From Acidimicrobiia bacterium (GTDB taxonomy: Bacteria > Actinomycetota > Acidimicrobiia > Spongiisociales > ZC4RG35), in assembly GCA_040902855.1 (NCBI GenBank), contig JBBDWN010000029.1, positions 1 to 43,755 of the forward strand: a stretch of 43,755 nt of DNA. Reading direction: 5' to 3'. The notes below the pieces were generated by a model that saw nothing but the letters and a program-made list of their open reading frames with translations, was not told where the DNA came from and did not search any database. Of the stretch, positions 1 to 43,755 are shown in pieces. The stretch's first letter is position 1. Each line of letters opens with the position of its first letter. Position numbers and translations under genes: made by a program.

Positions 1-2
1 TC

Positions 3-980
3 GACGCCGCCCAGATCGACATGGTGGACGGCGCGAGGGGCATGGACGAATGGCTGTCTGCCCGACTCGATGTCGACGTCCGGACGGCCCGCACCCTGCT
101 GGGTCTCGCCCGCTCGAACGACGAACGGGTCGACGAGATGCTCGAGGAAGGAGCCAGCGTCGATAGAGCGAACGCCACGCTCCGCCTCATCCAGTCGGGG
201 GCAGATCAGGCCACTGTCGACGAGTCTGTCGGTCGAGACATCGCCGGTGTTCGCCAGATGACAGCCCAACGCCGTCCCATCAGTCCCGATGCGGAGTCAG
301 ATTCCCACGCCGGTCGGTTTCTTCACATGCAGCCTTCCCTCGACGAGAGCATCTGGCGGTTGTGGGGCCAATTGTCCGGTGTCGATGGGCGCATCGTCGA
401 GAAGGCGATCAGCACCTCGGTCGACAGTCTTCCGAACGACCCTGACGTCACCGCCAGCCAGCTTCGGGCGGACGGGCTGGTTTCGGTGGCGTCCGAATGG
501 CTTTCGGGTGAGGTCGGCGGCCACGAACTCACCGCTGAGATCTTCATCGACGCCGCCCTCGCCACCACGTCCGAAGGTCGGGAGGGCGTGAGCGTCGTCT
601 CAGGACCGAGGGTCGGACCGAACACCCTCGGTGAGATCCTCTGCTCCGGCACGGTCCGAGTCACCGTTCATGACGACGTCCTGCGGACCGTCTCCACTTC
701 GCCTACCGGCCGCGCCATTCCCCCTGCGATCCGTTCCCTCGTGCTGCACCGTGACGGTCACCGTTGTGTGATCGGCGGCTGCCAATCCCGATCGAGGCTC
801 CAACCCCACCACCTCGTCCCGTACTCGGAGGGAGGGAGCCATCATCCCGACAACCTCGTCACTTTGTGCTGGTTCCACCATCACGTCGTCGTTCATCAAC
901 GGGGCATGGTGATAGATCCGGCCTCGCCTCCCCACGCCCGTACCTTCCTTCGCGCCATTCCGACCCGCGCCGGTCCCTGA
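3..980 (+). CDS. DUF222/13E12-like protein with C-terminal HNH endonuclease domain (probably 5'-truncated by the window edge)
   Basis: Frame is open from the window edge. The C-terminus has RDGHRCVIGGC...HHLVPYSEGGSHHPDNLVTLCWFHH (HNH/Zn motif), preceded by the helical 'QLRADGLV' region typical of actinobacterial DUF222-HNH proteins. Confidence 0.8.
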   Translation, partial: DAAQIDMVDGARGMDEWLSARLDVDVRTARTLLGLARSNDERVDEMLEEGASVDRANATLRLIQSGADQATVDESVGRDIAGVRQMTAQRRPISPDAESDSHAGRFLHMQPSLDESIWRLWGQLSGVDGRIVEKAISTSVDSLPNDPDVTASQLRADGLVSVASEWLSGEVGGHELTAEIFIDAALATTSEGREGVSVVSGPRVGPNTLGEILCSGTVRVTVHDDVLRTVSTSPTGRAIPPAIRSLVLHRDGHRCVIGGCQSRSRLQPHHLVPYSEGGSHHPDNLVTLCWFHHHVVVHQRGMVIDPASPPHARTFLRAIPTRAGP

Positions 981-1061
981 TCCCGCGGTCTTCGGACTCG
1001 GCGATGTGAGCGGAATCCCGGATGGAGGCGGTTTCGGCGCGTCCGAACCGGGATCAGGGAC
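973..1061. terminator. Inverted repeat between convergent genes, candidate bidirectional terminator
   Basis: GTCCCTGATCCCG (973-985) is the exact reverse complement of CGGGATCAGGGAC (1049-1061). TTCGGAC (991-997) pairs with GTCCGAA (1041-1047). No U-tract. Confidence 0.45.
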
Positions 1062-1674
1062 GGCGGAGTCCGGGGACCTGACGGTCCACGGCATCGAGGA
1101 CCGCTCGCACCATCGCCTGGCTCGGGTTGCTGCCGACCAGGGCGGATCCGACCATCATCTGTTCGCGGCCACCGGTCACAAGTACCACCTGGGCGATGGC
1201 GACGTCCTCTGCCCCGACTCGGTGCACGGCTTCGGCGCTGATCGCGAAGGAAGCCTTCTCGTCGAGCGCCTGCCCGAGGGCGACGAGCGTGGCTTCGGCG
1301 ACCAGCCGCATCCGGGTGGCGGAGGCCGCCGGACCCTCGGCTGTACCGGTCAGCCTTTCGTCGTGCCAGTGCAGTGTGACGGTGACTTTCATCCGGGAGA
1401 AGTCGATCTCCTCGGCGACATCGTCGACGACTGGGCGGTCACCGACGGACAGTTCCTCGCCGTCGATCTGGACGACCGAGATGATCCTGCGATCGATGTC
1501 GAGATCGAACGCCGCCATCGCCACCGACTGGACGTCACGCACCACTTGTTTGGCCGGTTTTCCTGGCGTGGCGAGGACATGGACCTCGCGCGGTCTGTTG
1601 CCTTCGAGCACGATCCGGACGTTCTCGACGCCGGGGATCCGGGCGATGGCCGCTTCGAGTGCCTTGACATCCAT
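1054..1674 (-). CDS. Hypothetical cytoplasmic protein (206 aa), divergent from the peptide/HD-GYP operon
   Basis: Start re-assigned to ATG 1674 (MDVKALEAAIARIPGVENVRIV...) with TACGCT -10-like hexamer 9 nt upstream. Globular alpha/beta pattern (EVHVLA..KPAKQVVRDVQS; DRRIISVVQI; GSALV...AVLDAVDR). Confidence 0.8.
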   Translation of the reverse strand: MDVKALEAAIARIPGVENVRIVLEGNRPREVHVLATPGKPAKQVVRDVQSVAMAAFDLDIDRRIISVVQIDGEELSVGDRPVVDDVAEEIDFSRMKVTVTLHWHDERLTGTAEGPAASATRMRLVAEATLVALGQALDEKASFAISAEAVHRVGAEDVAIAQVVLVTGGREQMMVGSALVGSNPSQAMVRAVLDAVDRQVPGLRRP

Positions 1675-1736
1675 GGTCAGCGGAGCGTAGCCCTCGGACC
1701 CCTTGACAACAGGGACGCGCAGGCGACCCGGGAATG

Positions 1737-1766
1737 TTGCGACTTCGTGATCTCGCCAGGTAGATT
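1737..1766 (+). promoter_or_regulatory. Candidate housekeeping-sigma promoter for the leader/peptide/HD-GYP transcript
   Basis: TTGCGA (1737-1742), 18-nt spacer, TAGATT (1761-1766). Confidence 0.45.
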
Positions 1767-1801
1767 GCACCGTGGTCGGTCTCACACAGGGGGGCCGGCG
1801 G

Positions 1802-1983
1802 AACCGGGATCGCTGCCCGGTTGGGAGGTGGGCGGACCTGTAATAGGTGGGGCCTCACATTGACAAGTGAGGTTTCCCGGCTCGTTTACGAGTCGGGAAT
1901 ACGGGGAGAGCCCGGCGACGGATCCTTCCATCGATGATTACACCGAAGCGGAGCGGAACGACGCGTCGACAGATGTGTCGGCG
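1802..1983 (+). other. Hairpin-rich non-coding region (candidate structured 5' leader or ncRNA)
   Basis: Stems AACCGGG/CCCGGTT (1802-1822), CCTCAC/GTGAGG (1853-1872), TTCCCGGCTCG/CGAGTCGGGAA (1874-1899, one G-U) and CGTCGACA/TGTCGGCG (1964-1983, one G-U), inside a ~340-nt intergenic gap in an otherwise tightly packed window. Confidence 0.45.
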
Positions 1984-2013
1984 AGTCTCAATTCACCGAC
2001 GAGGTGATACCGG

Positions 2014-2103
2014 ATGAAGGCACGCCTGGTCCGGATTCTTGCTGCGGCCGGAAGCCTCGCCACGCTCATAGTGGCTGGCTCGGCTTCCCTGAAGATCGGT
2101 TGA
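2014..2103 (+). CDS. Small 29-aa signal-peptide-like precursor peptide MKARLVRILAAAGSLATLIVAGSASLKIG (absent from the ORF track)
   Basis: GAGGTG Shine-Dalgarno at 2001-2006, ATG 2014, TGA 2101-2103. Basic n-region, hydrophobic h-region and a short polar tail. It lies immediately upstream of the HD-GYP genes on the same strand. Confidence 0.8.
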   Translation: MKARLVRILAAAGSLATLIVAGSASLKIG

Positions 2104-2163
2104 TCTGATCGTCGGGCATCCTCCCGCTCTATGCTCTCAGGCCAACAGAAAGACGCGCGTCGA

Positions 2164-3528
2164 GTGAACGAACGCAGAACCAAGGGACTCCTGGGGTTTG
2201 GCTCCTTCTGCATCGGTTTGATAGGGATTGGCGCGGCTTGGTACTTTCAACCCTTCCGAACTGACGCTCTGGCGATCTGGGTCCTCTTTGCCGTCGCGTA
2301 CGCCGTCTTGTCGCTTCGCTCGGTGGAAGTCAACGATCGAATGCTGGCGAGTTCGAGCGTGATGGCCATTGCGACTGCGGCGACCTACTTTGCGCTTCGA
2401 GGAGACGGAGCAGCGACTGCCGTGGTCATGATTGCTGCCTTCGGTCCATTCGACTCCGGTGACTTCAAGAAGCGGCATATCTTCCAGCCTGCTTTCAATT
2501 TCGGGCTGCTGACCCTGTCCGCGCTCGCATCTGGCGTCGTGGTCGACTTCCTGTTGTGGGGCGATCCAGACCGTGGCCGTGCGGCACTCCTCGATGTCGA
2601 CCCGTCAGGTGGAGTGGCCTTCTTCCAGGTGGCAGCGGTCGGTGCCGCTGCAGCAGCTGTGTACGCCATCACCAACTTCGCCGGCCTGCGGATCGGCGTC
2701 CGGATCGCATATGGAAGGCGAAACGTGATGCCGTGGTCCGGGCTCGGTGTCATTCTCGGATCAATGACCGTGATGGGAATACTCGGTGGGATGCTGGGAG
2801 CGGTCCTCGTATTGGAGGAGTCAGTTGCCTTCCTCGCGCTGATCGTCGTTGTGTATGGCACAGGCCACACCGTGTTCACCTCGTACGCTGAACTGCGTGT
2901 GGCGCATGAGTCCACGCTCCGGGGATTCGTGAAGACGCTCGAAACCCGTGACTTGTACACGCGCGGTCACACGGAACGCGTTGCATATTTCTGTCGGCTG
3001 GTCGGATCAGAGCTCGGCTTCACGGGAACACAGCTCGAGCACATGCGCTGGGCCGCTTTGATTCATGATATGGGCAAGTTGGCTATCCCGATCGAGCTCA
3101 TGCAAAAGCAGGGCAAGCTGACGGATGACGAGTACCGGCGACTTCGCACCGCCACCCATAAGGTGGACGACCTTCTTTCCGAGGTCGACTTTCTTCGTCC
3201 GATGGTCGACGTCGCCAGCGGGGCACATCCGAGCTTGCCGAGCGAGGACTACGGGCAGGTGGGCCACCACCACACGACAAAACCGACGCTTGAGCAGAAG
3301 GTGCTGGCGGTGGCGGACGCATTCGATGCCATGACCAGCACACGCGGATACCGGATGGCGATGAGTCAGAAGGTGGCGCTTCAGACCCTCAAAGAGGATT
3401 CGAGTCCTCTGTACGACGCGGATGTGGTCGACGCGCTCGCTCTCGCCCTGGGGGATGTCGGTGAGACGTACGGACCACCGCACCTCATGACATCTGAATT
3501 GTCCGAGGAGGTTGCGAGTGGTCGATGA
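2164..3528 (+). CDS. Multi-pass membrane protein with C-terminal HD-GYP-type domain (degenerate)
   Basis: Several hydrophobic helices, then ETRDLYTRGHTERV, HDMGK and VADAFDAMTSTRGYR. HHE and GYP motifs are not intact. Start is GTG 2164 or ATG 2131. Confidence 0.85.
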   Translation: MNERRTKGLLGFGSFCIGLIGIGAAWYFQPFRTDALAIWVLFAVAYAVLSLRSVEVNDRMLASSSVMAIATAATYFALRGDGAATAVVMIAAFGPFDSGDFKKRHIFQPAFNFGLLTLSALASGVVVDFLLWGDPDRGRAALLDVDPSGGVAFFQVAAVGAAAAAVYAITNFAGLRIGVRIAYGRRNVMPWSGLGVILGSMTVMGILGGMLGAVLVLEESVAFLALIVVVYGTGHTVFTSYAELRVAHESTLRGFVKTLETRDLYTRGHTERVAYFCRLVGSELGFTGTQLEHMRWAALIHDMGKLAIPIELMQKQGKLTDDEYRRLRTATHKVDDLLSEVDFLRPMVDVASGAHPSLPSEDYGQVGHHHTTKPTLEQKVLAVADAFDAMTSTRGYRMAMSQKVALQTLKEDSSPLYDADVVDALALALGDVGETYGPPHLMTSELSEEVASGR

Positions 3529-4774
3529 CTCACGACCTCACCTGATGTGGATAGCGTCAGCATTGCTTCCGCTGGCGTCGCTGGGCGTGGGTGTGACGCT
3601 GGTGATTCCGCTGACGCCGACCACTCGGTTCGCTGTGGGCGTGGCCTCAGTCTGCTTCACGCTTGCGTCCCTCATTCAGGTTCCGACGACAGGGCGAAGC
3701 AAGTACACCGCGGCGTACTTGGTGGTGGCGTCGATTCCGTTCGTTCGGACCGGGGGAGTGCCCGTGTTTACGTTCACGAGTGCCGTCGCAGTGTTGACGT
3801 TCGGAGTCGGACTCTCGTGGATCTTGCTTGCTGCCCGGGGCGACGATCAGCGTGGAGTTGCGCTTGTAATCATCAAGCGCCTTTTTGCACACGTCGCATA
3901 TCTCGTGGTTTTCTACGGCGTCCGATCGGTTCTGATGGATTCGGAGCTGGGGACGTGGGCGGACGCGATTCTTTTCGCATGCGCCGCCGCCGGTGCGTTC
4001 GCCGCCGAACTGGCATCCAATGCAGTGTTCCGCGTCGGTTCGGGCGGCCGTCCTCGTCTGTACGTGGCACTCGATACTGCGCGTGACTTCCGGGTGTTCC
4101 TGTCCCTGGTGGCGTCAGGCGCCTTGTTCGGAATTGCGTTCGAGACCATCGGTTGGTGGTCGCTCTTGTTGGCCGCCCTTCCCTACGCCTTCGCCCACGG
4201 GGCGTTTCGGCGGTACGGGGACGCCCGACGGACGTACTCGCAGACGATGCGATCTCTCGCCAGGATTCCGGAGGTTGCGGGGCACTCGGATCCTGGGCAC
4301 GCCGCTCGGACGGCTGACTTGGCCGTCGGGGTGGCCGCCGAACTCGGGCTGCGACCGCGCGACGTGGACACGGTCGAATACGCCGCCCTGCTTCACGACA
4401 TCGGTCGGATCTCGCTGAACGAGCCGAGCGTCCTCCGCATGGGGTTCACAGACAGCGACATCGCCAGATGGGGTTCGGAGATCGTGGGGGAGACCTCGTA
4501 TCTCGCCGAGGTCAGCGACGTCGTGCTTCGCCAGCACGAGCCGTATCGGAACCCTGGCATGGAGAGCAGCGAGGACGTGCCGATCGCCGCCAAGATCGTC
4601 AAAGTCTGCAGCGCGTACGACGAGTCCACCCATGAGTTGGGGTCCTCACCGCTCGAGTCGATGGAGAAGCTGCATCGCGGTTCGGTCTACGACTACGACC
4701 CCGAAGTGGTGGCGGTGCTCCGGCGGCTGCTCGAACGTCGCGGCGAGTTCGACCGGCCGGTCAGCCGCCGTTGA
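3518..4774 (+). CDS. Second multi-pass membrane protein with degenerate HD/HD-GYP-type domain
   Basis: GAGGAGG RBS at 3505-3511, GTG 3518 overlapping the upstream stop. TM helices, then GHAART, LLHDIGRI, RQHEPYR, IVKVCSAYDE and YDPEVV. Confidence 0.85.
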   Translation: MVDDSRPHLMWIASALLPLASLGVGVTLVIPLTPTTRFAVGVASVCFTLASLIQVPTTGRSKYTAAYLVVASIPFVRTGGVPVFTFTSAVAVLTFGVGLSWILLAARGDDQRGVALVIIKRLFAHVAYLVVFYGVRSVLMDSELGTWADAILFACAAAGAFAAELASNAVFRVGSGGRPRLYVALDTARDFRVFLSLVASGALFGIAFETIGWWSLLLAALPYAFAHGAFRRYGDARRTYSQTMRSLARIPEVAGHSDPGHAARTADLAVGVAAELGLRPRDVDTVEYAALLHDIGRISLNEPSVLRMGFTDSDIARWGSEIVGETSYLAEVSDVVLRQHEPYRNPGMESSEDVPIAAKIVKVCSAYDESTHELGSSPLESMEKLHRGSVYDYDPEVVAVLRRLLERRGEFDRPVSRR

Positions 4775-5353
4775 TCACCGACCCCGGGTCGCCGACCCGC
4801 CCTGCAGTTTCACGCCTGGCTTGAACCAGCGGACGGGGCGTCGGAGTTCGGCTTCGAGGAAGCGTCCCAAACCCACCGCCAGGAAGACGTCGCCGATCGA
4901 GATCACCGAGCCCTGGTTGGCCATCCGGATCGGGATGACGTCGGCGAGGAACGACAGCATCGTGTCTGCGTCTAGTTCCGTGTGCTTGGCGGCATTGGTG
5001 AGATCGGGTCCGCCCGGGGCGTATCCGGCCGCTACTTCGATCGCCCCTTCGAGGACCGGCATGCCGCCGTTGAGTGCGATGACGGTGAAGTTGAGCAGCA
5101 CACCCACACCCGCCAACCAGAGACCGGAACGGTCTCGGTTGAGGATCATCAACGCAAGAAGCGGGAGGTAGGAGGTCAGCACCAGGTAGAACCCGACGTC
5201 GGGATCTATCCGGATTGCGATGCCCTGCATGGCGAAACCGAGGGGCAGCAACCACCACATCTTCAGCCTGATGTCGGCGAGATTGGTGAGACGTCCCCCA
5301 CGTAACACCGCAACGGACATCGCCACGAAGAGGACGATGACAAGCCACAGCAT
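4775..5353 (-). CDS. DUF5317-like membrane protein, putative LspA-like intramembrane aspartic peptidase
   Basis: RGGRLTNL near the N-terminus, N..NGGMPV, FLADVI and SIGDVFLAVG motifs recognised as DUF5317. TAGCGT -10 lies 9 nt upstream of the ATG. Confidence 0.8.
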   Translation of the reverse strand: MLWLVIVLFVAMSVAVLRGGRLTNLADIRLKMWWLLPLGFAMQGIAIRIDPDVGFYLVLTSYLPLLALMILNRDRSGLWLAGVGVLLNFTVIALNGGMPVLEGAIEVAAGYAPGGPDLTNAAKHTELDADTMLSFLADVIPIRMANQGSVISIGDVFLAVGLGRFLEAELRRPVRWFKPGVKLQGGSATRGR

Positions 5354-5401
5354 GCGGTGGGAACGCTATCACAGGCAGTTCCGGCCAGAATGTGCGATCT
5401 G

Positions 5402-6166
5402 ATGGTCATCTACGAAATCTCCGCCTCGGTCGCAACGCTCACGATGAACGATCCGGAACGCCGGAATCCGCTTGGCTCCGAGACCATCGAGGGTCTCATC
5501 GACGGGCTGCAGCGGGCACTGGACGATCCGCAGGTGTCGGTTGTCGTGATCACAGGCGCCGGCGATGCGGCCTTCAGCGCCGGAGGGGATCTGGCGTCTG
5601 GATTCTTCGAGGATCCCGTGGCGAGACACTCGGAGAGGGGACGGTTCGCCGATCTCCTGAGGCTCTTGTGGAGTGGCGGGAAGCCGACGGTGGCTCGCGT
5701 CAACGGCCATGCGCTCGCCGGCGGTTTTGGGCTGGCGGTGGCCTGTGACATCACTCTCTGCGTGGACGACGCGAAGCTGGGTGTGCCCGAAGTTCGCGTC
5801 GGACTCTGGCCGATGATGATCACGGTGGCGCTGGCGCGGGCGATGCCGCAGAAGGCGGCCCTGGAACTGATGCTGACCGGTCGGACGATCACTCCGAACG
5901 AGGCGCTTCGGCTCGGTGCAGTGTCACGGGTGGTTCCCCGTTCGGGGCTCGACTCCGCTGTCGAAGAGACGGTTGCGTCGTTACGGAATGCGCCTTCGAG
6001 CGTGATGATCGGACGCGACGCCTTCATGTCCGTGGCCTCGACCGATCCGGACACGGCCCTTGATCGACTCCAGGGTGGGTTGACGGCTGTCGCATCCACC
6101 CGCGACGCTCGCGAAGGGGTCAGCGCGTTTGTCGAGAAGCGTCCGCCCTCATTCGGCCAGCAGTGA
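5402..6166 (+). CDS. Enoyl-CoA hydratase/isomerase family protein
   Basis: AFSAGGDL, VNGHALAGGFGLAVACD, PEVRVG and DAREGVSAFVEKRPP crotonase motifs. Start probably ATG 5402. Confidence 0.9.
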   Translation: MVIYEISASVATLTMNDPERRNPLGSETIEGLIDGLQRALDDPQVSVVVITGAGDAAFSAGGDLASGFFEDPVARHSERGRFADLLRLLWSGGKPTVARVNGHALAGGFGLAVACDITLCVDDAKLGVPEVRVGLWPMMITVALARAMPQKAALELMLTGRTITPNEALRLGAVSRVVPRSGLDSAVEETVASLRNAPSSVMIGRDAFMSVASTDPDTALDRLQGGLTAVASTRDAREGVSAFVEKRPPSFGQQ

Positions 6167-6206
6167 ATCGCTTTCTAACTCGAGACTCCGGATAGCCTGA
6201 GGCGCG

Positions 6207-6923
6207 ATGCGCAGAAAGATTCGAATCGCCGGCTTTGCCATGGTGTGGACCGGGGTGTTGACCCTGGGAATCGTTGCGTATCAACTCGTCGTGACTGACT
6301 TCCTCAACGATCGCGTACAGGAGGAGGCACGCACCGAACTGGTCACCGGCCTCGATGAGCGTCGGGACACCCTCGAAACGCCGGTGACCGTGACCGTTCC
6401 ATCACAGACCACGGATACCACCCAGGCCCCGGTCGTCGAGACGATCGACTTTCACCCGGAGGACGCGGTAGAAGAGGGCGATCCTTTCGGCGTCATTCGC
6501 ATCCCATCGATCGAACTGGACTGGGTGCTCTTCGGTGGGGTTCTCCCGGCGACGTTGAACCAGGGTCCTGGGCACATGCCGTGGACCCCGCTCCCGGGCC
6601 AGCCCGGCAATTCCGTCATCTCGGGACACCGGACGACGTATGGAGCTCCTTTCTTCGACCTCGACCTGCTCGAACCAGGCGACACCATCGAGATCGAGAC
6701 CGCGATCGGAGTTCACACCTACACGGTCCGAGACACCATCGTCGTCACCGCCTACGACGTATGGGTCACCAATCCCAAGCCGGGGGCGTGGCTGACGCTC
6801 ACGACCTGTCATCCCAAGTTCTCGGCCGCCCAACGGCTCATCGTCCAGGCCGAACTCACCGACGGGCCCAACCTCGACTATGCCCAGTTTCTCTTCGACA
6901 CCCAGTTCAGCGCCGTCTCCTGA
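6207..6923 (+). CDS. Class E sortase
   Basis: N-terminal TM anchor, GHRTTYGAPF, catalytic LTLTTC followed by R (QRLIV). TAGCCT -10 lies 8 nt upstream of the ATG. Confidence 0.9.
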   Translation: MRRKIRIAGFAMVWTGVLTLGIVAYQLVVTDFLNDRVQEEARTELVTGLDERRDTLETPVTVTVPSQTTDTTQAPVVETIDFHPEDAVEEGDPFGVIRIPSIELDWVLFGGVLPATLNQGPGHMPWTPLPGQPGNSVISGHRTTYGAPFFDLDLLEPGDTIEIETAIGVHTYTVRDTIVVTAYDVWVTNPKPGAWLTLTTCHPKFSAAQRLIVQAELTDGPNLDYAQFLFDTQFSAVS

Positions 6924-7484
6924 TCAGCCGCCGATCGCCCGGCTCAACTCCACGGCGGTGACGCCACCCGCCTTCGACCAGCGAATCGCCCCCTGGGCAT
7001 CGATGACAACGGTGAACGGCATCCCCACCGACGGATAGCGATCTCTGATGCGGCCCGTGGCGTCCATCCCGACGAGATAGCGCGGCTGAAGGTCGTCCGC
7101 CATCGCCTGGGCTTCGGAGGCGGATACGTCGACAGAGACACCGATGACGACATGGTCCGGGTTGGCGTCTGCGAAAGCCGAGAGTTCGGGAATCTCGTCC
7201 CGACAGGGGATGCACCAGCTCGCCCAGAGGTTCAGTACCACCGGCCGGCCATCCTCCGCCAGATGCTCGGAAAGCCGCCACTCGGAGCCGTCGAACGCGG
7301 CCAACACCACCTCTGGCGCCACTCCGGTGAGGCTTCCCCCGGACCCTTCGTCGCCCGGATCACCGAGTGCCTGGGCCACGAGGAGACCGATGGCGACGAC
7401 GACTACGAACACGAGTGTCAGGCGACCGCGCGCCGGCTGGAGCGGAGCCACCGGTTCGTGGAACAGTCGATCGGGGGTTGTCAT
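6924..7484 (-). CDS. TlpA/ResA family membrane-anchored thiol-disulfide oxidoreductase
   Basis: TM helix, VVLNLWASWCIPCRDEIP (CxxC) and the GMPFT cis-Pro motif. Confidence 0.9.
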   Translation of the reverse strand: MTTPDRLFHEPVAPLQPARGRLTLVFVVVVAIGLLVAQALGDPGDEGSGGSLTGVAPEVVLAAFDGSEWRLSEHLAEDGRPVVLNLWASWCIPCRDEIPELSAFADANPDHVVIGVSVDVSASEAQAMADDLQPRYLVGMDATGRIRDRYPSVGMPFTVVIDAQGAIRWSKAGGVTAVELSRAIGG

Positions 7485-7525
7485 TGCCGGATAGGGTATT
7501 GGATGCCGGGTGAAAGAGGTTCGAT

Positions 7526-8137
7526 ATGGCGTTCTTCAAAGGGCGGGGTTCTGATCTGGAGGCGGAGGGCATCGAGGCCTCGCGCGTACCGCCTGGCCAG
7601 TACCTCACGGATCGCTTCCCGGTGCTCCAAGCCGGGTCGGTGCCGCGCGTCGATCTGACATTGTGGGACTTCACCGTGGAGGGACTCGTCGATCGGGAAG
7701 CGACGCTCACCCTCGACGAGATCAAAGCGATGCCGACCACCGACAAGGTCACCGACATTCACTGCGTGACCAAGTGGTCGAAGCTGGACACTGTCTGGCA
7801 CGGAGTCGAAGTGCCGGAGTTCATGTCCGGATTCGAGTTGGCTCCGAGCGCCAGCCACGTACTCGTGTGGGCAGAGCACGGTTTCACCGCCAATCTGCCG
7901 TTGGAAGACTTCCTTCGACCCGACAACCTCCTGGCATGGAAGTTCGGTGGCGAAGATCTCGATCCCGACCACGGATGGCCCTTGCGTCTCGTCGTGCCGC
8001 ATCTCTATTTCTGGAAGTCGGTCAAGTGGGTGCGCGGTTTTCGTTTCCTTGATCATGACGAGCCGGGCTTCTGGGAGCGAAACGGGTATCACATGTATGG
8101 CGACCCGTTTCGCGAACAGCGGTACTGGGGAGATTGA
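7526..8137 (+). CDS. Sulfite oxidase-like molybdopterin-dependent oxidoreductase (YuiH-like)
   Basis: RVPPGQY, DIHCVTKWS (Mo-ligating Cys), HGWPLRLVVPHLYFWKSVKW, GFWERNGYH. Confidence 0.9.
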   Translation: MAFFKGRGSDLEAEGIEASRVPPGQYLTDRFPVLQAGSVPRVDLTLWDFTVEGLVDREATLTLDEIKAMPTTDKVTDIHCVTKWSKLDTVWHGVEVPEFMSGFELAPSASHVLVWAEHGFTANLPLEDFLRPDNLLAWKFGGEDLDPDHGWPLRLVVPHLYFWKSVKWVRGFRFLDHDEPGFWERNGYHMYGDPFREQRYWGD

Positions 8138-8143
8138 GCCGGC

Positions 8144-9439
8144 TTGGACTGGTTCGCCCGTTGGGCGCGCGATCGACCGGATGCTCCGTTTCTCATCGAC
8201 GGCCCGGAGGTCCTCGACTACGCGGCTGCCTTGGCGCGGATTTCCGGGATCGCCGGCGGATTGCGAGGTCGGTACTCGCATGGCGCTCGGCTCGGGGTCG
8301 TCATGCGACCGGACATCCCCCACTTGGTGGTGGCCATGGCGGTGCCTCTTGCCGGCATGGTGCTCGTACCTCTCCCCGTCGCGGGGAGCGATGACGAGCG
8401 GCGTCGGTTGGCCGACTTGGCCGGCGTGGACGACGTCGTGGGACCCGGCGACACGGAGGACGGCTCACCGCTGCCGGCCGTTCCCGACGAGTCGGTCACT
8501 GCCGCTGCGATCTTCACCTCGGGCACAAGCGGAGGGCCGAGGGCGGTTCGGTTGACGTGGTCGAACATCGAAGCCAGTTCGGCGGCATCGGCGAGCCATA
8601 TCGATCATCGGTCGGACGACCGATGGCTCGCGGTGCTACCTCTCCATCACGTCGGGGGGCTGTCGATACTGTGGCGTTCGGCCCGGCAGGGCTCGGCAGC
8701 GGTGCTGGCAGGAAGATTCGACGCTGCGACAGTGGCGGGGCTGCTCGCGGCCGGGGCAGTCACTTTGGGATCCTTCGTGTCGCCGATGTTGGAGCGACTT
8801 GCCGACACCGGTCTCGAGCGTGTACCAGGGTTCCGGTTGGGCCTCGTCGGAGGAGGACCGGCCTCTGAACGCGCGCTCTCGGTGGGGGGCATGCGGCTGC
8901 TCGCAACCTACGGAATGACGGAGACAGCATCACAGGTGGCGACTGCGGATCCTGCCGAGCCAAGGTCCGATCGTCTCGTCGTCCTCGAGGGAGCGCGAGT
9001 GACGATCTCAGGCGACGGGCGCATCGTCGTCGACGGTCCGATGGTTTCGCCCGGCGATCTGGACGCCCCGGACCGGGGTGGTCCACTGCTCACAGGCGAT
9101 CTCGGGCGCTTCCACGGGAACAGGTTGGAGGTCATGGGCAGGGCAGACGACGTGATCGTGACCGGGGGAGAGAACGTGATGCCTGAGCGAGTCGAGCGCA
9201 TCGCGGCCACCCTGTCCGGGGCGGGCGAGGTGGCGGTGGTCGGCTTGACGGACGATCGATGGGGGATGATCGTCGCGGCCGCATTCACAGGACCGGCAGA
9301 GCCGGATGAGCTGCAAGATGCCCTTCAGGGTCATCTTGCGCCGCATGAGATTCCGCGTCGTTGGGTACGCGTCACGGCGATTCCCAAGCGCGGGATCGGA
9401 AAGGTCGACCGACAGGCAGTGGGCGCGCTGTTCGATTGA
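8144..9439 (+). CDS. menE: AMP-binding enzyme, o-succinylbenzoate-CoA ligase-like
   Basis: FTSGTSGGPRAV P-loop, WLAVLPLHHVGGLSILWRS, TYGMTETASQ, GRADDVIVTGGENV. Confidence 0.7.
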   Translation: MDWFARWARDRPDAPFLIDGPEVLDYAAALARISGIAGGLRGRYSHGARLGVVMRPDIPHLVVAMAVPLAGMVLVPLPVAGSDDERRRLADLAGVDDVVGPGDTEDGSPLPAVPDESVTAAAIFTSGTSGGPRAVRLTWSNIEASSAASASHIDHRSDDRWLAVLPLHHVGGLSILWRSARQGSAAVLAGRFDAATVAGLLAAGAVTLGSFVSPMLERLADTGLERVPGFRLGLVGGGPASERALSVGGMRLLATYGMTETASQVATADPAEPRSDRLVVLEGARVTISGDGRIVVDGPMVSPGDLDAPDRGGPLLTGDLGRFHGNRLEVMGRADDVIVTGGENVMPERVERIAATLSGAGEVAVVGLTDDRWGMIVAAAFTGPAEPDELQDALQGHLAPHEIPRRWVRVTAIPKRGIGKVDRQAVGALFD

Positions 9440-9865
9440 TCACTCGATGCGCGGTGCCCTCCGCTTGTCCTTCTTCTCGCTGAGGGCACGCTTGTCCTCG
9501 AGTCGTTTGCGCTTTGAGGCGCGGGTCGGCTTGGTCGGCCGCCGCTTCCTCGGCTGCTTCATCGACTCGGTCAGAAGTTCACGGAGCCGAGCGCGAGCGA
9601 GCATCCGGTTGCGGAATTGGGAACGGCTCTCGGCGACAGACACGACGATCGGGTCCGACCCGATCTTCCGGGTGAGTCGTTGATGGATCTCGGGCGGGAA
9701 CGCCTCGGACGAGGCGAGGTCGAATATCAGGTCGGCCCGGGTGTTCGACCGGTTGGCGTGCTGGCCGCCCGGGCCCCCTGACGTCGAAAACCGCCATTCG
9801 AGTTCGGCGGACGGGATCATCCATTCCCCGACCTCGAGGTCGTCGTCCGGTGCCGGGCCAGCCAT
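9440..9865 (-). CDS. arfB: Alternative ribosome rescue peptidyl-tRNA hydrolase ArfB
   Basis: SGGPGGQHAN (GGQ), RSQFRNR and a basic C-tail RRPTKPTRASKRKRLEDK. Confidence 0.93.
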   Translation of the reverse strand: MAGPAPDDDLEVGEWMIPSAELEWRFSTSGGPGGQHANRSNTRADLIFDLASSEAFPPEIHQRLTRKIGSDPIVVSVAESRSQFRNRMLARARLRELLTESMKQPRKRRPTKPTRASKRKRLEDKRALSEKKDKRRAPRIE

Positions 9866-9869
9866 CCGG

Positions 9870-11186
9870 TCAGTCCGCGTAGTACTCGTCGCCGAGGTGG
9901 GTGATCAGATCTTCGCCCATCCACGAACGGAGTGTGTTCTTCAGCTTCTTCTGCTGGATGAAGATGTCGTGCTCCGGGTACAGGCCGGGGGCCGTCTGCG
10001 GGCTCTTGAAGTAGAAGGAGAGCCACTCTTGGATGCCGCTCTTGCCCGCTCGGGAGGCGAGATCGAGGAAAAGCGCCAGGTCCAGGACGAGCGGCGCGGC
10101 CAGGATCGAGTCTTTGCACAGGAAGTCGACCTTGATCTGCATCTTGTAGCCGAGCCATCCGAAGATGTCGATGGCGTCCCAGCCTTCCTTGTCGTCGCCG
10201 CGCGGCGGGTAGTAGTTGATCCTGACCTTGTGATAGAGGTCGCCGTACAGCTCCGGGTTGATGTCCGGCTGCAGGATCGTCTCGAGAACGCCGAGCTTCG
10301 AGACCTCCTTCGACTTGAAGTTCTCCGGCGCGTCCAGTACCTCGCCGTCGCGATTGCCGAGGATGTTCGTGGAGAACCACCCATGGATTCCCAGACTGCG
10401 TGTCTTGAGACCCGGGGCGAGGATGGTCTTCATCAATGTCTGGCCGGTCTTGAAGTCCTTCCCGCATATCGGCACCCGCTCACGCATTGCCAGTTCGACC
10501 ATCGCAGGGAAGTCGACGGTGAGGTTGGGAGCTCCGTTGGCGAACGGCACGCCCGTCGTGAGGGCGGCGTAGGCATACAGCTGTGACGGAGCGATCGCTG
10601 GATCGTTGTTGCGGAGTCCCTCCTCGAAGGCGTCGAGTGTCTGGTGGACCTCGGACTGCTCCTGGTACGCCTCGGTCGAACCGCACCACACCATGACGAG
10701 ACGCTCACAGTCGTTGGCCTGGCGGAACCCCTCGATATCTTCCACGATCCTCTCGACCGCTTCGAGATGGGAGCCGTAGCTGGCGACGTGATCGGTGTTC
10801 TCGAGGCGCGTGACCCAGCTCGGATCGAAGATTGCTTTCATCGGCGTGATCAGCCGCATCTCGTCACCGACCGACTCGAGCAGGCTCGCCTCCAACACGC
10901 CCGCCCGCATCGCAGCGGAGTAGGCATCCTCGGAGTAGGGGTCCCAGCCGCCGAAGACCAGATCGTCCATCGGGGTGAGTGGAACGAAGTCCCGAACCAG
11001 GGGCGAACGGTTCTCGGTCCGCCTGCCGAGCCGGATGTGTCCCATCTGTGTCATCGAGCCGATCGGGAGGGAAATCCCCTTGCGGGTGGCCATCACCCCG
11101 GCGATGAGCGTGGTCGCAACCGCCCCCATGCCGGGTAGGAGGACGCCGAGGCGGCCGGTAGCGGGCGGGATGGGGGATGCGGACAC
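9870..11186 (-). CDS. ino1: Inositol-3-phosphate synthase
   Basis: GMGAVATT, VWCGSTE, NGAPN, GKDFKTGQT, NILGNRDG, DSILAAPLVLDL, LSFYFKSP. Start GTG 11186 with a CAGGAG RBS. Confidence 0.93.
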   Translation of the reverse strand: MSASPIPPATGRLGVLLPGMGAVATTLIAGVMATRKGISLPIGSMTQMGHIRLGRRTENRSPLVRDFVPLTPMDDLVFGGWDPYSEDAYSAAMRAGVLEASLLESVGDEMRLITPMKAIFDPSWVTRLENTDHVASYGSHLEAVERIVEDIEGFRQANDCERLVMVWCGSTEAYQEQSEVHQTLDAFEEGLRNNDPAIAPSQLYAYAALTTGVPFANGAPNLTVDFPAMVELAMRERVPICGKDFKTGQTLMKTILAPGLKTRSLGIHGWFSTNILGNRDGEVLDAPENFKSKEVSKLGVLETILQPDINPELYGDLYHKVRINYYPPRGDDKEGWDAIDIFGWLGYKMQIKVDFLCKDSILAAPLVLDLALFLDLASRAGKSGIQEWLSFYFKSPQTAPGLYPEHDIFIQQKKLKNTLRSWMGEDLITHLGDEYYAD

Positions 11187-11273
11187 TGCTCTGCTCCTGG
11201 ATCGATGAGGGGACCGGAACGATATACCCGCTCGGCTCCGGCACCGAAAGACGGTGCGGGTACCATCGCCCAT

Positions 11274-11711
11274 GTGACGACAGAAGAAGTAAGGCCAACC
11301 GTCGATTTCGCGCTGCTGGCGGACGCCGTTCAGGTCGTGCAGGGCAAGCTCTACGTTCTCGGCGGAGGCTGGGACACCCTGTTCGTCACCGACTTTCCCG
11401 CCCGCTATCCGTCGCTTGGTCTGGGCTTGCGGGTGAGAGTCCCGTGGAGCTGGACCGATCAGGTGCTCGTCATCGGGGTCGATCTCCAGGACGAAGACGG
11501 AGGACGAGTGCTCCCGACGCCACCCGTCGCCCAGGGTGTCAAGGTGGCGCGGCCACAGGGGATCCCCGAAGGAAGCGACGTCGGTGTCGCCCGGTCGTTC
11601 ACCTTCAACAACATCTCTTTTCCGGCGGCCGGGGCCTACTCGTTCGTCGTTCTCTTGAACAACGAAGTGGCGACCCGGCTGCGGTTTTCGGTGCGTCCGA
11701 GACCATCTTGA
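11274..11711 (+). CDS. DUF6941-like beta-rich hypothetical protein
   Basis: DFALLADAVQVVQGKLYVLGGGWD N-terminal motif and FPAAGAYSFVV. TACCAT -10 lies 7 nt before GTG 11274 (leaderless). Confidence 0.7.
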   Translation: MTTEEVRPTVDFALLADAVQVVQGKLYVLGGGWDTLFVTDFPARYPSLGLGLRVRVPWSWTDQVLVIGVDLQDEDGGRVLPTPPVAQGVKVARPQGIPEGSDVGVARSFTFNNISFPAAGAYSFVVLLNNEVATRLRFSVRPRPS

Positions 11712-12331
11712 GTCCTGTGGCCGAACGGCTGCGGATGTTCCCGCTGGGTACGGTCATCTTCCCGTACAGCGGCGTCCCGCTGAGGGTGTTCGAACCGCGG
11801 TACCAGGCCTTGCTCGATGATGTGCTCTCCGAGGAGTGCAGCTTCGGGTCCGTTCTCATAGAGCGCGGTTTCGAAGTCGGGGGCGGGGACGTACGGTCAT
11901 CGATCGGGACTCGGCTAAGGGTTTTGGCCCACCAGGATCTCTCCGACGGCCATCGGGCGATCGTCGTGGCCGGAGTCGAGCGGATCCGGGTGCTCGAGTG
12001 GCTGGAGGACGCACCGCACCCGTGGGCGATGGTGGAGCGGATGGACGACCCGATCGAAGATGTTTCCGATCTCCGCGGCGAGGTGTGCGGACGTCTCGAA
12101 CGGATGCTGGCGATGGCATCGGAGTTGGGTGCCGATACCGCCGACGTCGACCTCGATGTCGGCGGCGATCCGGTGGCCGTCTCCTATCAGCTCGCGTCGT
12201 TGATACCGGTGACACCCCTCGACTCGTACGTTCTGCTCGGAGCCACCGGACCGCGGGAACGGATGCGACGTGCGATCGAGATGCTGGACGACCAGATCGA
12301 GCTGATCCGTCTCCAACTCGGGGGATCGTGA
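11708..12331 (+). CDS. Lon peptidase substrate-binding (LON N-domain) protein
   Basis: MFPLGTVIFP..VPLRVFEPRYQ, FGSVLIERGFEVGGG. Start is TTG 11708, GTG 11717 or ATG 11735. Confidence 0.88.
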   Translation: MSPVAERLRMFPLGTVIFPYSGVPLRVFEPRYQALLDDVLSEECSFGSVLIERGFEVGGGDVRSSIGTRLRVLAHQDLSDGHRAIVVAGVERIRVLEWLEDAPHPWAMVERMDDPIEDVSDLRGEVCGRLERMLAMASELGADTADVDLDVGGDPVAVSYQLASLIPVTPLDSYVLLGATGPRERMRRAIEMLDDQIELIRLQLGGS

Positions 12332-12942
12332 GCATCGAGGCCGTCATCTTCGATCTTGGCGGGGTGATCCTCGATTCGCCGCTCGACGCAATCGCCGCCT
12401 TCGAACAGCGTCACTCGATCCGCCCTGGGTCGATCAACCGACATGTCCTTGCCTCGGGAAGCGGCGGTGCCTGGGCGCGTCACGAGCGGGGCGAGCTAGG
12501 CCACGCGGAGTTCCTCGCGGTGTTTCGCGCCGAGTTCGAGAGCGCCGGAATCGATGTGGACACTGCGGAGTTGATGGCGGATATCGATGCCTCCATTCGA
12601 GTCCGACCTGAGATGCTCCAGGCCGTGGACCGGCTCCGGAAGCGAGGGGTCAGGGCGGCGGCGCTGACGAACAACTGGACTCCCTTCGGCCCCGACGGTC
12701 TCGCTGCGCACTTCGACGTCGTGGTCGAGTCGGTCGTCGAGGGAACGCGGAAGCCGGAGAGCCGGATCTATGAGATCTGCATCGAACGTCTCGGCGTGGC
12801 GCCCGCTGCATGTGTGATGCTGGACGATCTCGGTCCCAACCTGAAGCCCGCCCTGGCGATGGGTATGCGGACGGTGAAGGTCACGTCCGCTGCCCAGGCC
12901 CTTGCAGAACTCGAAGCGATCTTTGGGCCTCTCAAGTCCTGA
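12328..12942 (+). CDS. HAD family phosphatase (epoxide hydrolase N-terminal-like)
   Basis: AVIFDLGGV, LTNNW, RKPESRIY, LDDLGPNLKPA. GTGA overlap with the upstream stop. Confidence 0.9.
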   Translation: MSIEAVIFDLGGVILDSPLDAIAAFEQRHSIRPGSINRHVLASGSGGAWARHERGELGHAEFLAVFRAEFESAGIDVDTAELMADIDASIRVRPEMLQAVDRLRKRGVRAAALTNNWTPFGPDGLAAHFDVVVESVVEGTRKPESRIYEICIERLGVAPAACVMLDDLGPNLKPALAMGMRTVKVTSAAQALAELEAIFGPLKS

Positions 12943-12977
12943 ATGGATCCGATCGATACGAGTGTCCTGACCCGGTT

Positions 12978-13006
12978 TTGACGTTGGACCGACCGTCGGC
13001 CAGGAT
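12978..13006 (+). promoter_or_regulatory. Candidate promoter for the M23 peptidase gene
   Basis: TTGACG (12978-12983), 17-nt spacer, CAGGAT (13001-13006). Confidence 0.35.
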
Positions 13007-13032
13007 TCACGGGCTCCCCACCGAGGTCTTCG

Positions 13033-13653
13033 ATGATTCGCCGCGCGCTCGCCCTCACCGTCGCCGTCTCCGCTCTGCTTCCCCTGCCTGCCTTGGGCAT
13101 GCCCGATGCCAACGTGCCTGAGGTCATCGCCGAACAACCCGTCGAACGTCTCCACATGACGTTCCCACAAGATCCGGAGACGACCTGGTTCCTCGACACG
13201 TTCGGTGCCGGCCGAGCCGGCCACGTTCACCTCGGTGTGGACCTCCACGCGCCCAAGGGTTCGCCTGTGTTCGCCGTCGCTCCCGGAGTCGTGACCCGCA
13301 TGTCGATCAGCCCCAGGGCGGGGGCATACATCGTCGTCGATCATGGACCCGGATGGACGTCGTGGTACATGCACCTCGACACCGACGAGCCGGGCACCGA
13401 CAACGGGCGCGGCGGCTTCGACGCAGCATTTGCCCGCGACGTCGTCCCGGGATCATTCGTCGATGCGGGCCAACTGATCGGATTCGTCGGCGATTCGGGC
13501 AACGCCGAACACACCGAGCCGCACACCCATTTCGAACTGCACCGCGACGGCCGGGCGATCGACCCGTACACGATGCTCGTCGAGGCCCACGAAAGGGCTC
13601 GCCTCGCCTTCGAGGCGGAGCGGATCGCCGACCTGACGGCCCGCATCATCTGA
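13033..13653 (+). CDS. Secreted M23 family metallopeptidase
   Basis: Signal peptide, HLGVD (HxxxD), YMHL, GDSGNA and PHTHFE (HxH). Confidence 0.9.
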   Translation: MIRRALALTVAVSALLPLPALGMPDANVPEVIAEQPVERLHMTFPQDPETTWFLDTFGAGRAGHVHLGVDLHAPKGSPVFAVAPGVVTRMSISPRAGAYIVVDHGPGWTSWYMHLDTDEPGTDNGRGGFDAAFARDVVPGSFVDAGQLIGFVGDSGNAEHTEPHTHFELHRDGRAIDPYTMLVEAHERARLAFEAERIADLTARII

Positions 13654-13665
13654 GCGCGGGAGCCG

Positions 13666-14100
13666 TCAGATCGTGGCGGCGTCGTCCAATTCCGCAACCC
13701 GCGCCGGAATGTCAGGCTCAGAGACACCGACCTTCGCCACTTCAAGTCCGGGGACAGCGATGGCGCCCTCGCCCACCCAGATGACGCGGGTGACCTGCGC
13801 ATCTCGGACAGCCTCGACCCAGCCGGCGAGGACCGCCCCGGGTGTCCTGGCGAAGGAACGTTCCCGGGCGTCGCTTGCCGCCTCGGTGACGAGCACGGCA
13901 CTGAAACAGCGAGTGCACGCTCCTCCGACATGAGACGGATCGGAGACGTCGCCCAGGGCAACCTTGACACCTTGTCCGCGTAACTCCTCGGCGACGCCGA
14001 GGTCGCTCACAAAGGCTCGTACCTCGCGGTCGGGTTCGATGAGCGCATCGACAATTGCGCGGCCGACTGCGGTGTCGGCTCCGACGACGATCACCGGCAC
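13666..14100 (-). CDS. Short NAD(P)-binding Rossmann-like (NmrA/SDR-like) protein
   Basis: VIVVGADTAVG, EVRAFV, VKVALGDVSD. Only 144 aa. Starts 7 nt after the gltD stop. Confidence 0.7.
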   Translation of the reverse strand: MPVIVVGADTAVGRAIVDALIEPDREVRAFVSDLGVAEELRGQGVKVALGDVSDPSHVGGACTRCFSAVLVTEAASDARERSFARTPGAVLAGWVEAVRDAQVTRVIWVGEGAIAVPGLEVAKVGVSEPDIPARVAELDDAATI

Positions 14101-14107
14101 GACGGAC

Positions 14108-15571
14108 TCAGCGCAGCGGAGCCGCGGTCGGGGCGATCGGGGACGGGAGGAAGGTTTCGCCCATCAGATGCCGGTCGACGGCGGCGGCAGCAGCCCTGCC
14201 CTCGGCGATCGCCCACACGATGAGCGACTGACCCCTGCCCATGTCGCCGGCGACGAACACGCCATCGACGTTCGTTCGCCACGAGTCATCCCGGTCCACG
14301 TTTCCGCGTTGGTTGAGTTCGACGCCGAATTGCTCCAGCATCGTGCTCCGTTCCGGCCCGACGAATCCCATCGCCAGGAGGACGAGGTCGGCGGGGTAAT
14401 CCTCTTCACTCCCTGGAACCTGCTCGAATGTCGGGCGGCCGTCGATGAACGTCGTCTCGACCCGGTGGGTCTTGAGTGCGGACACGCGACCTGAGCCGTC
14501 GTCGACGAATCTCTCCGTGTTGATGGAGAACTCCCGTTCCCCGCCTTCCTCATGGGCAGACGAGATTCGATATTGCAAGGGATACGTCGGCCAAGGCGTC
14601 GACGGATCTCGGCTGTCGGGTGGGCGGGGCATGATCTCGAATTGATGGACCGATGCCGCACCCTGTCGGTGGGCGGTACCCAGGCAATCGGCGCCCGTGT
14701 CCCCTCCGCCGATGATGATGACGTGCTTGCCTTCCGCCGAAATCGGCGACGACGCAAGGTCGCCCTGTTGGACGCGATTCGCCCAAGGCAGGTATTCCAT
14801 CGCCTGGTGGACCCCGGCCAGTTCACGGCCGGGGATGGGCAGGTCGCGCGGCGCGGTTGCTCCTCCGGCGAGAACGATCGCATCGAAGTCCGCCTTGAGT
14901 TGGTCGGCGGAGATGTCGACGCCTACTTCCACCGAGGTCAAGAGACGCGTGCCCTCCGCTTCCATCTGGGCGATGCGGTGGTCGAGATGGCGTTTCTCCA
15001 TCTTGAACTCGGGGATGCCGTAGCGCAGGAGTCCACCCACGCGGTCGTCCCGCTCGAAGACCGTGACATCGTGTCCTGCCCGGGTGAGTTGCTGGGCGGC
15101 AGCCAGTCCGGCCGGCCCGGAACCGACCACTCCGATCCGGTGACCGGTACGTTCGGAGGGAAGGACCGGAGTCACCCAGCCCTCGTCCCAAGCTCGGTCG
15201 ATGATCTCGACTTCGACCTGCTTGATGGCGACCGGGTCGTCGTTGATGCCGAGGACGCAGGCCGCCTCGCACGGCGCAGGGCAGAGCCGTCCGGTGAACT
15301 CGGGGAAGTTGTTGGTGGCATGGAGGCGGTCGATCGCCTCCCGCCAATGACCCCGGTACACGAGATCGTTCCAGTCCGGTATGAGGTTCCCGAGCGGACA
15401 GCCGTTGTTGCAGAACGGGATGCCGCAGTCCATGCACCGCGACGCCTGTGCGACCAGCGCGTCCGCTCCGAAGTCGAGATAGACCTCCTGCCAGTCACCG
15501 ACGCGAACATCGGCCGGGCGGCGCGTCGGAAGCTCGCGTCCGTGCTTGAGAAAGCCGCGCGGATCAGCCAT
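14108..15571 (-). CDS. gltD: Glutamate synthase small subunit
   Basis: [62 protein letters not shown]. Confidence 0.97.
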
Positions 15572-18500
15572 GAGCGGCCGCCATGATGGCGTCGATGACC
15601 GGTTCGCCCCGCTCTTCCGCCCGGCGGGCGGCTTCGAGGACCCGCTTGTAGTCCTTGGGCATGACCTTGACGAACATGGAGAGTGCGGCGGGCCAGTCGG
15701 TCAGGAGTCGCTCGGCCACCGCCGAGCCCGTCTCCCGGTGATGGACCTCGACCCGATCGCGGAGGAAGGCGCCATCATCGTCGTTCAGGGGATCGAGGTC
15801 GACCATTTCATGGTTGACCTTGGTGTGGAAATCTCTGGTCACGTCGAGCACATAGGCGATACCGCCCGACATCCCGGCAGCGAAGTTCCGTCCGGTCGGG
15901 CCGAGGATGACGGCCCTGCCTCCGGTCATGTATTCGCAGCCGTGGTCGCCGACACCCTCGACAACGGCGACCGCGCCTGAGTTCCGCACGCAGAAGCGTT
16001 CACCCACGAGCCCGCGGATGAACATCTCGCCGCTCGTGGCGCCGTAGAGGATGACGTTGCCGGCAATGACGTTGTCTTCAGCGACGATTCGAGAGTCGGC
16101 TGGCGGGCGGAGGACGAGGCGGCCGCCGGAGAGTCCCTTGCCCACGTAGTCGTTGGCGTCCCCAGTGAGTCGAAGAGTGATCCCCTTCGGGACGAAGGCC
16201 CCGAAGCTCATCCCGGCGGATCCCGTGAAGTTGACGGTGATCGTGTCGTCGGCCAGACCCTCCCCGCCTCGGCGCTTCGTGAGGTGGTGCCCCAACAAAG
16301 TCCCGACGGTGCGGTTGACGTTTCGGATCGGCAGGTCGAGGGTGACCCTCTCACCGGTTTCGATCGATGCCCCCGCGAGCTGGATCAGGGTCTGGTCGAG
16401 CGCCTTCTCCAGTCCGTGGTCCTGTCCCGTCTTCGCCGACCGGGGGGTGTCCGGCCCGAGATCGGGAACGTGGAGAATGGCCGAGAGGTCCAGACCCGTC
16501 GTCTTCCAGTTGCTGGCGGCGTCGGACACATCGAGGAGTTCGGCGTGGCCGATCGCCTCTGCGAGAGTTCGGAAACCGAGTTCGGCGAGCAGTTCCCGCA
16601 CCTCTTGGGCGATGAACTCCATGAAGTTGACGACGTACTCGGCCTTGCCGGAGAACTTCTTTCGCAGCTCGGGATTCTGGGTTGCGACACCGACGGGACA
16701 GGTGTCGAGGTGACAGACGCGCATCATGATGCAGCCGGAGACCACGAGGGGAGCGGTGGCGAACCCGTACTCGTCGGCGCCCAGGAGGGCAGCGATCATC
16801 ACGTCGCGACCCGTCTTGAGCTGGCCGTCGGCTTGGACCACGATTCGGTCGCGAAGCTCGTTGAGGAGCAGGGTCTGCTGTGTCTCGGCCAGCCCGAGTT
16901 CCCAGGGGACACCGGCATGCTTGAGCGACGTGAGTGGCGAGGCGCCGGTCCCGCCGTCGTGTCCCGAAATCAGGACGACGTCGGCTTTCGCCTTGGCGAC
17001 CCCGGCCGCGACTGTCCCGACTCCCATTTCCGCCACCAGCTTGACGTGCACCCTGGCGTCGGGATTGGCGTTCTTCAGGTCGTGGATGAGCTGCTTGAGG
17101 TCCTCGATCGAATAGATGTCGTGGTGCGGAGGCGGCGAGATCAGACCAACGCCGGGCGTTGAATATCTGGTCTTGGCGATCCACGGATACACCTTGTTGC
17201 CGGGGAGTTGTCCGCCCTCACCGGGCTTGGCGCCCTGCGCCATCTTGATCTGGAGGTCGTCGGCGTTCACCAGGTACTCGGACGTGACCCCGAACCGGCC
17301 CGAAGCGACCTGCTTGATCGCCGAGCGGCGCAGGTCACCGTTGGCATCCGGGGTGTAGCGGTCTGCGTCCTCTCCGCCTTCACCCGTGTTCGACTTGCCG
17401 CCGATCCGGTTCATGGCGATGGCGAGCGTCTCATGGGCTTCGCGTGAGATCGATCCATACGACATGGCGCCGGTCGAGAACCGCTTGACGATCTCCGAGA
17501 CCGATTCGACCTCCTCGATCGGCACCGGTGGCCGTTCGCCCGTCTTGAAGCGGAAGAGCCCTCGAAGGGTGGCCAACCGCTCGGTTTGGTCGTCGACGAG
17601 CTTGCTGTACTCCTTGAAGATGTCGTAGCGGCCCTCGCGGGTCGAATGCTGGAGCTTGAACACCGTCTCCGGCGCGAAGAGGTGGATTTCGCCTTCCCGA
17701 CGCCACTGGTACTCGCCGCCGAGGTCGAGATCCCGGTGAGCTCGTTCCGCAGGATTCGGGGCGAACGCCACACGATGGCGGAGTGCCACCTCTTCGGCGA
17801 CGATGTCGAGACCAATGCCTCCGAGGCGACTCGGTGTTCCCGTGAAGAACCGGTCGATCAGTTCGGCGCCGATACCGACTGCTTCGAAGATCTGTGAACC
17901 GATATAGGAGGGGACCGTGGAGATGCCCATCTTGGACATGACCTTGAGGATCCCGTTGCCGGCCGCGTTGATGTAGTTGGCGTGGGCGGTCTCCCGGTCG
18001 ATCGAGTCGACCTCGTACAGCTGCTGGTCGATCATCGAGTCGATCGTCTCAAACGCCAGGTACGGGTTGATGGCGGCCGCACCGTATCCGAGGAGGAGGC
18101 ACAGATGGTGCACCTCGCGCGCTTCTCCGGTTTCGACGATCAGCGTGATGCGGGTGCGGTTTTTCGTGCGGATGAGATGGTGGTGGACACCTGCCGTGAT
18201 CAGCAGGGCGGGTATCGGGGCATGAGCGGCGTCGACTCCTCGATCGGAGAGCACGATCCCCGAGACACCCTGCTCGATGAGGTCATCCACCTGGTCGAAA
18301 ACCGACTGGATGGCGGACCGCAAGCCCGCTTCGCCGGCGCCGACTTCGAACAGGCAGGGCACGACGGCGGTGAATCCTTCGACTGTCGGAACCTCCTCGA
18401 GATGCAAGAGCTGTTCGAGCTGGTCGTTGTCGATGATCGGGCTGTCCAGCTCGATCATGTTCGCTGAGCGCTCTCGCGGCGCGAAGAGGTTCCCCTCGGG

Positions 18501-20195
18501 TCCGATCATCGTGCGGAGAGCGGTGACCAGTTCTTCGCGGATGGCGTCGAGCGGAGGGTTGGTGACCTGTGCGAAAAGCTGCTTGAAGTAGTCGTACATC
18601 AGGCGCGGCCGGGCGGACAGCACCGCCACCGGCGTATCCGAACCCATCGATCCGAGCGCCTCCTTGCCGTCCCGGGCCATCGGCGCCAAGAGCAGTTTGA
18701 GCTCCTCGTGGGTGTAGCCGAACGTCTGTTGGCGCGAGAGGAGGGAGGAGGCTTCGCTTCGGTGTGACTCGCGCCGTTCGACGTCGTCGAGGTGCAGAAG
18801 TTGTCGGTCGAGCCACTCCCGATAGGGGCGGGCGGAAGCCAATTCGGCTTTGATCTCCTCGTCCCGGACGATCCGACCCTTCGTCGTGTCGACCAGGAAC
18901 ATCCTTCCAGGCTGCAGCCTGCCCTTTTCGATGATCTTGTGTGGCGGGATGTCGATGACTCCGACCTCCGACGCCATGATCACGAGGTCGTCGTCGGTGA
19001 CCCAATATCGGCTGGGGCGGAGGCCGTTGCGGTCGAGGACGGCGCCGATCACCCGACCGTCAGTGAAGGCGATCGAGGCCGGCCCATCCCACGGCTCCAT
19101 CAGCGAGGCGTGGTACTGGTAGAACGCTCGCACATCCGGATCCATGTGTTGATGTCGCTCCCACGGCTCGGGGATCATCATCAGCACCGCCTCGGTGATC
19201 GGATAGCCGCCCATGTAGAGCAACTCGAGCGCCTCGTCGAAACCGGCGGTGTCCGAGGCACCGGGGGAGCACACCGGGAAGATCCGGGACAGGTCGCCGG
19301 GGATCAGGTCCGTTTGGAGAAGCGTTTCGCGGGCGCGCATGAAGTTGCGATTGCCCTGAATGGTGTTGATCTCGCCGTTGTGAGCGACCATGCGGTACGG
19401 GTGGGCGAGCGGCCACATGGGGAACGTGTTGGTCGAGAACCGCGAGTGGACGAGAGCCATCGCGCTCTCGACCCGGTCGTCGTGGAGGTCGGGGAAGAAT
19501 TCGGCGACCTGTCGCGCCGTGAGCATTCCCTTGTACACGAACGTGCGGCACGAGAGGCTCGGGAAGTAGACGCCGTCATGCATCGTCGAGGCCCCGCCGA
19601 TCGCCTCGTTGACTTCGTCCGGTCCCGCCTGCAGGTGGATCTCATGTTCGATCCGTTTACGTAAGACGTAGGACTGGCGCTCCAAGGCCATGCCGCTCAG
19701 AGCCTTGCCGGCGATGAAGATCTGTTTGAAGCGGGGCATCGTCTCGAGCGCCGCCTTGCCGAGGATCGACGGCTCGACCGGGACATCGCGCCACCCGAGC
19801 ACGTCGAGGCCCTCGTCCTCCACGAGCTCCTCGATCCTTGCCCGGGCGACTCTGGCCTGCTCCCCGTCCTGGGGGAGGAACGCGATACCGGTGGCGTACG
19901 TACCTTCCGGGGGGAGTTCGAAGTCGACGACCGCCCGGAAGAACCGGTCAGGGACCTGGATGAGGATGCCCGCACCGTCTCCGGTGAGGGGATCGGCTCC
20001 CGTCGCCCCGCGGTGTTCGAGATTGCAGACGGCGTCGATGCCGTGCTGGACGATCTGATGGCTTCTTCGGCCCTTGAGGTCGACGACGAAGTTGACGCCA
20101 CAGGAGTCGTGCTCGGCCTCCTCCCGGTACAGACCGTGGCGCTGGGCGGCGGCGCGGGCGTCCACACGGCGGGTGTGGTGGGATGCGTCCGTCAT
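15564..20195 (-). CDS. gltB: Glutamate synthase large subunit
   Basis: HDSCG N-terminal nucleophile, [49 protein letters not shown] 20195 has a GAGGAGG RBS. Confidence 0.97.
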
Positions 20196-20223
20196 GTGCC
20201 CCTCCTCGCGGCGTTCGGCATTA

Positions 20224-20237
20224 TGCGCATATGCGCA
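20224..20237. promoter_or_regulatory. Perfect 14-bp palindrome TGCGCATATGCGCA upstream of gltB, candidate operator
   Basis: Self-complementary sequence overlapping a minus-strand CATAAT (20220-20225). Confidence 0.45.
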
Positions 20238-20327
20238 AGTCAAGATTCTACGTCGAAAGCGCTTGCACCAACCAATCCGCGGGAGCCGAGAACGATCCCT
20301 GCGGAATACCGTTCAGGTGTGATGCGC

Positions 20328-20351
20328 TTTACACTACGTGCATAGTGCAAA
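20328..20351. promoter_or_regulatory. Inverted repeat TTTACACTA-N6-TAGTGCAAA over the sufB -10 (TACACT), candidate operator
   Basis: Arms match 8/9. AT-rich and located 24 nt upstream of the sufB ATG. Confidence 0.5.
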
Positions 20352-20375
20352 TTCGACCGCAGAGGTGATCGCCTG

Positions 20376-21788
20376 ATGGCAACCGTCGATATTGATCTCG
20401 GTGCATACAAGCTCGGCTGGCACGACTCGGAAGACGAGTACGTGTTCAAGCCCCAGAAGGGTCTGTCCGAAGAGATCATCCGCCAGATGTCGAAGATCAA
20501 GGACGAGCCCGACTGGATGCTCGACTTCCGCCTCAAGTCCTACAAGCGGTTCCTCGCCAAGCCTCTTCCGACGTGGGGTGGCGGCGGCGCACTCGAAGAC
20601 ATCGATTTCGACGACATCTACTACTACGTCAAGCCCACCGAAGGTCAGTCCAAAGACTGGGACATGGTTCCCGAGTCGATCAAGGCGACCTATGAGAAGC
20701 TGGGCATTCCGGAGGCCGAACGAAAGTACCTCGCCGGAGTCACGGCCCAGTACGAGTCCGAGGTCGTCTACCACCGCAACCGGGAGGACCTCGAAGAACT
20801 CGGCGTGCTCTTCTGCGACATGGATACGGCGGTGCGCGAGTACCCGGAGATCGTCCAGGAGTACATGGGAACGATCATCCCGCCCAACGACAACAAGTTC
20901 GCCGCGCTCAACTCGGCGGTCTGGTCAGGCGGGTCCTTCATCTACGTCCCGCCCGGCGTGCACCTCGATCAACCGCTCCAGGCCTACTTCCGGATCAACT
21001 CCGAGAACATGGGTCAGTTCGAGCGGACGCTCATCATCGTCGACGAAGACGCGTTCTGTCACTACGTCGAAGGGTGCTCTGCTCCGATCTGGACGTCGGA
21101 CTCGCTGCACTCGGCCGTGGTCGAGATCGTGGTCAAGAAGGGCGGCCGATGCCGCTACACGACCATCCAGAACTGGTCGAACAACGTCTACAACCTCGTC
21201 ACCAAGCGGGCTGCCGCCTACGAGAACGCCACGATGGAGTGGATCGACGGCAACCTCGGGTCGAAGCTCACGATGAAGTACCCGGCCGTCTGGCTGATGG
21301 AGCCGGGCGCGCACGGCGAGGTGCTGTCGATCGCATTCGCCGGTGAGGGCCAGCATCAGGACGCCGGAGCGAAGATGGTCCACGTCGCACCGAACACCAC
21401 TTCGACGATCGTGTCCAAGTCCATTTCGAAGAACGGTGGACGGGCGGGCTACCGGGGGCTCGTCCGTGTTGAAGAGGGAGCGGTCAATTCCAAGAGCTTC
21501 GTCCGTTGCGACGCGCTGATCCTCGACGACCACTCACGTTCGGATACCTATCCGTCCATGGAGATCGAGGAGAACGACGCCGAGATCGGACACGAGGCGA
21601 CCGTCTCGAAGGTGGGAGACGAGCAGCTCTTCTATCTCCGGAGCCGCGGACTCACCGAGGACCAGGCCACGTCGATGATCGTCGCCGGGTTCATCGAGCC
21701 GATCGTGCGTGAACTCCCGATGGAATACGCGGTCGAGATGAACCGCCTGATCGAGCTCAACATGGCCGAAGCCGGCGCCATCGGCTGA
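20376..21788 (+). CDS. sufB: Fe-S cluster assembly protein SufB
   Basis: [76 protein letters not shown]. Confidence 0.97.
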
Positions 21789-21798
21789 TCGAGTCAAG

Positions 21799-21926
21799 CG
21801 CGAACCCTGGGTTCGGCACCACCTCTGAGGTGGTGTACGTGCCTCAGTTCGCAGACACCGTCGCTACGCGATCTGAACTCGTGCGCGAAAACCACCGTAT
21901 AGGTGGTCCTGAACCCTGGGTACGCG
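21799..21926. repeat. 128-bp element with imperfect terminal inverted repeats (REP doublet or MITE-like)
   Basis: 21799-21824 matches the reverse complement of 21901-21926 at 22/26 positions. Each arm contains small palindromes (GAACCC-T-GGGTTC; ACCACC-N5-GGTGGT). Confidence 0.65.
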
Positions 21927-21927
21927 A

Positions 21928-22197
21928 CTAGCGGTTGGAGGCGGAGACGGCGAGGCCGAGGACCAGGCCGCCGATGAAGGACCAGAGCCAGCTGAAGCCG
22001 CCGCCGGCGTCGAAGATCGGGTCGACGTTGGCGATCCGCATGATCGCGCCGAGCGAGATTCCTCCGATCGCGCCCACCAGGATGGCGCCGATCAGATTGG
22101 ACCGGAGCGATCCCAAAAGTCCGCCCAGCAGGCCGCCGATCCCTCCGGAGAGGGCAATGAGGAGAACCGCCTGGTTCGTGACGTCGTCGAAGGGCAT
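21928..22197 (-). CDS. Small Gly-rich membrane protein (GlsB/YeaQ/YmgE-like)
   Basis: Three hydrophobic Gly-rich helices (NLIGAILVGAIGG, WLWSFIGG). TAGCTT -10 lies 8 nt upstream. Confidence 0.65.
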   Translation of the reverse strand: MPFDDVTNQAVLLIALSGGIGGLLGGLLGSLRSNLIGAILVGAIGGISLGAIMRIANVDPIFDAGGGFSWLWSFIGGLVLGLAVSASNR

Positions 22198-22227
22198 GGC
22201 CAGACAAGCTACCCCGACGAACCCTTC

Positions 22228-23154
22228 CTACAAGAGTTCTTCGAGATCCACCCCGCATGATGGATGGCGCAGTTTGGCGAGCGCCCTGGTCTCGATGTTC
22301 CGCACCCGCTCACGAGTCAGGCCGAGATGTTTGCCCACGGCAGACATCGTCCACGGGTCGTCGCCCGAGAGCCCGAATCGGAGATCGACGATGATCCGCT
22401 CCTCGTCGTCGAGGTGTGCGAGAGCTGTCAGCATGTGAGAGCGGCGGTCCGCTTCGGCGGTTTCGAGATACGGGTCGGGAGCCGCGACGTCGACCACGAA
22501 CTCGTGCAGTTCGGAGTCTCCATCCTCGCCGACCGGACGGTCCAGTGAGACCGTGTCCGTCGGCGCTCGAACGGCGGCTTCCACCTTGTCGATGTCGAGG
22601 CCGCTGTATTCGGCGATCTCGTGAAGGGTTGGCGGTCGCCGCAGCGTCTCGAACAGGATCTGTCTGGTGTCGTGGACGGTGCGGACGATGTCCACCATGT
22701 GCACGGGGAGCCGGATGGTGCGAGCGGCGTTGCCGAGACCTCGACTGATGGCCTGGCGGATCCACCAGGTGGCGTAGGTCGAGAACTTGAAACCCTTCTT
22801 CCAGTCGTACTTCTCGACGGCTCGGATGAGGCCGAGGTTGCCCTCCTGGATGAGATCGAGGAGGTCGAGGCCGCGACCGGCGTAGCGCTTGGCGATCGAG
22901 ATGACGAGACGCAGGTTGGCGCGGATGAAGGCCATTTTCGCCTCCTCGCCCTGCTCGACGATTCGTTGGAGGCGACGGCGTTCCTCGGCGTCCAGGTCGG
23001 GCCCGGTCTCGAGTCGGATGGCTGCCCGGCGGCCGTGCTCCATCGTGCGAGACAGCCGAATCTCGTCTTCCGCGGTCAGGAGCGTGTGGGAGGAGACCTC
23101 GTCGAGGTACATGCCGATCGTGTCGGCTGCGGATGCCGAATGGCGGTTGGACAC
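22228..23154 (-). CDS. Sigma-70 family RNA polymerase sigma factor, group-2-like (no region 1.1)
   Basis: Region 1.2 [10 protein letters not shown], region 2 [13 protein letters not shown]...[18 protein letters not shown]...[14 protein letters not shown], region 4.2 [12 protein letters not shown] 23154 has a GGAGAGG RBS. Confidence 0.93.
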
Positions 23155-23304
23155 GAGAACCCCCTCTCCGTCCCAGCAGTCGCTGCGTTCACGGTGCGGG
23201 ATGGTCCCGACACCGGTGGCCAACGTATCACCAGGGTGTGACGGCTGCAATGAAGATTCGCCGAGGTTCGCCTAACTGCCGCAGTTCGTACACTTAGCCG
23301 GGCA

Positions 23305-24768
23305 GTGGCGAAACGCACACATCAACTTCGGGTCCTTCTCGTCATCACCCTCGTCTGGGCGGGGTGGGCGGGCTTCGCCTCGTTCGGACCGGAGACTTCG
23401 GCTGCTGTTGCTGTGGTAGACGAGCGCGGCGAGCCGGTTCCGGGAGCGCTGCTCGTGGCCGACGGCTCGGAGAAGGCGACGACCGGTCCCGACGGCGTCG
23501 CGACGCTGGACTGGCCGGACGACGGACACCTCATCGTCGAGGCTGATGGCTTCCTGCCACAGCCGGTGACATCCCCCACCGTGGACTCGGCGACAACCGT
23601 GCGGCTCATGCCGCACACTCTGCGCGGGATTGTCCAGGATCCCGACGGGCGGCCGGTCGAAGGCGTGTACGTCGAATCCGGTCGAGGGAGCGCGGTGTCT
23701 GGTCCCGATGGTTCGTTCTCCGTCCGGCTGGCCGAACCAGGCGAGGTCAGGGTCTGGCGTCCCGCCTGGCACCTCGCAGACTTCGAATGGGATGGCGGTC
23801 TCGGCGAACGCACGATCCAGATCGAGCCGCGGGTGGTGAAAGCGGTCCACGTCACCGGCGAAGTGGCCGGCGATCCCGTCCGGTGGAAGGCGATCCTCGA
23901 TCTGAAGGCAGAGACCGAGTTGAACGGGGTGATGCTGGACCTCAAAGACGAGTACGGCCTCATCTACTACGACACCGCCGTCGGCGTGGCCGAGGAAGCC
24001 AACGCCGACTACCCGCTGTACGACCTCGGCGAGATCGTGAGGGACGTCGACGCCCGCGATCTCTACCTGATCGGCCGGATCGTGACATTCCAGGACCCGC
24101 AGGCCGCCCAGCGCATACCCGATATCGCGGCGTGGAACACCGCCACGGACGGTCCCTACAACAACAACGGGCAGTGGTTCCTCGATCCGACCGATCCCAA
24201 GGCCAGGGGGTATGCCCTCTCGCTCGCGGTCGAGGCATGTCAGCTCGGCGTCGACGAGATCCAGTTCGACTACGTCCGCTACCCCGATGGCCTTCCCGAC
24301 ACCGTCGTCTTCGACGGCGGTTCGGATTCGGAAACGAGGGTCGCCACGATCGAGTCGTTCCTGCTCGAAGCGCGCGAGGTCTTGCATCCGCTCGGATGCG
24401 CGGTGGCAGCAGACATCTTCGGTTTCATCACGACGGCGCGCGACGACGGAGGAATTGGCCAGCAGTGGGACGTCCTCGTCGACGCCGTCGACGTCGCCTC
24501 GCCGATGCTCTACCCCAGCCACTACTCGGCGGACTGGTATGGCTTTGCCCGTCCGGTCGATCACCCGGGTGAAATGGTGCACCGGGCCCTTCAAGACGGA
24601 ATCTCCCGGCTGGAGCGGGGCGCCATCATCCGACCGTGGCTGCAGGATTTCGGCTACACGGCCGACCAGGTGAGAGCGCAGACCGAGTCGGCCGAGGCGT
24701 TCGGACTCGGCTGGATGCTGTGGAACGCCTTCTCCAATGTGAGCGTCGACGCCCTCGATCCGGGGTGA
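23305..24768 (+). CDS. Exported putative glycoside hydrolase (DUF4015-like) with N-terminal carboxypeptidase-regulatory-like beta domains
   Basis: N-terminal TM/signal, two 'VVDERGEPVPGA / VQDPDGRPVEG' repeats, LNGVMLDLKDEYG, IGRIVTFQD, DEIQFDYVRYP, SPMLYPSHY, RPWLQDF. Confidence 0.8.
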   Translation: MAKRTHQLRVLLVITLVWAGWAGFASFGPETSAAVAVVDERGEPVPGALLVADGSEKATTGPDGVATLDWPDDGHLIVEADGFLPQPVTSPTVDSATTVRLMPHTLRGIVQDPDGRPVEGVYVESGRGSAVSGPDGSFSVRLAEPGEVRVWRPAWHLADFEWDGGLGERTIQIEPRVVKAVHVTGEVAGDPVRWKAILDLKAETELNGVMLDLKDEYGLIYYDTAVGVAEEANADYPLYDLGEIVRDVDARDLYLIGRIVTFQDPQAAQRIPDIAAWNTATDGPYNNNGQWFLDPTDPKARGYALSLAVEACQLGVDEIQFDYVRYPDGLPDTVVFDGGSDSETRVATIESFLLEAREVLHPLGCAVAADIFGFITTARDDGGIGQQWDVLVDAVDVASPMLYPSHYSADWYGFARPVDHPGEMVHRALQDGISRLERGAIIRPWLQDFGYTADQVRAQTESAEAFGLGWMLWNAFSNVSVDALDPG

Positions 24769-25439
24769 GCCCCGACCGGCTCCACGCCGAGTTGATCGAC
24801 TGCCGTCGCTGCGTGCGGCTGGTGGAGTGGCGGGAACGGGTCGCTCGGGAGAAGCGGGCGGCGTTCCGAGACGAGGAATATTGGGCACGACCGGTTCCCG
24901 GTTTCGGTGATTCCGATGCCCGGGTGGCCATTGTCGGCCTCGCCCCGGCTGCCCACGGCGCCAACCGCACCGGGCGCATGTTCACCGGAGACCGGTCCGG
25001 TGACTGGCTGTTCCGGGCGCTGGATCGGGCAGCCTTCGCCAACCAGCCGGGTTCCACGCACGCCGGCGACGGGCTGGAATTGAGGGGGGTGTTCGTGACC
25101 TCGGCCGTCCATTGCGCTCCGCCAGACAACAAGCCCACCACTGGTGAGCGGGCGGCGTGCCTGGAGTGGACGGTTGCCGAAATGAGGGCCTTGGTGAAGC
25201 TCGAGGTCGTCGTCGCCTTGGGCGGGTTGGGCTTCGATGCGGTGCTCAGGATGTGTGAGCCGCTCGGGTGGCAGCGTCCGGTGCCGAAACCCAAGTTCGG
25301 TCACGGTGTCGAGGTCGCACTCAAGAACGGTCCGCTCGTGATCTGCTCCTATCACCCCAGTCAGCAGAACACGTTTACCGGTCGGCTCACCGAAGAGATG
25401 TTCGACGGTGTGTTTGCTCGGGTGCGGCAACTGATCTGA
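24765..25439 (+). CDS. udgB: Uracil-DNA glycosylase family 5 (Fe-S)
   Basis: CRRC..LVEWRE, GLAPAAHGANRTGRMFTGDRSGDWL, CAPPDNKP, YHPSQQNT. GTGA overlap with the upstream stop. Confidence 0.92.
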   Translation: MSPDRLHAELIDCRRCVRLVEWRERVAREKRAAFRDEEYWARPVPGFGDSDARVAIVGLAPAAHGANRTGRMFTGDRSGDWLFRALDRAAFANQPGSTHAGDGLELRGVFVTSAVHCAPPDNKPTTGERAACLEWTVAEMRALVKLEVVVALGGLGFDAVLRMCEPLGWQRPVPKPKFGHGVEVALKNGPLVICSYHPSQQNTFTGRLTEEMFDGVFARVRQLI

Positions 25440-26246
25440 TCAACGCGAGGCGATCCGGGCAATGGCCACCGCCGGGAATGTGAGCAGCAGCGGGGCGACT
25501 GCCGCCACTCCCGCCTGACCGCCGGCCAATACCGCCAGGGCTGCGGTGAGCACTGTGAACACCGCCGCTTCCCGGACCCTGCGCGGCTCGAGCGGTATCC
25601 GGGTCCAATCGCCCTGCGAGAGCACTTGCATTGGCTGGACGACGACGGCCGCACCGATCAATCCGATCACGACGAACCCGAGCGAGATCACGTCGGGGAC
25701 GGTCCAGTCGCCCAGGCGGTCTCCGAAGGCGGCGCGCAGGGTCACGCCGATCGCCAAGACCGCCCCCCATAGGCCGGCATTCACAGGGGGAGCGCCGGGC
25801 AGCGCGACGTCGCGCACCATGGCGAAGGCCAGCAGGATGCCTGCCGCCCATCCCCACGGAGTCTCAGCGAACGCCACTGCGCCAAGCCCGACTGCGGCGT
25901 AGTCGGTGGTGCGCGGAGGGAGTCCGGTGGTGCGGGCGACGATGCGGGCGGTGAGCAACGTCAGGAACAACGCGGCCGGAGCGGGAGCGCCGAGGACCAG
26001 GGTCGACGCCGGGGCCAACAATGCGGCGATGGTGGCGGCATGGGGTCGGTCCGGATCGAGTTCCCGGGCCAGCATCCACGCTGCCGCCGACCCCAACGCC
26101 CCGGCAATGGCCCGGCGGATGTCGGAAGTGTCCAGCCCGTACAGCACCAACGCTGCCCCGAGTGGCGCGAACAGCAGGATTCGGTTGGTGGGGCGACGCA
26201 AATCGATGGTCCGCCCGACGTGGGTGATGTCCGAGAGCTTCCGCAC
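25440..26246 (-). CDS. Hypothetical multi-pass membrane protein
   Basis: GTG 26246 preceded 8 nt upstream by TAGGGT. Multiple hydrophobic helices and a WMLARELDPD motif. Confidence 0.7.
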   Translation of the reverse strand: MRKLSDITHVGRTIDLRRPTNRILLFAPLGAALVLYGLDTSDIRRAIAGALGSAAAWMLARELDPDRPHAATIAALLAPASTLVLGAPAPAALFLTLLTARIVARTTGLPPRTTDYAAVGLGAVAFAETPWGWAAGILLAFAMVRDVALPGAPPVNAGLWGAVLAIGVTLRAAFGDRLGDWTVPDVISLGFVVIGLIGAAVVVQPMQVLSQGDWTRIPLEPRRVREAAVFTVLTAALAVLAGGQAGVAAVAPLLLTFPAVAIARIASR

Positions 26247-26268
26247 GGGACCGAACCCTACGAGGCGC

Positions 26269-27447
26269 TCACATTGACAGGAAACGGAGCGCGGCAGACA
26301 CGTACACCTCGGCATGGCGGCCGAGGTCGTCGACCTCGACGTACTCGTCCGCCTGATGGGCGATCCACTTCGCACCTGGGCCGTACACGACGACCGGCAA
26401 AGCGGCGTCGCGCCATAGGATCGTGCCGTCGGTGGTTCCCGGCACACCGCCGTACACCGGTTCGGAGCCGGTCACCTCCCGGTGGGCGGCGCTCACTGCC
26501 TGGACCAACGGGTGGCCCGGGTCGATCGAAGTCGGGGGACGATCGACCAGGACGGTGGGGGTGATCTCGACTCCGGTGGCGGAGGTGACACGGTCGGCTG
26601 CTTCGCCCACCTCCGCCAGCAGGTCAAGATGGTCGACGCCTGGCACCGTGCGCACGTCGAGGGTCAACAACGCCGTCGAAGGGATGACGTTCATCTGGGG
26701 GAGTGATCCGGCGGTGACGTGCGTGGGAGTGAGATATGTCAGGCCCAGGGTGGGATGGTCTCCGGGGTGGCGTTGGTAGTCGGCTTCGATCTCGCGGATC
26801 TCGGTGATCAGCTCAAGTACTGCGGTGATCGGATTGCGAGCCTGGTGGGGCATGGCACCGTGCGCCATTCGGCCTTCGAAGTCGATCCGTAGCCGAATCG
26901 CACCCTTCTGGGTGATGCAGATCTCTCCTGCCTCCGGCTCGCAGACGATCGCCCCGTCGATCCCCCGTGCGTGTCCGCGGCGGACGAAATCGTGCACCCC
27001 GATCATCATCTCTTCTTCGTCGCACAGGACCCCGAGGACGATCGTGCCCGGGAACGGTCCGGCCGACTCGATGGCCCGGGCGGCGAACAGCATCGCCGCC
27101 AGGCCGCCCTTCATGTCTGCCGAACCCCGACCCCAGATCCGCCCACCCACCAGATCTGCACCGAACGGATGGCGCGACCACTCCTCGGGGTCCCCTGGGG
27201 TCACGACATCGGTGTGGCCCTCGAACAGCAGCGTCCGTCCCGGTTGTCCGCCCTCCAGGCGGATGATGCAGTTGGGCCGACCGGGGGCGACCTCCTCGAC
27301 CACCGGGTCCCATCCCCACGACCGGGCGAGTTCGACCACCGCTGCAACGACCGCCGCCTCACCCTGGCCCGGCTGGTTCACGCTGGGGATGCGAACCAGC
27401 CGTCGGGTGAACTCGACCAGGCCGTCCCGGTCGATGGAGGGCTTCAC
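26269..27447 (-). CDS. M20 family metallopeptidase/deacylase (ArgE/DapE-like)
   Basis: GHTDVV, GRGSADMKGG, DEEE, CEPE, GTTDG, AHQADE. GTGA overlap with the SBP stop. Confidence 0.92.
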   Translation of the reverse strand: MKPSIDRDGLVEFTRRLVRIPSVNQPGQGEAAVVAAVVELARSWGWDPVVEEVAPGRPNCIIRLEGGQPGRTLLFEGHTDVVTPGDPEEWSRHPFGADLVGGRIWGRGSADMKGGLAAMLFAARAIESAGPFPGTIVLGVLCDEEEMMIGVHDFVRRGHARGIDGAIVCEPEAGEICITQKGAIRLRIDFEGRMAHGAMPHQARNPITAVLELITEIREIEADYQRHPGDHPTLGLTYLTPTHVTAGSLPQMNVIPSTALLTLDVRTVPGVDHLDLLAEVGEAADRVTSATGVEITPTVLVDRPPTSIDPGHPLVQAVSAAHREVTGSEPVYGGVPGTTDGTILWRDAALPVVVYGPGAKWIAHQADEYVEVDDLGRHAEVYVSAALRFLSM

Positions 27448-28943
27448 GGGTTGATTGCGAGCTTGGTGACGTCGAGGGACAGGCCGGGCAGGTCGGCCTC
27501 GTACCCGGTGACGCCCTGTTCGGTCACCGACAATGCCGGGAGTACGAACAGCCAGTTGTCGGCGGCCACCGCGGTGATCTCCTCCAGGACTGACGCGTAG
27601 AGTTCGTTGCGGGTGGCTTCGTCCGGCTCGGCATCGGCCTGCGCGATGATCGACGCCACCTGAGGGCTGTCGTTGCCCCAGTAGTACTCGGGATTTCCGT
27701 ATTGGAAGACGTCGCGTGGCTCGACGTGGGCGACGATCGACATGTCGTAGTCGTAGTTGGTGAACACGTCTTCCAGCCACACGCCCCACTCGACGTTGGT
27801 GATCTCCACGTTGATCCCCACATCGGCGAGTTGGCTGGCGATGATCTCGCCGGAACGGGTGGCGTACGAGACCGGCGGCAGCACCATCCGGAGGGTCACA
27901 TCCGATACCCCCGCCTCCGCCAGGAGTTCTCGGGCACGGTCCGGGTCGTATGGATAGACATCGGTCAGATCCCGGTACCAGGGGTCGAGCGGGGTGGAGA
28001 ACGAGCCAATCACGGTGCCGTACCCGGCATATGCCAGGTCGACGACCGCTTGGCGGTCGATGGCGTGGGTGATTGCTTGGCGGACCCGTTCGTCGTCGAG
28101 GGGGGCGTTGCGGCCGTTGAGGGACAGAGTGACTTCACCGTTCGTGAGCCCCTGCAGCACCTGAAAGCGGTCGTCGGATTCGAAGGCCGACAGCAGTTCC
28201 GGAGCCGAGACCCCTGCGACGATGTCCAGGTCGCCCGCCAGCATCGCATTGTTGAGTGCGTTGGGGTCGTTGATGTAGCGGAATGTCACCGTCTCGAGCA
28301 GGGCGGGCGTTCCCCAGTAGTCGGGGTTCCGCTCGATCACGATCGAATCGCCCACCGTCCACGAGGAGAACCGGAACGGTCCGGTGCCCACCGGCTCGTT
28401 CTCGATGGTTTCGATCGCCGCTTCGTTGAGGATGATGCCTTGGCCCTGGGTCAGAAAGAAGAGAAGGTTGGCGCTGACCTCATCGACTGTGATTTCAACC
28501 GTCGACGCGTCGACTGCGGTGACACCGGTGATCGGAGCCAGAGTCGCCGCGAACGGGTGAGCTGGATCCTTCGTGAGGACGTTGTTGATGGAGAAGACGA
28601 CATCGTCGGCGTCGAGCGGATCCCCGTTGTGGAATGTCACGCCGTCTCGTAGGGAGAAGATGTAGGTGAGCCCATCGTCGCTCACTTCCCACGACTCGGC
28701 GAGGAGGCCGGTGATCGATCCGTCTGCTTCCAGCTTCACCAGACCCTCGTAGACGTTGTAGAGCAGCACTTGGGGAATGGCGGCTGCCGGACTCGACGTC
28801 AGATCGAGGGTCGGTGGTTCGAGTTGGAGTCCGATCACGGCATCCGGTTGGGCTGAAGGAGTCTGTTGTCCGCCGTCCGATCCCTTGCAGGCGCCAGCGA
28901 CCAGGGTCAGCGCCACCACCGCGATAGTCATTCGTCGTGTCAC
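27444..28943 (-). CDS. Peptide/nickel-type ABC transporter substrate-binding lipoprotein
   Basis: Lipobox LVAGAC, VYEGLV, LAESWEVSDDGLTY, GTGPF, RVRQAI. Confidence 0.93.
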   Translation of the reverse strand: MTRRMTIAVVALTLVAGACKGSDGGQQTPSAQPDAVIGLQLEPPTLDLTSSPAAAIPQVLLYNVYEGLVKLEADGSITGLLAESWEVSDDGLTYIFSLRDGVTFHNGDPLDADDVVFSINNVLTKDPAHPFAATLAPITGVTAVDASTVEITVDEVSANLLFFLTQGQGIILNEAAIETIENEPVGTGPFRFSSWTVGDSIVIERNPDYWGTPALLETVTFRYINDPNALNNAMLAGDLDIVAGVSAPELLSAFESDDRFQVLQGLTNGEVTLSLNGRNAPLDDERVRQAITHAIDRQAVVDLAYAGYGTVIGSFSTPLDPWYRDLTDVYPYDPDRARELLAEAGVSDVTLRMVLPPVSYATRSGEIIASQLADVGINVEITNVEWGVWLEDVFTNYDYDMSIVAHVEPRDVFQYGNPEYYWGNDSPQVASIIAQADAEPDEATRNELYASVLEEITAVAADNWLFVLPALSVTEQGVTGYEADLPGLSLDVTKLAINP

Positions 28944-28985
28944 CTTGCGCTCCGTCCTCAGGATCAGGGCATCCTAGAGGTAATG

Positions 28986-30590
28986 TCACGCACTGACCGT
29001 TCCGTCCAGTCGCGGGATCGATGCAACCAGTTGGCGGGTGTACTCGTCCCTTGGAGTCCGGAAGACGTCGTCGGCGGGCCCGGTCTCCACCGCACGTCCC
29101 GACTCCATCACGAGCACCCGGTCACAGATGCGGTGGACCACCGAGAGGTCGTGGCTGATGAAGATCATGGTGAGGTCGAACTCCTCTTTCAGCCTGGCGA
29201 GCAGGTCGAGGGTCACCGTTTGGACTGACATGTCCAGCGCACTCACCGGCTCGTCGGCCACGAGGATCTTCGGATCCGGGGCGAGGGCACGGGCGATGGC
29301 GATGCGCTGGCGCTGCCCCCCCGAGAACTCGTGCGGGTAGCGGTCAGCGGTGTCCACCGGGAGTGACACTGCTTCCAGGAGCTCCCTGACCCGGGTTTCG
29401 TGGTCCCCGCCGATCTTCAGAGAGCGAAGCGGCTCGGCCACGATGTCGCCGATCCGGATCCGCGGGTCGAGGCTGCCCATCGGGTCCTGGAACACCATCT
29501 GGGCGATGTGGCGAAGGGGTCGCAGATCCTTGGTGGCCGTCAGGTCGATACCGTCCACCGTGATCGACCCGGTGTCTGGTCGATTGAGGCCGATGAGTAT
29601 GCGGGCGAGGGTGGTCTTTCCCGATCCCGACTCTCCGACGATCCCGAACGTCTCGCCGCGGTGGATGTCGAGACTCACGCCGTCCACCGCCCGGATCACT
29701 GGGCCGGGTTCTCCCAGCCGTCGTCGGCGCAGTGTGTAGCTGCGCTTGAGATCGCGAGCGGAGATGATCAACTCCGCCGAAGACGGGGTGTGGGGCTTGG
29801 TCGGCATCGCACCGCTCCGGCTCATCGACGGCACCGCCTCGACCAATCGTCGGGTAACCGGGTGGACCGGTGCGTCAAACAGTTGACGGGTGGCGCCCCG
29901 GTCGACGATCTTGCCTCCTTCGATGACCAACAGATCGTCAGTGATGCCGGCGACGACGGGCAGGTCGTGGGTGATGAGGAGGAGGGCGGCATCGGTAGCG
30001 GCGAGACGGGAACGCAACACCGACAGCACTTGGGCCTGGACGGTCACATCGAGGGCAGTGGTGGGCTCGTCGGCGATCACCAGCGCTGGGCCGCACGCCA
30101 GGGCCATCGCGATCATCGCCCGCTGCCGCTGTCCGCCGGACAACTCGTGCGGATAGGCGCGGGCTCTCCGCTCCGGTTGGTCGATTCCGACCGCCTCCAG
30201 CAGCGCCACCGCTTCGGCGTCGGCGTCGGAATCCGACATGCCCCGGTGGATGCGGAGCGGCTCGGACACCTGCCGCCCCACCCGCATGACGGCATTCATC
30301 GCCGTCATCGGCTCCTGGAAGATCATCGACATCGAGTTGCCCCGATGGACGGTGAGGGCACTATCTGGCCGTCCGACGAGTTGTTCCCCGTCGAGTGTGA
30401 TCGAGCCGGACACCTCCAGCCCGTCGGGGAGTAGTCCCATGATCGCCAACGCGGTGAGGGTCTTGCCTGATCCCGATTCTCCGATCAGCCCGGTGCGTCC
30501 ACCCCGATCCATCGCAAAGGAAACGTTGTCGACGAGCGGCTGGCCCGACCGCGTGGCGATCGTCAAGCCCTCCACTGTCAGCAACGTCAT
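28986..30590 (-). CDS. Peptide ABC transporter ATPase with two fused NBDs
   Basis: Two Walker A (GESGSGKT), two LSGGQRQR/FSGGQRQR signatures and DEP Walker B motifs. Confidence 0.95.
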   Translation of the reverse strand: MTLLTVEGLTIATRSGQPLVDNVSFAMDRGGRTGLIGESGSGKTLTALAIMGLLPDGLEVSGSITLDGEQLVGRPDSALTVHRGNSMSMIFQEPMTAMNAVMRVGRQVSEPLRIHRGMSDSDADAEAVALLEAVGIDQPERRARAYPHELSGGQRQRAMIAMALACGPALVIADEPTTALDVTVQAQVLSVLRSRLAATDAALLLITHDLPVVAGITDDLLVIEGGKIVDRGATRQLFDAPVHPVTRRLVEAVPSMSRSGAMPTKPHTPSSAELIISARDLKRSYTLRRRRLGEPGPVIRAVDGVSLDIHRGETFGIVGESGSGKTTLARILIGLNRPDTGSITVDGIDLTATKDLRPLRHIAQMVFQDPMGSLDPRIRIGDIVAEPLRSLKIGGDHETRVRELLEAVSLPVDTADRYPHEFSGGQRQRIAIARALAPDPKILVADEPVSALDMSVQTVTLDLLARLKEEFDLTMIFISHDLSVVHRICDRVLVMESGRAVETGPADDVFRTPRDEYTRQLVASIPRLDGTVSA

Positions 30591-31411
30591 GTGCGCCGCA
30601 CCTCCAGTCGGGGGTCGAGCGCGTCTCGCAGTCCGTCACCCAGCAGGTTGAACCCCAGCACGGTGAAGGCGATCGCCAGTCCGGGCCACACCGCCAGCCG
30701 GGGAGACAGTTGGATGAAGGTCTGGGCATCGCGCAGGCTCCGACCCCACGAGGGACGGGGCGGTTGGGCCCCGATCCCCAGGAAGGACAGGGCCGCCTCG
30801 GCGAGGATGGCGAGGGCGAAGAGCACCGTCACCTGCACGATCAGCACCGAGGCGATGTTCGGGAGGACGTGGCGAAAGAAGATGTAGGCCTTTCGTCGGC
30901 CGTAGGTGCGTGCGGCGGCCACGTAGTCGAGTTCGAACACGCTGAGGGCGGCACCACGGGTGACCCGGGCCACGATCGGGACGTAGGCGATGCCGATGGC
31001 GACCATCGCCGGTCCGATCCCGGGAGAGACCGCCGCCACCAACAGGATCGCCAGCAGCACCGGCGGGAATGCGTAGATCACGTCGGAGAGACGCATGATC
31101 CCTTCTTCCGTCCATCCGCGGCGGGCGGCGGCGAGTCCACCCAGCGGGATCCCGATCACCACCGCGATGCCGACGGCCAGGATCCCGACGAAGAGGGCGG
31201 TCTGGGAGCCGACCATGATCTGGGAGAGGACGTCTCGGCCGAACTGGTCGGTTCCCAACAGGTGCCCGTTCTCGCCGACGCCGAGGAGTCGTTCGGTCGA
31301 CGAGATCTGCTGCGGGTCGTACGGAGTCCACACGAACGACACCAGAGCAGTGACGATCACCAAAACGACGATGGACGCCCCGACCACCAGGTTGATCCGT
31401 TTCCACCTCAT
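30587..31411 (-). CDS. Peptide ABC transporter permease (DppC-like)
   Basis: HLLGTDQFGRDVLS, RHVLPN, EAALSFLGIG, FNLLGDGLRDALDPR. ATG 31411 overlaps the upstream stop. Confidence 0.93.
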   Translation of the reverse strand: MRWKRINLVVGASIVVLVIVTALVSFVWTPYDPQQISSTERLLGVGENGHLLGTDQFGRDVLSQIMVGSQTALFVGILAVGIAVVIGIPLGGLAAARRGWTEEGIMRLSDVIYAFPPVLLAILLVAAVSPGIGPAMVAIGIAYVPIVARVTRGAALSVFELDYVAAARTYGRRKAYIFFRHVLPNIASVLIVQVTVLFALAILAEAALSFLGIGAQPPRPSWGRSLRDAQTFIQLSPRLAVWPGLAIAFTVLGFNLLGDGLRDALDPRLEVRRT

Positions 31412-32343
31412 CGCCTGGCCACCCGAGGATCGACGAAGCGGTAGGTGAGGTCGACGAGCAGGTTGATCGTCAGAATGAACGCCACGATCACGAAGGCTCC
31501 GCCCTGGACGAGCAGCAGGTCTCGGCGGGTGATCGCCTGCAGCAGCATGGATCCGAGCCCTGGGAGGACGAAGACAGTCTCGATCACGACGGTGCCGGCC
31601 AGCAGGGCGGCGAACTGGAGGCCGAGAATCGTCAGCACTGGGATGGCGGCGTTGCGCAGCCCGTGACGCCACAGCGCGGCGGAGCGGCTCAGGCCTTTGG
31701 CGCGGGCGGTGCGGATGTAGTCCTCTCGCATCGTGTCGAGGACCGCAGAGCGCACGTAGCGGGTGATGATCGCCCCCTGCACGATGGCAAGGGACAGGGC
31801 CGGGAGGAACAGCGCTCGCAGGGCTTGCCCGACCGAGTCCCAGCCGGGGAAACCGTTGGCAGGAAACCACCCGCGGCCAACGGCGAAAACGGTGACAAGG
31901 ATGAGTCCCGCCCAGAACGCCGGGATCGCCAACCCGATCTGGCTGAGGGTGGTCACCACCGTGTCGCCCAGCCGGCGATGACGGGAGGCTGAATACACCC
32001 CGGCCGGGAATGCCAGCAGGATCGTCATCGTCATCGCCATCACCGCCAGCGGCATTGTCACCCGCAGGCGGGCGGCGATCTGGGCGGCGATGTCCTGACC
32101 GGAGAAGATCGACGTGCCGAGATCGCCGCGAACAACGCCACTGAGCCAGTCGAAGTATTGGATCGGCATCGGTCGGTCGAGGCCGAGTTCGGTGCGCAAC
32201 GCCGCCACCGATTCCGGCGTCGCCTGCGTGCCGAGCATCACCTGCGCCGGATCTCCCGGAAGGATCGACATCACCGAGAACACGAGTCCCGACGCCACCA
32301 CCACCGAGAACAGGAAGACCCCGAGCCGGCGAACAAGGTACAT
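31408..32343 (-). CDS. Peptide ABC transporter permease (DppB-like)
   Basis: MYLVRRL, LPGDPA, GDLGTS, EDYIRTARAKGL, HGLRNA, DPR C-terminus. ATG 32343. Confidence 0.93.
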   Translation of the reverse strand: MYLVRRLGVFLFSVVVASGLVFSVMSILPGDPAQVMLGTQATPESVAALRTELGLDRPMPIQYFDWLSGVVRGDLGTSIFSGQDIAAQIAARLRVTMPLAVMAMTMTILLAFPAGVYSASRHRRLGDTVVTTLSQIGLAIPAFWAGLILVTVFAVGRGWFPANGFPGWDSVGQALRALFLPALSLAIVQGAIITRYVRSAVLDTMREDYIRTARAKGLSRSAALWRHGLRNAAIPVLTILGLQFAALLAGTVVIETVFVLPGLGSMLLQAITRRDLLLVQGGAFVIVAFILTINLLVDLTYRFVDPRVARR

Positions 32344-32375
32344 ATGGCTGGTTGATAGCACCCTGAGCCGGTCAG

Positions 32376-32505
32376 TCGCTCGCTGCGCTCGCTCGGGCCC
32401 CCCTCGACGGTCCACTTCGTGTCCCGTCGGTCCCCCCGGGCGGGGGGACCGATCTGATCGTTTTCCCCCTTGGGGAAGGTGTCGCCCACTGGGCGACGGA
32501 AGGGG
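32376..32505. repeat. Cluster of REP-like GC-rich palindromes between divergent promoters
   Basis: TCGGTCCCCCC-GGGC-GGGGGGACCGA (32427-32452), TTCCCC-CTT-GGGGAA (32463-32477), GTCGCCCA-C-TGGGCGAC (32481-32497) and CGCT iterations (32376-32395). Confidence 0.6.
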
Positions 32506-32543
32506 CAAAGAACCTCCCACACGTGGCTGTCTAAGCTTGGGGC

Positions 32544-32957
32544 ATGGGTGTGATTCTCAATCTGATCTGGCTGGTCGTGGCGGGGATCGAGTTGGCGGTT
32601 GCCTACGTCATCGCCGGACTGCTCCTGATGGTCACGATCGTCGGCATCCCGTTCGGTATCCAGGCGTTCAAGTTGGCGGGCTTCGCGTTGTGGCCGTTCG
32701 GCAAGGCGGTCGTGCGGACGAAGACCCCCGGCGTGCTCGCCGGGATCGGCAACCTGCTGTGGGTGGTGCTGGCCGGATGGTGGCTGGCGCTGGCGCACAT
32801 CCTCACCGGGATACTGCTCTGCCTCACGATCATTGGCATCCCGATGGGAATCGCCAGCTTCAAGATGACACGCCTCGCCCTCGCACCGTTCGGACGCGAG
32901 GTGGTCGATCGGGCGGGCAAGGACGGGCTACCCGAGGACGCAGTCACTGTTCGCTGA
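32544..32957 (+). CDS. yccF: YccF domain-containing membrane protein
   Basis: Two repeats of NLIW...G...TIVGIPFG..FKLA..ALWPFG. TAAGCT -10 lies 6 nt upstream. Confidence 0.88.
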   Translation: MGVILNLIWLVVAGIELAVAYVIAGLLLMVTIVGIPFGIQAFKLAGFALWPFGKAVVRTKTPGVLAGIGNLLWVVLAGWWLALAHILTGILLCLTIIGIPMGIASFKMTRLALAPFGREVVDRAGKDGLPEDAVTVR

Positions 32958-32977
32958 GCGGTTCTAGTCTGACCGTC

Positions 32978-33769
32978 GTGTCCGGACTCGACGCCTATCG
33001 CGCGCTCTTCGACCTGACGGGCAAGCGCGCCATCGTGATTGGCGCCGGGAGCGGCATCGGCCGCGCCGGAGCCCTCGGGCTTGCTGCGCACGGGGCCGAA
33101 GTCGTGTGCGCCGATCTCGCTGCGACCGCCGCGGCCGACGTGGCCGCCGAGATCCGTGACGCGGGTGGCTCTTCCACGGCCGAAACGGTTGATGTCGCTG
33201 ATTCCACCTCGGTCGGCGAGTTCTTCGATCGGGTGGGCGCGCACGATGTCCTGGTCACGACGCCCGCCATCAACGTCCGTAAACGTCTTCTCGACCTGAC
33301 CGAGGAGGAGTTCCGCCGGGTCGTCTCGGTCAACCTCGAAGGAACGTTCAACGTCGTGACGAGATCGGGACGGATCATGGCGGACGGTGGGGGAGGGTCG
33401 ATCGTCGTCGTCTCCTCGATCCGGGCCCAGGTCGTGGAACCGGGCCAGGGGGTGTACGCGGCGACGAAGGCCGGCGTGTTGCAGATGATTCGCGCCCTGG
33501 CAGCCGAACTCGGCCCCGTCGGAGTCCGCGCCAATGCGCTGGCGCCGGGGGTCGTGGAGACCCCGCTCACCCAACAGATCAAGAACGACCCTGACTGGTA
33601 CGAGGCGTATGCCCAGAAGGGTGCCCTCGGGCGTTGGGCACAACCGATCGAGATGGCGGGCCCGATCGTCTATCTCGCCTCCGACGCGGCGTCGTTCGTG
33701 ACGGCGTCGCTGCTCGTCGTCGACGGCGGGTGGCTGGCGATCGACGGCCGCTTCACCCCGCCGCTGTGA
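32978..33769 (+). CDS. Short-chain dehydrogenase/reductase
   Basis: GAGSGIG, catalytic S and YAATK, NALAPG, VDGGW. GTG 32978 with TAGTCT 7 nt upstream. Confidence 0.92.
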   Translation: MSGLDAYRALFDLTGKRAIVIGAGSGIGRAGALGLAAHGAEVVCADLAATAAADVAAEIRDAGGSSTAETVDVADSTSVGEFFDRVGAHDVLVTTPAINVRKRLLDLTEEEFRRVVSVNLEGTFNVVTRSGRIMADGGGGSIVVVSSIRAQVVEPGQGVYAATKAGVLQMIRALAAELGPVGVRANALAPGVVETPLTQQIKNDPDWYEAYAQKGALGRWAQPIEMAGPIVYLASDAASFVTASLLVVDGGWLAIDGRFTPPL

Positions 33770-34644
33770 ACACGACGATCACCGCCATCCCGGGGATCGA
33801 GGTCGGACATTGGACCGACGCCGAGGCGATGACCGGATGCACCGTCGTGGTCTTGCCGGAGCCGAACGTCGTCACTGCCGAGACCCGCGGCGCCGCCCCC
33901 GGCTCACGGGAGACCGCCTTGTTGGAGCCGGGCATGGCGGTCGAGCAGTGCCACGCCATCCTCCTCACCGGAGGAAGCGCGTTCGGACTTGCTGCGGCCG
34001 ACGGCGTGATGCGTGAGTTGGCGTCAGATGGTCGGGGTCATCTGACACCCGCCGGTCCGGTGCCGATCGTTCCTGCCGCGGTCATCTTCGATCTGATGGT
34101 CGGTGACGGCTCGGTCCGACCCGGTCCGGACGCTGGTGCCTCCGCCTTTCGCGCCAGGTCCGTGGCGCCGGTGCCGTTGGGTGCCGTCGGGGCGGGTGCC
34201 GGGGCGACGGTGGCGAAATGGCGCAATGCGACGATGGCGGCCGGGATCGGATCGGCCATTGCGACTCGGGCCGGAGCCACCGTCGGAGCGCTCGTCGTCC
34301 TCAACGCCATCGGCGATGTCTTCACACTCGAGGGCGAGCCGCTGACCGGCGGACCTCACGTATCGGCGGCTCCTGCCTTCGAGCCGGAGTGGGGCCAGAA
34401 CACGACCCTCGTGGTCGTTGCGACCGACGCCCGGTTCAACCGATCCGACCTCACCCGCCTCGCCGTCCGCGGTCAGGACGCGCTCGCAGCGTGCATCCGA
34501 CCCGCTCATACCCGCTTCGACGGCGACACCTGCTTCGCGGTGAGTTGCGGGTCGGTCGAGGTGCCACGTCACATTGTCGCCGAGGCGGCCTTCGAAGCGG
34601 TCGGCCGGGCGATCGAATCGGCGGTGCGCTCGGTCGCGACGTGA
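33766..34644 (+). CDS. P1/S58 family peptidase (DmpA-like)
   Basis: ITAIPGIEVGH, RGAAPGSRET, LTGGSAFGL, autoprocessing site QNTT, HTRFDGD. GTGA overlap. Confidence 0.9.
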   Translation: MNTTITAIPGIEVGHWTDAEAMTGCTVVVLPEPNVVTAETRGAAPGSRETALLEPGMAVEQCHAILLTGGSAFGLAAADGVMRELASDGRGHLTPAGPVPIVPAAVIFDLMVGDGSVRPGPDAGASAFRARSVAPVPLGAVGAGAGATVAKWRNATMAAGIGSAIATRAGATVGALVVLNAIGDVFTLEGEPLTGGPHVSAAPAFEPEWGQNTTLVVVATDARFNRSDLTRLAVRGQDALAACIRPAHTRFDGDTCFAVSCGSVEVPRHIVAEAAFEAVGRAIESAVRSVAT

Positions 34645-34675
34645 GCGCCACGGTCCGGACTGCTCCTTGGACGCA

Positions 34676-34706
34676 TGTAGACGAAACGTCTACACGCCCG
34701 TACGGT
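34676..34706 (+). promoter_or_regulatory. TA operon operator (TGTAGACG-AAA-CGTCTACA) and -10 (TACGGT)
   Basis: Perfect 8-bp inverted repeat at 34676-34694. TACGGT at 34701-34706, 7 nt before the antitoxin ATG. Confidence 0.65.
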
Positions 34707-34713
34707 GGATCCC

Positions 34714-34953
34714 ATGACAGCAACCACCACGACGATCCGTGTCGATCGCGAGACGCACGCCAGGCTTCTCGAACTGAGTCGAGTGTCAGGGCGGCCTCTC
34801 ATCGAGACGGTGAAATCAGCGGCGGAAGCGCTCGAACGGCAGGCCTTTGTCACGCGGGTGCGGGCCGAGTTCGAGGCGATGTCGGACGAAGAGATGGCGT
34901 CGTATCGGGCGGAGATCGACAGCCTTACGGTCTCCGATGGCATCGATAGATGA
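34714..34953 (+). CDS. Putative antitoxin (ribbon-helix-helix-like N-terminus)
   Basis: TTTIRVDRETHARLLELS followed by an acidic C-terminus ending DGI. Overlaps the toxin gene. Confidence 0.75.
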   Translation: MTATTTTIRVDRETHARLLELSRVSGRPLIETVKSAAEALERQAFVTRVRAEFEAMSDEEMASYRAEIDSLTVSDGIDR

Positions 34954-35275
34954 GATCTGGACCGTCGATTTCGGCGACCCACGCCCATCCGAGCCGGCGT
35001 TTGAACGACCTGCGGTCGTCGTCGGTCCACCGGATGACTTCGGTCCCCGATTTCCGGTCCTTCTCGTCGTGCCCTTCACCAGCACCGATCGGGGTCTGAC
35101 CCTCCACGTTGGGGTACGGCCCACTCGGGACAACGGACTTCGTTTCCAGAGTTACGCCCAGCCAGAGTTGCTGAGGTCGGTCAACCGCCATCGACTGAGT
35201 GCCCGACTGGGCGTTCTGGATCCTGTATCCAGCGAACGCATTCGTCGGGCCATCAGGGTCCTGCTTGGTTTGTGA
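34937..35275 (+). CDS. mazF: PemK/MazF family toxin
   Basis: EIWTVDFGDPRPSEPAFERPAVVV, VVPFTST, NGL..SYAQPELLRSVNRHRL..RLG. Confidence 0.88.
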   Translation: MASIDEIWTVDFGDPRPSEPAFERPAVVVGPPDDFGPRFPVLLVVPFTSTDRGLTLHVGVRPTRDNGLRFQSYAQPELLRSVNRHRLSARLGVLDPVSSERIRRAIRVLLGL

Positions 35276-35297
35276 TTGCTTCGCGAGACAGACCAAC

Positions 35298-35531
35298 TCA
35301 TAGCCAGGTGTCGTTCGACCGGTCCCGGGTCAGATAACTCCACCGTCGGCAGCCGAAGGCGTGGAACCAGGCTTCGGGAGCGGGACCGTTGGGGTTGGAC
35401 TTCATGTACACACGGTCGACGTCTCTGGCGTCCGGATCGGTGATGTCGTCGGGAACCTGTGGCACCTCGCCGTATCCGAACTCCTCCACCGAGCGGAGAC
35501 CGCAGAACGAGCACGGGATCTGCAGCGCCAT
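35298..35531 (-). CDS. soxD: Sarcosine oxidase delta-like subunit
   Basis: IPCSFCGLRSVEEFGYG and EAWFHAFGCRRW Zn-binding pattern. TGATG coupling to the beta-like gene. Confidence 0.85.
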   Translation of the reverse strand: MALQIPCSFCGLRSVEEFGYGEVPQVPDDITDPDARDVDRVYMKSNPNGPAPEAWFHAFGCRRWSYLTRDRSNDTWL

Positions 35532-36742
35532 CAGTGTGTCCCCGCCGAACCGGCGTCGGCCATGATCCGATCGTTGGCGAACCGGTCGTAGCTGAACGGA
35601 GCGATGAGTGCCGGGGTCTCGCCGGTGGCGATGAGGGCCGCCATCTGCTCCCCGCCCACCGGGATGGCCTTGAATCCCCAGGTTCCCCATCCGGTCGTGA
35701 CGAGGAAACCTTCGATCGGGGTCTTTCCCATGATCGGGGAAGCATCCGGCGAGATGTCGCACACGCCCGCCCACTGCCGAAGGATCCGCAGGTCGGCCAT
35801 GAACGGGAGCATGGCCACTGCCTTCGCCGAACAGCTCTGCAGGAATTCGAAGGTGGATCCGTAGGAGTAGCCCGGGGCCCTTTCGTACTCGGCGCCCATC
35901 AGCATCTCGCCGCGCGGCGTCTGGCTGACGTAGAACGGAAAGTCGACGGAGCCGACGATCATCGGGAAGCTGTTCTCGTAGTGGTTGGTCACGTAGGCCT
36001 GGAGAGGATGACTGCGGATCGGCATGCGGAGCCCCACCATGTCGGCGATCTGGCTGACGTGACCGCCGACGGCGCTGAGGACGGTCGAGGTCGCGATCTC
36101 GCCGCGATCGGTCATGACGCCGGCGACCCGGTCGCCGGCGATCTTGATTCCGGTGACGGTCGTGCGAGGGATCACGTCGACTCCTGCATCCACCGCACCT
36201 TCGGCCAACAGCCACACCACTCGGTCGTGGCGGGCCGTTGCTCCGCGCAGGTGGTAGGACGCGCCGAGGATCGGATAGCCGCTCCCGGCGACGGTGAGGT
36301 CGAGTTCCGGCACCAGCTCCTTCAGTTCCTCCGGCTCCAAGAACACCGTCTCCGCACCGGCCGCGGTGTTCATCAGGGCCCGCTTCTTCTCTCCGCGGAC
36401 GGTTCCCTCGCTGTGCACCGTCCAGATCAGACCCTTCTCCTGATGCATGACCCACCGACCCGAATCGTCCTCCAGGCGCTGGTAGAGATCGAGACTCCTT
36501 TGATAGAACCGGATGGCCTCGGGGATCCCGTAGTTGGCACGAATCACCGTGGTGTTGCGCCCGGAGTTGCCGCTTCCGATGTAGCCGCGTTCGATGACTG
36601 CCACGTCGGTGATGCCGTGCTCTCGTGCCAGCCAATAGGCGGTCGAGAGCCCGTGCCCGCCCCCACCGATGATGACGACGTCGTACCGCGACTTCGGCTC
36701 CGCCCATCTGAGTCTGACTCGGCGTTCGACGAACTCGTTCAC
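35531..36742 (-). CDS. soxB: Sarcosine oxidase beta-like FAD-dependent subunit
   Basis: YDVVIIGGGGHGLSTAY, GSGNSGRNTT, ARHD, GWGTWGFKAIP. GTG 36742. Confidence 0.9.
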   Translation of the reverse strand: MNEFVERRVRLRWAEPKSRYDVVIIGGGGHGLSTAYWLAREHGITDVAVIERGYIGSGNSGRNTTVIRANYGIPEAIRFYQRSLDLYQRLEDDSGRWVMHQEKGLIWTVHSEGTVRGEKKRALMNTAAGAETVFLEPEELKELVPELDLTVAGSGYPILGASYHLRGATARHDRVVWLLAEGAVDAGVDVIPRTTVTGIKIAGDRVAGVMTDRGEIATSTVLSAVGGHVSQIADMVGLRMPIRSHPLQAYVTNHYENSFPMIVGSVDFPFYVSQTPRGEMLMGAEYERAPGYSYGSTFEFLQSCSAKAVAMLPFMADLRILRQWAGVCDISPDASPIMGKTPIEGFLVTTGWGTWGFKAIPVGGEQMAALIATGETPALIAPFSYDRFANDRIMADAGSAGTH

Positions 36743-37110
36743 AGCCGCTCCTCCAGGTCGCGGGCGAGGGAAGTCCGACCGATGACAAGTGCCCGATCCC
36801 CGTTCACCCAGATCTTGATCGGGAGCCCGGCGACCATGCCCTGGGTGAAATACGAGACGAGATTTGGAAGCTCCCACTCGGCTTCCCTCCGGCACCATTC
36901 CTCCAGACGGTCTCGCGACATCTCGACACCCACGAAGCCATCGTCTGGGACGGTGATCGCCGCCTCGTCGTCCACGACCACGTCGGTGGCGTCGAGGATG
37001 ATCGCCTCGTCCGGAGCGATCTGAAGGACGACACCGTCCGACGAGATCGATGCGATGGCGGCGGGGGCGGCCACGACGCGGATGACATCGAGCATCTCAG
37101 GCGCGAGCAC
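36739..37110 (-). CDS. Small gamma-like subunit of the sarcosine-oxidase-type complex
   Basis: QIAPDEAII and TQGMVAGLPIKIW resemble SoxG/GcvT fragments. GTG 37110 has a GGAGG RBS 6 nt upstream. Coupled to both neighbours. Confidence 0.6.
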   Translation of the reverse strand: MLAPEMLDVIRVVAAPAAIASISSDGVVLQIAPDEAIILDATDVVVDDEAAITVPDDGFVGVEMSRDRLEEWCRREAEWELPNLVSYFTQGMVAGLPIKIWVNGDRALVIGRTSLARDLEERL

Positions 37111-39289
37111 GGGCGCCCTCCGGATCGTAGAAAGGGGTTGGGACATGGCGGGCCGTCCGGTCGCCGACGGTCACTTCATCGGGAATTTCTCGCTCGACCA
37201 GGTCGACCCACGCCAGCATGACCGACGTTTCGAGCACCGGTGACCATGCCGCCGAAGTCACGTATCCGACGATCCGGCCTTGGCGGAAGATGGGTGTCCC
37301 GTCGATCGGCGGCGTGCCGTCGATCTGGAGACCGACCAGCAGCTTCCGGAGCGGGATCCGGTCGGTTCGCGTCAACGCCGCCCGGCCGACGAAGTCCCCC
37401 TTGTCCATCTTCACGGCCCAGTCCATCCGGAGCCGGCGCGGGGTGCTGTCCGGTTCGGTGTCCATGCCGATGATGATGTGGCCCTTCTCCAGCCGGAGGG
37501 TTTGGAGGGTCTGCAGTCCGTGCGGAGCGATCCCCAGGTCGGCTCCGAGTTCCATGAGCCGATTCCACAGGTCCACAGAGTGGCGGAGGGGATGGTGGAG
37601 TTCATACGAGGTCTCGCCTGTGAAGCTCAGCCGATACACGTGACAGGGGACGCCACCGACGCTCCGCTGCCCGTGCTGCATGAACCTCATCGGTTCGTCG
37701 AGCCCGGCCCGTTCGAGGAGTTCTGTGGCGCGGGGGCCGGTCACGTTGATCGCCCCGAGCGAGGGGGTCCGGTCCATCACCCTGACGTCTGCGCCGAAGC
37801 CGTGTGCCCAATCGCGCACCCACGCCTCGGCGTGGGAGGCGCCACCCGAGGTAAACGTCAGGTTGAAAGTCGTCTCGTCGACCCGCGAGATCAGGCCGTC
37901 GTCCATCAACCCGCCGGTTTCTGCGAGAAGGAGCGCATACCGCGAACGTCCGGGTTGGATGTCTGCGACCCGGCACGGGTAGAGCCTTTCGAGGAATTCG
38001 ACCGCATCGGGGCCGCGGACGACCAGTTTCCCGAGCGTGCTGACATCGCCCAGGGACACCGCCTCCCGCACGGCCCAATACTCCCTGTCGGTGTCCGGAT
38101 ACACCCAGGGGCGGAACCAGCCGCCGATGCGGTCCATTCGGGCCCCGAGCTGGCGGTGCACCGCGTCGAGCGCTGTCCGGTGGATCGGCGGCAGCCGGAA
38201 ACCGGCGGCTGCTTCGCCGATGGTCAGCTGGCGGGCGAGCGGACGAGCCGTGAACGTCGGCCTGAGTTCGCCGCCGCGTGACTGGACATACGAACGGAGA
38301 TACGGAGTGCAGACGACGCCCTGGCAGGTTCCGGTGCCGGCAAGCGTCGCCCGCTTGAGCAGTTCGATCTCGTCGAAGCCGCGGTCCCACACGTAGTCGA
38401 GATCCTCGACGGTGACACCCGAGCAGGGACAGAGCGTGCCGGTGGGCGGGCAGGCCGGGATCGTTCCCGGCGCCGATGCGTCACCGATCACCCGGACAGA
38501 TCCGTCGTCGACCATTCGCGCCAGGAGGTCGCGGGGGTAGCTCCCAAGATCGACCGCCACAGTGTCGCATGGGAGGAGGCGTTCTTCGTCGCCGACTTCG
38601 ACGACAACTGCGGAGACATGGGCGTCGCCTTCGATCCGGACGAGGGCTCCTTCCACCACATCGCATTCGACACCCTCCGGAGCGGACCCGATCCCGATCA
38701 CCCGTCCCAGATCAACGCCCGCAGTCGCCAGCTCGGCGGCCGCACGCGGAGTGAGGACGCCCGACAGATCGGCGCCGGGCACCACCGGGTGGATCTCGGC
38801 TGCCCCGGTGGCGACGACGACTTCACTGCAGTGCAGCCGGACGATCTCCTCGCCGATCCTCGCAATGACCACGGGTCCCCGGTACACGGCGAGCGCTTCG
38901 GACCCTTCGCGTGCTTCCAGAATGACCACCGAGCGACCGGAAGCTTCCAGGCGGGCCGCCTCGCCTCTTCCGCTCTCTCCACCGCCGATCACGACGACGT
39001 CTGTGTGCCGGTTGCTCCGTGGAGTCTCGGAATGGTCTCGCGCCTGGGGGAGAGGCGGGTAGACGTGCACGGGCGTCGTCGTCACATCCATCCCCACCGT
39101 CGCCGCCGTCTGGCACATGCGTCGATGGGGCTGGTCGTCGATCGTGGCGAGACAGTTCGGGCAATCTCCGGCGTTGCACAGGCACCCGGGCGGGAGTGTG
39201 CCTGACCGGGCGAGGGCGACCAGCACGGAGTCGCCTTCGGCGTAGTCCACGGACGATCCGTCCACTTGCAACTGTCCGGACCGCGCCAC
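37097..39289 (-). CDS. Sarcosine oxidase alpha-like subunit (Fe-S + nucleotide-binding + GcvT-like folate domain)
   Basis: CLCNAGDCPNC..C, DVVVIGGGESG, CPCSGVT..GTGTCQGVVC, DVSTLGK, RLSFTGETSYEL, LRLEKGH, PFYDPEG. Start is GTG 39289 or TTG 39343. Confidence 0.85.
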   Translation of the reverse strand: MARSGQLQVDGSSVDYAEGDSVLVALARSGTLPPGCLCNAGDCPNCLATIDDQPHRRMCQTAATVGMDVTTTPVHVYPPLPQARDHSETPRSNRHTDVVVIGGGESGRGEAARLEASGRSVVILEAREGSEALAVYRGPVVIARIGEEIVRLHCSEVVVATGAAEIHPVVPGADLSGVLTPRAAAELATAGVDLGRVIGIGSAPEGVECDVVEGALVRIEGDAHVSAVVVEVGDEERLLPCDTVAVDLGSYPRDLLARMVDDGSVRVIGDASAPGTIPACPPTGTLCPCSGVTVEDLDYVWDRGFDEIELLKRATLAGTGTCQGVVCTPYLRSYVQSRGGELRPTFTARPLARQLTIGEAAAGFRLPPIHRTALDAVHRQLGARMDRIGGWFRPWVYPDTDREYWAVREAVSLGDVSTLGKLVVRGPDAVEFLERLYPCRVADIQPGRSRYALLLAETGGLMDDGLISRVDETTFNLTFTSGGASHAEAWVRDWAHGFGADVRVMDRTPSLGAINVTGPRATELLERAGLDEPMRFMQHGQRSVGGVPCHVYRLSFTGETSYELHHPLRHSVDLWNRLMELGADLGIAPHGLQTLQTLRLEKGHIIIGMDTEPDSTPRRLRMDWAVKMDKGDFVGRAALTRTDRIPLRKLLVGLQIDGTPPIDGTPIFRQGRIVGYVTSAAWSPVLETSVMLAWVDLVEREIPDEVTVGDRTARHVPTPFYDPEGARARA

Positions 39290-39294
39290 GCCGA

Positions 39295-41295
39295 TCAGGT
39301 CGTCGCCTGCAGGCGACCCAACTCGGCGACGGGGATGTGACAACGAATCTCGTAACCGCTCTCGGCTTCGACGAGCGGAGGCTCAACCGTCTCGCAGATC
39401 TCGCCGATCTTGCGGTGGCACCGGGTCTGGAAGACACAGCCCGGAGGCGGTTGGGACGCCGAAGGAATCTCACCCTGGAGTCGGATGCGGCGACCGTCGT
39501 CGTGCTCGGGCGAAGCGGACAAGAGCGCCTCGGTGTACGGGTGGTACGGGCCGGAGAAGATCCGCTTCGAAGTGCCGACCTCCATGATCCGACCGAGATA
39601 GAGGACCGCCACCCGGTCTGCCACGTATTGGACGACAGACAGGTCGTGGCTGATGAAGAGGTAGGACACTCGTTCGTTGTGCTGGAGTTCGGACAGGAGG
39701 TTCAGGATTGCGGCCTGCACGGACACGTCGAGTGCAGACGTCGGCTCGTCGCACACCACCACCATCGGCGACCCGGCGAATGCCCGGGCGATGGCGACAC
39801 GTTGTTTGAGGCCACCGGAGAGCTGCCGTGGCTTCACCGACAGCAGTTGAGTCCCGACTCGCACCGATGCCATCAGCTCGTCCACGCGTATCTTGACGTT
39901 GGCACCCGGTTTGAGGATCTCGACTGCCCTGCCGATGATCCGGCGGATCGAATGTCGTCGGTTCAGTGCCGAGTCCGGGTTCTGGAAGACCATTTGGAGG
40001 GCGTGGAACTGGGCGTCGTCTCTGTCCGCGACCGCCGGCGGGACCTCGACGCCGTCGAGGGTGATCATCGTTCCCTCGTCGGGAACGTGAATACCCAGGA
40101 TGATCTTGGCGAGAGTGCTCTTGCCGGATCCGGACTCTCCGACGAGCGCCAGCGTCTCGCCTTGTTTGATGTCGAGGTTCACGTCGACCAGGGCGTGCAC
40201 GGGTCTGCCGTCCTGGTGGAAGGTCTTCGACGCGCCCCGAATCGACAACAGCACGTCACCCGGGGCGACCGCGGTCGATTCCACGGGTTCGTTGCGCGGG
40301 AGATCCGGTGCGAGTTCGTGGAAGTGACACCGGGAGAACCTGCCCGGGCCGACCTCCAGGAGATCGGGTTCTTCCGTGCGGCAGATGTCCTGGACGATCG
40401 CGCAGCGATCGACGTACACACAACCTGGCAGCTCGGCACCGAGCGGAGGGAGAAATCCGGGGATCGTGTCGAGCGTTTGCCTGCCTTGGGTTCCCGCGCT
40501 CCCAGGAAGGCATCGCAGAAGCCCAACGGTATACGGATGGCGCGGTTCGGTGAAGATCTGTTCGGTGGGCCCGTACGCCACCATCCGGCCCGCATACAGC
40601 ACACCGGTGACGTCGCACATCTTGCGGATGACCGCCAGGGAATGGGAGATGAACAGGACCGATGTTCCCACCTCGTCCCGCAGGCTCGTGACCAGATCCA
40701 GTACCTCGGCTTCGACCGTGGCATCCAACCCGGTGGTCGGTTCGTCCAGGATCAGCAGCTCGGGTCGAGAGGCGATCGCCATCGCGATCACGACGCGCTG
40801 CAACATTCCGCCCGACATTTGGTGGGGGTAACGGCGCATCACCGATTCGGGATCGGCGATTTTGACTTGCTGGAGGACAGCGAGTGTGAGGTCTGCCACC
40901 ATGTCGGCTGGCTCATCGAGCAACTCGAAAACCTCTTCGACCTGGCGCCCGATGCGAATCGACGGGTTGAGCGACGTCATCGGGTCCTGGTACACCATCG
41001 ACAGGCGGTGGACTCGCAGTTGGCGCAGTTCGCGATCGCTCAAGTCGGTGATGTCCCGGCCGCCCATGCGGATCGTGCCCCCGGTGATGCGGCCGTTGCG
41101 CGGCAGGTAGTGCATCAGGGCCATGGCGATCGTCGACTTGCCGCAGCCCGACTCTCCCACCAACCCGAATGTCTTGCCGCGGGGAATGTCGAAGCTGACG
41201 CCCCGGATCGCCTCCTTCCACTCGTTCCCGACGCGGTACTCCATGCGGAGGTCCTCGACAGAGAGGACTGCGTCGACGGTCTGTGTATCGGTCAT
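39295..41295 (-). CDS. Peptide-type ABC transporter ATPase with two NBDs and oligopeptide C-terminal Cys domains
   Basis: GESGCGKST and [17 protein letters not shown] and [16 protein letters not shown] and GCVFQTRC. Confidence 0.95.
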
Positions 41296-41302
41296 GCGGC
41301 TC

Positions 41303-42151
41303 TCATGTCTCGAAGATCTGGGCGATGGCGTCCGCCAGCAGATTCACGCCCACCACCAACGACGCGATGGCGAGGGCGGGGAACAGTGTCGGCCACCACA
41401 CGTTGCCACTCAGGAACACGTAGTGATCGGAGATGGACTGGCCCCAGTCCGGGATCGACGGGTCACCGCCGAATCCCAGGAAGGACAGGGCGAGGGTCGT
41501 GAAGATGGCATAACCGAGCCGGACCGTGAACTCGACGACGATCGGTCCCATCACGTTCGGAAGGATCTCGATGAACATGATGTGGAGCGGACCTTCGCCG
41601 CGCAGTTTGGCGGCGGTCACATAGTCGAGCCGGGCCTCGGCCAGCGTGGAGGCGCGCACGGTGCGGGCGATGATCGGGGTGAAGACCAGACCGATCACCA
41701 GGATGATGCCGATGGTGGTGGGTCCGAGTGCGGCCAGGACGAGCATGGCCGTGATGATCAGCGGGATCGAGAGGAACGCGTCGAGGATGCGCGAGGTGAT
41801 CTCGTCCACCCATCCGCCGAAGTAGCCGGTGGTGAGCCCGAGTGCGGTGCCGGCGACTGTCCCGATCAGCGTGGCGAGCGGTGCGATGATCAGAACCTGT
41901 CTGGCACCGGCGAGGAGTCGGCTGAACACGTCACGGCCGAGCGAGTCGGTTCCCATGAGATGCTCGGATGACGGGGGGGCCAGACGGTTCAGAATGTCGG
42001 TCGGGGTTCCTTGCGGCTCGTACGGCGTGACGAAGTCCCCGAATATCGCGAAGACGATCCAGACGAGGGTCATCGTCCCGCCGACCCAGAACGTGAGCGA
42101 TCGGGCGAGTTGGGCCCGACGCTGGGAGCGCGAGACGCTGGCGATCGTCAT
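41303..42151 (-). CDS. Peptide-type ABC transporter permease (DppC-like)
   Basis: HLMGTDSLGRDVFSR, EILPNV, LSFLGFG, VNLLAD. Confidence 0.93.
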   Translation of the reverse strand: MTIASVSRSQRRAQLARSLTFWVGGTMTLVWIVFAIFGDFVTPYEPQGTPTDILNRLAPPSSEHLMGTDSLGRDVFSRLLAGARQVLIIAPLATLIGTVAGTALGLTTGYFGGWVDEITSRILDAFLSIPLIITAMLVLAALGPTTIGIILVIGLVFTPIIARTVRASTLAEARLDYVTAAKLRGEGPLHIMFIEILPNVMGPIVVEFTVRLGYAIFTTLALSFLGFGGDPSIPDWGQSISDHYVFLSGNVWWPTLFPALAIASLVVGVNLLADAIAQIFET

Positions 42152-43101
42152 GCTTCGGCTCCGAGACGCACCCGCGGGTTGAGGACGCCGTACAGCGTGT
42201 CCGCGATCAGGGTGGAGAGCTGATAGATCACGCCGATGACCAACACGCCGCCGGCCAGTAGTGGGAAGTCGGCTTTCTGGGCGGCGTCGAAGATGAGTCG
42301 CCCCACCCCCTGGTAGTTGAAGAGCACCTCGACGGCCACCAATCCGCCGAAGAGATACCCAACCTGGGTCGCCACGACTGCGATCGTGGGCAGCAGCGCG
42401 TTCCGGAGGACGTGGCGACGGATCACCGTCCGGCGGGGGAGTCCCTTGAGGATGGCGGTTCGCGTGTAGTCGGCGTCGAGCGCGTCGATCATCCCTGCCC
42501 GCGTGATGCGGGCGATATACCCGAACAGAACGAGAACCAGCGGTATGGCGGGGAGGATCAGGAATCGGATCTGTTGGAAGACTCCGGATCCGGATGGCGC
42601 CTGCGCCCCGCCAGGCAGCCAGCCGAGGGTGATGGCGAAGACGACGATGACGACGATCCCGGACACGAACTCCGGGATGACGGTGGCGGAGAGTCCGAAA
42701 ACCGTGATCGATCGATCGGTGAAGGAGCCCCGTTTCAGAGCAGCCAGGATTCCGGCGAAGATCGACAGCGGCACGACGATCACGAAGGCGAGAATCGCCA
42801 GCTTGGCCGAGTTGGCGAGCGCCGTACCGAGCATTTCGGTCACGGGGCGGGCGAAGGACACCGAGTTGCCGAGATCGCCTGTGAGCAGGTTTCCGATGTA
42901 GTCGAAGTATTGGGTCAGGAGCGGTCGGTCGGTCCCGAGGCGAGCGTTGAGGAGGTCGACCGACTCTTGGGTGGCGAAGGGGCCGAGAATGCGACGGCCG
43001 ACGTCACCCGGGAGCAGGTTGGTGCCGATGAACACCAGCACACTGAGAAGCCAGAGACTTACGAGGGCCAGGCCGAGGCGTCTGATGATGAATCGGAGCA
43101 T
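42148..43101 (-). CDS. Peptide-type ABC transporter permease (DppB-like)
   Basis: MLRFIIRRL, LPGD, GDLGNS, DYTRTAILKGL, HVLRNALLP, LNPRVR. Confidence 0.93.
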   Translation of the reverse strand: MLRFIIRRLGLALVSLWLLSVLVFIGTNLLPGDVGRRILGPFATQESVDLLNARLGTDRPLLTQYFDYIGNLLTGDLGNSVSFARPVTEMLGTALANSAKLAILAFVIVVPLSIFAGILAALKRGSFTDRSITVFGLSATVIPEFVSGIVVIVVFAITLGWLPGGAQAPSGSGVFQQIRFLILPAIPLVLVLFGYIARITRAGMIDALDADYTRTAILKGLPRRTVIRRHVLRNALLPTIAVVATQVGYLFGGLVAVEVLFNYQGVGRLIFDAAQKADFPLLAGGVLVIGVIYQLSTLIADTLYGVLNPRVRLGAEA

Positions 43102-43161
43102 GTCAGCTGCTACTGGACCCGGGCGCCTTCATGGCTGCCCGGGTCCCATGAGCTTCGACTC

Positions 43162-43755
43162 TCAGCCGCCGAGCACGAGTTCTGTGATGATCACGTGGCC
43201 CATGCCGGTCGTCTCCAGTCCGACGGTGTTCGGTCGGGTCGCCGAGATGTTCCCGAGGAAGTACGGGATGATCATCGGGACTTCGTCTGCGAGCAGCGCC
43301 TGGATTTCGCCGGCGAGTTCCCGTTGGGCGTCCTCGTCGGGTTCGGCCACGAAGGCGTCGACCAGTGCGTCGTACTCGGCATTGTTGAACTTGGCCGAGT
43401 TCCACGTGCCGTCGCTCTTGAGCGGTGCTCCCAAATACACGTTGGGGACACCGCGGTGGCCGTAGTTGGTGATTCCGAGCGTCGAGTCGAGCCAATAGGC
43501 GTCGTAGTACGTGCCCGCATCGTCGATCTGCAGGTTGATGGTGAGCCCGATCTGGGCACCGGCTCCCTGGATCAGTTGGGCGAGAAGTTCGAGTTCGGCG
43601 AACTGGAGCGTGTTGAGCGTGACTTCCGCCCCGCGCACCCCGGCCTCGTCGATGAGCGCGTTGGCGGTTGCGAGATCCTCTTCCTTCTGGGCGACCGCGT
43701 CGGGATTGAACACTGCGAAGAAGGGAGCGATCGGATGGTCATTGGCGAGATCTCC
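43162..43755 (-). CDS. Peptide-type ABC transporter substrate-binding protein (C-terminal part; 5' end outside the window)
   Basis: Frame is open to the window edge (GDLANDHPIAP...). WNSAKFNNAEYDALV...EIQALLADEVPMIIPYF is a family-5 SBP C-terminus. Confidence 0.88.
   Translation of the reverse strand, partial: GDLANDHPIAPFFAVFNPDAVAQKEEDLATANALIDEAGVRGAEVTLNTLQFAELELLAQLIQGAGAQIGLTINLQIDDAGTYYDAYWLDSTLGITNYGHRGVPNVYLGAPLKSDGTWNSAKFNNAEYDALVDAFVAEPDEDAQRELAGEIQALLADEVPMIIPYFLGNISATRPNTVGLETTGMGHVIITELVLGG

What the first reader, a model, noticed from the sequence alone, without database searches (positions are those of the whole stretch)
1054..5353. Candidate undescribed peptide-pheromone system: precursor peptide + two membrane HD-GYP receptors + LspA-like DUF5317 maturase + accessory protein
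Seen: a 29-aa signal-peptide-like ORF with a strong RBS, then two translationally coupled proteins, each a multi-TM N-terminal domain fused to an HD-GYP-type domain. A convergent DUF5317-like membrane protein with a two-Asp motif abuts them with a 0-nt gap, and a divergent hypothetical gene flanks the other side. Known: Gram-positive peptide quorum sensing (agr, com) uses precursor + membrane maturase + multi-TM receptor, with a histidine kinase as output. HD-GYP domains are c-di-GMP phosphodiesterases or binders. Inference: the same architecture with cyclic-dinucleotide output, where DUF5317 releases the short C-terminal tail of the peptide and the HD-GYP TM domains sense it. I recall DUF5317 often neighbouring HD-GYP genes but could not verify this here, and I know of no characterisation of such a system.
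Basis: partly seen in the sequence, partly recalled or inferred. Interest (0 to 1): 0.92.

Follow-up and report, generated by a model that had tools for sequence, protein, structure and literature searches.

The report
Small peptide partnered with MASE9 sensors
A conserved 29-residue membrane peptide gene lies inside a folded RNA leader ahead of two membrane signalling proteins and beside an uncharacterised membrane protein, a grouping repeated across many actinobacteria that may show how these sensors get their input.

Summary
The 29-codon ORF (2014-2103) is a real gene. Relatives keep it from 30% to 73% G+C. 59 copies are exactly 29 codons long, and median dN/dS is 0.27.

HD1 and HD2 are 6-TM MASE9-like/HD_5 proteins. 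They have the same layout as the Streptomyces HdgA/HdgB pair, and in this genome both lack the GYP and HHE motifs.

The small gene precedes or flanks MASE9-type genes across Actinomycetota, whatever their output: an HD-GYP pair, GGDEF-EAL, or either of two histidine-kinase types. DUF5317 lies within 6 kb of such a gene in 25 of 40 loci sampled outside the window's order.

The proposed roles are not supported. DUF5317 shows no detectable homology to LspA. The peptide persists in most families that lack DUF5317. Non-hydrophobic variants are common.

This has a covarying 20-30 bp long-range helix, an invariant AGCGRAGCG motif and a hairpin that sequesters the Shine-Dalgarno site. The motif occurs only where the flanking 206-aa protein is also encoded.

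Best reading: a small partner protein of the MASE9 sensor, translated together with it, with DUF5317 as an optional third membrane component. The mechanism is inferred. There is no expression or binding evidence.

The parts
1054..1674 (-). Divergent 206-aa cytoplasmic protein of unknown family ('hyp243'; the ORF is open back to 1785). It has two domains, and the C-terminal one (residues about 83-206) has stand-alone paralogues.
   Evidence: ORF. No Pfam or NCBIfam family, no PDB relative, no TM segment. Matched in 51 of 121 genomes of the class, 46 of which are among the 54 with DUF5317 (overlap counted by me). Alignment.
1852..1899 (+). Two upstream hairpins (GCCUCAC/GUGAGGU around a UUGACA loop, and UUCCCGGCUCG/CGAGUCGGGAA). 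They may be the 5' part of the leader or the promoter region.
   Evidence: MFE fold. The same two hairpins with changed stem letters were seen by eye in family-level relatives in the alignment. No formal test was done.
1902..1924 (+). 5' strand of the long-range helix P1.
   Evidence: pairs 1902-1906, 1910-1918 and 1919-1924 with 2122-2126, 2109-2117 and 2102-2107. Covariation is shown.
1947..1956 (+). Invariant motif AGCGGAGCGG (family consensus AGCGRAGCG), about 67 nt before the small-ORF start.
   Evidence: Invariant columns in the alignments. Found 60-420 nt upstream of HD1 in 89 of 97 loci. Found only in modules from genomes that also encode hyp243.
1960..1987 (+). Hairpin P2, directly after the motif.
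   Evidence: A hairpin of at least 6 pairs occurs at this place in 65 of 65 representative leaders, with different stem sequences. Median z is -1.93 and 32 of 65 fall below -2.
1993..2007 (+). Hairpin that sequesters the Shine-Dalgarno site: UCACC (1993-1997) pairs with GGUGA (2003-2007). The SD GAGGTGA is at 2001-2007.
   Evidence: A CACC-type box 4-9 nt before AGGTG appears in many aligned leaders (by eye, not counted).
2014..2103 (+). Small ORF of 29 aa, MKARLVRILAAAGSLATLIVAGSASLKIG. It has one predicted TM helix, a basic N-terminus, a small-residue motif A16...G22-x-A24, and a basic/hydrophobic C-terminal tail.
2102..2126 (+). 3' strand of P1. It starts at the stop codon of the small ORF and ends 5 nt before the HD1 ATG.
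2131..3528 (+). HD1: 6-TM MASE9-like sensor domain plus an HD_5 (HD-GYP family) domain, corresponding to HdgA. No SD precedes either candidate start (ATG 2131 or GTG 2164). In this genus HHE reads AHP and GYP reads DYG.
   Evidence: The low-GC orthologue L184 matches MASE9 at 31.7 bits (cut-off 24.3) and HD_5 at 4.7e-41.
3512..4774 (+). HD2: 6-TM domain plus a degenerate HD_5 domain, corresponding to HdgB. The middle His is missing, Q[YH]E replaces HHE, and YRxPG replaces GYP. It is a likely pseudo-enzyme partner of HD1.
   Evidence: Literature parallel from passages of PMC6205966.
4775..5353 (-). DUF5317 membrane protein, convergent with HD2. The invariant polar residues are N72, R73, N88, N95, M98-P99, D138, S152, G154 and D155.
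   Evidence: Neighbourhood evidence.

Best explanation
The 29-codon ORF encodes a small protein that works as the dedicated partner of the MASE9-type membrane sensor domain. Here that protein is a single-pass membrane helix, probably N-in and C-out. In this window the sensor proteins are an HdgA/HdgB-like pair. HD1 is the potentially catalytic HD-GYP-family subunit, although in this genus its metal and GYP motifs are eroded. HD2 is a conserved pseudo-enzyme subunit.

The small gene is transcribed within a structured leader. A 20-30 bp long-range helix (P1) joins the region upstream of an invariant AGCGRAGCG motif to the sequence between the small-ORF stop and the HD1 start. A local hairpin can sequester the small ORF's Shine-Dalgarno site.

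Inferred mechanism. When the SD is free, ribosomes translate the small ORF and terminate on the 3' strand of P1. This melts P1 and lets HD1, which has no SD of its own, be translated by coupling. HD2 follows through its 17-nt overlap. Peptide and sensor are thus made together, and the peptide packs against or occupies the intramembrane MASE9 domain to set its signalling state.

DUF5317 is an optional third membrane component. It is genetically tied to MASE9 genes and to the membrane-embedded form of the peptide, and its conserved Asn/Asp cluster is predicted to face the outer leaflet. The divergent 206-aa cytoplasmic protein co-occurs with the leader motif and is the candidate factor that binds it.

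Shown: the gene and its selection, the synteny, the covarying helix, and the co-occurrences. Inferred: binding, coupling, topology and every biochemical role.
For: **The small ORF is a real coding gene.**
- 74 of 84 order-level loci with HD1 have a frame ending [KR][IVL][GSNDA]-stop at the same place. 56 of these have a hydrophobic core.
- 9 of 10 loci from other orders have the motif plus a comparable ORF.
- The ORF is found again in other classes at 34-71% G+C.
- 59 ORFs are exactly 29 codons long, and 53 of them are unique. Differences fall 31.5/19.9/48.6% on codon positions 1/2/3. Median dN/dS is 0.27 over 781 pairs.
- GGAGG-type SDs precede all 16 copies checked.

**The peptide is tied to MASE9, not to the output domain.**
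- The same small ORF lies upstream of MASE9-GGDEF-EAL (L145, L146), MASE9-HisKA (L188) and MASE9-GAF-HisKA (L190). It lies beside MASE9-HisKA_3 kinases (L186, L187).
- In L186, L187, L196 and L199 it is transcribed divergently, so there it must act in trans.
- It persists in 20 loci from genomes without DUF5317. The HMM finds it in 11 of these, and 7 more (5 clear, 2 tentative) were seen by eye.

**HD1 and HD2 are MASE9 proteins.** 7 of 20 aligned N-terminal domains match Pfam MASE9 at E<=0.01, and L184 scores above the cut-off.

**Leader RNA.**
- The motif is present in 89 of 97 loci.
- RNAalifold recovers 13 long-range pairs on 58 sequences.
- On an alignment not fitted to structure, 10 pairs are 73.5% paired against 63.4% in shuffles (0 of 500 reach it). 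Covariation is 0.317 against 0.192 (0 of 500), and slid controls give 0.065-0.176.
- Each leader's own two P1 strands pair more stably (mean -60.6 kcal/mol) than strands taken from different leaders (-47.5). 39 of 65 rank in the best 5%.
- The same helix, with other letters, is present in low-GC classes.

**DUF5317 link.**
- 25 of 40 DUF5317 loci outside the order have a MASE9-type gene within 6 kb. MASE9-like hits number only about 150 in 301 genomes.
- TM-like peptides occur in 41 of 65 DUF5317-adjacent representatives, against 4 of 25 loci from DUF5317-less genomes.

**The motif tracks hyp243**.
Against: - There is no evidence of expression. No RNA run holds the locus.
- No binding evidence of any kind was obtained, and no structure could be predicted.
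- Non-hydrophobic versions of the peptide are frequent. They make up 18 of 74 order-level frames, family f2 and families f54, f47, f59 and f78. A purely intramembrane packing role cannot hold for all members.
- In f2 only a 6-codon ORF carrying the conserved tail survives, behind a coupled upstream ORF. This fits a cis-acting leader peptide better.
- The window's own HD1 gives no Pfam MASE9 hit.
- In family f55 the HD pair and DUF5317 lie on different contigs (my reading).
- Genome counts are not independent, because the genomes are related.
- The tally uses a crude rule that misses some ORFs.
- The by-eye calls in L231 and L232 are tentative.
Confidence: 0.5

Rival explanations
1. Cis-regulatory leader peptide only. 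The small ORF exists to be translated. Its conserved C-terminal residues act on the ribosome at termination, or simply position the ribosome on P1. In this way it controls translation of the downstream MASE9 genes, and the released peptide has no job of its own.
For: - The ORF is enclosed by the covarying P1 helix, and its stop sits on the 3' strand just before an HD1 start that lacks an SD.
- The SD can be sequestered.
- The C-terminal tail is the best-conserved part, and the selection acts on the amino acids. The K/R position uses at least 6 codons, and all three stop codons occur.
- In family f2 the hydrophobic part is gone. A 6-codon ORF M[TS]W[KR][IV]G-stop (VNWRIG from a GTG start in L168) remains. 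In three of the four loci (L165, L167, L168) it is coupled by an ATGA or GTGA overlap to an upstream ORF.
- Non-hydrophobic variants keep the ORF and the tail.
Against: - The gene is divergently transcribed from the MASE9 gene in L186, L187, L196 and L199, so it cannot be their uORF.
- The helix-forming hydrophobic body with its A...G-x-A pattern is kept from 30% to 73% G+C. A mere spacer would not keep it.
- Tandem duplicate copies occur in L190, L193, L216, L217 and L219.
- HK-type and GGDEF-EAL modules have the peptide but not the leader motif.
Confidence: 0.17
2. The ORF is a pheromone precursor, and DUF5317 is an intramembrane maturase that releases its short C-terminal tail. The MASE9 domains sense that tail and drive a cyclic-dinucleotide output, or a phosphorelay output in other lineages.
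For: - The trio of short peptide gene, roughly 190-aa polytopic membrane protein and polytopic receptor is conserved. It also exists with histidine-kinase receptors.
- By the positive-inside rule (my inference), DUF5317's invariant Asp and Asn residues lie at the outer face, the same side as the peptide's tail.
- The only local hhalign match to prepilin peptidase aligns DUF5317's S-x-G-D box with the catalytic G-x-G-D box.
- TM-type peptides are commoner where DUF5317 is present.
- Family f2 lost DUF5317 and the hydrophobic part of the peptide together.
- DUF5317 is fused to an MFS_3 'secretion effector' transporter in L188 and in P0001.
Against: - hhalign against LspA gives probability 1%, and against Peptidase_A24 gives 0.3% with E 0.22.
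- The peptide persists in most sampled families that have no DUF5317: f44, f52, f66, f39, f59, f78, f54, f47 and G080.
- Conversely, sub-lineages of f1 keep DUF5317 while the peptide has lost its hydrophobic part.
- After the hydrophobic segment only 3-6 residues remain, and they are conserved across families rather than diversified.
- No dedicated exporter or re-import system is part of the conserved block.
- Amphipathic and charged variants could not be exported as signal peptides.
Confidence: 0.12
3. Type I toxin-like small hydrophobic peptide. Its mRNA would be kept inert by long-range 5'-3' pairing, and it would be unrelated in function to the neighbouring genes.
For: The peptide is 29 aa and hydrophobic. 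A long fold-back helix encloses the ORF, and its SD can be sequestered. The resemblance to hok and other type I toxin mRNAs is recalled from memory and was not tested.
Against: - There is a single conserved syntenic copy across a whole phylum, always beside a MASE9 gene. This is unlike mobile, patchy, multi-copy toxin loci.
- Purifying selection acts on it.
- No antisense partner was looked for or seen.
- Non-hydrophobic variants are retained.
Confidence: 0.02

Closest known systems
HdgA/HdgB of Streptomyces venezuelae (vnz24090/vnz24095). I read passages of PMC6205966 and PMC13232838.
   Same: Both are an adjacent, probably co-transcribed pair. One member is a 6TM-HD-GYP protein and the other a 6TM protein with a degenerate HD-GYP domain lacking GYP. 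Both are membrane-bound, and their activating signal is unknown.
   Different: The passages read, and the searches, mention no small upstream ORF, no DUF5317, no flanking 206-aa protein and no leader RNA. In this window HD1 has also lost HHE and GYP. Orthology to the Streptomyces genes was not tested directly, because no named Streptomyces genome was at hand.
MASE9 membrane sensor domain (PF20972; Galperin and Chou preprint 10.1101/2021.11.05.467447; passages read).
   Same: It is an N-terminal polytopic domain found with HD-GYP, HD-GYP-GAF-GGDEF and GGDEF-EAL outputs. It has charged residues in the membrane core and is proposed to bind its ligand within the membrane. HD1 has an invariant E66, N68, D69, D111 and N123.
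   Different: The window's own HD1 and HD2 do not reach the Pfam threshold, so membership rests on orthologues. Histidine-kinase outputs, the small partner ORF and the DUF5317 link are not in the passages I read. The preprint's supplementary figure S5 could not be seen.
Small membrane proteins that modulate or stabilise a membrane partner, such as MgrB with PhoQ or KdpF with KdpABC (recalled from memory, not tested).
   Same: They are single-helix proteins of 20-50 aa, encoded next to or as the first gene of the partner's operon. They are dispensable in some lineages.
   Different: There is no sequence relation. Here the gene is embedded in a structured leader, it has non-membrane variants, and a third membrane protein (DUF5317) is linked to it.
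agr-type peptide quorum sensing, AgrD/AgrB/AgrC (recalled from memory).
   Same: It combines a short peptide gene, a roughly 190-aa polytopic membrane protein and a polytopic receptor. Some relatives of this module have a kinase receptor.
   Different: No component is homologous. The peptide has no internal signal segment flanked by recognition tails. The peptide occurs without DUF5317 in many genomes. In the window the output is an HD-family domain.
Aspartyl intramembrane peptidases: LspA (Peptidase_A8) and the GxGD family (Peptidase_A24).
   Same: Both have two conserved Asp residues about 17 residues apart in or near membrane helices. DUF5317 has an S-x-G-D-[VI]-x-[LI] box that resembles the G-x-G-D box.
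   Different: Profile-profile comparison finds no homology, and the PDB profile search finds nothing. The fold could not be predicted.

Membership tests
HD-GYP phosphodiesterases (HD_5, PF13487) | Profile match to HD_5/HD above the curated cut-off | tested here: met
   HD1 scores 71.3 bits and HD2 35.1 bits against a cut-off of 27.2. The best PDB relative is V-cGAP3, 5z7c, at 8.1e-20.
HD-GYP phosphodiesterases (HD_5, PF13487) | Catalytic H...HD...H...HHE...D metal ligands | tested here: not met
   Window HD1 has GH, HD, H and D but AHP in place of HHE. In 54 of 77 orthologues the first His is present. HD2 lacks the middle His and has Q[YH]E.
HD-GYP phosphodiesterases (HD_5, PF13487) | GYP motif | tested here: not met
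   Window HD1 has DYG, and most orthologues have GYG. HD2 has YRxPG.
MASE9 (PF20972) | Profile match of the N-terminal membrane domain above 24.3 bits | tested here: inconclusive
   The window's HD1 and HD2 N-terminal halves give no hit. 7 of 20 aligned HD1 N-terminal domains match at E<=0.01, and L184 scores 31.7 bits. Membership is therefore by orthology only.
DUF5317 (PF17248) | Profile match above 25 bits | tested here: met
   95 bits, E 5.9e-27, covering 149 of 151 profile positions.
Signal peptidase II / LspA (Peptidase_A8) | Detectable homology to the A8 profile | tested here: not met
   hhalign of 18 DUF5317 sequences against 12 LspA sequences from the same bacterial family gives probability 1.05%. 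The genome has its own LspA on contig C155.
GxGD aspartyl peptidases (Peptidase_A24) | Detectable homology including both catalytic Asp boxes | tested here: not met
   hhalign gives probability 0.28% and E 0.22. Only 16 columns around S-x-G-D / G-x-G-D align.
agr-like peptide quorum sensing | Processed, exported peptide sensed by the receptor | not testable with these tools
   This needs mass spectrometry and reporter assays.
Any described RNA family (Rfam 15) | Covariance-model match to the leader | tested here: not met
   No hits at gathering scores over the whole window. At E<=10 on 1650-2200 there were only two chance lncRNA hits.
HdgA/HdgB-type pair | Adjacent 6TM-HD-GYP and 6TM-degenerate-HD-GYP genes in one operon | tested here: met
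   6 TM segments each, a 17-nt overlap and degeneracy of HD2. The description comes from passages of PMC6205966. Sequence orthology to the Streptomyces genes was not tested.
Type I toxin-antitoxin | Patchy, multi-copy, poorly conserved locus with an antisense RNA | tested here: not met
   The gene is a single syntenic copy conserved across the phylum. An antisense RNA was not examined.

The most novel reading that the evidence does not exclude
The module is a self-contained membrane signalling device not yet described. DUF5317 would be a new kind of two-Asp intramembrane enzyme acting on the outer-leaflet end of the micro-protein, by cleavage or modification. The MASE9 domain would read the state of that micro-protein inside the membrane, and it can be wired to c-di-GMP turnover or to a phosphorelay. 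Synthesis of peptide and sensor would be gated by a new protein-binding leader RNA recognised by the flanking 206-aa protein.
Probability: 0.15. Interest if true: 0.9.

Novelty: new variant of a known kind. Interest (0 to 1): 0.72.

Why it matters
MASE9 proteins, including HdgA/HdgB of Streptomyces, are membrane sensors whose input is unknown and whose mutants show no phenotype (passages read).

A dedicated small partner gene, a linked membrane protein (DUF5317) and a structured leader give three concrete and testable handles on that input. These are tagging and deleting the peptide, two-hybrid tests with the MASE9 domain, and mutating the helix and the motif.

The finding also gives DUF5317 and an unnamed 206-aa protein family their first functional context. 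It adds a candidate cis-regulatory RNA that is not in Rfam. And it shows that an unannotated ORF of 18-31 codons is one of the most consistently retained parts of the module.

Tried and rejected
**Led nowhere**
- Rfam gave no family.
- The simple promoter and terminator scan found nothing.
- RNAalifold on two gappy MAFFT alignments gave 0 pairs and only a trivial pair. Column-wise pairing scans were blurred by register shifts. I therefore did not build a covariance model, and I did not search genomes for further copies of the leader.
- The ESM Atlas gave no usable neighbour for DUF5317. For the 206-aa protein it gave only unnamed clusters.
- PDB profile searches found nothing for DUF5317 or for the 206-aa protein.
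- The search for longer fused forms of DUF5317 gave 2 proteins, one of them an MFS fusion.
- Complex prediction was run with HD1 residues 1-250, DUF5317 and the peptide as partner. It returned 'no answer' (score 0.01), which is no evidence either way.
- The look-up of sequencing runs listed no RNA holder, only sediment and soil metagenome DNA runs.
- A peptide database search was impossible because the query was too short.

**Ideas dropped**
- Lipoprotein signal: there is no Cys after the AG box.
- Sortase substrate: there is no LPXTG-like motif, and the sortase and enoyl-CoA hydratase synteny holds only within the order.
- c-di-GMP-II or other known riboswitch: no Rfam match.
- RNA-level conservation alone as the cause of the conserved tail: rejected because the basic position uses many codons.

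**Weak points in my own counts**
- The overlap of the tables, and, was read by eye.
- The place table was cut, with 31 rows not shown.
- The tallies (121 of 301 and 119 of 301) include unpublished genomes: G243, G269, G148, G176, G293, G214, G353, G341 and G132, and G380, G148, G214, G176, G243 and G341. I fetched no DNA from them and left them out of the adjacency reading.
- Five of the loci duplicate loci.

Full report
**1. Observation**

- the 29-aa ORF at 2014-2103;
- a 465-aa ORF at 2131-3528;
- a 420-aa ORF at 3512-4774, with a TTG start that overlaps the previous gene by 17 nt;
- a convergent 192-aa ORF at 4775-5353, whose stop abuts the stop at 4774;
- a divergent ORF at 1054-1785. Orthologues align only from M38, so its likely start is 1674.

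GAGGTGA lies 6 nt before the small ORF's ATG.

Pfam calls both long proteins HD_5/HD and the 192-aa protein DUF5317 (5.9e-27). It finds nothing for the divergent protein. Hydropathy gives one TM helix in the peptide and six each in HD1 and HD2. The divergent protein has none. The window is about 65% G+C, and its relatives are Acidimicrobiia MAGs.

**2. What the two long proteins are**

Their HD domains align with solved HD-GYP enzymes, the best being 5z7c at 8e-20. The window's HD1 has AHP where HHE is expected and DYG where GYP is expected.
- Across 77 HD1 orthologues the usual state is HH-S ... DG-x-GYG. HD1 is therefore a near-canonical family that has eroded in this genus.
- Across 89 HD2 orthologues the middle His is missing, Q[YH]E replaces HHE, and YRxPG replaces GYP. 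New positions (W, P-G) are invariant instead. This is the signature of a conserved pseudo-enzyme.

The N-terminal halves give no Pfam hit in the window. However, 7 of 20 aligned orthologous N-terminal domains match MASE9. A low-GC orthologue scores 31.7 bits against a cut-off of 24.3.

A conserved 6TM-HD-GYP gene followed by a 6TM-degenerate-HD-GYP gene is how hdgA and hdgB of Streptomyces venezuelae are described. Those proteins are membrane-bound and poorly expressed, and their mutants have no phenotype (passages of PMC6205966 and PMC13232838). MASE9 was defined on TM1467 and HdgA and was proposed to bind its ligand inside the membrane (passages of the preprint).

**3. The small ORF is a gene**

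Within the order:
- 97 of 100 fetched loci (5 are duplicates) keep HD2 next to DUF5317. Two of the three misses end near a contig edge.
- Of the 84 loci that reach HD1, 74 have a frame ending [KR][IVL][GSNDA]-stop at the same place. The 10 misses are mostly cut contigs.
- 56 of the 74 have a hydrophobic core and 18 do not.

Further afield:
- In other orders of the class, 9 of 10 loci have a comparable ORF ending ...GGA-x-x-W[KR]. More such loci appear.
- In other classes of Actinomycetota, at 34-71% G+C, it is there again.

Coding statistics:
- 59 copies are exactly 29 codons long, and 53 are unique at nucleotide level.
- Differences fall 31.5/19.9/48.6% on codon positions 1/2/3.
- Median dN/dS is 0.27 over 781 pairs.

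All 16 copies examined have a GGAGG-type SD. The alignment of 33 copies has M1 and A24 invariant, and A16 and G22 nearly so.

**4.

- An AGCG[GAT]AGCG motif lies 60-420 nt upstream of HD1 in 89 of 97 loci. The misses are contig edges or masked bases.
- A hairpin follows the motif in 65 of 65 representatives, with different stem letters.
- A long-range helix joins the region about 45 nt upstream of the motif to the sequence right after the small-ORF stop. In the window this is 1902-1924 with 2102-2126, which is 20 bp ending 5 nt before the HD1 ATG.
- The helix covaries:
  - Family f2 shows clearly different complementary pairs.
  - RNAalifold recovers 13 pairs on 58 sequences.
  - On a MAFFT alignment not fitted to structure, 10 pairs are 73.5% paired against 63.4% in shuffles. 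Covariation is 0.317 against 0.192. In both cases 0 of 500 shuffles reach the observed value. Slid partners give 0.065-0.176, and 9 of 10 pairs show double changes.
  - Each leader's own two strands pair better than strands from unrelated leaders, at -60.6 against -47.5 kcal/mol. 24 of 65 beat all unrelated partners, and 39 of 65 rank in the best 5%.
  - The helix is also present in low-GC classes with other letters.
- The small ORF's SD can pair with UCACC just upstream.
- Neither candidate HD1 start has an SD.
- Rfam has no matching family.

**5. The module and its variable output**

Outside the order, 25 of 40 sampled DUF5317 loci have a MASE9-type gene within 6 kb.

| Sample | HD-type neighbour | Other MASE9-type neighbour | Total |
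|---|---|---|---|
| 20 class-level loci | 10 | 2 GGDEF-EAL | 12 |
| 20 phylum-level loci | 8 | 4 histidine kinases, plus L199 | 13 |

MASE9-like domains are rare, with about 150 places in 301 genomes. DUF5317 occurs in 121 of 301 Actinomycetota genomes and in 54 of 121 genomes of the class.

The small ORF accompanies the MASE9 gene whatever the output:
- upstream of MASE9-GGDEF-EAL (L145, L146);
- overlapping the start of MASE9-HisKA (L188);
- in two copies before MASE9-GAF-HisKA (L190);
- divergent from MASE9-HisKA_3 (L186, L187).

In L184 and L185 all five genes are co-directional.

**6. Testing the proposed roles**

*LspA-like.* The hhalign probability is 1%, and a true LspA is encoded elsewhere in the genome. 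Against prepilin peptidase only the S-x-G-D box aligns with the G-x-G-D box, and not significantly.

*Maturase.* Four f2 genomes and G080 have no DUF5317 even at E<=1.
- G080 keeps a hydrophobic ORF.
- In f2 the ORF is split. In three of the four loci ATGA or GTGA overlaps couple the parts. Only a 6-codon ORF with the conserved tail remains.

I then sampled 20 loci from other genomes that have a MASE9-like HD gene but no DUF5317. The peptide HMM finds the family directly upstream in 11. Seven more were seen by eye, five clear (L217, L220, L221, L228, L229) and two tentative (L231, L232). The forms are:
- short TM forms ending ...VRW (f44, f52);
- a TM form with the motif and the 206-aa protein (f66);
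- ...GGWQW (f39);
- amphipathic ...GGAG[IV]RW (f59, f78);
- charged ...RRGA-x-MR[LFI] (f54, f47).

The peptide therefore goes with MASE9 and does not need DUF5317.

There is still a trend linking DUF5317 to the membrane form. TM-like ORFs occur in 41 of 65 DUF5317-adjacent representatives against 4 of 25 loci from DUF5317-less genomes. This uses a crude rule that misses at least three TM-type copies seen by HMM or eye (L222, L230, L234). DUF5317 is also fused to an MFS_3 transporter in L188 and in one database protein.

**7. The divergent 206-aa protein**

- It is found in 51 of 121 genomes of the class. 46 of these are among the 54 with DUF5317 (my comparison).
- It sits next to DUF5317 without any HD gene in L159 and L175.
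- The leader motif is present in modules from genomes that encode it: L184, L185 with one mismatch, L197, L198, L169 and L177. The motif is absent from the modules without it: L145, L146, L186, L187, L188, L190, L196, L199 and L147.
- That it binds the leader is an inference from this co-occurrence only.

**8. Mechanism**

I commit to the following, at about 0.5. The ORF encodes a small partner of the MASE9 domain. It is made together with the sensor through a leader that gates its own SD and couples HD1-HD2 translation to it. DUF5317 is an optional third membrane component that acts on or with the membrane-embedded form.

The main rival is a purely cis-acting leader peptide (0.17). It explains f2 and the non-hydrophobic forms, but not the divergently transcribed copies, the duplicated copies, or the retained helix pattern. 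The pheromone model is kept at 0.12.

**9. Novelty and limits**

Full-text searches found no paper with 'DUF5317'. Only the preprint has 'MASE9' in the sense used here. Only two papers have hdgB.

There is no expression, binding or structural evidence. All counts are over related genomes and overstate independence.

Noticed in passing
window 21-980 (+); L035:6588-7505, L038:5535-6452, L085-L090 and L097: A 319-aa ORF with an HNH endonuclease motif (Pfam HNH, 2.2e-5) sits at different places in related loci. These include upstream of the divergent gene (here and in L065), between DUF5317 and HD2 (L035), and between the hydratase and the sortase. It looks like a mobile HNH gene that hops within this otherwise rigid synteny.
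   Followed up: partly
L190:6731-6820 and 7114-7203; L193 (two copies around a masked stretch); L216, L217, L219: The small ORF occurs as two tandem, identical or nearly identical copies in several unrelated lineages.
   Followed up: no
G000:C175:3226-3606 (L170:3118-3615) and the paralogues listed: The C-terminal domain of the divergent 206-aa protein exists as stand-alone proteins of about 130 aa, with 1-3 copies per genome in this order. Six such matches carry one in-frame TAG. This may only be the stop of an upstream gene at the edge of the match. Pfam gives no family.
   Followed up: no
L188:3986-6580 (-) and protein P0001: DUF5317 is fused in one reading frame to an MFS_3/MFS_1 transporter. 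In L188, HEAT repeats follow as well (864 aa). A 682-aa database protein has the same DUF5317+MFS architecture. This hints at a transport-related role.
   Followed up: partly
L169 (G080), around 6465-6631 (-): There are two copies of the AGCGGAGCG motif, one about 74 nt before the small ORF and one immediately after its stop. This suggests a duplicated leader unit in a genome without DUF5317.
   Followed up: no
window 5357-7484: The enoyl-CoA hydratase (5357-6166), sortase (6207-6923) and thioredoxin-like protein (6924-7484, -) are syntenic with the module throughout the order. This was not seen in other orders or classes, although only the module's own HMMs were run on those loci. They are probably neighbours by descent and not parts of the system.
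   Followed up: partly
window 2131-3528, residues 364-377: The window's genus has replaced the first His of HHE by Ala (6 of 77 orthologues) and the DG-x-GYG box by PS-x-DYG. The presumed active subunit is therefore decaying here while the pair, the peptide and DUF5317 are all kept.
   Followed up: partly
Family f55 genomes (e.g. G205:C1:5168-7145 against G205:C19:11877-12275): In this family the HD1/HD2 pair and DUF5317 are both present but on different contigs, an exception to the adjacency rule (read by eye).
   Followed up: no

What the first reader, a model, noticed from the sequence alone, without database searches (positions are those of the whole stretch)
2014..2103. Unannotated 29-aa peptide with a Cys-less lipobox-like site (VAG|S)
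Seen: MKARLVR (basic), ILAAAGSLATLIV (hydrophobic), AG-SASLKIG-stop. It is essentially a signal peptide carrying only a 5-7-residue cargo. V20-A21-G22|S23 fits the lipobox [LVI][ASTVI][GAS]|C with Ser in place of Cys. Known: pheromones derived from signal-peptide-like precursors exist (enterococcal sex pheromones, SHP, Phr). Inference: the mature signal is SASLKIG, or SLKIG if cut after A24, possibly modified on Ser. It is too short for the supplied ORF track, so standard annotation would probably miss it.
Basis: partly seen in the sequence, partly recalled or inferred. Interest (0 to 1): 0.85.

Follow-up and report, generated by a model that had tools for sequence, protein, structure and literature searches.

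The report
Conserved leader mini-gene before HD-GYP genes
The 29-codon reading frame is a real, conserved small gene that sits inside a folded RNA leader in front of two membrane signalling enzymes, and it probably helps to switch those enzymes on or off rather than being a lipoprotein-like pheromone.

Summary
The ORF at 2014-2103 exists as described, with a GAGGTGA ribosome-binding site 6 nt upstream. It is a real gene. In 55 of 55 distinct related loci the frame is exactly 29 codons, variation peaks at third codon positions, and pN/pS is 0.48. It always lies directly upstream of a conserved pair of membrane HD-GYP-type genes, in one order of Acidimicrobiia.

The "Cys-less lipobox" reading fails: 0 of 50 peptide variants contain Cys. 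The invariant G22-x-A24 fits a signal-peptidase-I site better.

Two facts were new. First, the ORF is embedded in a covarying structured leader RNA. A long-range helix joins the leader (1903-1924) to the 25 nt that begin at the ORF's stop codon (2102-2123). Second, lineages that lost the hydrophobic body still keep a translated mini-ORF of 6-27 codons ending in [KR][IV]G-stop at the same place.

Best reading (about 0.5): a translated leader cistron whose ribosome must open the helix in front of the HD-GYP genes. In most lineages the product is also selected as a signal-anchor-like membrane peptide. An exported pentapeptide (SLKIG) is not excluded.

No expression data were available.

The parts
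1858..2013 (+). Conserved structured 5' leader RNA. The covariance model R1 matches 1858-2025. Conservation within the genus extends further upstream, to about 1773.
   Evidence: Alignment. R1 was built and matches 40 of 45 related loci. In the own genome it matches only this place strongly, E 1.4e-44. On the R1-fitted alignment there are 152 compensatory cells against 40 +/- 6 in shuffles and 19-38 in slid controls. No Rfam family matched at E<=10 other than two chance lncRNA hits.
1860..1865 (+). TTGACA motif, conserved across the order. No -10 box follows at promoter spacing.
   Evidence: The promoter scan found nothing.
1874..1899 (+). Hairpin P1 (1874-1884 pairs with 1889-1899), with a loop of variable length in relatives.
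   Evidence: Helix 1: 95% of cells paired, and 6 of 7 pairs show changes on both sides.
1903..1924 (+). 5' strand of the long-range helix (GGGGA..GCCCGGCGACGGAUC). It overlaps a possible local hairpin at 1902-1914.
1947..1957 (+). Invariant leader motif AGCGGAGCGGA.
   Evidence: AGCGRAGCG is found 61-79 nt before the small ORF in 51 of 51 loci examined. These columns are invariant in alignment A4.
1960..1987 (+). Hairpin P4 (1960-1971 pairs with 1976-1987).
   Evidence: The hairpin is present with different sequences in nearly all lineages. Helix 4: 8 of 8 pairs show changes on both sides.
1993..2007 (+). The small ORF's Shine-Dalgarno GAGGTGA (2001-2007). GGUGA (2003-2007) can pair with UCACC (1993-1997).
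   Evidence: An SD-like motif is present in 50 of 55 distinct loci. The anti-SD hairpin is seen in many lineages but not all.
2014..2103 (+). The 29-codon small ORF (MKARLVRILAAAGSLATLIVAGSASLKIG, stop TGA).
2086..2100 (+). Codons of the C-terminal pentapeptide S25-L-K-I-G29. The family motif is [S/N/T]-hydrophobic-[K/R]-[I/V]-G-stop.
   Evidence: Residue table. Strict [KR][IV]G-stop occurs in 63 of 71 distinct loci, against 121 of 14200 shuffles.
2102..2123 (+). 3' strand of the long-range helix. It starts inside the stop codon and ends 8 nt before the first possible start of the HD-GYP gene.
   Evidence: One search gives the pairs 1910-1924/2102-2117 and 1903-1907/2119-2123. They are present in both the MFE and the centroid structure, z = -3.47. 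The complementarity is lineage-specific.
2131..3528 (+). HD-GYP-type gene 1 (P0002): about 8 membrane helices followed by an HD_5 domain. The alignment with orthologues suggests the true start may be GTG 2164.
   Evidence: Pfam HD_5, E 1.1e-19. AF2 model with pLDDT 78.9. Fold matches to HD-GYP structures 9rbz, 4mcw and 4r8z at E about 1e-5. Orthologue alignment A2.
3512..4774 (+). HD-GYP-type gene 2 (P0003), overlapping gene 1 by 17 nt.
   Evidence: Pfam HD and HD_5. It is 25% identical to P0002 over the HD part. A P0003-like gene follows in 27 of 27 loci with at least 900 nt of room downstream.

Best explanation
The ORF is a translated leader cistron, the first reading frame of an operon laid out as structured leader RNA, 29-codon ORF, then two membrane HD-GYP-type genes.

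Shown:
- The ORF is under purifying selection as a protein.
- It lies inside a large folded RNA domain. The closing helix of that domain pairs the leader (1903-1924) with the 22 nt that begin in the ORF's own stop codon (2102-2123).
- This helix covaries between lineages.

Inferred, role in cis: a ribosome that reads the ORF to its stop must open this helix, which lies directly before the start of the first HD-GYP gene. Translation of the ORF, itself gated by the leader fold and in many lineages by an anti-SD hairpin, would therefore set the fold of the mRNA in front of the enzymes and so their expression. This role looks universal. Lineages that lost the hydrophobic body still keep a translated mini-ORF ending in [K/R][I/V]G-stop at the same spot.

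Inferred, role in trans: in this window and in most lineages the product is also selected as a peptide. It has the shape of a signal anchor: basic N-terminus inside, 13-17 hydrophobic residues, an invariant small-x-small G22-S23-A24, and a 5-residue tail outside. It probably inserts into the membrane, where it may stay as a micro-protein next to the HD-GYP pair or be cut after A24. This second role is dispensable, having been lost at least 6 times.
For: Real coding gene: fixed 29 codons in 55 of 55 distinct loci, a start codon in 51 of 55, an SD-like motif in 50 of 55. pN/pS is 0.41 for the hydrophobic body and 0.48 for the tail, with pS near saturation. Codon-position entropy is 24.6/13.1/39.9.

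Strict synteny: 29 of 30 peptide-centred loci have the P0002 orthologue immediately downstream on the same strand; the 30th ends at a contig end. The second HD gene follows in 27 of 27. By my manual cross-tabulation, 90 of the 96 peptide-positive genomes have the HD orthologue.

Leader RNA: R1 matches 40 of 45 loci, including loci without an intact 29-aa ORF, and is single-copy in the own genome. Covariation is 152 compensatory cells against 40 +/- 6.

Long-range helix: duplex z averages -3.42, and 61 of 70 loci have z < -2. Cognate pairs average -36.4 kcal/mol against -26.8 for non-cognate pairs, and the cognate is in the best 5% in 43 of 70. The helix is in the MFE and the centroid of the window, z = -3.47.

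Retention of the ORF end: [KR][IV]G-stop occurs in 63 of 71 loci against 0.85% of shuffles. That includes all 20 loci that lack the hydrophobic peptide but have the leader. K/R is encoded by AAG, AAA, AGG, AGA, CGG and CGT. In f9 the mini-ORF start overlaps the stop of a preceding ORF as ATGA or GTGA in 5 loci.

Losses nested in the tree: the 29-aa form occurs in all major clades of the HD tree, and the reduced forms sit in separate derived clades.

Precedent in Actinobacteria for riboswitch-plus-uORF control with NUGA overlaps and termination-reinitiation: PMC11260477 (passages read).
Against: - No expression or translation data of any kind were obtained.
- No experiment shows that the helix forms, or that opening it changes HD-GYP expression. 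The direction of the effect (on or off) is unknown.
- Many orthologous HD genes have their own SD-like motif and a 26-81 nt spacer, so strict coupling is not required.
- A purely cis role does not explain why the whole 29-residue body is conserved with a signal-peptide-like layout. A trans role does not explain why the tail alone survives. The two-role reading is therefore a compromise, not a demonstrated mechanism.
- The covariation counts were made on an alignment fitted to the model. The loci are related, so the statistics overstate independence.
- The tree root is a midpoint only, so 'ancestral' rests on parsimony.
Confidence: 0.5

Rival explanations
1. Exported peptide signal. The first 24 residues are a signal peptide cut by signal peptidase I after A24. 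The released pentapeptide SLKIG (SFKIG in most relatives) is a signal that acts on the HD-GYP pair. It would act either from outside or, like Phr peptides, after re-import. Lineages with the 6-codon mini-ORF would make the same pentapeptide directly in the cytoplasm after Met removal.
For: The n-h-c layout is present, with A24 in 50 of 50 and G22 in 46 of 50 at -1 and -3, and S/N/T at +1. The hydrophobic core of 13 residues is in the range that I recall as typical of cleaved signals (recalled, not tested). The f9 mini-ORF starts exactly at the A24 position in 9 of 9 loci and has S, T or G second. The tail is under purifying selection, pN/pS 0.48.
Against: - No exporter, protease or peptide-receptor family lies nearby. 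The neighbours are HD-GYP genes, an enoyl-CoA hydratase, a sortase and a thioredoxin-like protein.
- The predicted external loops of P0002 are short, acidic and poorly conserved (0.20-0.39). The predicted cytoplasmic loops score 0.64-0.80.
- Other reduced lineages keep 8-27 codons in which only [KR][IV]G is conserved, not the pentapeptide.
- The body is as conserved as the tail, which is unusual for a mere export signal.
- A 29-residue precursor with no pro-region is shorter than any Phr precursor I can recall (recalled).
Confidence: 0.15
2. Trans-acting membrane micro-protein only. The uncleaved 29-mer is a single-pass helix that packs against the membrane domains of the two HD-GYP proteins and tunes them, as MgrB does for PhoQ. 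Its place in the leader would be incidental.
For: - Substitutions in the body are conservative and hydrophobic, and small residues are nearly invariant: A16 49/50, A21 48/50, G22 46/50, A24 50/50.
- The basic N-terminus fits an N-in orientation.
- It is strictly co-located with membrane proteins whose helix 7 carries invariant glycines G216, G219 and G223.
- It is never found away from the HD pair in the loci examined.
Against: - It does not explain why at least 6 lineages lost the helix yet kept a translated ORF end at the same nucleotide position.
- It does not explain why the stop codon sits in the foot of a covarying helix.
- No fused form was seen: no HMM hit lay in an open frame of HD-protein length except three weak partial ones.
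- HD orthologues do without it in 64 of 154 genomes (manual cross-tabulation).
Confidence: 0.15
3. Nascent-peptide sensor. The peptide acts only inside the ribosome. Its C-terminal [K/R][I/V]G slows termination, perhaps in response to a small molecule, as TnaC, SpeFL or the MAGDIS uORF do. The stalled ribosome would hold the long-range helix open.
For: - The last three residues plus the stop are the only universally kept feature, and K/R is kept through six different codons.
- The length of 29 codons is close to what fills the exit tunnel (recalled figure of 30-40 residues).
- The stop codon abuts the helix.
Against: - Reduced lineages work with 6-27 codons, so body length is not critical.
- All three stop codons are used: TGA 39, TAG 14, TAA 2.
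- A signal-peptide-like body is not expected of an arrest peptide.
- The I/V codon ends in C or T in every sequence printed and UCGG can pair with the downstream CCGG. Part of this conservation may therefore lie in the RNA.
Confidence: 0.12
4. Chance ORF in a conserved non-coding leader. The conservation would be entirely that of the RNA.
For: The region is part of a conserved structured RNA. An internal hairpin can form within the ORF at 2059-2063/2071-2075.
Against: Variation has three-base periodicity, pN/pS is well below 1 only in this frame, the stop is fixed at codon 30, SD and start are conserved, and Ser is kept through TCN and AGY codons.
Confidence: 0.02

Closest known systems
Riboswitch-associated translated uORFs in Actinobacteria (Mycobacterium tuberculosis metE and ppe2 leaders; PMC11260477, passages read)
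   Same: A structured 5' leader is followed by a short translated ORF whose translation sets expression of the downstream gene. NUGA stop/start overlaps and termination-reinitiation occur there; here they are seen in family f9.
   Different: Those leaders are known B12 riboswitches, whereas this leader matches no Rfam family. Here the uORF peptide itself is conserved across an order and has a signal-anchor shape. The closing helix spans the whole ORF.
Leader peptides whose ribosome remodels the mRNA before the next gene (ermCL-ermC, secM-secA, tnaC, speFL; recalled from the literature, no paper read)
   Same: A short ORF sits in the leader, conservation is concentrated at its C-terminal end, and an RNA helix next to its end would be opened by the ribosome.
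   Different: No stalling and no ligand is shown. The body looks like a membrane-targeting sequence. At 29 residues it is too short for the force-sensing mechanism of SecM or MifM.
Phr-type pentapeptide precursors of Bacillus, and signal-peptide-derived enterococcal pheromones (recalled)
   Same: An N-terminal secretion signal is followed by a conserved C-terminal pentapeptide with a basic residue. The gene lies next to the regulated signalling protein.
   Different: There is no pro-region and no RRNPP/TPR receptor; the neighbours are HD-GYP proteins. No processing is shown. Some lineages encode the tail without any signal.
Small membrane-protein regulators of membrane sensors (MgrB-PhoQ, SafA, AcrZ, KdpF; recalled)
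   Same: Size (29 aa), a single hydrophobic helix, and a gene adjacent to its likely membrane partner.
   Different: No sequence relation was found: no Pfam or NCBIfam hit. No binding evidence. The helix has been lost repeatedly while the ORF end was kept.
c-di-GMP-riboswitch-controlled small membrane proteins of Clostridioides difficile (PMC13724677; abstract and section 7 read)
   Same: Small membrane-associated proteins encoded right behind a structured leader, in a cyclic-dinucleotide signalling context.
   Different: Those are 58 aa, multi-copy and stand-alone, sit behind known class I riboswitches, and have no homologues outside C. difficile according to that paper. Here the gene is single-copy, first in an operon with the phosphodiesterase-type genes, and follows an unclassified leader.

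Membership tests
Bacterial lipoprotein signal peptide (lipobox) | Invariant Cys at +1, which is lipidated by Lgt and then cleaved by signal peptidase II | tested here: not met
   No Cys in the window peptide, nor in any of 50 distinct family members.
Bacterial lipoprotein signal peptide (lipobox) | [LVI][ASTVI][GAS] at -3 to -1 | tested here: met
   V20-A21-G22 fits the pattern. Without the Cys this has no meaning.
Sec-type signal peptide cleaved by signal peptidase I | Basic n-region, hydrophobic core of about 7-15 residues, small uncharged residues at -3 and -1 | tested here: met
   MKARLVR, then ILAAAGSLATLIV (13 residues), then G22 and A24. Across the family position 7 is R/K in 50/50, G22 in 46/50 and A24 in 50/50. 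No signal-peptide predictor was available.
Sec-type signal peptide cleaved by signal peptidase I | Actual export and cleavage, with a mature domain beyond the site | not testable with these tools
   Only 5 residues follow the site, and there are no experimental data.
Regulatory leader peptide / uORF | Short translated ORF in the 5' leader of the regulated gene, on the same transcript | tested here: inconclusive
   Position, SD, start and coding selection are met. A shared transcript and translation itself are inferred, not observed.
Regulatory leader peptide / uORF | Ribosome position on the ORF changes an mRNA structure that controls the downstream gene | tested here: inconclusive
   A covarying long-range helix begins in the stop codon. 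Its effect on expression was not tested.
Phr / RRNPP-type peptide signalling cassette | Adjacent cytoplasmic TPR-type (RRNPP) receptor | tested here: not met
   The neighbours carry HD / HD_5 domains only, and no TPR family was reported.
Known riboswitch or RNA families (Rfam 15, including c-di-GMP-I/II and ydaO) | Match to a curated covariance model | tested here: not met
   In window 1400-2400 at E<=10 there were only two chance hits to vertebrate lncRNA models, far below their gathering scores.
HD-GYP phosphodiesterase (for the downstream P0002) | HD_5 / HD domain and HD-GYP fold | tested here: met
   PF13487, E 1.1e-19. Foldseek matches to 9rbz, 4mcw and 4r8z at E 1e-5 to 7e-4.
HD-GYP phosphodiesterase (for the downstream P0002) | HHExxDGxGYP signature (motif recalled) | tested here: not met
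   The window protein reads ..GAHPSLPSEDYGQVGH... More distant orthologues read HHS.YDGSGYGG (alignment A2). The motif is degenerate, so c-di-GMP hydrolysis is not assured.
Any named small-protein family | Match in Pfam-A or NCBIfam | tested here: not met
   0 families for the peptide in Pfam at E<=0.01 and E<=10, and in NCBIfam at E<=1.

The most novel reading that the evidence does not exclude
The conserved C-terminal pentapeptide ([S/N/T]-hydrophobic-[K/R]-[I/V]-G; SLKIG here) is a free signalling peptide for the membrane HD-GYP pair. In most lineages it would be delivered by a minimal 24-residue signal peptide and released by signal peptidase I. In one family it would be encoded directly as a 6-codon gene. 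Its production would be gated by a new class of riboswitch-like leader whose closing helix spans the whole mini-gene. That would link a peptide cue and an RNA sensor to cyclic-dinucleotide turnover in an uncultured actinobacterial order.
Probability: 0.15. Interest if true: 0.85.

Novelty: new variant of a known kind. Interest (0 to 1): 0.62.

Why it matters
Small ORFs in leaders are usually dismissed, or read either as 'micro-proteins' or as 'uORFs'. Here comparative data separate two layers of constraint on one 29-codon gene. One is a peptide body with a membrane-targeting shape. The other is an ORF end tied to a covarying long-range RNA helix.

The system controls a conserved pair of membrane HD-GYP-type enzymes in a poorly studied, mostly uncultured order of Acidimicrobiia. 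If the model holds, it gives three things:
- an unclassified structured leader, a riboswitch candidate, for second-messenger enzymes;
- a natural series, from 29 down to 6 codons, showing what a leader cistron minimally needs;
- a testable candidate for peptide input into cyclic-dinucleotide signalling.

It also shows that a 'Cys-less lipobox' is not a useful category.

Tried and rejected
- **Complex prediction.** I folded P0002 residues 1-262 (alignment A2) with the small ORF's 31-residue open frame (alignment A3). The scores were 0.02 and 0.05 and the verdict was 'no answer', so it counts neither way.
- **RNA sequencing runs** for window 1700-3600: no RNA holder was listed. This is no evidence on expression.
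- **ESM Atlas** with the 31-aa open frame: the nearest clusters are unnamed 29-30-aa hypothetical proteins at score 0.89. These are leads only.
- **Rfam**: nothing relevant.
- **Promoter and terminator scan**: nothing. My candidate promoter, TTGCGA 1737-1742, N18, TAGATT 1761-1766, rests only on conservation.
- **RNAalifold** on the plain MAFFT alignment of 41 leaders gave no pairs because the hairpin arms were misaligned. mafft-qinsi was not installed. I solved this with a 12-sequence alignment and a covariance model.
- **Pfam on the membrane domains** of P0002 and P0003 at E<=10: nothing meaningful. Foldseek found no match for the membrane domain.
- **Inner pairings of the window MFE.** These pair leader 1945-1956 with the A21-S25 codons, and 1930-1935 with the I28-G29 codons. 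I do not accept them: those codons vary synonymously while the leader motif is invariant.
- **Fused forms.** No peptide-HD fusion was seen among the HMM hits.
- **Literature.** Searches for 'small membrane protein' + HD-GYP + upstream, small protein / c-di-GMP / phosphodiesterase terms, HD-GYP + 'leader peptide' and Acidimicrobiia / small proteins / riboswitch listed no paper on this family. Supplementary files were not consulted.
Full report
**1. The observation**

The window holds an ORF from ATG 2014 to TGA 2101-2103 that reads MKARLVRILAAAGSLATLIVAGSASLKIG. GAGGTGA lies at 2001-2007, 6 nt before the ATG. Two overlapping genes for multi-pass membrane proteins with HD / HD_5 domains follow: P0002 at 2131-3528 and P0003 at 3512-4774. 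Upstream, a divergent gene with no known family ends its coding region near 1674. The peptide matches nothing in Pfam or NCBIfam.

**2. Is it a gene?**

I fetched orthologues of P0002 from 40 related genomes. A homologous 29-codon ORF sits directly upstream in 24 of the 27 loci with intact upstream DNA. This holds even where P0002 is only 43-50% identical, and the peptide is the better conserved of the two, at 38-93% identity to the window's.

- Third codon positions vary most and second positions least: entropy 24.6 / 13.1 / 39.9 for positions 1 / 2 / 3.
- pN/pS is 0.43 in frame, against 0.95 and 1.8 in the shifted frames.
- With all loci gathered later (66 loci, 55 distinct coding sequences, 50 distinct peptides), the frame ends at codon 30 in 55 of 55. 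It starts with ATG, GTG or TTG in 51 of 55 and has an SD-like motif in 50 of 55.
- pN/pS is 0.70 for residues 2-7, 0.41 for 8-24 and 0.48 for 25-29.
- No other frame on either strand is both open and constrained.
- Ser23 uses both TCN and AGY codons, and Ala and Gly codons vary freely.

The constraint is therefore on the protein, and a chance ORF is excluded for practical purposes.

**3. Distribution and context**

An HMM of the peptide finds it in 96 of 201 sampled genomes of the order, usually once per genome. In a sample of 301 genomes of the class, all strong hits lie inside the order. Five weak partial hits outside it look like N-termini of other proteins. The only organism name seen is 'Acidimicrobiia bacterium', for a public record of one variant.

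In 29 of 30 peptide-centred loci the P0002 orthologue follows immediately on the same strand; the 30th is cut by a contig end. The second HD gene follows in 27 of 27 loci with room. The P0002 orthologue (E<=1e-50) is present in 154 of the same 201 genomes.

By my manual cross-tabulation, 90 of the 96 peptide-positive genomes are HD-positive. Of the other six, three have the peptide at a contig end, two are unclear and one is a doubtful hit. The peptide is thus never seen away from the HD pair, whereas the HD pair often occurs without an HMM-detectable peptide. In family f9, for example, HD is found in 28 of 29 genomes and the peptide in 0 of 29.

**4. The downstream proteins**

An AF2 model of P0002 (pLDDT 78.9) has a helical membrane domain followed by a domain that matches solved HD-GYP structures 9rbz, 4mcw and 4r8z. 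The membrane domain matches nothing.

The GYP signature is degenerate in this genus and reads GYG in distant orthologues. With an 8-helix, N-in topology, which I infer from hydropathy and the positive-inside rule, the two kinds of loop differ:

| Predicted loops | K+R per sequence | Conservation |
|---|---|---|
| Cytoplasmic | 2.8 / 0.9 / 3.4 / 1.5 | 0.64-0.80 (N-terminus excepted) |
| Outside | 0.2-0.6 | 0.20-0.39 |

There is no sign of a conserved external binding site.

**5. A structured leader**

The 160 nt before the ORF are conserved across the order: a TTGACA motif, a hairpin with a variable loop, an invariant AGCGRAGCG at -61 to -79 in 51 of 51 loci, and a second hairpin.

A covariance model built from 12 sequences matches 40 of 45 loci, including two without an intact 29-aa ORF. 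In the window's genome it matches only this site. In a class-wide sample it matches 11 of 151 genomes, all inside the order. On the model-fitted alignment, 89% of cells pair and 152 cells are compensatory. Shuffles give 40 +/- 6 and slid controls 19-38. Rfam has no match.

**6. What survives when the peptide is lost**

In lineages where the HMM finds nothing, the leader is still there. This covers f9; genera g12, g33, g35 and g38 and part of g34; one genome in f10; and L018. A short ORF still ends at the same place with x-[K/R]-[I/V]-G-stop.

- Family f9 has a 6-codon M/V-[S/T/G]-W-[K/R]-[I/V]-G. In five loci its start overlaps the stop of a preceding short ORF as ATGA or GTGA, and in one locus the two are fused into a 23-codon frame.
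- Elsewhere there are ORFs of 8, 14, 26 or 27 codons with non-hydrophobic bodies.

The strict motif [KR][IV]G-stop occurs in 63 of 71 distinct loci, against 121 of 14200 shuffles. The other eight have near variants. K/R is written with six different codons.

On a tree of 76 HD orthologues the 29-aa form occurs in every major clade. The reduced forms sit in separate derived clades. The tool counts 8 changes, and two rows were mis-scored for lack of upstream DNA, so I count at least 6. The root is a midpoint only.

**7. A long-range helix abuts the stop codon**

The 30 nt after the stop are complementary to the leader segment just 3' of the first hairpin. This holds in almost every lineage, with different sequences in each.

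- The mean z against shuffles is -3.42, and 61 of 70 loci have z < -2.
- Cognate pairs average -36.4 kcal/mol against -26.8 for non-cognate pairs, and the cognate is in the best 5% in 43 of 70.
- In the window, both the MFE and the centroid of 1858-2175 contain the helix: 1910-1924 with 2102-2117, and 1903-1907 with 2119-2123. The z-score is -3.47, and 0 of 100 shuffles fold as well.

The helix starts inside the stop codon and ends just before the first candidate start of P0002. Its 3' strand carries a pyrimidine tract. In several relatives that tract can instead pair with the SD of the HD gene (not quantified). Its 5' strand overlaps a possible local hairpin. This is the layout of a switch, although I have not shown that it switches.

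**8. Reading**

The simplest account of sections 6 and 7 is a role in cis. A ribosome has to be brought to exactly this stop codon, where it opens the closing helix of the leader domain in front of the HD-GYP genes. A comparable interplay of riboswitch and uORF is documented in Mycobacterium tuberculosis (PMC11260477, passages read).

Section 2 shows that in most lineages, including this one, the whole peptide is also selected. Its layout is that of a signal anchor or a cleavable signal, with A24 in 50/50 and G22 in 46/50. I therefore favour a two-layer model at confidence about 0.5.

The rivals are an exported pentapeptide (0.15), a purely trans-acting micro-protein (0.15), a nascent-chain termination sensor (0.12) and a chance ORF (0.02). 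The coincidence of the f9 mini-ORF start with the predicted cleavage site keeps the pentapeptide idea alive. The poorly conserved outer loops of P0002, and the other reduced lineages that keep only [KR][IV]G, speak against it.

**9. Limits**

- No transcript or translation data could be obtained, and complex prediction gave no answer (see Tried and rejected).
- Related genomes are not independent samples.
- The covariation count leans towards the model it was fitted to.
- The long-range helix was tested by duplex energies, not by a phylogeny-aware covariation test.
- Rows from the unpublished genomes G027 (L024, L058) and G038 (L027, L076) are included in alignments A1-A4, in the tree and in the counts. 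G210 enters only the tally. No conclusion depends on them.

Noticed in passing
window 21-980 (+): A 319-aa ORF with an HNH endonuclease domain (Pfam, E 2e-5). It also has a partial match to NCBIfam 'RNA-guided endonuclease IscB' (E 1.3e-10, 40.9 bits against a cutoff of 175).
   Followed up: no
window 1737-1766 (+): TTGCGA-N18-TAGATT is conserved in the genus, and the TAGATT-like box more widely. It could be the operon promoter, giving a leader of about 240 nt. The simple promoter scan did not call it.
   Followed up: partly
window 2095-2100, and the same codon in relatives: The codon for I28/V28 ends in C or T in every sequence printed (ATC, GTC, CTC, GTT, ATT, TTC; never GTG), although GTG is common at V20. 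UCGG here can pair with the conserved CCGG 10-16 nt after the stop, forming a small hairpin around the stop codon. In the window this is 2094-2099 with 2105-2110. It would compete with the long-range helix.
   Followed up: partly
L064, L078, L081, L082, L083 (family f9): Two tiny ORFs, MW(S/Q)TVG.. of 15-18 codons and then M/V-(S/T)-W-R-(V/I)-G, are linked by ATGA/GTGA stop-start overlaps. In L080 they are fused in one 23-codon frame.
   Followed up: partly
L092 and L084: The C-terminal motif is duplicated in tandem..NTKIGNTKIG-stop and ..GWKIGSPIDGWKIG-stop.
   Followed up: no
window 2131-3528 (P0002), residues 63-72, 120-125 and 199-205: The membrane domain carries invariant polar motifs SVEVND, QP..NFG and PWS. 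These lie in loops that I predict to be cytoplasmic, and two of them have pLDDT below 50 in the model. They could form a ligand- or ion-binding site of an undescribed sensor domain.
   Followed up: partly
window 2131-3528, around residues 360-385: The GYP signature is degenerate in this genus (..AHPSLPSEDYGQVGH..), whereas distant orthologues keep HHS.YDGSGYGG. The enzyme's substrate is therefore uncertain.
   Followed up: no
window 5357-7484: Downstream neighbours are an enoyl-CoA hydratase (5357-6166), a sortase (6207-6923) and a thioredoxin/AhpC-like protein (6924-7484, minus strand). The 179-aa ORF at 4632-5171 has no family.
   Followed up: no
G000 contig C80:215-361 (-), locus L063: A weak second match of the leader model R1 in the same genome (E 0.08, 18 bits). 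It is probably noise.
   Followed up: no
L029 (G025): A divergent 33-codon ORF, MERFVKRRYENIRRYLADLAAGPLAGVANLRVD, takes the place of the 29-aa ORF. Its body is only weakly hydrophobic and it ends in RVD.
   Followed up: no
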